A stretch of 64,000 bases of DNA from Octopus vulgaris (taxonomy: Eukaryota), in contig OX597821.1 in assembly GCA_951406725.2 (NCBI GenBank), positions 90,086,001 to 90,150,000 on the forward strand. The letters run 5' to 3'. Made by a program: the position numbers and the translations under genes. The notes beneath the pieces are model-generated. The model saw nothing but the letters and a program-made list of their open reading frames with translations. It was not told the origin of the DNA and ran no database searches. Of the stretch, positions 1 to 64,000 are shown one piece after another (the stretch's first letter is position 1; each line of letters starts with the position of its first letter).

Positions 1-1381
1 ACAGCAATATTGTCAATCCTTCTTTCTCTATAGTCATTATTTGTGTTATTTTTCTCTTTATACTTACCATACGTTAATGTAAATTTTCCTCTGCTGTATT
101 CTTCCTATAATGTCATTTCTATTATAATGTTGTTTTTATTGTATTCTTTAGTATCATTGCAGTAATGTTGCTTTTGTTATTGTTCACGTCCTAGTTTCGC
201 TGCACTGACATTTATTGTCTTTGAGAGAAAGAAAGAATGAAAGAGAAAAAGAAGGCAGATATTTTATTCGATTGTCAAAGATATTACATTACAAAATTAT
301 AGTTTGCAATAATGGTTTCTCAATATAAAAATGGTAGATATTTTGGGAAAGAAAAAAGTTCAAAAAATATAAACAAAAATAGTTTAAAGCAAAAGGTTAA
401 CAGTTTTACACAAACACTGAGGTGTTAAAATTATTTCACCATAAAAAAATAATGTTTTTAGCTTTAGCTGTCTTCCAGAACATTCCTGTTATAAACAGAA
501 AGAAAAAAAAAATCGGAGGGAGAAAATAAGCCGTTTGATCATGTAAATAAACGTAGTGAGATGAGAAAGGTTAAATACACGATAAAGAATAAAGTTAGGA
601 CTGTTCCTTTAATCTTGTGGCATCCACCTATCATTGCTTCGTATCCACTTATCTACTATTTTAGATACTGCAACTAAATTTTATAGATGGAGGCTCACTT
701 CTGCTTCTGAGTAACAATGTATTGTCATAAAGTTTTACAATCAATATTATAACACCATAACTGTTTTAACATCCATTTAAAAGCCATACAAATGTGGGTT
801 GGATAGAACTGCTACACGTTACATGATCACTTAGCCTGTTCTTGTAATATCTCATCTATGAGAATCCAACTTCTTTAGATTTTCTCTTATCATTTCACTG
901 TTAGTCACCCTTTTCTCTTAGTATCGACAGTACACATTTTTTTAACTCGGCACTCATCAGGTTGTTGTTGTTATTGTTGATAATATGCTCTCTCAATAAT
1001 CTTCATTCAGTAGATATACATAAAGCCATTTCAGCCACAACAATCCTTTCGTTTCATTTATGGTGGCTTGGTTGTATTTATGACTACCTTATCGAATGTC
1101 CTCATCTTTGTTTTAAAGATGGCGTATAAGTGCATGCTTTGAGAAAGTTTTAAGCAGTATTTGTAGCATGACGTATGAGTAGGCACTCTAACTTACTGAA
1201 TTTACTATTTCTTCTGCAATATGATCTACAGACTGGATTGAATCAAATTCATGTCATATCCTGTAGAAAACTTAGAGAGGATGTTTCTTTGCAAAATAGA
1301 AGGAGATATGGTACTTCTCGGTATATTTCTATTTTATCCAGTTGCAAGAGAGATTCCAGTTTGTTTTCCTTCTTTAGTTAC

Positions 1382-1905
1382 TGTTGTGTGGACGCCCCCA
1401 AACAATGAAGTAGGCTAGCCCAATACGGAGATATAGAGGGAGAGGTCTAGACGTCAGAGTACAGTTGGGTAACGTGATGTACATGGTAAAAGAACCAAAA
1501 TATGTACACAGAATCCATTTAAACCAATTAAAAAAAGATATAACAAAAATCACGAGAGGCAAGAAGAACTAATGGATTTATGGTATGATTTGTTCCAAGT
1601 CCCAGAACCACAATCAAAAATGTTCGAGGTTCCAGGACCACAAGCAAAAGCAGAACCGACACGGAGGTCGAACAGGAAGAGAAAACCTACAGAAATGATG
1701 GAAATTAACGCTAAAAGAAAAAGACATGCCAGTTTCTCACCGAGGAAATAAAATTGATAAATTTGGGCTAAAAAATTCAAAAGGGTGGGGTGGATTCCCC
1801 CAGACGATGAACTAGGCTAGATGGAGAAGTCTAGTCGTCAGAGAACAGTTGAGTAGCGGTGAGAGTCGAGGTTGAGTAGAGGTCATCCGAACATGCGACG
1901 TAACA
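1382..1905 (+). mobile_element. Internally deleted Gypsy/Ty3 LTR retrotransposon remnant (5' LTR piece, integrase C-terminus, PPT, 3' LTR)
   Basis: Starts TGTT and ends AACA, flanked by GTTAC at 1377-1381 and 1906-1910 (5-bp TSD). Imperfect direct repeats at ~1388-1475 and ~1790-1858. With one frameshift, ~1462-1751 reads QLGNVMYMVKEPKYVHRIHLNQLKK/RYNKNHERQEELMDLWYDLFQVP...TRRSNRKRKPTEMMEINAKRKRH, typical of Gypsy integrase tails. Polypurine tract AAAAGGGTGGGG at 1779-1790. Confidence 0.8.
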
Positions 1906-1969
1906 GTTACTTAACAACGTTTCATAACTGGAATGCTAATTGTTGTGATGCTTCATTGCTGCATTATTT

Positions 1970-2357
1970 GGAAATGGAAGCACTCCGTCGGTTACGACGA
2001 CGAGGGTTCCGGTTGATCCGAATCAACGGAACAGCCTGCTCGTGAAATTAACGTGTAAGTGGCTGAGCACTCCACAGACACGTGTACCCTTAACGTAGTT
2101 CTCGGGGATATTCAGCGTGACACAGAGAGTGAAAAGGCCGGCCATTTGAAATACAGGTACAACAGAAACAGGAAGTAAGAGTGAGAGAAAGTTGTGGTGA
2201 AAGAGTACAGCAGGGATCACCACCATCCCCTGCCGGAGCCTCGCGGAGCTTTAGGTGTTTTCGCTCAATAAACACTCACAACGCTCGGTCTGGGAATCGA
2301 AACCGCGATCCTCCGACCGCGAGTCCGCTGCCTTAACCACTGGGCAATTGCGCCTCC
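1970..2357 (-). mobile_element. tRNA-derived SINE, family A, tail type 1
   Basis: Minus strand begins GGAGGCGCAATTGCCCAGTGG (A box) ... GGTTTCGATTCCC (B box). 12-bp TSD GCTGCATTATTT at 1958-1969 and 2358-2369. Closely matches 33082-33454. Confidence 0.92.
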
Positions 2358-3259
2358 GCTGCATTATTTAATGACTACAGTGTTTCATTATGATGAGCTT
2401 TCGTTTATATAAGGCTTTAGAAATTCCCTATCGGATTGCTGCGATGTTACATTGTAGCAATATCTCAACGTTGTGATGTTCCATTGTTGTGATGCTTCGT
2501 TGTTGAGAAATTCCATTACTGCACTGCTTCTTTGCTGCTATTTATTTTGTTTTTTTTTTACAAGTTTCAGTCATTTGACTGCGGCCATGCTGGAGCACCA
2601 CCTTTAGTCGAGCAAATCGACCCCGAGACTTATTCTTTGTAAGCCCAGTACTTATTCTATCGGACTTTTTTGCCGAACCGCTAAGTGACGGGGACGTAAA
2701 CACACCAGCATCGGTTGTTAAGCAATGCTAGGGGTACAAACGCAGACACACAAACACACACACCCACATACATATAAATATATATACATATATACGACAG
2801 GCTTCTTTCAGTTTCCGCCTACCAAATCCACTCACAAGGCATTGGTCGGCCCGGGGCTATAGCAGAAGACACTTGCTCAAGATGCCACGCAGTAGAACTG
2901 AACCCGGAACCATGTAGTTGGTTAGCAAGCTACTTTATTTCAAAACATTTGCCATAAAGGCAGTACACAGATTAAGTTAGCTTTGCGGGCTGGACGAGGA
3001 CATTAATGAAGTGAATGATAATGAAAGACAGATGATAAGGATAGGAGAAGACAAAAAGCGCCCGCCGACTTTCGCTTCTCTAAAACATTGTTCTTTTTAA
3101 AGATAAACACAAAACGAGGTATTAAACCTCTTACAATTTTTCCAATTTTTGGACTTAGCAGTCCATTATTAATAAAAATGCAAAACGAGGTATTAAACCT
3201 CTTTCAATTTTCCAATTTTTGGACTTAGCAGTCCATTATTAATACTAACAGTTCAATAA

Positions 3260-3820
3260 TTACATATCGTCCTCGAAATAGCTTGTGCCCGCGCCCTCCA
3301 CCATCATACACGCCTCCCTCAGAACGTAATCAAGTTCCGAGTTCGCGTCTCCCGGGACCAAGCTATAATCTTCATTGTGCTTCTTTAGCCCAAGCGTCAC
3401 GTCGAACGCCACGGCCTCCACAGCTATCTGCGGACCCATTCGGGGTCCTGTGTGAAGGCTAAAGGAGCTCCCTTGTGGTACTCTTCCGTCATTTTTTTTT
3501 CAATTTCTCCTCCTCTATAGAAGAGGACCATATACGTTCAGTTCTTTCGTTGGCGGCACAGTTCCCGCCAACGTCTGCGGCTCATGGATATCAGCCGCCC
3601 GACCTTTCTTTCTTTTTCTCCTCCTTCTTTTGGGGGAGACCGCTGACCCAGGGGACTCCGTCACCAGACACGGGGGATCGCTATCCCGCTCCGCCACCTG
3701 AGCGTTCTTTGGCGAGCAGCCATTGTTGCTCGCCTGTCTCTTTCTTTTCGTGGAGGCAACCTCCTCCACGACTTCCACCGTCTCCCCCTCCAATGAGGGG
3801 GCGGCGGGCGCCTTTTCCCC
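3260..3820 (-). pseudogene. Frameshifted C-terminal continuation of the ORF1 protein
   Basis: Shifted frames give EGETVEVVEEVASTKRKR...SPKRRRRKRKK, then ...NDGRVPQGSSFSLHTGPRMGPQIAVEAVAFDVTLGLKKHNEDYSLVPGDANSELDYVLREACMMVEGAGTSYFEDDM* (stop 3260-3262). One shift lies in the T9 run at ~3492-3500. Confidence 0.6.
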
Positions 3821-4462
3821 TTAATGCTCCGGGGCACCACCACGGCCCCCGGGACAATTCCTCTTGATATGTCCGGGCTTCAGGCACAGGTGACACTTGG
3901 GGGGGCGTCCCTCGAGTATCACCGGGTACCTGTGCCCAGCCATTCTCAGGAAGTCCGGGAATTTCATTTCTCCCACGGCCACCGGTGTCCACAGGGTCAA
4001 AGTTGTCTTTGACCCCTCCCAGGCGACCGCGGGAGCCATTTTCACACTCAGTAGCCTGGGTCCGCTATACCCCAGGCCTCGCCGGATGGTCTTCTCGATC
4101 CATTCCGCCTCCGTGCCCGGGGGCAGCCCACAAACCCAGGCTCTTTTTACTTTTCTGCCACAATACGAGGGGAGGAACAAAATTTCCTCTCCCTCCAGTG
4201 GCTCGCTAGCAAATCTGCTAGCTTCCTCGGGGGTACCAAACAGCAACCACACCGTTGCAAATTTACTCCCCCGAGAAATAAACTTTATCGTTGGTAGGTG
4301 GTCCCCCAACTCTTTCTCTATGGTGCTCCTGTCGAAGAGGGCGATAGCTCCACGCGACCTAGAATAGGTTCGTAGGACCACCGTCCTCTTCTCAAGACTT
4401 TCAATCCACTGCTTGGGTGGGACAACCTCCCATTCCAAAGCAGTGGTTTCTTTTGTTGCCAT
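3821..4462 (-). CDS. LINE ORF1-like nucleic-acid-binding protein with CCHC zinc knuckle (N-terminal 213 aa)
   Basis: ATG-initiated, GC-rich relative to flanks. Contains VILEGRPPKCHLCLKPGHIKRNCP (CX2CX4HX4C) after an RRM-like region, as in L1/Tx1 ORF1p. Confidence 0.8.
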   Translation of the reverse strand: MATKETTALEWEVVPPKQWIESLEKRTVVLRTYSRSRGAIALFDRSTIEKELGDHLPTIKFISRGSKFATVWLLFGTPEEASRFASEPLEGEEILFLPSYCGRKVKRAWVCGLPPGTEAEWIEKTIRRGLGYSGPRLLSVKMAPAVAWEGSKTTLTLWTPVAVGEMKFPDFLRMAGHRYPVILEGRPPKCHLCLKPGHIKRNCPGGRGGAPEH

Positions 4463-5799
4463 GATTCTGAAAAAAAGTTCAACTAAAAGTTCAAAGTCCA
4501 GTAAGAAAAAAACACAATGACAGAACAGAAAGACAGAGCAGAGAAAAGGACGAAGGAAGACAGTTCAAATAATGGCAACACAGTTCTGCAACTGGTAATC
4601 CTCACGAAACAGGGTACTCCTAGTTGCAGCACACTTGGTTCTCCGTGGTAAATCCAAGCACAATTGGTTCTCCGTGGTAAATCCAAGCGAACAAATTAAT
4701 TTTTGAGGAGGGGCTATGCCTCTTCAAAATACACAATTCTCACTAAAAGGTGAGACAATAAATACGCCAACAGGCAGAACAAATACATCCGAAGCAAGTG
4801 AAGCTTATTACGCGCAGAAAAGTGTTAACACTAATTAACATTAATGCCAAAAAAGTATTAACGGCAAGCAATAAACCTCACTATGCTTCCAAAAGTATCC
4901 AAAATGTCCTACCTGTTGCCGTAAATGTTCAATAATTCACGTTAACACGTGACATTTGCCGGAGCAAAAAGCAGCACGTCAGTCTGGTAAGAAGCTACTT
5001 ACCACACAGCCACTCCTGCGCCTATGTTTCATTATCTTCTTATTCCATTACTGCAATATATCATTGATGTAATTTGTCATTGCAGTTGTGTTTTGCTGTT
5101 AGAATATTTCATTATTCTGTTACATCATTCTTGTGATGTGTCATTGCTTCGCTGTTGTGTTGCTATAATATTTCATTGTTGTGAGACTTGATCGTTGTGA
5201 TGTTTCGTCGTTGAAATATTTCATGCAGTAATACTATCTTTCTCCGACAGTTAGTTTCAGCGAAAGCTGCAGATGACCTAACGAGTAATGTGACAGGCTA
5301 CAAAATACTGACTGAAGGGATTAAAGATTGTGTTATATCCCTAGTGTAGCGTCAGTCAGTTGCGAAATCCCTTAATGCTCAAACGGTCAAGTTTGTCTCA
5401 TAGAAAATATATATCACTGGTTATATGTGTTTTGTTTACTTCTATTCCAGAGTTGAAACTCCACTGGAAATATGATAAGCCAGAGATAGAGATAGAGATA
5501 GATAGATAGCTACATAGAGAGAGATAGAGACGGAGAGAGAGAGAGAGAGAGGTAGGGAGAGGGTAGAGAGAGAACATTGCCACTCTTATTTTTTAGCTGA
5601 AGAAAGGCGCTAATCCAGCTTGACTATGATTAATACACTGGCAATGTAGGTATCCGTTACCGAATAAACCATTAATTTCGTAAGATGATAGGGTGTGTTG
5701 GGATGCATATTTAGCTGGTCTTTCTAGCATGTTGACCCATCGCTTAGAGACTCGTCGATTTGAAGAACAATAAGAGGGGGATGAATTGATTCGATATTT

Positions 5800-5854
<55 letters not shown>

Positions 5855-5855
5855 T
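5800..5855. repeat. (TAG)n microsatellite
   Basis: Direct reading. Confidence 0.95.
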
Positions 5856-6120
5856 TGTTAAAACTGGGTACGTTGTCAAGTTCCTCAGAAACAGTAACAG
5901 AGCCATGATGAACAATCAATGCACGCCACCTTCTCAGTTAAACATTGCTAAGCGATTCATGTTGTACTCCGCGGACCTATTAACTTCTGTCACCTCCCAA
6001 CGAAAATGATATATGGATTAAGGTAGCTGCCTTACAAGGAAGAAAGGAATTATTCATGGGGTTCTGAGACTGACAACCTAATCCCTTACGCAACTTACAT
6101 TTTCTCACCCTGTTTTACTT

Positions 6121-6471
6121 GAGTCCAGGACATTTACTCCACCCCCATGGACAATAACACCCTGAGGACAACAGAAGGTGATTTAAAAGTTCTTTTCTTC
6201 ATTATATTGGCCATAGAGGCCTTACACAAAAGGGAAGCTACGGGCTGGACATAGGCATTATGTTATAAAACGACAAATGAAAATAATGATAAATGAGGGG
6301 AACCAGCGACACACGGTGATTGCTGCGTACCCGAACACTTCTTAATATATTGATTTAAAACTCCTTAATATATTGGAGAGGGGTTAATTAACCAAGAGGG
6401 GTAATCGTTTTAGGGGATAGTGGTCGTCGGAGGGAATTGTCCTACGGGTGGGGGTAATTGTTCTGATACGG
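6121..6471. mobile_element. Degenerate fold-back DNA-transposon derivative with GGACAATTACCCC-like subterminal repeats
   Basis: Left GGACATTTACTCCACCCCCATGGACAATAACACCC versus the reverse complement of the right end, GAACAATTACCCCCACCCGTAGGACAATTCCCTCC. Confidence 0.5.
6190..6340 (-). mobile_element. 5'-truncated 3' end of an element related to the ORF1-only retroelement
   Basis: GCCATAGAGGCCTTACACA...CGGGCTGGACATAGG parallels GCCATAAAGGCAGTACACA...CGGGCTGGACGAGG at ~2950-3000. Confidence 0.55.
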
Positions 6472-6680
6472 TTTTACTTTTGTTAAAGTAGTTGTGTTCT
6501 GTTACTTCTTGACGTACCAAGGTCTATAAGTTGCAGGGTAGAAATGTAGAGCTTTATAGTTTCATTTTTAAATACCAATTAAAAAAAAGCCTAAATTTTA
6601 CGAAAGTTTATCCATTATTTTGGCTCAGTAATATATCTTTGTATACGTGAAATCTTTAAATTTATGATCTGCAATATATA

Positions 6681-6838
6681 TGTTCCTTCCCGAGCCTTGC
6701 CTGGTTCATAAGGGCCGGTTTCCCGGTTTCATTGGCGTATACGTTCCTCAACTAGACGGGACGCCAGTCTGTCACGGGAGACCTGCTACATGCAAGAGGA
6801 AAGAGGGAGAAAAATTTGTGGTGCCGCGTGGAGTTTAG
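6681..6838 (-). mobile_element. 5'-truncated SINE: family-A core joined to the family-D tail
   Basis: Minus strand CACCACAAATTTTTCTCCCTCTTTCCTCTT (A core), then GGCGTCCCGTC...ATACGCCAATGAAACCGGGAAACCGG, as at ~22608-22680. Confidence 0.7.
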
Positions 6839-6857
6839 TATAAATATATATATATAT

Positions 6858-7354
<497 letters not shown>

Positions 7355-7358
7355 TGTA

Positions 7359-7407
<49 letters not shown>

Positions 7408-7432
7408 ATATATGTATATATATATATATATA

Positions 7433-7491
<59 letters not shown>

Positions 7492-7610
7492 GTGTGTATA
7501 TATATATATATACATATATCTATATTATATGAATATATAAATATGAGTATATATATATATGTATTTATATATTTATATACAAAATGTGTATATACATATT
7601 TATATACACA

Positions 7611-7646
<36 letters not shown>

Positions 7647-7989
7647 TGCATGTAAATATATAAATGTTATGCATAATCACATGAAGAAACCGTGTCTATT
7701 GATGTGTCGGCATGTAATAACATCACCATTGATCTAACTTCTAAATTATTACACATAGGTGTTATTTTTTTCCCTTCTCGTTCTGAAAGTTTTTTATTTG
7801 ATTTCAATATTAAAATTTCTATTCACACCTTCTCACGTGTGTCAGTGTGTACCGAAACCCAAAGCACTGACATTGCTGAGTGCCAAAAAAAAAAAACATT
7901 CATTGCTGCAGCCATAGTGTAGAGGTTGCTTTACGTGTCACTTCAATGATATATGGGTATTAAGCGATCTATTTCGCATGCTCTCCTTC

Positions 7990-8170
7990 ATTATTTTACT
8001 TGTTTTATTCATTTAATTGTGGCCATGCTGGAGCACATCCTTCAAGGTTTATTTTTTAATCCGGCAAATCGACCGTAGGAGTTTTTTTTCAATGACTCTT
8101 GGTGCGTAAACACACCAAAACCGGTTGTCAAGTGGTGGTGGAGGACAAACGCTGGCACAAAGACACATAC
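7990..8170 (-). mobile_element. Degenerate 3' half of SINE family B
   Basis: GGCCATGCTGGAGCAC...CAAATCGAC...GTAAACACACC...CGGTTGTCAAG. Confidence 0.7.
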
Positions 8171-8179
8171 ATACACATA

Positions 8180-8225
8180 TATCTCTATCTGTCCGTCTAT
8201 CTATCTATCTATCTATCTATCTATC

Positions 8226-8283
<58 letters not shown>

Positions 8284-8300
8284 ATATCTATCTATCTATC

Positions 8301-8332
<32 letters not shown>

Positions 8333-8333
8333 G

Positions 8334-8407
<74 letters not shown>

Positions 8408-8435
8408 CCTATCTATCTATCTATCTATCTATCTG
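8180..8435. repeat. (TATC)n microsatellite
   Basis: Direct reading. Confidence 0.95.
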
Positions 8436-8657
8436 CATATGTATATGTGTGTATTTGTGTGTTTGTTTCAAAGTCTTTCTGAAGATGACTTAATAAAGTT
8501 TTTAAGTATAAAGGAGATATTTTTAAAAATAAAAATTTTAAAAATGGTAAAAATCTTTCATCAGGATGTTACTAAGCTTTTTTGGAAGAAGTATTCTTCC
8601 ATGTATGTTTGAGCGATTGCGATTAACCGTTTCAAACACACACATATATGCTCTAAG

Positions 8658-8749
<92 letters not shown>

Positions 8750-8751
<2 letters not shown>

Positions 8752-9135
8752 GAATTATTAATTGAATTTAAATTATTGTTATTCGAATTGGTTACGGGCA
8801 TGAAACGATCGTAGTGTTTTTACTCTTTATCTTATATTAAACTTTGAATACTTTTTGATAATTATATAATTTACAAAAAAAAAAAAATTATATATTAAAT
8901 AAATAAAAAAAAAATAATAATATATATATATATATTTAAAATTTATAAGTTTAAATTATTTGAATAATTTTTAAATTTTAACTTTAATTTAAATATTTTA
9001 ATTTGGAATTTTATATTTTTTATATTTATAATTTATATTTTTTCAATTAATTTTATTTCTATGTATTGGCTTATGATTTTCACTGTTTGATTTGCCAAAT
9101 AGTGGTTTTATCTCTAATTTAATATAATATATATA
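8750..9135 (+). repeat. AT-rich dispersed repeat, possibly Penelope-like; inverted copy at ~24570-24925
   Basis: TACTCTTTATCTTATATTAAACTTT and ATGTATTGGCTTATG...AATAGTGGTTTTATCTCTAATTT match the reverse complement of segments at ~24880-24923 and ~24595-24655. Confidence 0.65.
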
Positions 9136-9136
9136 T

Positions 9137-9301
9137 CACAAGCTTCTTTCAGTTTCTGTTTACTAAATCTACTCACAAGTCTTTGGTCAGCTTGAGGCTA
9201 TAGTAAAAGACACTTGGCCAAGTTGTCACACAATAGGACTGAACCCGGAACTATGTGGTTGGGAAGCCAGCTGCTTACCATACAGCCACGCTTGCGCCTA
9301 T
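9137..9301 (-). mobile_element. SINE family B, head module only
   Basis: GCTTCTTTCAGTTTC...GGACTGAACCCGGAAC...CTTACCATACAGCCACGCTTGCGCCTAT. Confidence 0.8.
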
Positions 9302-9643
9302 GGACAAAATATTTTGAAAGAAGCAAAATACGCATTTTTCTTATTACTGAACCCCGGCCCCACTATGTCAAAACCGATATGTCAAAACCCATATGTCATT
9401 CTTCTACTGTTGTAAGTGTGAACTGAAAGACTTTCGGGAATGCAAGCTTGTAGTTGACCTCGTGACCATGTAGAGATTACTCAGTTCATTCATCCAGACC
9501 GCATCATAAGTGAGAAGATTGATTCTCTACATTTGGTTCTCTACAATTAAACACTATCCAGCCAGGCCAATTCTTTGACGGATATTGTGGTGGGAGTATG
9601 TAGTATGGTGCTTAATTTGGACAAATTACCAGAACTTCAGTAA

Positions 9644-9860
9644 CTCTTTCCTCTTTACTCTCTTTTAAATTGTTTCAGTCATTTGACTGCAGCCATGCTG
9701 GAGCACCGCCTTTTAGTCGAGGAAATCGACCCCAGGACTTATTCTTTGTAAGCCTAATACTTATTCTATCGGTCGCTTTCGCAGAAACGCTATGTTACGG
9801 GGACGTATACACACCACCATCGGCTGTCAAGCGATGTTGAGGGACAAACACAGGCATACA

Positions 9861-9896
<36 letters not shown>

Positions 9897-10161
9897 CGTA
9901 TATATATATATATATACATATATACGACGGGCTTCTTTCAGTTTCCGTCTACCAGATCCACTCACAAGGCTTTGGTCACAGACAAACGGATTAAGTCGAT
10001 CATATCGACCCCAGTGCTTAACTGGTACTTATTTAATCGATCCCGAAAGGATGAAAGGCAAAGTCGACCTCGACAGAATTTGAACTCAGAACGTAAAGAC
10101 AGACGAAATACCGCTAAGTATTTCGACCGGTGCGCTAACGTGTCTGCCAGCTCGCCGCCTT
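9644..10161 (-). mobile_element. Chimeric SINE: family-C 5' part (9978-10161) fused to family-B body and tail (9644-9977)
   Basis: B sequence stops at AAGGCTTTGGTC and runs directly into ACAGACAAACGGATTAAGTCG...CTGCCAGCTCGCCGCCT (family C). Confidence 0.85.
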
Positions 10162-10184
10162 ATTGGAACTTATTTGGAACTTAT

Positions 10185-10400
10185 ACCTACGGCCCTACTT
10201 CCGATGACAGACTGCTGAAGCTGGTTCATTATCGCAGCAGTTCCTGCAATTCTTGCACCTAGTTCAGTAAACTGCCTTCCATCATTCACAGATATGGAGC
10301 CCAGATAATTGTACTTCTCCACGTGCTTCAGAAGAAATCCATTGACATGTTGAGTTCATTGAGCAGGCTTCCTTGAGAGGATACGAGCCTGAGTCTAACT
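10185..10400 (-). mobile_element. RTE-type LINE ORF2 fragment (RT C-terminal region)
   Basis: Minus strand translates NGFLLKHVEKYNYLGSISVNDGRQFTELGARIAGTAAIMNQLQQSVIGSR, fitting the non-LTR RT V.xF.YLG...DG...E...RI pattern. Confidence 0.75.
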
Positions 10401-10498
10401 CTTTTAGCAGATGTAAGATAAATTTCCTACTTAATAGAATGACAATCTATTCTATACAATAGGCTAAGATTATGCTGTGCCTGTTTCAGACAGATATT

Positions 10499-10909
10499 AC
10501 TCTTTTTCTCTCTTTTACTTGTTTCAGTCATTTGACTGCGGCCATGCTGGAGTACCGCCTTTAGTCGAGCAAATCGACCCCAGGACTTATTCTTTGTAAG
10601 CCCAGTATATATTATATCGGTCTCTTTTGCCGAACCGCTAAGTGACGGGGACGTAAACACACCAGCATCGGTTGTCAAGCAATGCTAGGGGGACAAACAC
10701 ACACACAAACATATACACACACACCCACATATATATACATATATACGACAGGCTTCTTTCAGTTTCCGTCTACCAAATCCACTCACAAGGCATTTGTCGG
10801 TCCGGGGCTATAACAGAAGACACTTGCCGAAGATGCCACGCAGTGGGACTGAACCCGGAACCATGTGGTTGGTTAGCAAGCTACTTACCACACAGTCACT
10901 CCTGCGCCT
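10499..10909 (-). mobile_element. SINE family B, full length
   Basis: tRNA-like head with A/B boxes, internal (TA)/(TG) tract, CAGTC-AAAT-GACTG stem-loop and an A/G-rich (GTAAAAGA-like) tail. Confidence 0.93.
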
Positions 10910-11731
10910 TGATATGTTACCTGTCAATGTAAAATTAAGTGCGCTATTCGAATAAATACACACACGCACACAGACACAGACAGACAGACAAACAGACACA
11001 CACACAGCCATCTTGTGAGAGGAACTCAAAACTTTATGAGTTAGTAGCCTAAGACAATAATCAGAGGTCCACTTGTTTCCATTAAACATAACTCAGTCGC
11101 GATATTTCCAAGTTAAGTTGAAGGTTTTTTCCTTATCACGATTTTAGTTACTGTCAAAAGCATTCTGCTATTTTTCGCAATGCAACAGTTTCATTACAGT
11201 ATCTAAAGCTGATGAAAGCCCAAGTGTTTTGCTAAAACAAAGCATAACAATAAAGATGAAATAAATAAAAGTAAAAACAAAGCCTTTAAAGATTGCCATT
11301 TTGTCATGAAAATACATGGAGTACTCTGTCCAAAACACAGAACTATGCAGCACTTTATATGAGGCCATAAATATCTGTAGTATTAATAATAACCCCTATG
11401 TAAATGCAAGTCCATTGCTAAGAGTTTACTAGTTTAAAAGAAAGGTATTTATAAAGAAAATCGTCCACCCGACTCCACCGAAAATATGAAAGCAACTGTA
11501 AAAAATGCAATAACACAATGAAATCAAAAATAAATATATGAATAGTACAAAATAAAAAAAAAGTGTTAACCCTGGTAACAAAACTGTTTTTGTGTCACAT
11601 AATTAGTGCCAGAACTCTCTTGGTTTCTGTTTTGACTTTTAGTACGTAGCTGTAGATTGATCAAGTGTACACTATTGAACGTTGTAATAACTCTGACATT
11701 TTCCAACTGAAAAGTGAAAGGCTCTGATTAA

Positions 11732-11759
11732 CATCATCGTCATCGTCATCATCATCATC

Positions 11760-11791
<32 letters not shown>

Positions 11792-11822
11792 CATTATCCT
11801 CCTCCTCCTCCTCCTCCTCCTC

Positions 11823-11896
<74 letters not shown>

Positions 11897-11986
11897 GACA
11901 CCATTATTATTGTTTCGGCTGTTATTGTTGTTATAATAATAATAATAATGATAATAATAATTATAATAATACTAATAATAATAGTA

Positions 11987-12054
<68 letters not shown>

Positions 12055-12095
12055 CATTATTATTATTATTATTATCATTATTATTATTATTAATA
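11732..12095. repeat. Compound (CAT)n(CCT)n(ATT)n/(AAT)n microsatellite
   Basis: Direct reading. Confidence 0.95.
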
Positions 12096-12546
12096 TTATA
12101 TCTAAGATTCGAGATGTTTTTGTGGCGTTACAAAACAGAATACATGGTTTAAGTGGTGCTTAGAAATGAACTAAAACTGTGTGGCTTCTTAGAGAGGGAA
12201 ATATTAATGCAAGAAAGAAAAACAACAATAGCAACAACGATATCAATGAAAGAGAAAAAGAATAAAATATAATCAAATCTTCAGACAAACGAAGAAATAT
12301 AAGAAAATGAAAAAGTGAAAATAGAGGAATGTTTTATTTTGTCTTGTTTTTTTTTGTTTATCTGTTTGTCGTTTTGTTTTCTTTTGCATTTCTTTTTGTT
12401 GCCTGGCAAATATGGTTTTACTGTTTTTCTTTTTTGTAGTTCTTGGCATTTGTCTGCTACTTAATTTCCTGTAATTTATCGAGCTATATTTTAAATTGCT
12501 CTGCATCATCGCTTGTAAATACATTCCAGCTTATAGAACAGAGAGC

Positions 12547-12589
<43 letters not shown>

Positions 12590-13941
12590 TGAGAGAATAA
12601 GAGTAAGAGAAAGAAAGAGAAAAGAGAGAAAAAAAAGAAAGAGATAGTGAGAAGATATTTTCTATGGCACTGATTGCGAAGAAGTGTCTGTAAATTCTCA
12701 AGTGTCATAAATAGCCCCAACTTTAACTCTAAGTCTCAAAGCGAGACATTGACTTGCGCGGGTCAATGAACCAGAGTCCGAATAATAAAGCTAGTTTATT
12801 CAAATTAAATAGTCAACAATAAGGATAAAGAAAATAAAAAAGAAAACGGCAAACAGGAAACCACACCAAGCTAACCCAAACCAAGCAACCACCAAAATAT
12901 TTGCGATAGAAAAGAAAATCCAGTATGGTTGTATTGTTGTAGCTTAAAATAAGAAACACATTACATCGTATATCAGAGCTAAATACTTTCTTTTGTGAAG
13001 GAGAAGTTGAGGAGATTCATTCATGGATACAACAATGAATGAGTGTGGCCAGTGTTAAGGTATTATGCTTCCAATTTCAACCTATTGCTGTTAATTTGAC
13101 CTTTGTATTGATAGGAGTGACACTGTATGTTCATGTGATGCCAGCAAGTTGTTGATTATAATAACAGAATTTGTAGTCATAGTAATCATTTGAGAGTAGT
13201 CAAATAAATGTAATCTTAGGATTTCTATTAGGAATTCATATAGTTATGTTGTTTAGCCTTAAGTCAGCTTTCAGCCAACAGAGACCTATAGCCATCCAAT
13301 ATTTGATTGAAACGTAGTTCTTGTAGAGTATCAAATTCAATGAGTCGTTTTTATATAATTTTAGGGAGATTTGGTGGTTATATCTAGCAGTTTGATCGAT
13401 AAAGTCAGAACCTCCTTATTGCCTAATCAATAGATAATTTAGGAAAAGGAAGAATAACATGGTTAAATCACAGTCTATAGATATAAACTAAATAGGCAGT
13501 TTGTAGATATTGACAAGATATACACAGTGTACATATCAAATGGAACAGACTTCAAGTTTCAACCTGAGGCACACTATGTATAGTGAATAAATGACTTGAT
13601 AAACGATATGGTTATATCTGACTAGATAGACACATTACAAAATAGTTGACTGTACAAATATGGAGCATTGTCTTCGATTAAATTGAAACAATGGGTAAAT
13701 GTTGAGAGCATAGATATAATCTGTTGATTGGGAAGGGTTGTACAATCTTTTGATTTTATTCTGTACTAAAATGATGACTATTGAATTTAGTCTAATGGAA
13801 ATGAAAGATGTGGTGGGCATGAACGTGTTCTAAATACAGAAGGAAGTAAAATTCCACAACGTGAAAAGAAACAAATAAGCGAATTACCTTCAGTATTCTA
13901 CTGAATCTGAGGCTTCCTATAATCTTCTATAATAAAAGACA

Positions 13942-14065
13942 AAGCAGTAAGCTGGTAGAATTGCTAGCACGCCGAGTGCTGAGTTCAAATTCCACCGAAG
14001 CCGACTTCATCTTTTCGGTGTCGATAAAATAAGTACAGATGAATACTGGGTTGATGTAATCGAGG
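13942..14065 (+). mobile_element. Degenerate SINE family C
   Basis: AGCTGGTAGAA...TAGCACGCCG...GAGTTCAAATTCCACCGA...TCGATAAAATAAGTAC...CTGGGTTGATGTAATCGA. Confidence 0.75.
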
Positions 14066-14335
14066 TATCTACTTATGGGTACGAGTATAAAATCTGCATC
14101 TCACTGCAAAGCCATGTCAAACCTGTGTCACAAAATAGGCTCATCGAAACTATATGATCTCATGTCTAAATTTAAGACCTCCACAACAGGAGGTGGAGGG
14201 AATATGCTGTGGCCGTTATCCTACAGTGGACTGAACGTGGGAAATCCAACCCAAAGACAAGTTCTCACAATTTAATACAGACAGCTTATGGTTAATTTAA
14301 TCAAATATATTACAAAAATTATATATAATATAGAG

Positions 14336-14402
14336 CCGCTCGGACCGAGAATCAAACTCACGGTCTAGAGATCGTGAGCGCAGCACTCTAACTACAAGGT
14401 AA
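14336..14402 (-). mobile_element. Isolated tRNA-like SINE head
   Basis: Minus strand TAGTTAGAGTGCTGCGCTCACGATC...GAGTTTGATTCTCGGTCCGAGC. Confidence 0.55.
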
Positions 14403-14842
14403 CACACACACACACACACACACACAAACAAACATAAGCACACACACACACATAAAAACTCTATATGGTGTGCTATTCGCTCGCTGCAGGATCAGCAAAA
14501 ATGTAGTCAATCTAGCGAGGGATAAGGATTAGCTACTGATTACTGAGGCCGCTGAATATGCGAGCCTCTTCAAGGTTCATAACTGGAGAGAGCAGTCACT
14601 GGACGGGTTGGCATAAAGTACCATTCATCCGATGAGGTAGGCGTCTTCCAGTTCAATAACAGAAGCTTGCAGAGATGTAGCCATCTTGTACAAATTTCAG
14701 GTTTCACTTTTAAAAGACTGGTGCCATCAATGTGTGATACATTACTGACCTTCAGGCCCCAAATATTGGTTGCAAGTTTTATTATTTCCTTCATCGTTAC
14801 ACGCACGAAAGACGACTTGCCATTGTCGCATCTCCTTATATG

Positions 14843-14878
<36 letters not shown>

Positions 14879-15010
14879 TGTATGTATGTATGTATGTACG
14901 TATGTACGTATGTACGTATGTATGTATGTATGTATATATATATGTGTATATATATCTGTGTTTGTAAATATATACATACATATAAATACATATCCATATA
15001 TACATACACA

Positions 15011-15085
<75 letters not shown>

Positions 15086-15957
15086 ATCGTCAAGCAGATT
15101 AATCGGAACAGTTACCGCATGATAATCTTTTACGAAAGCAAAACTTTAAAGGATTTCTCACCACGATCCATGCATCTTATTATCTTATTGATACATATCT
15201 GCGAAAGTTACACAAACATAAAGGTATATGTATGCATAAATCAAGTACAGCGCGAAGGAGTATGCAGATTTATTCTGCTCCCTTCAGAGACATCCTTGCC
15301 TCATCATAAACTTTTTATTTGCTAACAATATGTGTGTGTTTGTACGTTTATATACGTGTATGTATGTATTTATGATCTTATATATGTATGTACGTATGTA
15401 AGTATGTATGTAGAAGGTATTGGATAAAAAATGCAAAAATCTGCTTGAATCTTTGAAAGGTTATCAAAAATATTCTTCATAATTAAAGTAGGTGAAATTG
15501 TGCTAATTAAACTAAACGAGCAATACTTATTCCATAAGTGAAAAATGAAATACGAACCCACAGCATCACATTGAAACATGGTGTAATTTAGTAATACCAA
15601 TAATTAATCGTTTTAATTACTCGGGAAATCTATAACAGGTTTATTATTAGCTTAATTCCACATCAATTATGCCAAAGGATGTAAAAAATAACAAGTTATC
15701 ATAACTTATGTAAGTTTACATTTCACTTATAAATTGACGCAAAAATGCAGAAAAGATAGTCGAAGAAATCCTTCCATATACTTACGCAATTTGCGCACTC
15801 ACACTTATGAATATATAAATTTAGATATATATGCAAAAAAGTTAAACATTTTTCAATACCGATTATACTTACATACACTCAAATATGCATATCTTTTTAT
15901 ATTATCAGGTTAATATATGCGATCGAACATTCATTCATACATACATACATACATACA

Positions 15958-16022
<65 letters not shown>

Positions 16023-16399
16023 ATCAAAGAAATGACCTTACGCGTGTTTTCATACACGCATACACACTTATAAATATATACTTGAAATTGTTAAATACAC
16101 ACTCACATATGCACATCAATAAGTGCATAAGCATGTGGATATAATATCACATACATTGTGATTTCTGTACACGTGTGAAACGATATCTGAAAATCCCTGT
16201 GAAATCAATAATCGCAATACATTACAAAAATTATGAACATGATAAAAAAAGTTATATTTTTATATTTATATCTCCTATAAATAAAAATGTGATATTTTGG
16301 GGATATACATATGTGTGTGTTTGCTAATGTACGTAGATAAAATTATGTCAAGTTCAAGTTAACCTCAAATATTTGGAGAGGATTTGAAGATAATTTAGA

Positions 16400-17510
16400 A
16401 TTTTTTTTAGCTAAAATGCTACTCTCTCAGAATTTATACCGCAGGTTTCACTCTTTGCGAAAATAATACTTTTCAAAGATGCAGAAGTGACAAGGTTTCT
16501 TCTTCCTATACGAGATTTTGACTTCCCTGCATTGCTATATTTCGAGTGATGAGAAGGAGCAGTCTACAATATTTACCTATGTCAGCAAACAAGAGATATT
16601 CTTGAATTTCGATTGAAAAAATGTATCAATGGATGTAATCTTCTTTAAATGTATTCGCTGTTATTTTCGATGAGCCTTGATAGATTTAGGATTTTTACCG
16701 AACTTTTATACGCGTTTTTACTTACCAAATGATTATTTCCTGTGTCACAGACGTTCATAATAATATAACTTCAATTGATACCCGTCTTCTAAATCACGTT
16801 GCTACAATTGATATACGTTGACAAAAATGGCACACTTGAATACTGTAACTCTACTGTGTTCCTGTTTGTAATAATGTGTTGTTTATACTGGGGAAGAAAA
16901 TTCCAAAGCTTAAGTTAGAAATATCTTAGATACAGCTAACTTCAACTTTATGTTGAAGAGAGGTATAAACCGTGAAACTTTTAAAACATTTTGCTTATTA
17001 TCTCTGTTTTCCATGATTTCTATTAATAAAATATACTTTATCCTTGAAGCGATTCGTAGCAGAAGCAATCATATAATAAACAGAATGATATTCGATATTT
17101 TGTTTTTTGGTAGAAATGCCTGTTAATCTCAACGATGTATTTTTACGTTTGTTTGAATTTTTCTAGAGTTGACAAAAAATTGCCTTGTGTAGTTCAATGA
17201 TTTGCTAGGCACACGGAAATAATAAAAAGTTACTTGCAGAATGATTGCAGCTTAAACTTGCAGATTTATTTCAAAAGTCATATAAGGTTCAAAAGTGTGT
17301 TTCTTGTACTTGTATTCTTTACATGACTATCACTCAAGTCCCAAAATCCATTATCCAACTTTTCTTTTTGGAAATTAAACACACGCCAATAAAATCTGTA
17401 ATCTCAGCAGTGTCTGTAGCATCCACAGTAATATCAAAATATAAATGCTTTCTTTATGAAAGTGAGAATTTTGTAATAGCTAATGAAATTTCAGACTTGT
17501 TAAATAATAT
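16400..17510 (-). mobile_element. Possible highly decayed hAT transposase fossil
   Basis: Minus-strand peptides KHLYFDITVDATD (cf. hAT YFSI.VDETTD) near 17440 and VTSAS near 16480 (cf. PVTSAS.ERSFS), in the expected order. Many stops. Confidence 0.3.
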
Positions 17511-17543
17511 CAAATATCAACTTCGTTAATTTTAATATATATA

Positions 17544-17777
17544 CAGGGTGGTCCAAAAGTAGGTTTACAGTTATTAGGTAGGCTGTTTAAATTTCTTTTA
17601 AAACTTTTTATTACACTTAAATTTCTATCTTACAAACTGAAAAGGGAGCGAGACAAAATTAACTAAATTAGCACAGAATAATGGTTTCATATTATTTTAT
17701 AATTATGATCTAAACTGTTGATATGTGAATGCAAAAAAGATAGTTGAATAACTGTAAACCTACTTTGGGTCACCATG
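17544..17777. mobile_element. Tc1/mariner-type MITE (234 bp)
   Basis: ~32-bp TIRs: CAGGGTGGTCCAAAAGTAGGTTTACAGTTATT on the left, CATGGTGACCCAAAGTAGGTTTACAGTTATT as the reverse complement of the right end. TA on both sides. Confidence 0.88.
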
Positions 17778-20448
17778 TATATATTAATGCTTGTTATAAA
17801 GTTGAATTATAATTTTTTTAAAATACATATTTATGTAGCATAATTAATTATGTCTACTAATAAAGATAATTATTGATGCGTAGTAATTATCAATATGAAA
17901 TCGTGAATATGTAGTTGTTTGGTACATCATTCAAAACAATGGAAGTGTATACCAGTATTTTTGATAAAATTAAAGGGGTATTATTTAATGTTCGTATAAC
18001 TCTATCCTATATACGTCTGCTAATTCTATCTATATCATAAACCATCGGTTTAATAAGTTAAGTAAATGAATTGCAGTAAAATTCTATTCTGGTATCCTTA
18101 AGAGGAAAATCGTTAGATCTCGGCTTTCTGTACGCTCACTAATACTCATTTCCGGTGACATCATGTGTGCCGCTTCTTTGAATTCCTTTAAGATATTGAG
18201 TTTGTATTTGCGAAGTCTTTCGTGATTGCATTATTCAAGAAACTGTGTTACGAAAGTCATCCTGATGATATAGAGGTCACATCTTGTTAGATTATACGTA
18301 AAAATGCTGAATAATTTCAATGCTTTTAATCTTCTAAGGTCGTACGGATCTGGAGTTTTACACGCACTATTATTTCCAACAGTCCACATTCGAGAAGATT
18401 TAGCTGAATATAAACGGTAGATATATAGGTAATTAAACTCAAAATTTGCCATCACAATCTCTTAATGAACGAAAAGATTTTCAGAAATACTTACGTGAAG
18501 TATAATTCATGATGGGAATTGTTATGTATTTGGTTAAACTGTAAATATGTTATATATGTGGAAAACATCATCATTTTATTATTTGTAAAACGTAGAATTA
18601 CATTAAATTAGGTACTCGGTACTAGAGTAAGTTTCGATGATTTACCTGTAAGAATTATGATTATGATTTTGTAATAAATGCATCCATTCATCTTTTCTGT
18701 CCAATATTCCTGGGATATTTGCGGGGTTGAGTCCTCAAGTATCTCCTCTATAGGGTCCTTCAGAAGCAAAAGTCATTAGACTTTCTGGCTGGTTTTCAAA
18801 GTATGAACAACTGCGACTAGGGATAGTATTAAACTATCTAATTGAGTGTTTTATTGAGTGAAGGTTTCCGTAAAATCGATTAACCACTTCAAAAATTAAG
18901 TAGTAGAAGTAACTCTTATCTTAACCAAAGATTTCCGTAAAACTGATACCGTTTTTATTGGCTCCTTCTTTCTTCTTCCATATTTCCTGTGTTCTTCATC
19001 TTTTTCTTTTTCTCACACAGTTTATTGTATTTGAAAATGAAATATTTATGACCCTATTTGCTTTCCGGAGGTGTCTGCGCAAAATATAAACTTTTGTAAA
19101 ACACACTTTATCTTCTCCTTGTTAGAATTCAATGAATAAATTGAATGAATGCACTCTTATTTTTATTCCGTTCGTACAGGCAGCAAATTGGCAGGGTCTT
19201 CAGAGAGCCGGATAGAATTCCACTCATCAGTTGTTCTAAAAAGCTGCGCTCTGTGCTCAGAGGCACCGAGGTTAATTTTTGCCTTTCCTATTGAGGCTGA
19301 TAAAAGAAAAAGTAACAGCAGTGAATTGGCGGCAACCACAAAACAACACACACAAAAAAAGAAAGAAACGGCAGCCCATAGTCTTCATGGGATTTTCTCC
19401 ATCTCTTTGTCTATGTAAGCTGTGACCTGCTCAATTCTGTGACCCCCCCCCCCAATCTAATGCAACCGCTCCACGAAAACTCCACCTCCTTGACCCGTTT
19501 TATCTGACATCCGTGACCTGCACAACGACTTTGCCCACAATCAATGAACTATCATTCGTAGGGACGCTCCGTACTAGCTTGGAGTTCCCAAATGCCATCT
19601 CTGCCTCTGCGTCAAATTACACATATACTGCATCACCCACAGTATCGATCGACGGGGAACATGAACTAACCTATCCTTTCCACCAAGGTATGATTTGCTG
19701 ATTAAATCAACCCCTGCCGCCTGACAATCCAAATAGTTCACGTTACACTTGCCTGCTCCATACTCAAGAGCACAACACTTAACCCTTGTTGCTCATAAGC
19801 ACTACAAACCCATCCATATTGGTAGTCCTACCTAACACTACTAAATCTGATTTTTCCCATAGAAAGGCTATCGGCGTTATGATATTAGCCCTTCACCAAC
19901 CTTCACCAACACTGTCATGTAAGAGGCAAAGGCAATGATTTTGCGTCACTAAATAAACAACACCGTAACCACACAAGACACAGCGGTGACAGTTACCTAC
20001 AGAAAACCTGTCGGTGACCATGGATCTCTGAGCAAAGGGCTTATGCCGTTACCAAACCAATAACACCACATGATAAATTGACCAAACGAGGTTTACCATC
20101 TAGAAGCCATTTTGAATTTGTCTAATTTCATATTACATGATCTCTTGACGAGAGATGTTTTTTCTATGGCCTTACTAAACTTTAAGTTGCATGGAGCAGA
20201 GTTGAAGTATTGTGACACAATACGTATAATTCCAACCAAATGTGTTGAGATCAGCGTTTCTTTCGTTTCGTTTATACATATAGAAATATATATTGATTTA
20301 TCAGAGCTCATAGATTACAGGACATTGTACACGAGAAGAGCATTCTTGAATAAGTTATAATTGAAATTCACCTGTTTCTAATACTCTTTGTTACACGTTT
20401 GGGATTGTGGATTAAGGATAAGTAGTGGAATTTTAGGTTTTGATTAAT

Positions 20449-20856
20449 CTCTTTTTACTCTTTTACTCTTTTACTTGTTTCAGTCATTTGACTGCGGCCA
20501 TGCTGGAGCACCACCTTTAATCGAGCAACTCGACACCGGGACTTATTCTTTTGTAAGCCCAGTACTTATTCTATCGGTCTCTTTTGCCGAACCGCTAAGT
20601 AACGGGGACATAAACACACCAGCATCAGTTGTCAAGCAATGCTAGGGGGACAAACACACAAACACACACACGCATATATATACATATATACGACGGGCTT
20701 CTTTCAGTTTCCGTCTACCAAATCCACTCACAAGGCTTTGGTCGGCCCGAGGCTATAGTAGAAGACACTTGCCCAAGGTGCCACACAGTGGGAACGAACC
20801 CGGAACCATGTGGTTGGTAAACAAGCTACTTACCACACAGCCACTCCTGCGCCTAT
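20449..20856 (-). mobile_element. SINE family B, full length
   Basis: Matches 10499-10909. Short duplication of CCTGCGCCTA at the head end. Confidence 0.93.
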
Positions 20857-21842
20857 CCTGCGCCTAATCGTTTAATAATTTTAGATTGGAACCATGTATT
20901 TTCAAGAAGAAAAAATACGAAGAACGTTATTTGATCTCATAAACAACTCTACATTATGTGAAAAAGTTGAGAACATCTTATCAAGCCAGTTCGCGGGTAC
21001 CATAAACACCTTCTCAGGGAATGCCTGGAACTACGGAATCTTGAACGAAATTAAGCTCAATTCGACACGAAAGTTTATAAACTCTCGTTCTTCTGTCATA
21101 GCGAGCGTACACATACACACACACACTCACAACACGCACGCACACGCACACACACACTCACAACACACATAGACACACACACACACACACACACACACAT
21201 GCATGTGTGCGTGCAGAAAAAGAAATTTGGTAAAAATGTAGAAATTAAATAATTACTTTCCAGTAATAATAATGGACACTTCTACACATAGCCTCACATA
21301 TACACACTTATGGTTATGTTTTTGTACCCATATAGAGAAACTGATGCATAAGCATCAACAAGTCAACACATTCCGACAACAGGTTCTTATACTGAATTAT
21401 GTTATTACATTACATTAAATACAGTTGCGACCGGCTTGTATAGTTATATTCGTAATCTGCTAAACAAGCTTTACGGCTGATATATTTACCATAACAGAAG
21501 AAAAGCAAGAATTTCACGAATAGTTCATGTTTTCATTGTTCCCAACAGCTGCTTCACTAATATAAACATCGTAAAATGCATAATTACATAATTCTGATAT
21601 ATAATTAAATTCAAATAAATTGATTTAAACGTAGAGCTAACATAATTCATCAGGTGTCTTGAGTTAACATAGCATACCTTATGATTTGGATAACACAGTT
21701 TTTAATTTAATTTAAATGAAATATGTAATTATATATTTAATGGTGGTTATCTTAATGAAACAGGTGTTGAGTACAACGAAAGTATGAAATGTTGGTGAAA
21801 CATTTGATCTTCTGCTTTTATGGTCATATATATATGTGTGTT

Positions 21843-21892
<50 letters not shown>

Positions 21893-22456
21893 CATGTAGG
21901 CACACAAACACAAACACGTACATATGTATACATAAAGATATGTATATATACATATATATACATATATACAGGGAAAGGAAAATATATAAAAAGACCGAGA
22001 AGTAGATAAGTGTGTATGTATAAACATGTACATTTGAATATACACAAACATATTCATACATATTACTGACAAATGTGCTAGAACGATATTATTTATTCAA
22101 CCATATGTCTGTACATAGAACGAGGCAAACACATACATATAAATATAGGCTGAAACCTATAATCTACCTTTTAAAACGTGCCGTATGTTTATTCATTATA
22201 ACATCCACGAATACCTTATATTCGTGTTACATGTATGAAGAGGAATAAACATATTTATCAATACCAATACAAACACAAACACACACAGACACAGACACAT
22301 ACATACACATATGCAAACACACACAGACACAGACACATACATACACATATGCAAACACACACATATATTGGCATATCGATATACGTATGTATGTTGGGTG
22401 TGTGTTACGTATGTATGTATGCATGCATGCATATATGTATATATGTATATATATAT

Positions 22457-22700
22457 GGAGGCGCGTGGCTTAGTGGTTAGGGTGTCGGCATCATGATCGC
22501 AAGATTGTGGTTTCGATTCCTGGACCGGGTGACGCGTGGTGTTCTTGAGGAAAACACTTCATTTCACGTTGCTCAAGTCCACTCAGCTGGCAAAAATGAG
22601 TAACGCCGCGTCCCGTCCAGCTGGGGAACACATACGCCATAGAAACCGGGAAACCGGACCCATGAGCCAGGCTAGGCTTTAAAAGGGCGCATTTATTTTT
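22457..22700 (+). mobile_element. tRNA-derived SINE, family D (CORE-like middle)
   Basis: GGAGGCGCGTGGCTTAGTGG (A box), GGTTTCGATTCC (B box), CORE-like TTCTTGAGGAAAACACTT...AAAATGAGTAA, then a GAAACCGGGAAACCGG tail. Confidence 0.85.
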
Positions 22701-22727
22701 TTAAAATTTATTTATTTATATGTGTGT

Positions 22728-23845
22728 GTACAGATTTGGGTTGAAAAGTCTATCGGCCGACTATGAATGATTGATGCTAAAGCTGTGGGATCGTGCAAGC
22801 ATTAACTGTTAAAAAATGACTTCAAAAGTATTGAGTAGCGATTCCTCTTGAAAACAAATATTTGGTATTGTGGTGTTATTACGTACCTGCAGAAAAGTGT
22901 TAAATCTCTAAGGACATTAATACTGACATTCTTGCTATATTAGGAGATAATGGTTCCACTTTATCAAAAAAGTGGAAAAGCGGGCAGCTATATTTAAGAA
23001 CGTAAAAGAAACTCTTGAAGGTGACCAATAGTGTGCACGTACTGCAACATCCACTATCGAGCAAAATATTGATCTTGTCAGTCATACGGTTATGCATAAT
23101 ATATGGTAATCTATCCAAAATCAAAGAGCCAATGCTATTAGCATATCCCGTGAGAAACTTGGAATATGCTACTCAATGATCGTGACAAGACAAAGGTTTC
23201 TGCTCGATGGATGCCACGGTTTCTGACATAGGACCAAACGCGTACCAGGCTCATCATATCACAGGAGAATATTACATCGTTCGAAGCAGATCCATCTGAG
23301 TTCCTTGAACGTTTTCTGACACAGGATGTTGGCCAGTTACAAGGAGAAAATCCATGCCGTTGGATCACGTCCCCTCAACTGCTCCAAAGAAGGCCATGGA
23401 CGTTTTATCTGCAAGGAAAGCGACGGCCTCAGCTTTTTGGGTTGCGAAGGGTATTGTGGCTATTGACTACTTTGGGATGCCAACTTGATGAGGCAGTTAC
23501 GAAAGGTTATCAAGACCAAACACCCAGGGTTCTTGGTTCATCAGGTCAATACTTCAGCACAGAAGTCCTTAGTTTCAATGGATCCTTTGCGTGACAGGGA
23601 ATTTGAAATTGTTGATCATTGCCCCTATTTTCTTGATTTGGCTCAATCTGCTCCCCAACATGAAAAGATACTAGTCTAGGAAAAACTTTCGCAGTGATGA
23701 TGACGTCATATTTGTTGTTGATATCATTTTTGAATACGCGGATAGAAGCGTCTTCACCAACGGGGTGCAGTCTCTGCAACACCGCTGGAAGAAATGTGTG
23801 AACCGCAAGAAGCATTATGCTGAAAAGTAAACTTCATTCCTCACA
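22728..23845 (+). mobile_element. Decayed mariner transposon
   Basis: Fragments KVSARWMPRFLT (WVPHEL motif), FEADPSEFLERFLTQD, DHCPYFLDLA (YSPDL motif) and GVQSLQHRWKKCVNRKKHYAEK*. Stops and frameshifts throughout. Confidence 0.88.
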
Positions 23846-23985
23846 TCTCCTGAGAGTATCTTACCTACCTACGTACCTACCTACCTACCTACCTACCTAC
23901 CTACCTACCTACCTTCCTACTTAGCTACCTTCCTACTTTCCTACATATATACATATATAAATAGCCCTCACACAAACACACACAC

Positions 23986-24028
<43 letters not shown>

Positions 24029-24402
24029 TTCAACTGACTAAAGCCGAAAGACGCCTGTTGTTTTGTCCTGTTATTATTATTGTTATTATTATTATTATTA
24101 TTATTGTTGTTGTTTTTTGTATTTATATTCGTATTATTATTTTGTTTTTTGTATTTATATTCGTGTAACATTGTCCATTTTTCCGTCCTTGTTTCGTATA
24201 CATTCGATCCTTTTTCCAAGTAATCTAATGCTCGTAACTTAGTTTTTCCTTGGGGCTGGCCAGATCGGCGCTATCTCAAGATTAATCAGCCGAAATTGCG
24301 AGGATGATCCGGTTCTTGCCTGAAGATTAGAGGCTTCGAATGACCCGTCCGTATTTTGTATCGTCTATTTGAATGTTTTGCGTTCTTGTCACATTTTGTA
24401 TT

Positions 24403-24434
<32 letters not shown>

Positions 24435-24569
24435 TGATTTTGATTTTTCCAGTTTCAGCTCATGAGCTGTGGCCATGCTGGGGCACAATAATAATAATAA
24501 TAATATTAGGGAATAAATCCAAACTTACAGGGAAAAATTAGATTTAGGATTAAATCTAATATTATAGCA

Positions 24570-24920
24570 TAAATATATTATATTATATTATATTAAATTA
24601 GAGATAAAACCACTATTAGGCAAATCAAACAGTGAAAAACATAAGCCAATACATAAAATTAATTTAAAAATATAAAAGCTAAAAATTAAAAAATTATTAA
24701 AATAATTTAAACTTATAAATTTTAAATATATATATACAAATATATATATATGTATATATGTATATTTTTATATTATTTTGTTTAATAATTAATTAATTAA
24801 TTTATTTATTTATTTATTTATTTATTTTTTTTATGTATTTATTTATTTATTTATTTTTATTTTTTTATTTTTTTATTTTATAAATATCAAAAGTATTAAA
24901 AGTTTAATAAAAGATAAAGA

Positions 24921-24966
<46 letters not shown>

Positions 24967-25121
24967 TTTTATATTATTTTGTTTAATAATTAATTAATTA
25001 ATTTATTTATTTATTTATTAATTAATTTTTTTTATGTATTTATTTATTTATTTATTTTTATTTTTTTATTTTTTTATTTTATAAATATCAAAAGTATTAA
25101 AAGTTTAATAAAAGATAAAGA

Positions 25122-25172
<51 letters not shown>
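24570..25172 (-). repeat. AT-rich dispersed repeat (same family as 8750-9135) with a ~200-bp tandem duplication
   Basis: ~24760-24960 is repeated almost exactly at ~24961-25172. Confidence 0.7.
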
Positions 25173-25177
<5 letters not shown>

Positions 25178-25243
25178 ATTTACATAATATTGAGGCCTCT
25201 TTCTTTCTTTTGTTATCTTACCGTTTTATCAATATATATATAC

Positions 25244-25284
<41 letters not shown>

Positions 25285-25574
25285 AGTAGTTGAAATTTAC
25301 AGAAAAACAAAAGACGAAGACAGATGTATAAACAGCAAACAGGTGTATTAGTTTAACGCTCGGGAAGGTGAGAAAGTCTTTTACATTTCTTCAACAGAAA
25401 GGAACACGAAGAATTATGCAGAAAGAGAATTAAAAAAAACTTTGGGAGCTATCGATAAATCGAATATATTACTAATAACGTAAATGAAAATAAAAACCAG
25501 AAATGCATATAAAAACCTGCTTCACACATTGCATATCGCAATGAAAGAGAGACATAAGACAGACAGTTATATAT

Positions 25575-25762
25575 TGGTTTTAAATATTGGCATAAAGCCA
25601 GTAATTTCGGGAGAGGGGTTACATCGATTACATCGACCTCAGAGTTCAACTGATACTTATTTTATCGACCTCAAAACGGTGAAAGGCAAAGTCAACCTCG
25701 GTGAAATTTGCAATAGAAATGTTAGGAAGGATGAAATTCCGTTAAGCATTTTCCCGGCGTAC
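25575..25762 (-). mobile_element. Degenerate SINE family C, short tail
   Basis: TCGATTACATCGACC...TACTTATTTTATCGACC...GAAAGGCAAAGTCAACCTCGG...TAAGCATTT. Confidence 0.8.
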
Positions 25763-26299
25763 AGATGATGATATATTTTAAAGTATTTTAAGGTAGAGAA
25801 CCACACAAGTGGCCTTCATTGACGTAATGCTGTTTTATACTTAAAGGGAGATATTTGCCTCAGGAATTAACAGAGGAGTAGTCCCCAAGAGTATCTGATA
25901 ATTTGAAGAACACATGATTCGTTCAAGTACCTATCTATCTATCTATCTGTTTCTTTATATTTCTCTCTCTCTCTTTCTCATACACACACATATATAGGTA
26001 CATACACACACACAGATTTATATATATATTCATGCACACAGATCGATATCGAAATATAGTTCCATCGAGTTTATTCAGTTTAAGAATGCATAAGATATAC
26101 ATGTATGCCATTCTTGGTTCCTTTGCCTTATAACAGGTAAAAACCCTAGTAATTCATGATTGTACAATACTGTGCACAATGGCATATATGTAGGAGGAAG
26201 GGCATGCGGATCACCCACACACATTTAGATGAAAATAAGAATATGTAAAGTAATATCAATGTTTTTTGTCAGTTATCATCACCATCACCATTGTTGTTA

Positions 26300-26306
26300 T
26301 GACTAG

Positions 26307-26349
<43 letters not shown>

Positions 26350-26488
26350 GGTGCTGCTGCTGCTGCTACTGCTCCTGCGACTGCTGCTGCGACTGCTACT
26401 GCTGCTGCGACTGCTACGGCTGATGCTGCGGCTACTACTATTGCTACTACTACTACTGCTTCTGAGACTGCTACGGCTGCTGCTGCAG

Positions 26489-26527
<39 letters not shown>

Positions 26528-26548
26528 TTACTACTACTACTACTACTC
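26300..26548. repeat. (ACT)n/(GCT)n compound microsatellite
   Basis: Direct reading. Confidence 0.95.
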
Positions 26549-27892
26549 TACCATATACTTTATATTATATTAATAATAAATTGTAACCACCGACAGAATT
26601 GTATTCTATTGCAGTATTATCGTATATATTTCAAGACGATAAAAATGATAATAATCATAATACTAACAAACACAATAATAATAATAATAATACACAATGA
26701 AATCAATAAAAGTAACATATCTCCAATTCCTCTTATGCTTCCAGAATGGCAAAATGCATATAAAAATTTATTAAGTATCAGATAAGAATGAAAAAAATAA
26801 TCATTATTTAAAAAATACCAGAATTTTAAATTGACTCACCAAAAAGAGAAAAAAATTAATAATCAGTAAAAATTGAAAGAAAGAAAAAAACTGTAAAAAT
26901 AAAATGGAGATTTAATATCGAACAATTAGCAAAATGTTGTGTTTCTATTGCTGACACTCGGGAACAGGGTGAAACGAGAACCCTTTAACATCGATAGTTA
27001 TCTAAGGAGCTTTTAAAGAATAGAATTCTCATTTCTCTTGTGAAAATGTAATCATAAAATACACACAGGACACACTCGCACATACACACAGATACAGAAA
27101 CACAGCCACATGCATGTCCCTTATATGGATATACATGTACATATATACACGCATATATATATATATATACATATATACATATGTATATGCATATATATAC
27201 ATATACATATACACATACATATATATGCATATATAAGTATATATGTATGTATATATGGATATATATATGTATGTGTATATATATATATATGCATGCATGA
27301 TACATCTTTTATGTACTCCTATGTTTGTGGTTTGTGTCTGCGTATATATATATATATACACATATATATATATATATTGGTATTTACATACACACATATG
27401 CATATATATTTCGGGATAAAATTAAGGAAATCTAAAAGAGGGAAAATTGAAACAGGAAACAAGAACAGCATGAACAACAACAAATGAGGTAACGAATTAA
27501 AATTGCAAATATCAAAATAATTCATTAAGATATGACTGAAAATGAAATTAAGTGTTTATATAAAAACTGAGAGAGAAAAATCAACAAAAATAATATAAAT
27601 GGCAACAGCATTAGCACTAGCAACAACTACAACAACAAAGGAGACTTTATTAGATCTGACTTAAATGAATGCACTGTTTATTAGATAATGTTGAAAAATT
27701 AATTAAAAATTAATTTCATAGGACTTTAAGAAGAAGAAGAACTAAATGAAAATAATGAAAAAAAAAAGAAAGAAACATTTTTAAATGGGAAAAAATAATA
27801 ATAATTTAATGAAATATAAAAGTTAAAAAAGTATTTAATACAATAAAATTAAATTTAATTTAAAAAATTGAAATGAAACTACTGCATTAACT

Positions 27893-27916
27893 ATAATAAT
27901 AATAATGATGATAATG

Positions 27917-27992
<76 letters not shown>

Positions 27993-28176
27993 CGACGACG
28001 ATGATAATGATGATTGTGATGATGTTGAAGATGATGATGATGATGGTGAGGATGATGATGATCATGATTGTGGTGGTGGTAGTGGTGATCTTGACGTTGA
28101 TAATGATGTTGATGCTGACACTGATGATGCCTCCACTGCTGCTGCTGCTGCTGATAATGATGATGATGATGATGAT
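27893..28176. repeat. (AAT)n/(GAT)n compound microsatellite
   Basis: Direct reading. Confidence 0.95.
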
Positions 28177-29112
28177 TAGAAGAAGTAGAGCAAATATGGA
28201 ACAAAAGTGAAGCAAAACAAACAGGTAAATTAAAAAGAAAACATTCTACAGTAGAAGAACAAAAATAATAAAACAAAATTCAGTATCACAAAAAAACTAT
28301 ATTAATACAAACAAACAAAATATGATGCTAAATTAATTTTATCTCTTCCATTTTTCATAGTTTTAATAATTTATTTGGTGTTCTATGAGTACCATAACCC
28401 AGTATGTGTAGTTACTAGCATCATGCTGAGTCGAAGATGTGAATTCCAATCTGTCTTTCAAACCAATTTACTATGTTCGTACTGCACCATTAATACTTCA
28501 CAGGAGAGGCATGAATGTATTGTTTCCCGAATTACCTCTCAACCTATCATTTCTTTAATTTAACATGGAGATTTCTCTGGTCTGGGAACTTCTACGAATA
28601 ATAGCAAAATCATCTCAATTAAATTACACAGATATATATTTAAAACAGAGAAAATTGTATAATTGACTCCAAGACGTACAGGTATCAAGTAAACGTGGTC
28701 TGAGCTAGCTATGAAAGGTTTATCTAAATATAGGTTTACTCAGTTAGGGCTGTGGTGGGATTGAACGATAGAAACAGTATGAACTTTGAATTCATAAACC
28801 TCACAAAATGAAAGAAAAATGGATGCACAAGCTAACGCTATGACGTTCACACAGACACAACCACACAAATACTAGCATACACACATAAACATACACCGAC
28901 CGACAAATACACACATACATACACGCTCAAGTAAAAACGGTGCAGTTGTGAGATTCTTCATTTCTTTAAAAATGTTTAAATTTCAATGCAAGAAGCAAAT
29001 TACTCTGTTTACGATACTGAAATGAGGTTTATATAGTCTGTTTCTCGAATATGCTTTTCTTTCTGTTTTTCTTCTATCAGGTATATATATAACCACATAC
29101 ACACTAAATTAT

Positions 29113-29520
29113 AGGGCACAGGCGTGGTTACGTGGTAAGAAGCTTGATTCCCAACCACATGATTTCGGGTACAGTCCCACTGCGAGACACCTGGGCCAAG
29201 TGCCTTCTACAATAACCTCGGACCGACGAAAGACTTGTGAATGGATTTGGTAGAGAGAAACTGAAAGAAACCCGTCGTATATTTGTGTGTGCATGTGTGT
29301 GCATGTGTGTGTGTGTGTGTGTGTGTGTGAGTGTCTCCCTCACTATCGCTTGACAAGCTATACTGGTGTGTTTACGTCCCTGTAACTTAGCGGTTAGGCA
29401 AGTGAAACCAATAGAATAAGTATTAGGCTTACAAAAAAATAAGTCCTTGGGGCTCATTTCCTCGACTAAAACCCTTTATAGCCATTATAGCTGCAGTCAA
29501 ATTACTGAGGCAAGTCCAGT
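29113..29520 (+). mobile_element. SINE family B, diverged copy
   Basis: GGCACAGGCGTGGTTACGTGGTAAGAAGCTTG...GGATTTGGTAGA...CTGAAAGAAACCCGTCG...GTTTACGTCCC...CAGTCAAATTACTGA. Confidence 0.88.
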
Positions 29521-29923
29521 AATGGAGAATGCAAATGAAAGTAACCATTTATTGAAATTCCTTGTTTTCTTTATTGCTTTTTTAGCTAATGGTTTAAATC
29601 GGTCCGTCTGACAACGGAGACTGAAAGAGATTGATTCTACATTTTTTTAAATAGTTGTTCTCAAGGAATACATGAATTATGATGCTGTACAGAAGAAGCA
29701 TCTCAAATTAAAAGTAACATTATTAATGTAATGAACAATGATTCGGTAAATATTAGACACACACAGACACACACATACACATATGCGCTTGTGTGTGCGT
29801 ATATATATATATTTATATATATATATATAAGAGCTTGTGTTTATGTACACACACACATACACACACACATACATACACACATACATACACACATACACAC
29901 ACACACACCTACACGCACACACC

Positions 29924-29976
<53 letters not shown>

Positions 29977-30709
29977 GCCCACACATACACACTTCGGCCA
30001 AGCTTGAGCTTCTAGAATGGTTTAGTGGAACAAATCGATACCACAGATAGATATATACATATACTTATATAGATTTGCATGGACATGCCTTGAGACTCTT
30101 ATTTCTAGCAATAATGGTTCTGAATTGCATCCTAAGTAACTTTAGTGACGATTGAACTTACACACAAACACACACACACATTCGACGGGATTTTCTACTT
30201 CCATCGCCGTCTTCCAAATCTAATCACAAAATGTTGCTTGTAGTAGGAGATACTTGCTCAAATTTCCACTCAGTGGGACGGAATCCAAAAGCATGCAGTA
30301 GTGATGCAAGCGTCTTATCACATAACCACGCTTGTGACAAAATCTACAGATCTTCATGGGTGTATATGTATGCATGTATGTGCGTATGTATGTTCGATGT
30401 ATTTATGCGTCCATGTGTAGGTGTATACATATCTAAGGGAATTATGCATCATCTGTTACTAAAAAGTTGTTTCGACTGGCATCTAATTTCTATAAGCAAG
30501 AATTTAAAATGATTAAGCTGCTATCATTTACCTCATCAATAAATATTTAGATTTAACTTCGCAAAAAAAACAACTATAATACTTTCTAAAGTAGCCAAGT
30601 AAGACATGTGTGTGTATGTATAAAATTGCATATGAAGCAGTTTGATTGTATTTAACTGCACGAACATAAAGGCAGCAGCGAGTATTTTGATTTGTATTTT
30701 ATTTAGATA

Positions 30710-31092
30710 CTAGCAGTATAGCCCGGCGTTGCTCGGGTTTGTAAGGGAAATAACTATAAAGCATTTTTAGAGAGTTATAGCCAAAAAATAGCAAAAAAAT
30801 GGAAAAAAAGATGGTAATTTTTTTTTTGAGAGTTAAAAAGGTCGAGTTGCGTCCCCTAGACAGTCTGTGGTTTGTGTTTCTGATTCTCGACCCCATGTCG
30901 AATTTATCGATTTTTTTCAGAACTGGGGGAACTTTTCAAAATTTTCGCTGCGTTAGTTTTGAATTATGACATTGGGCTATGTGTGTGTCAAGATTCATCA
31001 GAATCGGTTGAAAGCCGTGGTCAGGGTGAGGGTACAACCTAACAGACACACAGACACACACACAGACAAACTGCCGTTTATATAGAGAGAGA
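30710..31092 (-). mobile_element. Non-autonomous Helitron
   Basis: Minus strand A|TC start and CTAG|T end, subterminal hairpin CCCGAGCAACGCCGGG, no TSD. Confidence 0.85.
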
Positions 31093-31879
31093 TTTGGAAA
31101 GACAATAAGGTTTCATAGTTAATATAAGAAACGTCTAGTAAATATGCTTTCTAGTATGTTTCCCTGGGAAGAATCAAGTAAATTTTGGGTAGTAATATTT
31201 TTATTTAACTTTTATTTTATAATTTGAACAACTTCAGATCTGCTTGATTTTATTCCAAATTTGGTAAATTTCAAGGTAGCTTTAGAAACTTATAAGTTGC
31301 AAACAGTGAAGATTCTGTCTTGTAAGTGATACCACATGTTTTCCTCGCATCTATATATCAAAACCAAGATCGTGGTAGGGCTGAACTTTTATATTTTTCT
31401 ATGCAGTAGGCCCTCTATGGTCTCTATTAATTCAGTGGATGTTTATTTTTGCACACTCACTGCCATTTAACGGATTTTAATTCGAGAAGTTTTATTTCAA
31501 ATATAGTTCTGGTTTTCCATAACACTTGCGTGGATAGCTTTCGGAAAAATGAGTCATTTTAAATTCTTGCTGTGAGCACACTCACTTAAATTATATCATT
31601 TTCAAAGATAATTAAGAAAGAAATAATTAAATAGATGATTATTAAAGCAATCAAAAACAAATGATACAAACGAAATATGTTAAAATTATTTTATCGCAAT
31701 CAGCTTCCATGGTTTTAATTATCAATTTATATATTCTTTAATAATACAGTTAGGAGAAGTTAGACGCGTCCTTGATCTTTCCAGGTCTCATTCACTCAAT
31801 GATAAGATGCTTGAGGTGAAGCATTCTGAATTTCTCGAGGTGGCTCTCTATACAGGGAACATAGGCTGGGAGGGAATAC

Positions 31880-32360
31880 TAGAGGATAACATCTCTGAAA
31901 GATATGGATTAGGAAGTAAGACACAGAGAGGGTAGTGGAAGGAGGTAAGGCACAGTGAAAGTTGTAGAAAGAGGAGTTATAGAGTATGAGTGATAGAAGG
32001 AAATGAGTGTGATTAAAGTTGGTAAGACACAGGGAGAGAGGTTGGAGGAAGAAAAGGAAAGTAATAGTGATTGAAGGAGTTGCGACAATTCTGGTGATAG
32101 GAGATTAGACATTATGAGAATGATTAAGGAAGGGATACAAAGTGAGTATGGTGAAAAGAGATAATGTGTAGAAAACGAGACTAGAGAAGTTTAGGTATAA
32201 GGAGGCTAGTAAAAGAAAATTCAGTGAGAAAGGTAGGATGTAAGGCAGATTAAGAGTGATAGAGAAGGTTATACACAGTGAGAGATGATAGAAGGAAGTA
32301 AGACGCAGTAAGGATAGGAAGAATGAAATTCAGAGAAGGTGACAGAAGCGAGTGGTTAAG
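31880..32360. repeat. Degenerate purine-rich minisatellite (GGAAGTAAGACACAG...GTGATAGA-like)
   Basis: GTAAG(A/G)C(A/G)CAG recurs at ~31916, 31945, 32022 and 32297. Strongly A/G-biased + strand. Confidence 0.55.
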
Positions 32361-33081
32361 CAGGACTGGAATGTATATCATGTGCAGGTAGTTATTTCAG
32401 AGAAGTCCCAGAGACCAATGTAGGATGAGGGAAGAGCTATAATAGGCTACTGAAATAAGTACGACGTACAGGTTGAAAGGAGTGGAATACAGAGGGGCAA
32501 TAATGCTCTGCGGGTTGAAAATATATCAAGTAGTGACGAGAAGCTAAGGCAAAATTTCGATCAGTTCTTATCAGCTGAAAACCATTGTGAAGCCATTGAT
32601 GTTAGAATATCATTCATCATATAATCCCGAGCCGGTGAGTGTTCATCCACGCTATTACTCAAACCTTAAGAAATAACAACTATATATTTGTTAAATCATA
32701 AACTAAAGTGTAAGGACACATTCCATAATGTACTCCGAAGCGGTTAAGCTTTTAACATTCAGTTTCTAAACACGGACATGCAGAGACACCACATTTATGG
32801 TTTAATTAGACATATTAGCTCATGTAATTCATTTAAGTCTGGAACTTGTTCTACCAACCTACGCTTGCCACATAAATGCAAAACAAGGTGGAAGAAGTAG
32901 TACTCAAATACCAAAGGTAGACAATATGCTTTTATTAAACTCCCAACTGTCCAATGAACAAGAACATGAAACTCTGAGTAACAGTTTTGTGAAAATTTTG
33001 CAGCTTTAATAACAGTGTGTGTATACACACACACACAGTTTTCAAGACCACTTTCAATCAACATCAAACTACAACAAAATT

Positions 33082-33454
33082 GGAGGCGCAATGGCCCAGT
33101 GGTTAGGGCAGCGGACTCGCGGTCATAGGATCGCGGTTTCGATTCCCAGACCGGGCGTTTGTGAGTGTTTATTGAGCGAAAACACCTAAAACTCCATGAG
33201 GCTCGGGTGATCTCTGCTGTACTCTTTCACCACAACTTTCTCTCACTCTTACTTCCTGTTTCTGTTGTACCTGTATTTCAAAGGGCCGGCCTTGTCACTC
33301 TCTGTGTCACACTGAATATCCCCGAGAACTACGTTAAGGGTACACGTGTCTGTGGAGTGCCCAGCCATTACACGTTAATTTCCCGAGCAGGTTGTTTCGT
33401 TGATTCGGATCAACCGGAACCGTCATCGTCGTAACCGACGGAGTGCTTCCTACT
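33082..33454 (+). mobile_element. SINE family A, tail type 1
   Basis: A/B boxes. 14-bp TSD ACTACAACAAAATT at 33068-33081 and 33455-33468. Confidence 0.93.
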
Positions 33455-33761
33455 ACTACAACAAAATTATAAAAACCAGTCAAATAAGAACGGGTGCCAA
33501 GCTGTGAGCGATATGCAAACTTACACGAGAATATTCACAGGAGCACACACACAAGCAGAGAAATATTTTTAATCCGTTGTAAAGTGACATAAGTAAAATG
33601 CAGAGTGGCTAGTAGATTAGGGCATGGGGCTTATCATCTATAATAAAGGAAATCCTCAAACCTTAAGCCAGATATGTAACTTGAGTGAATATTAATAAAT
33701 GTAAATTGAGTTCTACGTTGAAGGATACTTTCAGCGAAATTATAAACACACACATACATAC

Positions 33762-33804
<43 letters not shown>

Positions 33805-34505
33805 ATTACTCTAAGGAAATTAATTCCCTTCAAAATACTAGATAATGAACTGGTTGGTTGTTAAATACGTTAAGACAATATCACTCTCTCCAGTCACAAC
33901 AAAACAAGTATATATTCATATATATATATATCTATAAATATGTATATATGCATGTATGTATGCATGTATATATACATACATATATATAGATATATATATA
34001 TATAGATAAATAATGTATGTATGTATGTATATATATAAATTAGAGAAGAACCACCATGTATCAATTCAACAATGATATACTTAAATCATACCATATAGAA
34101 AAAAATTAAAGACACGATAAAACATTTAACTAGTACTAATTAGGACAAGATGCGTCTTCGTCAAAACAGTTGCTCCCGCAAAGCAAATTAAATCAAATTT
34201 GGAATTATACAGGTGAGTATGTACATGTATGTATGTATGTATGTATGTATGTATGTATGTATGTATGTATGTATGTATGTATGTATGCATATACATTATT
34301 TATAGTGTTATATGATCGAACGCCATGCATCCATTCCCAAGTAAATTTTATCTTAATAATTCTGATACGACACTGTTCTATCACAATCTATATTTATCTC
34401 TTTTGTACTCTGTGTAAGTGGGACCTTTTTATATGTATACAGATATACACTTTGTATTTCATATACTTTATATATTGATCTGCTTAATTTGCTTATACCA
34501 CATTT

Positions 34506-34567
<62 letters not shown>

Positions 34568-34640
34568 GTGCTTCGCCGAGGGGAGCAGATGTCTGTATGA
34601 CTTCGCCAGGTATGTTGGTCGTTTATTTATGATGTGTTCA

Positions 34641-34716
34641 GAATCAGTTTTACTGATGAACATAGACATATTTGATGCGTTAAGTGTGAAATCACAGGTG
34701 ATAGAGAACTAAATTC
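34641..34716 (+). ncRNA. Candidate type I hammerhead ribozyme
   Basis: CTGATGA at 34653-34659 and GAAA at 34688-34691. Stem III TCA(CAGG)TGA then TA. Stem I AGTTTTA/GAGAACT with one mismatch at the junction. Stem II closed by ACAT/GTGT. Confidence 0.5.
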
Positions 34717-35130
34717 ATTTTTTAAATATCTTGCTTCGAAAACTGCATTAGGTACGATTAGTTAAATTTTGTAATGAATTATGTCCCTCTTAGCGTGAGG
34801 CATTTATGTGTAATAATGCCCTCTATACAATATATATATATATATATATATATGTGCTTACAAACATTCACGCACGGAGGCATCACATGCACACACGTAC
34901 GCGCACACACATACATATATAACGGGAATCTGAACAGTTTCCTTCTACCAAATTTACAGGCAAAGTGTTAGTCAGCCTTGAGATAAAGTAAGAGACAACA
35001 TTTGCTAAAAATGCTGAGTCGAACTCAGCGAACGTTAATATCCCAGAGGTGTGTCTGTGACAATAATGTGTAAGTGCTGAAGACGTTTTATCACAGATCA
35101 GATCTACTGGGGTTAAAATGGCTGTAAGCT

Positions 35131-35172
<42 letters not shown>

Positions 35173-35331
35173 TATATCTATATCTATATATATATCTTAA
35201 CATATCTCTGTTACCAAACACTATATTTATACATGTAATGTGACAATTATGTATAAAAAAACATTTTTGAATTCATAATATTCAATGTGACAATTATGTA
35301 AAAAACTTTTTTGAACCCATAATATTCAATA

Positions 35332-35376
35332 TTACTTTTGACAATCTTTTACCAAAGAGTGAAACCGGTTAAGTAA
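35332..35376 (+). ncRNA. Degenerate minimal Penelope-type hammerhead motif, probably inactive
   Basis: TTACTT/AAGTAA stem I, TTGACAA (2 mismatches to CTGANGA), TCTTT/AAAGA stem II, GAAA, palindromic ACCGGT stem III. Confidence 0.4.
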
Positions 35377-35414
35377 ATAAACATCTTTTAAATTGCATTT
35401 TCAAACCTTCTTTC

Positions 35415-35467
<53 letters not shown>

Positions 35468-35785
35468 AACGAAACACAATATTTACGCCTCCAAACTAGT
35501 ATTCCAGTCTCTAATTAAGAATCAATTGCAGTAAGACTTGACCGTTAGATTTTATTTTTGGAAAAATTATTTCAGATTACGTATGCTGATACATTACAAA
35601 TAGAGATGTGTCCGTTTCCCATCTGACGATCATGTACATGTATTAATGTTGCACAGAAGAAGAATGCTTAAAATAGACAAAAAAGTAATTTCATATATGT
35701 AGCATTGGGTCAATACGAGACCATTAAGTCATCCAGTTTATACAAACCTCTCCCATTCACATGTATTCTCTCTCTCTCGCTCTCG

Positions 35786-35885
<100 letters not shown>

Positions 35886-36548
35886 TTGTATATATATATA
35901 TATATACATACATATATATATATTTATACAAATGTAAGCATATATACATACAAGAATACACACATATTTATTTGCACAAGCAGGCGCACATGAGACACAG
36001 GAATCATTCTCTCTCTCACTCTCTTTCTTTCTCTCTCTCTCTCTCTCCACACACACACACACACACACACAGACATAAATATATATACACGTATATATGT
36101 TTGTTCGAGTGTGCGGGTGTATGTATACCTAAATAAGATTGTGATTCATTTAAATTCCTGAGGAAGAATGAATCTTCTTATAATGTAATACATAATTTTA
36201 TTATATACGTGTATTTCCATGGTATTTTCATTGTACGTCTTTTGCCAATAAATGTATACAAGCATTGATGTTTAAGTTGTGTTTCTCCATGTATATGTAG
36301 TACAAATATATATATATATTCTCATACACATAAACCATATATGAATCACATCTCTATAGCTGTTAAGCTATTTAACTCTCATTCTATTTTTGTTTTTACA
36401 TGCCATAGATACATAGAATTTTTTACTTTAATATATGTATTCATACTCTCGCAAATATATACACACGTATATACACACACAGAAATATATGTAGCCATAC
36501 ATACGTGTATATATATATATATATATATATGCATTCACACATGTATAG

Positions 36549-36597
<49 letters not shown>

Positions 36598-37178
36598 CAT
36601 AGATGTCTATTTAAGCGTACGTAAACACATAAATAAATAAATAAATAATTAATCCTATCCACAGTGAATGCATGAAAAATATTGGAAAATATTAAAATTT
36701 TCACAAGTAATTCTATACAACTGAACAAACAGTGATATAAAAATGAAAGAAAAAAAAAACAAAATGAAACCTTAAAAGCAAGAATAAGCTAAAACAACAG
36801 CAACTACAACAGCCGTAGCAGCAACGTTAACGTATAACAATTACTTGTAGACACATCGCCAAAAACGAGATCAGAAGCCGATGAGACTTGGTGCCAGAGA
36901 ATGCATTTAATAAATACAGAACTGCATTGCTTTAAATCCTTGTTCTCTTTTTCTCTCTTCCAATATCACATCACCATAATATTTACAGAACCAGCAAAAC
37001 TCATTAATCCAAGCTAATTTTCCAGACCATTTAAACCACTTTTCAACTCCCCGTTTGGGGTTATAAATTCATCCGCACCCACCCTAGCTAACGCTATTAT
37101 GAAACTAAAACTTGTTTGGCTTTGTTGTGATTATATTATTATACTTTATTTTATTCATTATATATATATACATACATA

Positions 37179-37218
<40 letters not shown>

Positions 37219-37253
37219 CATATACATATATATATATACATATATATATATAC

Positions 37254-37307
<54 letters not shown>

Positions 37308-37447
37308 GTATATATACATATATATACACATATATATATACATATATATACACACATATATATATATATATACACACACATATCTATATCTATATCTATA
37401 TCTATCTATCTATCTATCTATATATAGATAGATAGATATAGATATAG

Positions 37448-37505
<58 letters not shown>

Positions 37506-37669
37506 TATATATACACATATGTTACTTTCTTTTTATTCTCTCCTTGAAAATATTTTGTTTGAAAAGAGAGAATGTGAGGGTGAATAGTGTTCGAAAGTCA
37601 CTTAAATTTTGTCTTTTGCCTTCTATTCTGGATCCCACTTGAGATTGCTGCGGATTCTCCATACACATC

Positions 37670-37757
<88 letters not shown>

Positions 37758-38156
37758 ATGTATGTATGTGTGTATAGTTTATGTATTTCTTTATCTAAAT
37801 CTCTCTCTTCTCTCTCTGTATATATATATATAATTATGTATATTTGTATGTATATATATATATATACATTCATACATACATACACACACATATATATATA
37901 GAGAGAGAGAGCTCTATATAGCTGTATCCTTGTATGTATACTTTGCTCATCAGCCATGCACCCTCTGGGACGAAGCTGTGGCAAATTCTCTAAGACAAGG
38001 CGCCATGAATTTTTTAGTTTGTCCAGTTGAATAGTTGTCATTGTTATTTTTGTGCTTGAATACGTTGTGTTTTTCTTTACTTAAAAGGAGTAAAGAGAAA
38101 GAGAGGCTGATATCTACATACACACAAACATAAAAAAAACGTTTGTGTGTATGTAG

Positions 38157-38220
<64 letters not shown>

Positions 38221-40559
38221 GTATATATATATATATATACATGCATAAACACACACATACATATATATAAGGGTAGGAATAATGTGGAAGGAGAAAGGAG
38301 GATGGAAAGATTGACTCAGAGATGTGTTTAGTGTTTTAAAGATAAAAGAGAGTAAAGAATTTATGCTTTTTCCAATTTTTCAATAATATTTTTAAGCCTC
38401 ACTCTTCTCGCATTCAGCCAATCGTTATTGTCGTCACCATTTTCATTGTTTTCTTTCATAATATAGATGCTTCTATGTAAAGACGTTGTGGCATAATCCG
38501 AAAATTTGAAGAGACTGGATTACTGGGTTACGGAAACATTAGTCCATCTTCGTAATTGAAGATGGTTTGTGTGTTAAATTTTTTTCAGTAGGAAGAAAGT
38601 TCAACGCACAGATATTTCGGCTGATAAATCTCTTTATAGATGCTCTTGCAGAAGCAGTTAACTCCTGTATTGGGGTCTCCATAACTTGTAAATGTGTTTC
38701 CCTCATCTAATTCAAATTTCAGGAAGTAGACCTGTATAGCAGATCTAAAGATTTGTTGAGATTCTAAAATATTGGAACTATATACCAAACCACACGTGTC
38801 ACTGAGATCCCGATATTTGAAGCCTGACTGTAAGCCATATGAAATAAGTATGATAACTGGATCTATACACTGCCATATGAGACACTGATTCAGATAGCCG
38901 GAGCTTCACCCCAGTTCCTACTAATTATTGTGCGTCAGGAAACTCGAGCTATATAACTGGTAAAATAAGTCTCTGTGATTCAGAAAACTGAAGCTATGTA
39001 CTACGCCATATGAGTCACTCATTGTGAAAGCTTAAGTTATGCCATTGATCTATGCAAAGGATTCTGCTGACCAAAAGTGGCCCACTTGGCACCGTGTATT
39101 CGTCGCGTCGCAATGGCTGCGATATACGGCCGCCTCCGATCGGGTGAGGAGGAGCAGCCCGTATCGCCAGTTTCGAATTCGAGAGTAGATCGAGGCCGTC
39201 AACGTCCCCGTGGCTTCCAGTCTTTGGAGTGATTTTGGTAGAATGGAGTGTGGTGCCCAATTCTTCCTATATTGGAGACTCCATATCTTGGAAATATGCT
39301 TCTCTCATCTAATTCAAATTTCAGGAACTAGACCTACATAGCAGGTCTAATGAGCCGGTTATAGTCTGACTAATAAAATATTGATATATGAAGAAGCAAG
39401 AACAAACTGTTTGAGGACTTCAGTCATGTAGAAATAAATAAATAGCACCCGATGTATATGCGGAGGAAAATATCTAAAAAGCCAGTTATCAAGGGAAAAA
39501 TTAATGATTTATAGGAAATAATTTAAATCAAATGATAATGAAGAATAAAACTTAAAATTAAGTGTTTCTAGGATTTAAATGTTTAATTAAAAAATAAGCA
39601 CTTTCGAATTTAGTGCAACGGATGAAAATTGTATATACACGTCAAGGTCATTCAAAAAAAGATATGTGTTTGAGTACAAGGAAGGAGATTTACTTTAGAA
39701 TATTAAGTAAGAAAAAGTGGTGAACGTATTCAAAATTAATGCAAAAAAGGTTAAGAAATTTTCATGTAATCGTTGTGGCCCCGTTTATTTGGCATAACTG
39801 ATTTGACATCAGAATTTTGTCCCACAGCACTTTTTGGCGTGTGAATATTCTACTTTGATTTTTGTTAACAAACTTATAAATCCCAGCTACAAAAGTACTC
39901 AAATACTGAACTTCATTTAGCTTTCGCTATCACATTATGTATACGATGTCTAGTGAAATATTGAGGAAACATTGCGAAGAAAAATTTCCTAACAACGGAT
40001 AGCTGTTCTTATTTGCCAAAATTGAACTGACAAACAATTAAAATTTTGGTTCTGCGGGCAGGAACATTGAAGGTGGAGAATGACCTAGAGAAACATTAAA
40101 TGATCCCGATTTCTACAAATACAATCCCGCCTATCTCTCTCTTTCTCTGCCTCTCATACTACTTGTTTATGAGTTTGTGTGGGTTGTTTTTCAGCGCATA
40201 CGAAGTCAAGAAGTGTTTGTAGTAATCGGAATCATTTAATACATTTTAATGTTTCTCGCTCTTTTTTTCTTCCTCACTCTCTGTGTGTGTGCGAGCATAT
40301 CTCTTTTTATAAGTATGAGGAGTAAGGATGTGTTTATATCAATCAGTATCTATTAATGAATTGTATTGTCACACACTCATTTCTCAATATATGTATTTTC
40401 ATATTCCTTGGCGCATGTGTAAATGTGTGAGTCTTTGCCTGCGGTTCCAGGAGGTATTGCCATCAAAATGGTCATCACAGAAACAGTACCTATGTCCAAT
40501 CAGCTGAGCCAAATCGCCACCTTCCAAACAGCCGCGCACCACCATCCCATTCCTAAGCG

Positions 40560-40800
40560 CGAGGTAATCTTAACATAATGCTACTAATTCTCATGGCTTG
40601 TATTATGTTAATTAACATAGACGCTGGCTATATTATCCTTGCTTCTCCAGCAGTGTCCTTCTTTCTCTGATTACCGATGTACTGGTAGGAAGACTGCCAT
40701 ACTGTCGCCGCTTTACAGAGCATTTTCCAAGAAAGTTTGGGAACTGCTCGAAGTATTCTTGCGTATGTATCGTGAAGCCCCGTTTGAAGTCTTTTGTTCA
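40560..40800 (-). mobile_element. RTE-group LINE, C-terminal part of ORF2
   Basis: Minus-strand peptides TYARILRAVPKLSWK, QYGSLPTSTSVIRERR and GHCWRSKD. Confidence 0.72.
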
Positions 40801-40804
40801 GATT

Positions 40805-41290
40805 ATTCTAGAGCAAAATTAAAATCCTTTAGGGAAGAGAAACGTCTATAGAAGTAGAAAAAAAAAACGCTTCCACAATTCGCTTAGTAAGGCCTTTGTT
40901 ATGGATGATACTCCAATGCGGTAAGTAGTCCACCAAGAACTCAATATTAAGACCGAGAATTTTTCAATGAATGAATTCCTGGCGGTACTGAAGAAATTAC
41001 AAAACAATAAATTTATTGACATTATCTAAAATTTCCCCACCCTGAAGAGAAGAAGACAAAGAACTTATGATGAAGCTTTATTAGAACTCGCCAACAAAAC
41101 TGTACTCAGTGTGTAGAGGACAAGAAAATACTCTGGGTTCATACATTTTTATAATAAATCTGTATTATGTCTTACATACATCGATTTACATCACCAAAGG
41201 ATATGGATTTACAGATCGAGCTAGAAGTCAAAGATATCTTGCAGTTGAAATATTGGATACTGTCTATGCGAAACATTATTGTTCGAAGTC
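40805..41290 (+). mobile_element. RTE-group LINE RT fragment, decayed and internally deleted
   Basis: SRAKLKSFREEKRL, HQELNIKTENFSMNEFLAVLKKLQNNK, then QENTLGSYIFIINLYYVLHTSI...GFT..ARSQRYLA...DTVYAK, a decayed QGDTLAP.LF...YADD block. Confidence 0.75.
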
Positions 41291-41846
41291 AAATAATAGT
41301 TAATTCACAAATTCTCTCGTTGGTTTCTCGTCAGAAACTTTCTTAATCAAATACTTGTTAGCAACTGGTACAAAAATATTCGTTTGTATTAATTTCAGTG
41401 TGCTCAAAGAGAAAAAACGCAATAATTTTAACCAGCAAAAATTCATAACTGTAAGTATTTCGTTACGTGACGTCGTACAGGAAATTTGTTTTCCGTAATG
41501 CTCACGTCTGATTGAATAAAAAATTACCGATAGGCTCACACGTGTCATTTGACTCTTAACAAAACAAACGCCGTTTGACTACAAAGTAATGCAATATTGA
41601 TGTAAAATTTATTGGCAGTCAATTCAGAATATTTTCATCTATTTCTAGATTTTTCTGTTTAGTAGTTGTTCAGTGAATCTTTCCTATTTGGAAGAGGCGA
41701 AATTTTATGTGTTCTGGTTTAGGAGCTCATTTACATACACAGTTATCCCCACATGCTCAGGACCGATCGAGTTAAAAACTTATCTTTGATAACTACTTTA
41801 GATTCACTAAATCAGTATATAAGATGTTAGATTTTGTGTCTTGGGG

Positions 41847-42250
41847 AAGGCGGCGTGCTGGCAGAAACGTTAGCACGCCGGCCGAAATGCTTAGCAGTAT
41901 TTCGTTAGCCGCTACGTTCTGAGTTCAAATTCCGCCGAGGTCGACTTCGCCTTTCATCCTTTCGGGGTCGATTAAATAAGTACCAGTTACGCACTGGGGT
42001 CGATATAATCGACTTAATCCGTTTGTCTGTCCTTGTTTCTCCTCTCTGTGTTTACTCTCTGTGGGTAGTAAAGAAATAAATAAAGAAATAGGTATTTCGT
42101 CTGTCTTTACGTTCTGAGTTCAAATTTCGCCGAGGTCAGCTGCTTTGCCTTTCAAAATTTCTGGGTCGATAAATTGAGTACCAGTTGTGTACTGGAATCG
42201 TTCTAATTCAACCAAAATTTCGGGCCTTGTACCTCGAGTAGAAAGAATTA
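41847..42250 (+). mobile_element. SINE family C dimer: long-tail copy (41847-42090) plus 5'-clipped short-tail copy (42091-42250)
   Basis: AAGGCGGCGTGCTGGCAGAAACG head, GAGTTCAAATTCC B box and GCCTTTCATCCTTTCGGGGTCG core (Meta-domain-like, from recall). The second unit restarts at GGTATTTCG. Confidence 0.9.
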
Positions 42251-42399
42251 CTGTCACGGGAAAATATTAAAATATAATTTGTTAATTGTTAAATAATTCA
42301 ATGATACTAGTTGTATACAGAACAATAGAAGATTGAATGTTAGCATAATTCAATGCAATGGAAATTACGAAGCTAATTGCAAATATGTCATTAAAAAAT

Positions 42400-43800
42400 T
42401 ATCTCTGTTTTTCAATGATTAATATTATTTTAATTTTTCTACACAACATCTAACATCAGTCTTATCACAATTCAGTGAAGTATAGTCTATACTGTGCTTT
42501 CTGAACAGAATTTTTGAGTAAATTTACAAAAGTGTAGATTTGCTAGTGAAGGAAAACAGTATTGTAAAAATTAAATATTTCATTGACAGCATTTGCATAG
42601 CAATCATTATTTTTACATTAGTGTTAATATATTATTATGAAGTGACAGGTTAAAAAGTTAACCTTTATAAATGTATCTTCTTTTATAGTTTATACAGGAT
42701 ATTGAAACAAAGCCCATGACTTTCATAGACTTTGTAAAAGTAATATGGGGGATGTTCAATTTGAATGTCTGAAATTTACTGCATGAAGGAGAAAGAACAG
42801 TTGAGAAGTGATGACTAAAGAATTGGGAATAATGGCTTGCGTAGGCCTAAGGAAACGGTGAGAAGAGAAAAGACGGATATATCGATGTGATAAGTGAAAC
42901 AGAAACCAAATATAAAGATCTGCAAACTTTGTGTGAGGTTCATAAAAATATATTAGGTTAACTAAACCACATAGTGAATTACAACGACTCAAAGCACAGG
43001 TGTGTTTTTCCAGTCTTTGCAGTTTTTCGAAGATAAGAGGCAAAACCTCCCGTGTATTGAAAACTGAAACCGCATTCCTTACAAAAGTTTTATTGCTTTA
43101 GAGAATCAGCCAAATATTTCAAATTCATAAAATATTCCTAAAATACCACTGCAAATTATAGATTGCACTGTTCTCTAAAGTGATATTATGGTGGGGTAGA
43201 GAAACTCAGTTGTTGAGAGCTGAATATCTTTGGCATAGATATGAACAAGCTGCCACTCTTTGGTGTCTTATCAACTCAAGTCATCCATGTTTTAAATATT
43301 AGAAACTGCCAAGAAGAAATACAGTGAAAGTTTACGCAACTTGTTTTTTACAACCTATGATTCTGACATATATTTATTTAAAACTTGTGATGTTTCAAAT
43401 ACTTTTAGAATAATATTTCAACTACTTCTGATTTCAGATATCATTCACTTCTTTAATATTATTTGAAGATGAAAGATATTTTGATATTTCATAAAGTAAA
43501 AAAGACAGAAATAAACTATCAAGCTGTTAAAAATTTTGGGTAGAAAAGGTTTCATAGAGTGAATGAGAACATTTTTAAAAAATGATTTTCAAGTGTCAAT
43601 AATTGATGGTGCATTAAACATGTGACAGCATAGAAAAGTGCATATACGTCAATGTACTGATTAAATGATATGATGTGATGAACATGAGTAGCATTTCTTT
43701 AAAAAATATATGGCGTTGTATAGATGAAAGCATACTGCTTATAAATGCAATAGAATATGTAGGTGAAAGAGTAACAATGAAAAAAAGAAACTGTATCAGC
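42400..43800 (-). mobile_element. Possible decayed hAT (Charlie/Buster-like) transposase fossil
   Basis: Minus-strand TCLMHHQLL (CxxH) near 43610, a DIF..LN-like block near 43220 and KAQYRL near 42490, in the expected order. Confidence 0.35.
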
Positions 43801-44050
43801 AGTCTAAATTTAAAAGAGAAGCCGTATTATTATACAGGATCGTTAAAGCATTCGTGAAAAATTCTTCCCACTGCGTTTTTTCGGTTTCTTTAATTCTAAG
43901 TTCAAGACTTCCTAGGGTCATAATATTTCGTTTTCATGAATGTTTGGTAGCAACAGGATAAAGTACCAGTCAAAATCGAGGGTCATTTTCATTGTATACA
44001 TCTAGTTCTTATTTGTAGCCTTATATCTATGCTACAAACATTTATAACTA

Positions 44051-44139
<89 letters not shown>

Positions 44140-44496
44140 GAGTGAGAGAGCAGTTCATGCCATCAAAGTGACACTGGGGTAAAATATACGAAGCCCAATA
44201 TACCCGTCATGACTACCCGTCTGATCAGGGTACACCAGACACATGCATCACAACCATATGTGCGCGACATGGTGATCACATATCAAGATAAACAGCACAT
44301 GACCATGCAGGTGGGGCCAAGTTAGAATTTTCTTCAGGTTGAGTAGCCCATCCCGCTCAAAAGGTCCCTGAATAAGGGTTGTTTAAGGATGTTGAAAGAA
44401 CCACCCATGTTTCCAGAGGTGAATTATTCAAACCCCAAAGAATCCCTCTCAACACATGGCTATGATGCTCCCCCACTACTTCTGCTCGTGATCAGA
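44140..44496 (-). mobile_element. 5'-truncated retroposon 3' end with an (AAT)n tail, embedded in (ATT)n
   Basis: Complex 357-bp island with ATT repeats on both sides. The minus strand ends ...CTCTCTCACTC(AAT)n. Confidence 0.55.
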
Positions 44497-44656
44497 TATT
44501 ATTATTATTATCATTATTATTCGAGACGTCGCACAGTAACCAGTAATTTGTTGTTGTTGATCGGAGATATTGTGTCTACCAGGGGGTTGTAGTGTCTCTC
44601 AAGTCACAACAAGGACCTCAGACAGACAGTACTTTACGCAATATACGTGCAGTTAC

Positions 44657-44805
44657 AAAGGCGGCGAGCTGACAGAAACATTAGCTCGTCGATCGAAATA
44701 CTTAGCGGAATTTTGTCTGTCTTTACGCCCTGAGTTCAAATTCCGCCGAGGTCGACTTTACCGTTCATACTTTCGGGGTCGCAAAATTAATTATCAGTTG
44801 CATCC
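44657..44805 (+). mobile_element. SINE family C, 3'-truncated
   Basis: AAAGGCGGCGAGCTGACAGAAAC...GAGTTCAAATTCCGCCGAGGTCGACTT...TTTCGGGGTCG. Confidence 0.85.
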
Positions 44806-44865
44806 AGTCTTCTGTATTAGATAAGTACTTCTTCATCGCTATTGTGGCAGTTTTATAGCAGGTTT

Positions 44866-44901
<36 letters not shown>

Positions 44902-44980
44902 TTCATCGCCAACGTCATCATCATCGTCGTCGTCGTCGTCAACATCGTCATCATCATCATCATCTTCATCGTCAACGTCG

Positions 44981-45021
<41 letters not shown>

Positions 45022-45108
45022 TTCATCATCCTCATCATCTTCATCATCCTCATCCTCATCATCATCATCACCCTCACCATCATCATCATCATCATCATCA
45101 TCATCATA

Positions 45109-45135
<27 letters not shown>
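44866..45135. repeat. (CAT)n/(ATT)n microsatellite
   Basis: Direct reading. Confidence 0.95.
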
Positions 45136-45140
<5 letters not shown>

Positions 45141-45232
45141 CACCTTAGCGAAGACGGTGGTATTGTTTTCTGTCGTGCTTGTTTCTTTGTCTGTCCTTGT
45201 ACAAGATATCTCAAAAAACGCTGGAAGCAAAA
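45136..45232 (+). mobile_element. Possible DINE-1/HINE-like rolling-circle element end
   Basis: Imperfect hairpin CCACCTTAGCGAAGACGG, then GGTATTGTTTT, a TGTC/TTTG microsatellite and AAGATATCTCAAAAA. Confidence 0.4.
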
Positions 45233-45621
45233 ACGTAACAGTATTTGGAAGCCACTCTAGGGTCGACTACACTTCTTTCACAAGCGCGTTGGAGTAGCAA
45301 GTTAATTTCTTGTGTGAGTTTGTAAAGACATTGATTTAATAGTGTGGAGTCTTATCCATTTAAGGGGACTTCCATTTACTGGAAATTCTTAATGTGAGTA
45401 GGACATTTTTTACACTAATATATTTCCATATTTGCACTCCCATTAGATTAGCGTCTTCATTTTTGTCTTTCAAATCCATGGGGCATCATTTTGTCTTTTA
45501 AACCATGGATCATCACAGTTCGGCTCGTTTTAATCTCCCCAAATGTTCGTTCAGAACGCTTCGGTTTCATGTTGCGAGGGGACTTCTATTTTGATGGTGC
45601 TCTTTCCAAAATTCCTATATA

Positions 45622-45926
45622 TCTTTATATATAAAATAGAAGTTGTGTGTGTGAGACTCTGTCTCCTCCGATTTAGATTCCTAACTACTCCCACATTTTG
45701 TGGTGCAGTTTAACCAAAAGCGGATATCTTATAGTCGTCATTCATATCAAGCCCTTCTGGGTATTAGCGCGCGCCTACGATGAGTCTACAATTTAATAAA
45801 ATTTACCATCATTTTTCCGCATTTTTAATGAGTTTTGCTCGGGTTATATAAGTGAAGTAACTCTCTAAAAATGCTTATATAGTTATTTCCCTTACAAACC
45901 CGAGCAACACCGGGCGATACTGCTAG
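45622..45926 (+). mobile_element. Non-autonomous Helitron
   Basis: A|TC start, CTAG|T end, hairpin CCCGAGCAACACCGGG. The last ~70 bp match the 3' end of 30710-31092. Confidence 0.85.
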
Positions 45927-46177
45927 TATATAGTAAAATAAAGATTCAGATAGAATTAGGTACTTGAAACGATACGTAGTTAGTAGGGATGGATAAACCT
46001 GTGGTTCCGACCTAAATATCAAATATAATATTCCGGTTGTGTATACAAAGAAAACAAACCCTATGGGTACTTAGTTTTTTGGAGATGGTCCACACAACGC
46101 GTTAATTTGAATAGTACGATGTTAGTATACCCTAGGGTGTCTGACAAGTTGTAAATCCTCACTTTTTGCCGAACCAT

Positions 46178-46382
46178 TTCTATTAAAGGCACAGGGCCTA
46201 AAATTTTAGGGGAAGGGACTAGTCGATTACATCGACCCCAGTACGAAACTGGTACTTAATTTATCGACCCCGAAATGATGAAAGGTAAAGTCAACCTCGA
46301 CGGAATTTGAACTCAGAACGTGAAGTCGGGTGAAATACTGCTAAGCACTTCACCTGGTGTGCTACCTATTCTGCCAGCTTCC
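46178..46382 (-). mobile_element. SINE family C, short tail
   Basis: GTCGATTACATCGACCCCAGT...GGTACTTAATTTATCGACCCCGAAA...GGAATTTGAACTCAGAACG...CTGCCAGCT. Confidence 0.87.
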
Positions 46383-46433
46383 ATCCAGCCTTATATAATC
46401 AAACGAATAATAACATACGATGCATAAATAAAA

Positions 46434-46518
<85 letters not shown>

Positions 46519-46521
<3 letters not shown>

Positions 46522-46900
46522 TTTTATTTCTTCCTTTTGCTTGTTTCAGTCATTTGACTGCAGCCATGCGTGAGCACCGGCTTAAAAGTTTTAGTCGAAG
46601 AAATCGACCCCAGGAATGATTTTTGTAAGCCTAGTATTCATTCTACCGCTAAGTTACGGGGGCGTAAACACATCACCATCGGTTGTCAAACGATGGTGGG
46701 GGAACAATCAGTGATGAAAAGGCACAAACACACACAATTATATATATATATACGATGGGCTTCTTTCAGTTACCGTCTACCAAATCCACTCATAAGGCTT
46801 TCGTCGACCCAAAGACACTCACCCCAGGTACTACGCAGCGAGATTGAACTCAGAACCATGTGGCTGGAAATAAAGCTCCTTACCACACAGACATGCCTAT
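46519..46900 (-). mobile_element. SINE family B, diverged
   Basis: Matches family B. Head-to-head with the next copy. Confidence 0.88.
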
Positions 46901-46926
46901 ATATATATATGTGTGCATGTGGGGTG

Positions 46927-47330
46927 TGTGGCTGTGTGGTAAGTAGCTTGCTAACCAACCACATGGTTCCGGGTTCAGTCCCACTGTGTGGCATCTTGGG
47001 CAAGTATCTTCTGCTATAGCCCCGGGCCGACCAATGCCTTGTGAGTGGATTTGGTAGACGGAAACTGAAAGAAGCCTGTCGTATATATGTATATATATGT
47101 ATGTATGTGTGTGTGTGTTTGTGTGTCTGTGTTTGACCCCCTAGCATTGCTTGACAACCGATGCTGGCGTGTTTACGTCCCCGTTACCTAGCGGTTCGGC
47201 AAAAAGAGACCGATAGAATAAGTACTGGGCTTATAAAAAGAATAAGTCCCGGGGTCGAGTTGCTCGACTAAAGGCGGTACTCCAGCATGGCCGCAGTCAA
47301 CTGACTGAAACAAGTAAAAGAGTAAAAGAA
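46927..47330 (+). mobile_element. SINE family B
   Basis: GTGGCTGTGTGGTAAGTAGCTTGC...CTGAAACAAGTAAAAGAGTAAAAGA. Confidence 0.93.
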
Positions 47331-47339
47331 TATATATAG

Positions 47340-47379
<40 letters not shown>

Positions 47380-47381
<2 letters not shown>

Positions 47382-47685
47382 AGGCGCAATGGCCCAATGG
47401 TTAGGGCAGAGGACTCGCGGTCGTAGGATCACGGTTTCGATTCCCAGACCGGGCGTTGTGAGTGTTTATTGAGCGAAAACACCTAAAGCTCCACGAAGCT
47501 CCGGTAGGGGGTGGTGGTGATCCCTGCTGTACTCTTTCGCCATACCTTCCTCTCACTCCTTCTTCTGTTGGCCTGCTCACTTAGCCAGCGGGGTGGCGTC
47601 ATCTGAAGGCTAAAAACAATGCGAAGCGCATCGTGACCAGCGATGTGTAATAACCTCTGATAGCCTGGTCGGTCACTGTGATCAC
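47380..47685 (+). mobile_element. SINE family A, tail type 2
   Basis: Family-A head and core, then GGCCTGCTCACTTAGCCAGCGGGG...GATAGCCTGGTCGGTCAC, as at 55851-56152. Confidence 0.92.
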
Positions 47686-48099
47686 AGATATATATATATA
47701 TATATATATATAAATATATATGTGTGTGTGTGTGTGCATGTGTGTGTGTACAAATACATTTGAATATATTAATGAAAGATACAGAAAATAAAAGATACCA
47801 ATTTCTCTGAAACACGTGTCAGAAATACAGTGGCCTGAAGACAGAAGACAAACTTCTGTTTTCAAATTAATATTAACTAAACTCAGCGGGAACCTTGCTA
47901 TGATCATTCTTGCTTTTGTTGCTGTTTCTGTTGTTCTCACTGCTGTTGTCATTTTAGCTTGATTTTTACTTAAAAAGATTAATTTATATAGATTTTTGTA
48001 ATATTTGTTATTATTAATTATGAGTTTCATCTCGACGCTAGTAATCTAATAGATTGTTGGCGAGATAATTTAGGCCGCTAAAAAAACCAGTTCTCAAAC

Positions 48100-48176
<77 letters not shown>

Positions 48177-48349
48177 GTCATTTTAATTATCTTACTCATC
48201 ATCATTAGCGTTGTGGTTGTTGTTGTTGTTCTTCTTCTTCTGCTTCTTTTTCTTCTTCTTCTTCTTCTTCTTATTATTATTATTACAAATTATAATTATT
48301 ATTATTATTATAAATTATTATTATTATTATTATTATAAATTATTATTAC

Positions 48350-48404
<55 letters not shown>

Positions 48405-48472
48405 AATTATTATTATCATTATTATTATTATTATTATTATAAATTGTTATTATTATCATCATCATCATCATC
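48100..48472. repeat. (AAT)n followed by (TTG)/(TTC)/(ATT)n compound microsatellite
   Basis: Direct reading. Confidence 0.95.
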
Positions 48473-48614
48473 ACTGCTGCTTTTGTTGTTGGTGGTGTTG
48501 GGATAATATAAAGGCAAGAAAATGTGGAACAGAAAAAGAAAGAATAGATACTCCATAATTGCATCAGTTAGGACGGAAATAACATATCTTGGCAATTTTC
48601 CTCACTGCATCATC

Positions 48615-48658
<44 letters not shown>

Positions 48659-49544
48659 CATACACACACACACATATATGTATATGTATACATATATATA
48701 AAATATATATATATATATATATGTGTGCATGTATTTAAGTATGTGTGTGTGTTTTATTCTTTTTTTCTTCACTCTACATTTTTAGATAATAGATGAAGCT
48801 CCAATCAGCAGCAGCTGAACCCGCAGATCCTCTGAACCTCCTGGACTTGTCATTGTCGAAGTCTGATGTGTTTATTGAGCCCCAGTTTTCTCTCTCTCCT
48901 TCTCTCTCTACATCTCTCTCTCTATATATATATATATGTTTAGCTTCCTCTCTTCCTCACTCCATTGTCGCATATATTCACACATATAATGTGTGTGTAT
49001 ATATATATAAGTTTGTGTGTATGTATACGCACACTATTACTCACACATGCAAGTGAATGCATTTGAACATAAGTATGCATATATATGCACGCACTCATTC
49101 AAAAATAGAAAGATAAAAGAGCATATATATATATATATATACTTTGTTATTATTGTCTCCCCTCTCTCTCTCTCTATACATATATATATACCCTAGTGCA
49201 CATGCACAAGCACACATGTACATACACAGAAAAGGAAGTAAGGGGTTTGTACAAGAGAGACATAAGTGTTTATCTAATATTATCATACTAGTTGGTAACA
49301 TCTGTTCCACTTAAGAACACGAATTATTGAGTAGGTTTATGAATACATGTCTTCGTAATTATGCACATATTGTAATGTATAGTGTTTCATGTAAAATATA
49401 CATAATACATAACAGAAACTCATAGAGGGATTTTCGCGTATCGTATATGTCATGTATATATACATGCACGCATATATATACATGCATGCATGGTCAACGA
49501 CAGACGACCTGTGCCTGATATATTATTTATTTTCTACTGAGATT

Positions 49545-49944
49545 TTTGGGTCGGAGAACAGTTGATTAGATCGACCCCAGTACGCAACTGGTATTCTATT
49601 TTTCGATCCCGAAACGATGAAAGGCAAAGTCGACCTCGGCGTTATATGAACTCAGAACGTAAAGGCAGCCGGAATACTGGTAAGCATTTCGCCCGGCATG
49701 CTAACATTTTTTATTTCTTTACTGCCCACAAGGGGCTACACACAGAGGGGACAAACAAGGACAGACAAACGGATTAAGTCCATCATATCGATCCCAGTGC
49801 GTAACTGGTACTTATTTAATCTACCCCGAAATGATGAAAGGCAAAATTGCCCTCGGCGGAATTTGAACTCAGAACGTAGCGGCAGACGAAATACCGCTAA
49901 GCATTTTGCCCGGCGTGCTAACGTTTCTACCAGCTTGCCGCCTT
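49545..49944 (-). mobile_element. SINE family C dimer: long-tail copy (49707-49944) plus 5'-clipped diverged copy (49545-49706)
   Basis: Same architecture as 41847-42250. The second unit restarts at TGTTAGCATGCCGGGCG. Confidence 0.9.
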
Positions 49945-50264
49945 CCCGTGACTGATATATTGTGGGTAATATATAAGACACAGGTTGTGTGTCGCTAACC
50001 AACTGGAAAAAATGTTTTCCTGGGTTGAACTGTAGTAACATAGTTCTGAATGAAACAGCCACGTTGAAGTAGCAAGAAAAAATTGCTGTTTAGTATCGTT
50101 AATACTTGAATCTCTCTCAGAGGTTTTAAAACCGGCTAATTTAGCTTCATATATATACATATACATAAAAAATTGCACACGGATGTCTATATTAATGTTT
50201 GTATGCACATTAGCGATTCGTTAAATCACCCATATATTTTTATAGTAACTATGTACTGAGAGAC

Positions 50265-50329
50265 AATTAAGTCAGGAATCAGACGATTAGAGAAGGGACT
50301 TCTCTAATCGTCTGATTCTTGACTTAATT
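50265..50329. other. 31-bp inverted repeat with 3-nt loop
   Basis: AATTAAGTCAGGAATCAGACGATTAGAGAAG-GGA-CTTCTCTAATCGTCTGATTCTTGACTTAATT. One mismatch, a G-U pair in + strand RNA. Confidence 0.95.
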
Positions 50330-50569
50330 ATGAGAATACTTATGAGAATACGGAATTAGCCGAAACTGTATAGGGAATTCTTGACTGATGATTTCAGGCG
50401 CTTATACTCCCTGTGAGTATATATGTATACGATTATGTGCTTTAACTACAGCATAAGTGTTTTTACCTCTTATCTAGCAAATTAGGTGTTCTAACACCTT
50501 AGTCATATTTTGCAATAATCATAGCTTTTCCTTTTGGTAAAAAAATTCACACTGCTGTCTATATTAATT

Positions 50570-50608
<39 letters not shown>

Positions 50609-51399
50609 AAACATTTTTATTACAAAAACATGACAGTCTTCTGTCACCGGACATACAAACGAACATCTCAAAAAAATTTAGAAAATTTAATTATCTACAA
50701 CTTTGTGTGAAAATTTTATCTCTCTTTTTCCCTGACTACCCGAATATATAGGTATGCCTTTTATTGTAACAATACAATTAAATGCACAATAAAAAGAAAA
50801 AGGAAAAAAGAATGTAAGCACCTGCCAATATATACAAACTGCACTATTACAAAAACTGAAAACCACAGTAAAACTTATAAAAAGAAAAAAAAAGAAGAAA
50901 ATAATAATTTCGAACGAAAAAATTTAGATTTTCAAAAATATGTATATAATTATTTTTTCTATCAGTAATGAAAAATAGAACAAGGTGACTTGGTTCTTTT
51001 CAAGGCCAAGGACAGCGCTTTCATTGATCGCTAGTAGTACTAAACATATTTGACCTCTGCTGACCTTAACGGTGTGAGGCCGCTTTTGTCTCTTTATCGC
51101 ATAAGAATGCCCATTGCTGATCTCTTCACCATCTGCCGAATCTATTTACCGACCTGTTGAATTTAATCTATTCACCAAGCTGTCTACCTTGCTCCTACTA
51201 TTCCCTTAAACACTCACATATTTATGAACATCTCAAGTACAAGACAAAAGTTGAAACTAAACAACATTGAATAATACCTTTTAATAATAAATAGGAATAA
51301 TAACAATGATGGTAATAATGGTGATGGGGGTAATAATGATAATAATAATAAATTAGTTAAAATTCATGTCGGATCAGAGGAAGTATTAACAATGACAAG

Positions 51400-52080
51400 T
51401 TGTAGTAAATTGACTTGAAACCCTGCTGCGCATGCACACTAAGTTTTAGCATATTGGCTCATTTCTGCTGTTTACAGCAGTGCTTGGAAGGAACGCGTGT
51501 AACGTGTGACCGTCGCATTGACCATGACAGAGAAAGTTGTCATGGTGATACCGGCTCAGAGTCCTATGCAAAGTTGTTGAAAGTGTGTGGATGGGAGTGT
51601 ACGAGTGGTTCAGTTGTTTCCAAGATGACCGAAAAAATGTCGATATTGACGAACGTTCTGAGAGACATGCAATCGGCAGGACTGAGAAAAACATCGCAGA
51701 TGTACGGGCAGCTGTGATGGGAAATCGTCGTTTCATCATCCGGGAGTTATCAGAAGTTGTGCTGATTAGTTACGGTTCAGTTTAGTTCATTAATACCGAC
51801 GATTTGTATAAGATAACTTTGTGTCAAGTTTGTGCCAAAACTGCTTTCAGCTGACTAAAGAGACACTGGGGTTTCAGTTGCACAAGATCTCTTGATTGAT
51901 GAAAAGGTTTTGAAAACTTTGCATGGGCCTGTGAACAAGTATCGCTTTGTGTTTGAGAAAATTCAATGCAGATTCTCTGGTTAACTTTGTGTCATAGTCA
52001 AGGCGGGTATCACACGCTACACACGTCCCCTCGAAGCAGTGTTGTAGCGACGTAATCATCCAAGTATAGCCTCATTGTCT
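51400..52080. mobile_element. Fold-back mariner derivative made of two 5' ends
   Basis: + strand gives VYEWFSCFQDDRKNVDIDERS...NRRFIIRELSEVVLISYGSV and KFVPKLLSAD (mariner HTH and linker). ~51915-52050 is an inverted diverged copy of ~51475-51575 and includes QRICIEF. Confidence 0.8.
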
Positions 52081-52130
52081 TTTGCTTGAAATGTGTGTAT
52101 TTTGAGTGAGACAGCTAGTTGTTGCTGTTG

Positions 52131-52496
52131 AGCGAAGCGGTCTTCGTCTCAGAGCTTGCAGTGGGAGAAGTCCGAAACGTGGTCCTTTGCTATTCGTAAA
52201 ACCCGCAGATGAGAAAGCAGGTCAACCCCCGACACCGAGAGCATCGACGGATGGATAAATGCGCATCGAGGCTCAGCGCTTGCGTAGGAAGTTGGGGACA
52301 AGAAACAGGAAGAAAGAGTGAGAGAAAGTTGAGGCAAAAGAGTACAACATGGGTCGCCACCCACCCCCCTGCCGGAGCCTCATGGAGCTTTAGGTGTTTT
52401 TACTCAATAAACACACACAACGCTCGGTCTGGGAATCGAAACCGCGACCCTCCAACCGCGAGTCCGCTGCCCTAACCACTGGGCCATTACACTTCC
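52131..52496 (-). mobile_element. SINE family A, tail type 3
   Basis: Family-A head and core at ~52300-52496, with an unrelated 3' part at 52131-52300. Confidence 0.9.
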
Positions 52497-55110
52497 ACTT
52501 GTTGTTTCTGTTGTTTATCCCTTGCTTAACTTACCTGTCATGACCACTAATTCTTTATTTCAGGTGGTATCTGCTAGTACATACTCCATCTCGTCCTTTT
52601 AAGGATAATGTCATGTAACTGAAGGAAGATCTGGATATTAGCTTTAGGTTATCGATATTGATTATATATTTTATCAAGCTCTGTGATATAAATGGTAATG
52701 ACAACTCCAGGGGGATACGAACTCACAACATGAAGGACTGAAACTAAATAGGGTGTTATTTATGAGACTCGTGTAATACTGCCTAACACTACTCGATCCC
52801 TACTTGCCAAACATATGGAACATCAAAGAAAATATTAGAAATGATGAAAAGCTACATTGTTCATATGCATTAGGAAAGGTATTTAAATGGGTTCCACTTC
52901 CTCATTGAAATCCAAATTGAGAGTTCAATCTACTGACTCATGGCGTTAACAGCAACAACAAATAAAACAAAACCGAACAGTGAAATTATTTCACCTCTCT
53001 TTTGTCAAATTGATTGAAATAGCAATAAATGATATGTTTATAAACTCTCTTATTGCTATATTAATTGCAGCAGAACATTTTGTAGTGGGGAGCGATGACA
53101 TTATTAAATACTCTATGTATTAAAGGAAGAACTGGAAAAAATGCTGCAATAATCTTAGCAACAACAAAAGCAATAAAAATCAACAACATCAATTTAATTG
53201 TAATTAAGCTCTTGATGAAAAAGCAATTTTATGATTGAAACTTAACTAAGTTTATTTGATAACAAACGACATGGTTAACTGCAGATGGTAGTGGTGTTAG
53301 TGATGGTAGTGGCGGTAATGGTGGTGAAGACAGGGGTGAGAGGAGGAGGGGGTGCATATTATTATTTGATGACAATATCAGAGAAAGTGCGGTTGAAGGT
53401 CACATGAGATTAACTCAGAAACTTGATTTTTCCGAATGTTGTGAACACTTTGATCATGATCGATATTTCCTTGGAGGCTGACTATTTGTCTGAGATGAGA
53501 TTTTTACGAGAGTATTATACGTATATTGCTTGAGCTATTAAACTCCATTTATTCTGTTTCTGGTAACACTAAAATATAATTTAGTATTCTCCAATTATCT
53601 TCAGGTGCCAAATCTACACTATATTTAAATTGGTGCATTCTACAGTCATCTTCTTCGACGAATGTCGTTTTGGCATTATATTTCAACGAACATATATTCT
53701 TCGCTGTCTGCAAAATGAGATTTTGTCATATACGAATTCTCGCTTTAGTGTTATAAAATATAAATATCTCATAAACACAAAGAAGCTTTTAAAAACCAGT
53801 GCTTAGCTTCTGTTTTTTAAAATATTAACTGACTGAAACAGTACAAGTCCTTAGCGAACTAAGGCAAAGTGTTGGAGAGACTTGTTGGTATAAATGAGAT
53901 GAGTGATAGAGAAATGAGTAAAAGAAAGATGTGTTCCAGCGAGAAGAGTGTTAGAGAGATTTGCAATGGGGAAATGAAAGGATAACAAAGAGTTAAGGAG
54001 GCAGTAGATAAAGATTTTGAGGTAAATCTATATAAATTATACCTCCAAATTACCCTCGCTGCCAGTTTTAAAGTTATTTTCCGACTTCCACCGATGTATG
54101 CCAGCTGACATGCAGAATCTTCAGATCAGTATTCGACACTTAATACCATCCTTACCACAACCTCCTACTTCAATAGGTCTCATTCATTTCAACTGAAGGT
54201 CACATCATTGTATAAATCTCTGTACACATTACATTACCAGGCAGTTTACTTTCTAGCACACTAGGTTTTAATCCTCTTTAGTTCTCTCAGTTCGTTTATT
54301 CTCCATCATTTATGCATGCTAATAGTCTCATAGAATGGAGGAAATTCATTTAATTTCTTTCTCAGCTACGCAGGTTTTCTGCATTCAAGGCCCATATGTT
54401 CACAGTCACAAACATAATACAATCGGCTTTTCATTATAAGGAAGAAGCTTTCTGTCGCTAACAGACATAACAACATCATGGACATTCTGCGACTTCCTAC
54501 TCTGACTACAACGTTTTCAGAACACTCAATGCCAATTATGTAATCTAGGTAACAAAAGCTATCAACTTCTGGAGAAGTTAGCAAGAATTTAGGTGGATTT
54601 AGTTTTTGTTAATTCTCAATACATATCACCACACTCTTGCACCGGCTTCATATCAAGTCTAACATCTTCGTTAGCTTGATTGCAAACCCATATATACCAC
54701 CTGTACAATCGTAGTCGTGAGGGCACACAGCATGGAATTAAACAATGGAGTATAAATATGCAGAGAGAAAAACTGGGTAGAATGGATTTAGATTTTAGTG
54801 TGCAAGTTACCGCAATGTGATAAATATGTAGGATGGCAGTCATAAAAAAAGCATGACCCTTACCAAATGTAAATATTCTGAAAGAGACAAACGAAAGAAA
54901 ACATAAGAAGTGGTGATCACAGGAGTGTGAAGGTTGAGCCTCAAGAAAACAAGAAGACTGTAACAAGTAGTGACACCTTCTACTGGCGGAAGCTAAATGA
55001 ATCGTCCAACATATGAAAAGGAAGGAAGAATGGACATGAAATGTTATTCGCGATTATGTGTACATAGAATAACATATATACACGATCACAGTTATGTGTG
55101 TGCGTATGCG

Positions 55111-55162
<52 letters not shown>

Positions 55163-55202
55163 CAAGTATAAATATATGCATACATAAATATATACATTTG
55201 TA

Positions 55203-55248
<46 letters not shown>

Positions 55249-55724
55249 TAATTTTCCCGTATGCATCTACGTGTGTGAACGCGATAGAAGGCGTGTGAAA
55301 GTGTGTGTATGTGAGCGTAGATGAATTCGTATATGAATATTTGCATTGAATATTGAGGTCATACAGCAGAATCCTATAAAGAAATATTTATTATAAATGG
55401 AGTAATTTAATACTGTATAATAGAAATATTAATTAGATTTTTGTCTTAAAGAATTAGTATATATGTGTATTGTGTTAAAGAAGTTAATTAAATAATTAAT
55501 GATATAATATTTATCTATAAAACACATGACGCAGTCAAAAATATACACAACACTAACTGTTGATAAGTATACACATTATACACCAGAGACCACAACAACA
55601 AGCTTGCTCCTGAAATGTACGTCTGGGTATGTGTGTGCATGTGTATGTGAAATGCAAACAGAATACAAAATTCATAAATATATTTACGCATACATACATG
55701 CAATTATGTATAAAAGCATGTATG

Positions 55725-55795
<71 letters not shown>

Positions 55796-55850
55796 AGAGA
55801 GAGAGATAGGAAGAGAGAGAGAGAGGGGGAGAGAGAGAGAGAGAGAGAGA

Positions 55851-56152
55851 GAGGCGCAATGACTCAGTGGTTAGGGCACCGGCTCGCGGTCGTAGGATTG
55901 CGGTTCGATTCCCAGACCGGGCGTTGTGAGTGTTTATTGAGCGAAAACACCTAAAGCTCCATGAGGCTTCGCCAAGGGTAGTGGCGATCCCAGCTGTACT
56001 CTTTCGCCACAACTTTCACTTTTTCTTCTGTTGGCCTGCTCACTTAGCCAGCGGGGTTACGTCATTTGAAGGCTGAAGCAATGCGAAGCACATAGTGACC
56101 AGCGATGTGTAGCAACATCTGATAGCCTGGTCGGTCACGGTGATCACGGTGA
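55851..56152 (+). mobile_element. SINE family A, tail type 2
   Basis: Matches 47380-47685. Ends in (TCACGGTGA)2. Confidence 0.92.
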
Positions 56153-56181
56153 CATATGTATATATATATATATATACATAT

Positions 56182-56405
56182 AGCTGACAGAAACGTTAGC
56201 ACGCCGGGCGAAATGCGTAGCCGTATTTCGTCTGTCGTTACGTTCCGAGTTCAAATTCCGCCGAGGTCGACTTTACCTTTCATCCTTTCGGGGTCGTTAA
56301 ATTAAGTACCAGTTACGCACTGGGGTCGATGTAATCGACTTAATCCGTTTGTCTGTCCTTGTTTGTCCCCTCTGTGTTTAGCCCCTTGTGGGTAGTAAAG
56401 AAATA
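56182..56405 (+). mobile_element. SINE family C, long tail
   Basis: AGCTGACAGAAACGTTAGCACGCCGGGCG...CTGTGTTTAGCCCCTTGTGGGTAGTAAAGAAATA, within (TA)n. Confidence 0.92.
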
Positions 56406-56406
56406 T

Positions 56407-56453
<47 letters not shown>

Positions 56454-56698
56454 AAGGCGTATCAATATATCATAATCATCAATGTTTTTTATGTTCACTT
56501 TTCCATGCTTACATAAATCGGTCAGTATTGGCTTAGAGACATGTTCTACTACTGTATCACCATCATCTCACTAACCCACCCGTTTCCAAACATGAAGACA
56601 TACATGAAGACCACATACATGAAGATGACGCAGTCATAAGCACACATATACAAGCTATATCACTCTCTGACGTCTATGTCAATACACATATAAACATT

Positions 56699-56741
<43 letters not shown>

Positions 56742-57649
56742 CTTTACACATATATGTGCGTATATATTTTCGTTTGCATATACATATATATATTTACACA
56801 GTTTACACACGCACGCAAATGTACGCCTACAGGTATATATAAGAGGCTTCTTTCAGTTTCCATCCATGAAACCCACTCACAAATCACTAATCAGTCCAGG
56901 GTTGTTGTAGAGCACAATTCCTTATGATACTTTGGTGTGGGAATGGACCAAAAGGCCGGCATCAAACGTATAAGAACACACACATACATTTAATATAAAG
57001 GAGGATGGTTGCCTTTCTTGCATTATCGAGCGATCTCATAGAGATTCAATCATTCAAAGAATGTATATATATCGTACGCATATATATGCGTTTATATAAG
57101 CAGACATTAAAATGCTTATGTTACATACAAGTGTTAGAAAATCACGTCCCAGAATGCAGTACATGCTGGTAAAATGTGATTCACGCTGACCGTATGTGCG
57201 TCGAATTGTATGTAATAATGTGTGTGTGTGTGTATCTGTGTGAATACTTAGAGTGTTGTGCTTGACAAGTACATTAAGACTATACTTCTGCATGTATGTG
57301 TGTATGTATATATATGTATGTGTGTATGCATATATGTATGCACTCACTTATGTATGTGAAAATACATGTTTACACATGTAATGAACATATATTGATATAT
57401 GCATGGATTTATGCTTTTGCAAAGATATTCATATAAAAGTCTGTGTAATTTTGTATATGTATATTTGTGCGTATGCATACATGTGTGTATTTGACAAGTT
57501 TGTGTTGATGTCTGAGTTTTTCCCTACTTCACTATTGCATAGCAGTTCTGAGCATAAAAAAATATTTTGGTAACTAAAATGAAAGGGCACCAATATTTTC
57601 TACCATAACCCCTGGAGGTTTAAAAACAAGGAAACGATAAAGATCAACA

Positions 57650-57920
<271 letters not shown>

Positions 57921-58643
57921 TGACAAACAAAATATTCAAATAACTACCAGAAAATAAAATAAATAGCCATCCTGCAGGAGATGACATCCTCAGAAGTGAA
58001 AGTAAATAACAACTACAAGTTAACAAATAGAAATGAGTAAATATTAAGCAGAAAGTGAAAATAGATGGGGATTTGAAAGGGCAAATGTTAAGGTCTGTCA
58101 TAAGCAATAGTTCAAACCGTAAGTGAAAACATGCAATTACTAGAGAACTTATTAAAGGCGAAGGAAAGAAGGAAAGATATAAGCTGAGAATAGTGGAGGG
58201 AGATCAACACTAAAGAAGTAAAAATTGAATAAGGAAAAAATTTGAAGAGCAAATATTTATTCTGTGAATATTGTTGCAGCAATGTTTTAGCTAGAATATA
58301 TCTGAGTTGCATGATAATGAGCTCTGTCAAAATAACACAAGGTGTAAATCCGATAATAGAGTTACACACAGAGGAACATGTATACACATGTGTCTGTATA
58401 AATTGTAAAAAAATTGTTTTTATGCCGGCTGTGTATATGTATATGTGCGGGCACACTCATTTAAACACAGACACGCACACATACACATTCATATATTCGC
58501 GTGCGTGTAGCTATACAAATAGTCGTTCATAAATGCATTTTTATTAATGTGTGTGTGTATGTGTATTCAATCATAAGTTATATATTTCATGTATATTTAT
58601 ATATAGATGCATACAAACACTTAGACACACACACACACACACT

Positions 58644-58703
<60 letters not shown>

Positions 58704-59426
58704 TGCATAAGCATGAACATACATACATACAAATATTATTTCGCCATACATTTACTCAATATTGTCTCTCGATAAATAGTATTTCTTTCCTATGTACTTT
58801 TATACTCAACAATATTACCGTTTTATTTTACAACCCACAATTAATGTACATTTGCTGAGAGACGGTAAACTATGCATTCAAGTGTGGATAGATTATGGAA
58901 GCATGGATAAATTATGGGCACGTGAATATAATACAGTATAATACAGTATATTGGGCTTGTACATCAATAATTCTAATCTGCTACAGATATTTTGAACAGT
59001 CAGGATAGCTAACTGAATATATCTCTTCTTATATCTGCAAAATTCAGATTTCTAAGAAACAGGAATATTCATACATCATCATGCTTACTCAGTGAATGTG
59101 ATAAGAAAAAGTTAATGTATGGGTACAGCAGGATCCTATGCTGTGTCCAAGAACAGGATAGCCAATTCTCTGATGATGGCACGTTAAATTGCTCCCAGTG
59201 CGCCCTAAAATGTGTCAGTTCATCTATATAACCATGCTAAAAGTGGAATATGCAAGCTACACGTAGTCCTACAACTTATTTAGGAGAGCAATGTTTCTAT
59301 ATCGAAATTGGAACTGATGCAGAATTTAACAACTTATCCAATCAGTTAGTTGACCGAAACTTCAAAGTCATTGTCAATAATCTTGTTAACGAATAATAAA
59401 TATAAATATATATATATATATATGTA

Positions 59427-59521
<95 letters not shown>

Positions 59522-61916
59522 GTATGTATTATGTATCTGTGTATGCGGTAGATGTATGCATTTGTATATACATATATACATATGTGTGTGTGTGTTTACT
59601 TATCTATATGTATAATATGTAAATATACATTGAATTAAAGATCTGTGTATTACAGAGACTGATGATTCCATCTTATATTCCTTCAGACTGAGTGGATGTT
59701 TTGTTAGTGTCTAGCTATATTTATAAGAAAGAGGTTTCCTTGGAGAATATAATCATCGTAGGATACAGGTTGGCTTTTTCCCTATCACTGCGTATATCTA
59801 GTTCAACATAGCCGAATTTCCTTTATCTTAGCAAATGAACAGGAAGCAGCAGTGTGTCTGAGAACACCTTCACTAGAAAAGTTTCTGTCATTTCATGCTT
59901 AGAATCTTAAACGTGAAAATGATTAAAAATGTTAGTATTGTACTGATACAAATTCTCAAGAGTGGCCAGTCGCATGTATTTGCACAACAAAGATAAAAGA
60001 GGATATATTAAATACCATACAACACAATACTTTATTGATCTCCTGAAATTATCTTCCCATCCGTGAGTAGTAAACAAATTGCTTATTAGCAGTTACGAAC
60101 AAGTTCAGATAAGAGTTGATTTAGTTCACTCAGAATAATATCATTTTGTTTATGTAAATAATCTAGTAAGAATATCTGCTCTACTTTTTCTTGTATATGT
60201 CTAAGCGTCCCATCTGCTTGATAAAAGATAGGAACACTGCTGCACTGTGGAGACAGAAACATATGTCAACACCTGTCATCTAGTCTCCAGACAATAAACT
60301 TGTTTTTTCTTTAATGTTACACAACTTTTTTAAGAATTACTGAATTTTGCATTACTTCTCGCTAAGAATTTATCTCGATTTCCACAATACAATTGTTCAG
60401 CAACACCTGAAAGTAAAAATAGTTTTAATAAATCACGAATTTAATTTGTATGGTATTAAGTCTGGGGTCGATCATTTCGTCGCTTAAATACATGTTTATT
60501 GCTACTTGGAGTTGTTTCGTTTCAGTTAATTTTTGTTTCCCGTGCACACACATATATACGCACGCCATTCACTCATATATACACGCATAGTGTGTGTGTG
60601 TGTGCGCGCGCATGTGTGTGTGTATGTGTGTGCGTGTGTGTATTTATATGTTTCTATAAGTGCTAAAAACATACCCCTACAAACTGGGACACCAGTCACG
60701 AAAATAGCATGAAATTCTGTTTTCCTTTTATTATTACCTTCACAATCCTATTAGGACAAAGACCGCTTTTGACTTTCAAAGAAAGAATCAACAAGGAAAA
60801 CCGAAATGGAACAAAAATCATGCAAGCGTTGTCACTATTCTTCAAAATGTAATGTTTTGGATTTATTTACTTTTAGTTTTCTTTTAATCTCGACTTCGTT
60901 ATTTTAAAAATTAATCAATTATTATTTAAAAACAACCATTAAAGCAAAACTGAGGGCTTTGAGGAAAACAAAATAAACAAACAAAAATTAACGCACTAGA
61001 AATAAAAATATAAAAGAGGAATCCAACTTATAACAAATAAAGAATAATACTAGAAAATTCTTCTAACCAAATTCCTGTTTTCCAAACGTTGATGGAATCA
61101 AACGATTACCAGACCTGAAATGCAATTATACTTAGAGAATCTCTGAGAAATTTGAAAGATTTAATCGACTTAGACTGTTTAGAACTGTCTCGATATTTGA
61201 AAGGATGTGTGTGTGTTTATTGTGTTTATATTCTTCCTTTACAGTTTGTTGGACATTTATATTTATTTTCCGATTCCAGTGACAATATAGAGATGTATAT
61301 TTGAATAGCATATAATATAGTTATGATCGTTTTATTGTATATAAGACTAACCATATTAGTACCTTTGATTATATATATATATATTTAAACATTGAAACAC
61401 ATATTTGGAAGTATAAATTGATGAAGAGTTACTCATTTTGCATAATCAAGCTTATTCAATCATACAAATTGTAATTTCTACGCAATAGCTACTCCGAGTA
61501 TCCGACGGCATCGGAAACGTGTTGCTGACTTCTCCGGAGAGGAAAAAAAGTCGGGCATCTTTGTGTCAGGAAGCATGGTGTAAATTTAGTTGTCCGAAAC
61601 ATACTAGCCTATTACCCAGTCCTGGAAGAACATTTAAATGAAATATCCTGCATTAGGAGAGATTGAAATTATGTCTCATTTTCAAACCAGAAGAGAGGTT
61701 GAAAATACAAACAGCGCGAGCCACACACACATTACATACATGTAGATATACATATGTATAGATGTATACATACATACATAGGTACATACATAATTTCGGT
61801 AATGCACTTCTTTAGTAAATGTTTTGATCTAAAACCGTGTTATGAAACAGAAACAATTATATCATGTTTCTCAGTTTTCTTCGCATCTGGATAGTATTGT
61901 ATGTTACGAAATGTTA

Positions 61917-61917
61917 A

Positions 61918-61992
<75 letters not shown>

Positions 61993-61993
61993 C

Positions 61994-62066
<73 letters not shown>

Positions 62067-62074
62067 TAATAATA
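61917..62074. repeat. (AAT)n microsatellite
   Basis: Direct reading. Confidence 0.95.
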
Positions 62075-62968
62075 CAAGCCACTGACAGAATTCCAGGGCA
62101 GTATGATGAAACTCAGAGTACTAAGTCTGTAAAACTCTCAATTCGAGTGGTTAGTCGATTTATACTTTTAAATGTTTTTGCGCGTTCGTATATATGAGCG
62201 TGTCTGTGTGTGAGTTTGTATGTATCTTTCTGTGTGTATCTGATGTACGTATGTGTTAGTATGTATGTATAAAATGCATCCAGTAGTGGTGGTGGGCCCT
62301 ACTTTGAGGGACCCAGTGTTTTGAGGAAAAGAGTTGTAAAACCATCTCTTAGCCACTAGTGCTCCCAGGCATTCTCTGATCCGGAGTAGAAATATCTGTC
62401 AAGGTCCCGGCATGTGTGAATAAGCATATTAAGGCTTGCCTACGTATGCATGTGATGACTGGGTTTAGTGAACACTGCGGAAGAAATCTTCTTGGTTCAA
62501 TGTAGAGTAAGGCGGCTGACGCAACGCAGTTTGAAGAGCAAGATGAGCAAATAAATCACCACGTTCGTCCCTTGTATCCAGCTCCGCCAGAAGCCGTCTT
62601 GATCTGATCTTACTACTGGGTTGATGATGATCACGGATGACAACGTGAAGTTGATGGTGTACAACTCTTCTTTACTGTAAAAATAGACACTGCGTAGGTC
62701 TTTCGTTACTTTGGATGACTAGAGGGTGCTCGTCACGTCGATGGATGAATATGATTTATATATAGGAGAGTACTATGCAAATGCAGATATTAATGTAAGC
62801 AGGCTAAAGGCAATCAGAGTAATTACATGATTAAATAGACTTCTAGTTTCTGACTAGAACTTTAACTGATCTTGAAGTGATCAATTTTCAATTTGAACAG
62901 TCAACATTTGAACAACAGACGTGAAACACTGGAAAGTTTTATCAGATACTCTAATCACTAGGCTGCTG

Positions 62969-63830
<862 letters not shown>

Positions 63831-64000
63831 AAGGCCTGGTACAGTACCAGGCAGTGGCTCTTATCTGATTGGAAGTGTTATCATGTACATTTTTTAGTCT
63901 TGGTATAAAGAGCTACAGCAAATATTCTGCTCAAAGCCACAGATTTGCTTATCAGTTGCTTGATCTTAACCAGTTGAGCATGTCCCTTACTGGCTGACGA
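63831..64000 (+). mobile_element. Probable interspersed repeat starting in the (AAT)n array and running out of the window
   Basis: Abrupt switch to complex sequence. Resembles, from recall only, the upstream part of the element at 44140-44496. Confidence 0.4.

Follow-up and report, generated by a model that had tools for sequence, protein, structure and literature searches.

Does the unit at positions 2936-4991 of a 64-kb stretch of Octopus vulgaris DNA (the whole stretch is called the window below) represent a LINE-derived element that possesses ORF1 but no ORF2, and is it a member of an amplified family? The initial annotation had described one insertion of about 2.06 kb, bounded by a target site duplication (TSD) and located in the head of a SINE, and both parts of this description are borne out. 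The unit lies on the minus strand (4991→2936) and comprises 2,056 bp, and the 9-mer at 4992-5000 next to the 5' end of the element is exactly repeated at 2927-2935 next to its 3' end, with a random occurrence of that exact 9-mer, calculated from composition, of 6e-6. Seven other SINE copies in the window align across the target site and possess the 9-mer once, at the same position (exact in four of the seven), so that excision of the insert gives back a SINE. The unit is a real insertion within the head of a tRNA-type SINE.

The host SINE starts at 5001-5025 (minus strand; head, A-box side) according to the alignment with the seven copies, and SINE contigs have loose ends grouped at 5024-5027, while its remainder (2540-2926, minus strand) was recognized by similarity to other copies in the window, four of which are 87-91% identical over about 380-400 nt, with further copies more weakly similar. 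The head is presumably of the tRNA type, an assignment made by eye from A- and B-box motifs; ARAGORN called 0 tRNAs across the 64-kb window. Together with the upstream 7-mer of the target, the first 7 nt of the element make up a perfect inverted repeat that imitates the stem of the SINE itself, and as the same 7 nt of the element resemble the SINE continuation, the duplication could alternatively be 16-17 bp long with two differences. Neither a second copy of the element nor an element with a common tail was detected within the 64-kb window.

The ORF1 of this copy, proposed to be complete, turned out to be decayed. The family ORF1 of about 400 codons (3260-4462, minus strand) is without breaks in the majority contigs, and in the copy under study a stop has arisen at 3821-3823 and the frame shifts twice, at about 3531 and about 3434/3435. 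The stop is premature, as Octopus sinensis LOC115225585 aligns through it as far as 3662 (59% over 267 aa). The stop and both frameshifts are absent from the majority contigs in all four sequencing runs examined (X3, X6, X7 and X13), where the family ORF ends at 3260-3262; the depth without the premature stop amounts to 735.8 of 735.8, 7.09 of 7.09, 233.8 of 284.8 and 34.3 of 34.3 in the four runs. As these three lesions break ORF1 relative to the family ORF, the copy at 2936-4991 is dead, and the indels at 3531, 3493 and 3434/5 sum to -3, which keeps the frame. A 626-nt contig of run X3 lacks the stop, but has two bases inserted into the G-run at 3898, and an intact ORF1 is thus present in no single listed record.

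The N-terminal half of ORF1 is predicted to consist of two RRMs followed by one CCHC zinc knuckle. Predicted RRM 1 (residues 14-103; 4154-4423, minus strand; AlphaFold model with pLDDT 89.4) matches the RRM of La with Z 8.9-9.2 and rmsd 2.7 over 82-83 aligned residues, and predicted RRM 2 (residues 103-187; 3902-4156, minus strand) matches Mip6 RRM3 with Z 7.7 and rmsd 2.6 over 75 aligned residues, while the Foldseek list of the model is filled by tandem-RRM proteins (best E 8.5e-5). The single knuckle (3851-3898, minus strand), already noticed in the initial annotation, is recovered as a zf-CCHC match at residues 189-204 with E=0.0039, too weak to pass Pfam's cut-off; the same family is matched by 19 of 44 aligned homologues. 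Two RRMs plus CCHC is the layout described for type I LINE ORF1 proteins (PMC4120745). The 52 homologues at E<=0.001 constitute a large, divergent octopod family, with all 13 named ones among 20 looked up being octopod proteins; the closest relative is a locus annotated in RefSeq, for which there are three protein accessions.

The C-terminal ~110 codons (3263-3592, minus strand) follow a low-complexity basic linker and are open in the majority contigs, with a probability of 0.003 for the frame to be open by chance. A low-complexity linker followed by a conserved C-terminal block of ~60-140 aa is common among the homologues. By eye, the segment had been compared with the C-terminal domain of homologues P0004, P0017 and P0018, but this candidate was rejected, with no HMM match in six frames, a rank of 66 among 1001 when set against shuffled sequences, and a top score from 33 pairwise comparisons that 10 of 200 shuffles attained as well. 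The ESM Atlas returned for the segment unnamed clusters of 31-36 aa only. Metagenome and viral contigs provided no contig context for the window protein or homologue P0056. ORF1-only contigs of a distant relative, the P0006 cluster, are 1.85-1.93 kb long, suggesting that half-LINEs may recur across cephalopods. In agreement with the initial annotation, no Pfam reverse transcriptase, endonuclease or other ORF2 family was found in 12 of 12 stop-masked frames covering the parts outside the 213-aa ORF, where the sole Pfam match was a below-cut-off Siva on the antisense strand. No helper LINE was found within the 64-kb window.

The 5' UTR of 529 nt (4463-4991, minus strand) is covered by contigs in four of four runs and contains a 29-bp tandem duplication at 4628-4688; a second genomic variant skips 4779-4943, and the two forms occur at equal depth in run X7 (436.8 and 447.6). 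The 3' UTR (2936-3259, minus strand) measures 324 nt and not about 880, as the family ORF ends at 3260-3262. It harbours a 70-bp tandem duplication (3110-3244), which repeats the small local hairpins that are its sole structures; the proposed structured 3' UTR was not supported by folding, which is not significantly more stable than that of shuffles (z=-1.71, a stability reached by 6 of 100 shuffles; z=+0.96 for the last 175 nt), and all nine Rfam matches are under the gathering score. The AATAAA proposed to end the element is present as a motif, but needs two A's borrowed from the target duplication: the element ends with AATA joined to target AA, an AA overlap at the 3' junction. A poly(A) tail is typical of L1-mobilised copies; the copy under study has neither such a tail nor an A-run at its 3' end.

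Whether this copy is one of many was assessed from sequencing runs. The queried stretch is present in 20 of the 24 runs listed, from nine studies and four organism codes, with at most 0.59 of its words per run; no RNA run with the stretch is on record among the 24, X13 being presumed RNA by guess. In the four runs examined, depth is present in all 30 bins and that of the main contigs climbs 3-6-fold from 5' to 3': from 437-518 over 898 and 1766 to 2027-2813 in X7, from 25 over 32-34 and 49 to 129 in X13, from 5-8 to 19.5 in X3 and from 104-255 to 492-725 in X6. Such a gradient is what 5'-truncated retrocopies would give; an ORF1 located in a 5-6-kb LINE would be reached by near-full-length copies only, and its depth would be expected to be flat. 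Two contigs, aligned over their entire length, read past the stop of the ORF and on into the 3' UTR, namely X3 record 9 (345 nt, 3105-3456, 13 other letters and 9 gaps) and X13 record 1 (282 nt, 3112-3416, 10 other letters and 23 gaps). Both differ from the studied copy, i.e. other copies join the ORF end straight to the 3' UTR. The junction is therefore not unique to the window, the family is amplified as proposed, and the bridging contigs together with the 5'→3' rise in depth support an ORF1-only, HAL1-like family. The rough depth-based estimate of full-length copies is 18-22 (X7), 8-17 (X6) and 15-24 (X3), contig depth not being a copy number, which places family size at roughly 10-25 full-length copies. 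Diverged ORF1 contigs, 9-14% different, coexist. Loose-end and joint entries are dominated by empty SINE sites among those listed (24 of 715 and 15 of 146).

Cumulatively, the locus is probably best explained as a decayed copy of a multi-copy octopus non-LTR family, likely ORF1-only, that would borrow reverse transcriptase and endonuclease from an autonomous LINE, one that likely belongs to the L1/Tx1 group. An RNA of ~2.05 kb would be transcribed from an internal 5' promoter and translated into a type I ORF1 protein of ~400 aa, which, judged from its fold and from family knowledge, would coat its own RNA. The ORF2 protein of the helper would then nick the target, with a second cut 9 bp away, and reverse transcription would be primed on the A-rich 3' end; frequent premature termination of this synthesis may leave 3' sequence in excess of 5', as in the gradient observed. 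This copy would have landed in the SINE head and decayed afterwards. O. vulgaris harbours 13 recently active L1-Tx1 families with 421 insertions (PMC13282606 Table 1), which are possible helpers of the ORF1-only element.

The observation that depth roughly doubles at about 3573 in X3 and X13 indicates that part of the 3' depth derives from sequences with other, unseen upstream parts. It would also fit an origin of the unit by internal deletion, as a rare product, from an autonomous LINE with both ORF1 and ORF2; at a junction at about 3573-3612, the linker of ORF1 would then continue in frame into the final ~110 ORF2 codons plus 3' UTR, and the autonomous element would supply most of the 3' depth. 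Compatible with such a fusion, which we nevertheless consider unlikely, are the termination of the O. sinensis homologue P0001 (281 aa) at about 3573-3612, the lack of an ORF1 homologue for the C-terminal segment and the divergence of the copy from the majority contigs, about 0.8% in the 5' 1.4 kb vs 3.8% in the 3' part. Among the 32 of 53,417 pieces listed, no record covers the element as a whole or connects across 3573-3612. Two diverged contigs, X6 record 18 and X13 record 4 (~86% alike), depart from the element at 3575 and 3665, beyond which 105 and 123 letters stay unaligned; they could stem from an ORF2-bearing relative. On the other hand, depth is present at 3606 in four of four runs, with 9.3 vs 7.09 upstream in X3, where the path is thus continuous, and linker and conserved C-terminal block are common among homologues. 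The 5' UTR and ORF1 are themselves multi-copy with a gradient, and neither a Pfam ORF2 family nor, among ten candidates and as a weak test, a longer protein matches the segment. An amplified fusion would, moreover, still be an ORF1-only family.

The pyrimidine-tract/CAG acceptor-like motif that ends 4 nt upstream of the ATG and the donor-like motif at 4915-4907 in the 5' UTR recall a spliced gene, and the RefSeq annotation of the closest relative points in the same direction. The copies might then have arisen, in the manner of processed pseudogenes, from the transcripts of a host gene that is expressed, descends from ORF1 and has been domesticated, and whose protein does not act on its own RNA. 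Purifying selection among copies is not shown by the coding differences either, with 23 non-synonymous and four synonymous changes (n=27; among 40 of 202 differences listed, with two beside indels dropped). This origin is very unlikely: the putative intron is kept in the inserted copy and in X13 record 8, the coexistence of several variants (9-14% apart in ORF1, two 5' UTR forms of equal depth) better fits successive master elements, and the homologues form a large and divergent octopod family. That assembly error or chance juxtaposition created the unit is hardly credible. Several differences from the majority contigs are indels in homopolymers, as long-read error typically produces, but the TSD is exact at a site that is single in other SINEs and the unit is covered end to end in four of four independent runs.

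An ORF1-only family of LINE descent has its closest parallel in mammalian HAL1, a non-autonomous, ORF1-only LINE derivative of several independent origins, which is TSD-bounded and presumed to depend on its own ORF1p together with an ORF2p from elsewhere (PMC5753468, PMC3627910, PMC4494074). Like HAL1, the octopus element consists of 5' UTR, ORF1 and 3' region without ORF2, has been amplified as a family and is TSD-bounded (9 bp exact, in one copy). Mammalian L1 ORF1 is, however, of type II (coiled coil-RRM-CTD, Transposase_22), and the octopus element, with two RRMs and CCHC, is therefore HAL1-like and not HAL1 proper; it also differs in its mollusc host and lack of poly(A). Type I ORF1 without ORF2 is likewise found in Drosophila, in telomeric elements of the Jockey clade (HeT-A type) that possess ORF1 only, use another family's ORF2 and make up about 40% of the telomeric families there, where ORF2 was lost repeatedly (bioRxiv 10.1101/2025.06.09.658640). 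Those elements form telomeric head-to-tail arrays, whereas the octopus copy is interstitial, TSD-bounded, in a SINE and alone within 64 kb, and in contrast to the three CCHC knuckles of Jockey ORF1s (PMC4120745) it has one. The proposed HAL1-like family is supported as a multi-copy, ORF1-only family in a cephalopod, but not as an undescribed kind of system; the ORF1-only way of life is already known, and the family would add a cephalopod case. No ORF1-only LINE from octopus was found described in the papers searched, and PMC9115989 is without any mention of HAL1, Tx1 or non-autonomous; the family may be present as an unclassified consensus in Repbase, in Dfam or in the Zenodo library that accompanies PMC13282606.

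With respect to the helper, the RRM/CCHC-type ORF1 is consistent with the Tx1 clade (PMC5203782), although the element lacks a reverse transcriptase and an ORF1 of type I is likewise known from I, Jockey, R1, Tad1, plant L1 and L2 (PMC4120745). As a lead only, the two RNA-binding domains plus CCHC resemble those of ZCCHC3-type proteins (Pfam PF23057/PF23058), with an ESM Atlas feature match of 0.91 (173 of 256 features common) to a chordate cluster of this architecture; in the Pfam scan of homologue alignment A2, neither of the two families was matched by a member of the alignment among the first 25 of 37 families listed. A possible Tx1 origin of ZCCHC3 itself is not stated in passages of PMC10351740, and no literature joining ZCCHC3 and Tx1 was found.

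The Tx1 clade includes the target-specific LINEs Tx1, Keno, Kibi, Koshi and Tx1-Mar, which move the non-autonomous SINEU, and non-autonomous partners can inherit the target preference of the helper, with preference defined as >20% of flanks being of one sequence type (PMC4494074). Like these LINEs, the octopus copy sits in another repeat; SINEs occupy about 12% of the genome, and any one exact position accounts for far less. X13 record 8, a consensus-like 613-nt contig, continues 13 nt into the same SINE-head flank as the studied copy, and the second 5' UTR variant in X13 probably does so as well. It can tentatively be speculated, at less than even chances, that an octopod ORF1-only family homes to one SINE-head site via a target-specific Tx1-like helper, thereby parasitising a LINE for the enzyme and a SINE as landing pad and possibly promoter. 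If confirmed, such targeting would allow a clean test, in a natural setting, of whether a passenger takes over the target choice of its helper in trans.

Without a reverse transcriptase, such elements are likely annotated as 'unknown' repeats or false genes in octopus, and several of the named homologues are indeed 'uncharacterized' gene models. With this family, the range of ORF1-only LINEs, represented by mammals (HAL1) and fly telomeres, would grow to include molluscs, with a type I ORF1 at ordinary interstitial sites, which would support the combination of an own RNA chaperone with a borrowed enzyme as a repeatedly evolved strategy.

The element (4991 to 2936, minus strand) is bounded by a target-site duplication (TSD), an identical 9-mer at 2927-2935 and 4992-5000, which upon alignment is found singly at the same SINE-head position in the seven other SINE copies of the window, exactly in four of the seven. 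The 34 nt to the right of the insert form the start of the host SINE, and its remainder (2540-2935) shows 87-91% identity to four other window copies. As the TSD is identical, its 9-mer is single in other SINEs and SINE parts flank the insert, the insertion and both ends are real; an artefact is exceedingly improbable, and the TSD-bounded unit of about 2.06 kb in a SINE head, proposed by the initial annotation, stands with an exact 9-bp TSD and a site single in seven other SINEs. Since the first 7 nt of the element are similar to the SINE continuation in the alignment with the SINE copies, the TSD could alternatively comprise 16-17 bp with two differences instead of 9 exact bp.

The head of the host SINE is presumably tRNA-derived, a view based on A/B-box motifs; ARAGORN reports no tRNA in the window. 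At 4985-5004, the first 7 nt of the element pair without mismatch, as an inverted repeat around a 6-nt loop, with the 7 target nt that precede the TSD core; this arrangement copies the stem of the SINE itself, shortened by one base. The same degenerate minisatellite of about 16 bp flanks the host SINE on both sides (2400-2540 and 5026-5222), which places both the SINE and its insert inside a low-complexity array. A different, second SINE-like repeat adjoins the host SINE at 1976-2357 and has about five more copies in the window, for example 33082-33450 at 91%. Broken reading frames at 23100-23900 resemble a Tc1/mariner transposase remnant; Pfam gives no match there in the three plus-strand frames. 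An octopus CORE SINE named OR2 is mentioned in PMC4758252.

The ORF1 ATG at 4462 opens 213 codons up to a stop at 3821-3823. This ORF1 had been annotated as complete, a claim contradicted by its relatives: P0001, an O. sinensis protein (LOC115225585, 281 aa) and the sole protein match among 2,051 candidates, aligns through the stop to 3662 with 59% identity, and the stop is absent from contig depth of 735.8/735.8, 7.09/7.09, 233.8/284.8 and 34.3/34.3 in the public sequencing runs X7, X3, X6 and X13, respectively. Run contigs differ from the window copy by indels at 3531, 3493 and 3434/3435 (net -3), which, combined with the window frames, extend the family ORF to about 400 codons and place its end at 3260-3262; by composition, the 186 extra codons would be open with a probability of 0.0003. 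Judging from these sequences, the stop at 3821-3823 is premature and not the gene end. The window copy is dead because the family ORF, which runs on to 3260-3262, is broken here. The long contig of X3 is free of the stop, yet has two bases inserted at 3898; no single listed record therefore has an intact ORF1. Upstream, a pyrimidine tract with CAG (4467-4477, minus strand) ends 4 nt before the ATG, about 440 nt downstream of a donor-like motif (4907-4915, minus strand); the pair possibly delimits a 5' UTR intron, or the acceptor-like tract may splice host transcripts into ORF1. No joint matching this splice is among the 15 of 146 joints listed.

Residues 1-213 yield a confident predicted fold (pLDDT 89.4, 44-sequence alignment), in which the La RRM is matched by residues 14-103 (Z 9.2, rmsd 2.7, 82 aligned) and other RRMs by residues 103-187 (Z 7.7, rmsd 2.6, 75 aligned); the top Foldseek matches are tandem-RRM proteins (E 8.5e-5, with low TM-scores of about 0.27). 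One CCHC knuckle follows the two predicted RRMs, in agreement with the zinc-knuckle ORF1 first annotated. On the predicted model, this is a type I LINE ORF1, a type which occurs in I, Jockey, R1, Tad1, plant L1 and L2 (PMC4120745), is consistent with Tx1 (PMC5203782) and, being spread over several clades, does not fix the clade. The full search retrieved 52 relatives at E<=0.001; of 20 that were checked, the 13 with a name all belong to Octopus or Argonauta, on which grounds the host is taken to be an octopus. For the last approximately 110 codons, homology searches identified no homologue. Four distant relatives of 309-384 aa (P0006, P0053-P0055) each come from a contig measuring 1,849-1,930 nt, a length that would fit a further ORF1-only unit. 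In the O. sinensis gene model P0020, the initial approximately 46 residues of the present ORF1 family (59% identity) are joined to an integrase core; the model is probably a chimera annotated across nested repeats.

The absence of ORF2 was confirmed, as none of the 12 stop-masked frames of 2936-3822 and 4462-4991 contains an RT, endonuclease or ORF2 family. The true 3' UTR comprises 324 nt with a 70-bp tandem duplication. It had been described as structured, a description that fails against shuffled sequences (z -1.71, 6/100 shuffles as stable; last 175 nt, z +0.96). The annotated AATAAA end is present, but requires two A's from the target for completion, and poly(A) is absent at the 3' end of this copy.

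The element stretch is present in 20 of 24 listed runs from nine studies and four organism codes, the best containing 0.59 of its words. In the four runs with contigs compared along the element, all 30 bins have depth, and the main contigs become deeper towards the 3' end: 437-518, 898, 1766 and 2027-2813 in X7, 25, 32-34, 49 and 129 in X13, 5-8 and 19.5 in X3, and 104-255 and 492-725 in X6. Such a gradient within 2 kb would be expected of 5'-truncated copies of a short element, while the ORF1 of a 5-6-kb LINE should show flat depth. In all four runs the last approximately 170 nt (2936-3108), where overlapping contigs were summed, are several-fold deeper than the adjoining upstream part, which may reflect either steep truncation or a tail common to a more abundant element, e.g. 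the helper. Two contigs align over their whole length from the ORF end, past its stop, to the 3' UTR: X3 record 9 (3105-3456; 13 other letters and 9 gaps versus the window copy) and X13 record 1 (3112-3416; 10 and 23). Scaling the depth of the 5' UTR to the median of the SINE-variant contigs (for X3, by a Poisson estimate that assumes shallow whole-genome data) gives roughly 18-22 (X7), 8-17 (X6) and 15-24 (X3) full-length copies, orders of magnitude since depth is not copy number; about 40-120 copies, likewise a depth-based order of magnitude, cover the ORF 3' end. Against the X3 majority contigs, the window copy has 11 differences over 1,436 nt (0.8%) of its 5' part and 18 over 479 nt (3.8%) of its 3' part. 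ORF1 contigs of 9-14% divergence exist, and a second 5' UTR form, also in X6 and X13, skips or replaces 4779-4943 (165 nt) at an X7 depth of 447.6 versus 436.8 for the main form; both point to several subfamilies.

Multi-copy cover, ORF-to-UTR bridging and the gradient favour a family over a rare deletion derivative that carries an ORF2 tail in frame, which we regard as improbable. Towards the latter, none of the 32 listed of 53,417 pieces spans the element or bridges 3573-3612, although depth is present at 3606 in all four runs; depth about doubles at approximately 3573 in X3 and X13, so that part of the 3' depth derives from sequences with an unseen upstream part; and behind two contigs of about 86% that depart from the element, one at 3575 (105 unaligned letters) and one at 3665 (123 unaligned letters), there may be an ORF2-bearing relative. 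Retrocopies of a domesticated gene are less probable still. Counting likewise against the family reading, 23 of the 27 coding differences among those listed (29 rows in the ORF, two beside indels left out, from 40 of 202 rows) are non-synonymous, thus no selection is evident.

SINEs make up 11.6% of the O. vulgaris genome (PMC13282606), hence one copy inside a SINE is little proof of targeting. X13 record 8 (613 nt, 4394-5004) is gapless at the junction, reaches 13 nt into the same flank and carries family-majority letters at six sites differing in the window copy, and an X13 contig of the alternative 5' UTR form, whose joint has no fewer than 61 letters to either side, also reaches 5004. If those letters are aligned ones, these are two further sequences at the same SINE site, one of which an allele of the same locus or a contig end from few reads could account for. 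Flanks of other copies are masked by SINE contigs, Kojima's criterion for target preference being more than 20% of flanks (PMC4494074). Homing of the family to the SINE head appears doubtful.

HAL1, a non-autonomous derivative of L1 that codes for ORF1p alone, has several origins in mammals (PMC5753468) and an ORF1 long kept in guinea pig (PMC3627910). Among the telomeric families of Drosophila, about 40% have ORF1 only (bioRxiv 10.1101/2025.06.09.658640). The octopus element works like both, but lacks the type II ORF1 and poly(A) of HAL1 as well as the telomeric location and three knuckles of HeT-A; it is HAL1-like, yet a member of neither type. The literature searched gave no octopus description of such an element, with Repbase, Dfam and the Zenodo library of PMC13282606 outside the comparison. 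The non-autonomous HAL1-like cephalopod family initially proposed is supported by multi-copy cover, bridging and gradient; its way of life is already known.

Of the mechanism, the analysis shows the TSD, the one ORF, the predicted RRM-RRM-CCHC model, cover by many copies, bridging from ORF to UTR and the gradient. An internal promoter would drive the element RNA, ORF1p would bind its own RNA, and a helper ORF2p would nick the target, whose T-rich 3' end would prime on the A-rich end of the RNA, which would explain the AA overlap and the missing tail; copies would be 5'-truncated and the window copy would have decayed after insertion. Thirteen L1-Tx1 families, with 421 insertions, have been active recently in O. 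vulgaris (PMC13282606), which makes an L1/Tx1 element the likeliest candidate helper. Cumulatively, we consider it probable that the window element, itself dead, belongs to an octopod LINE family that likely encodes ORF1 only and would be mobilised by a helper.
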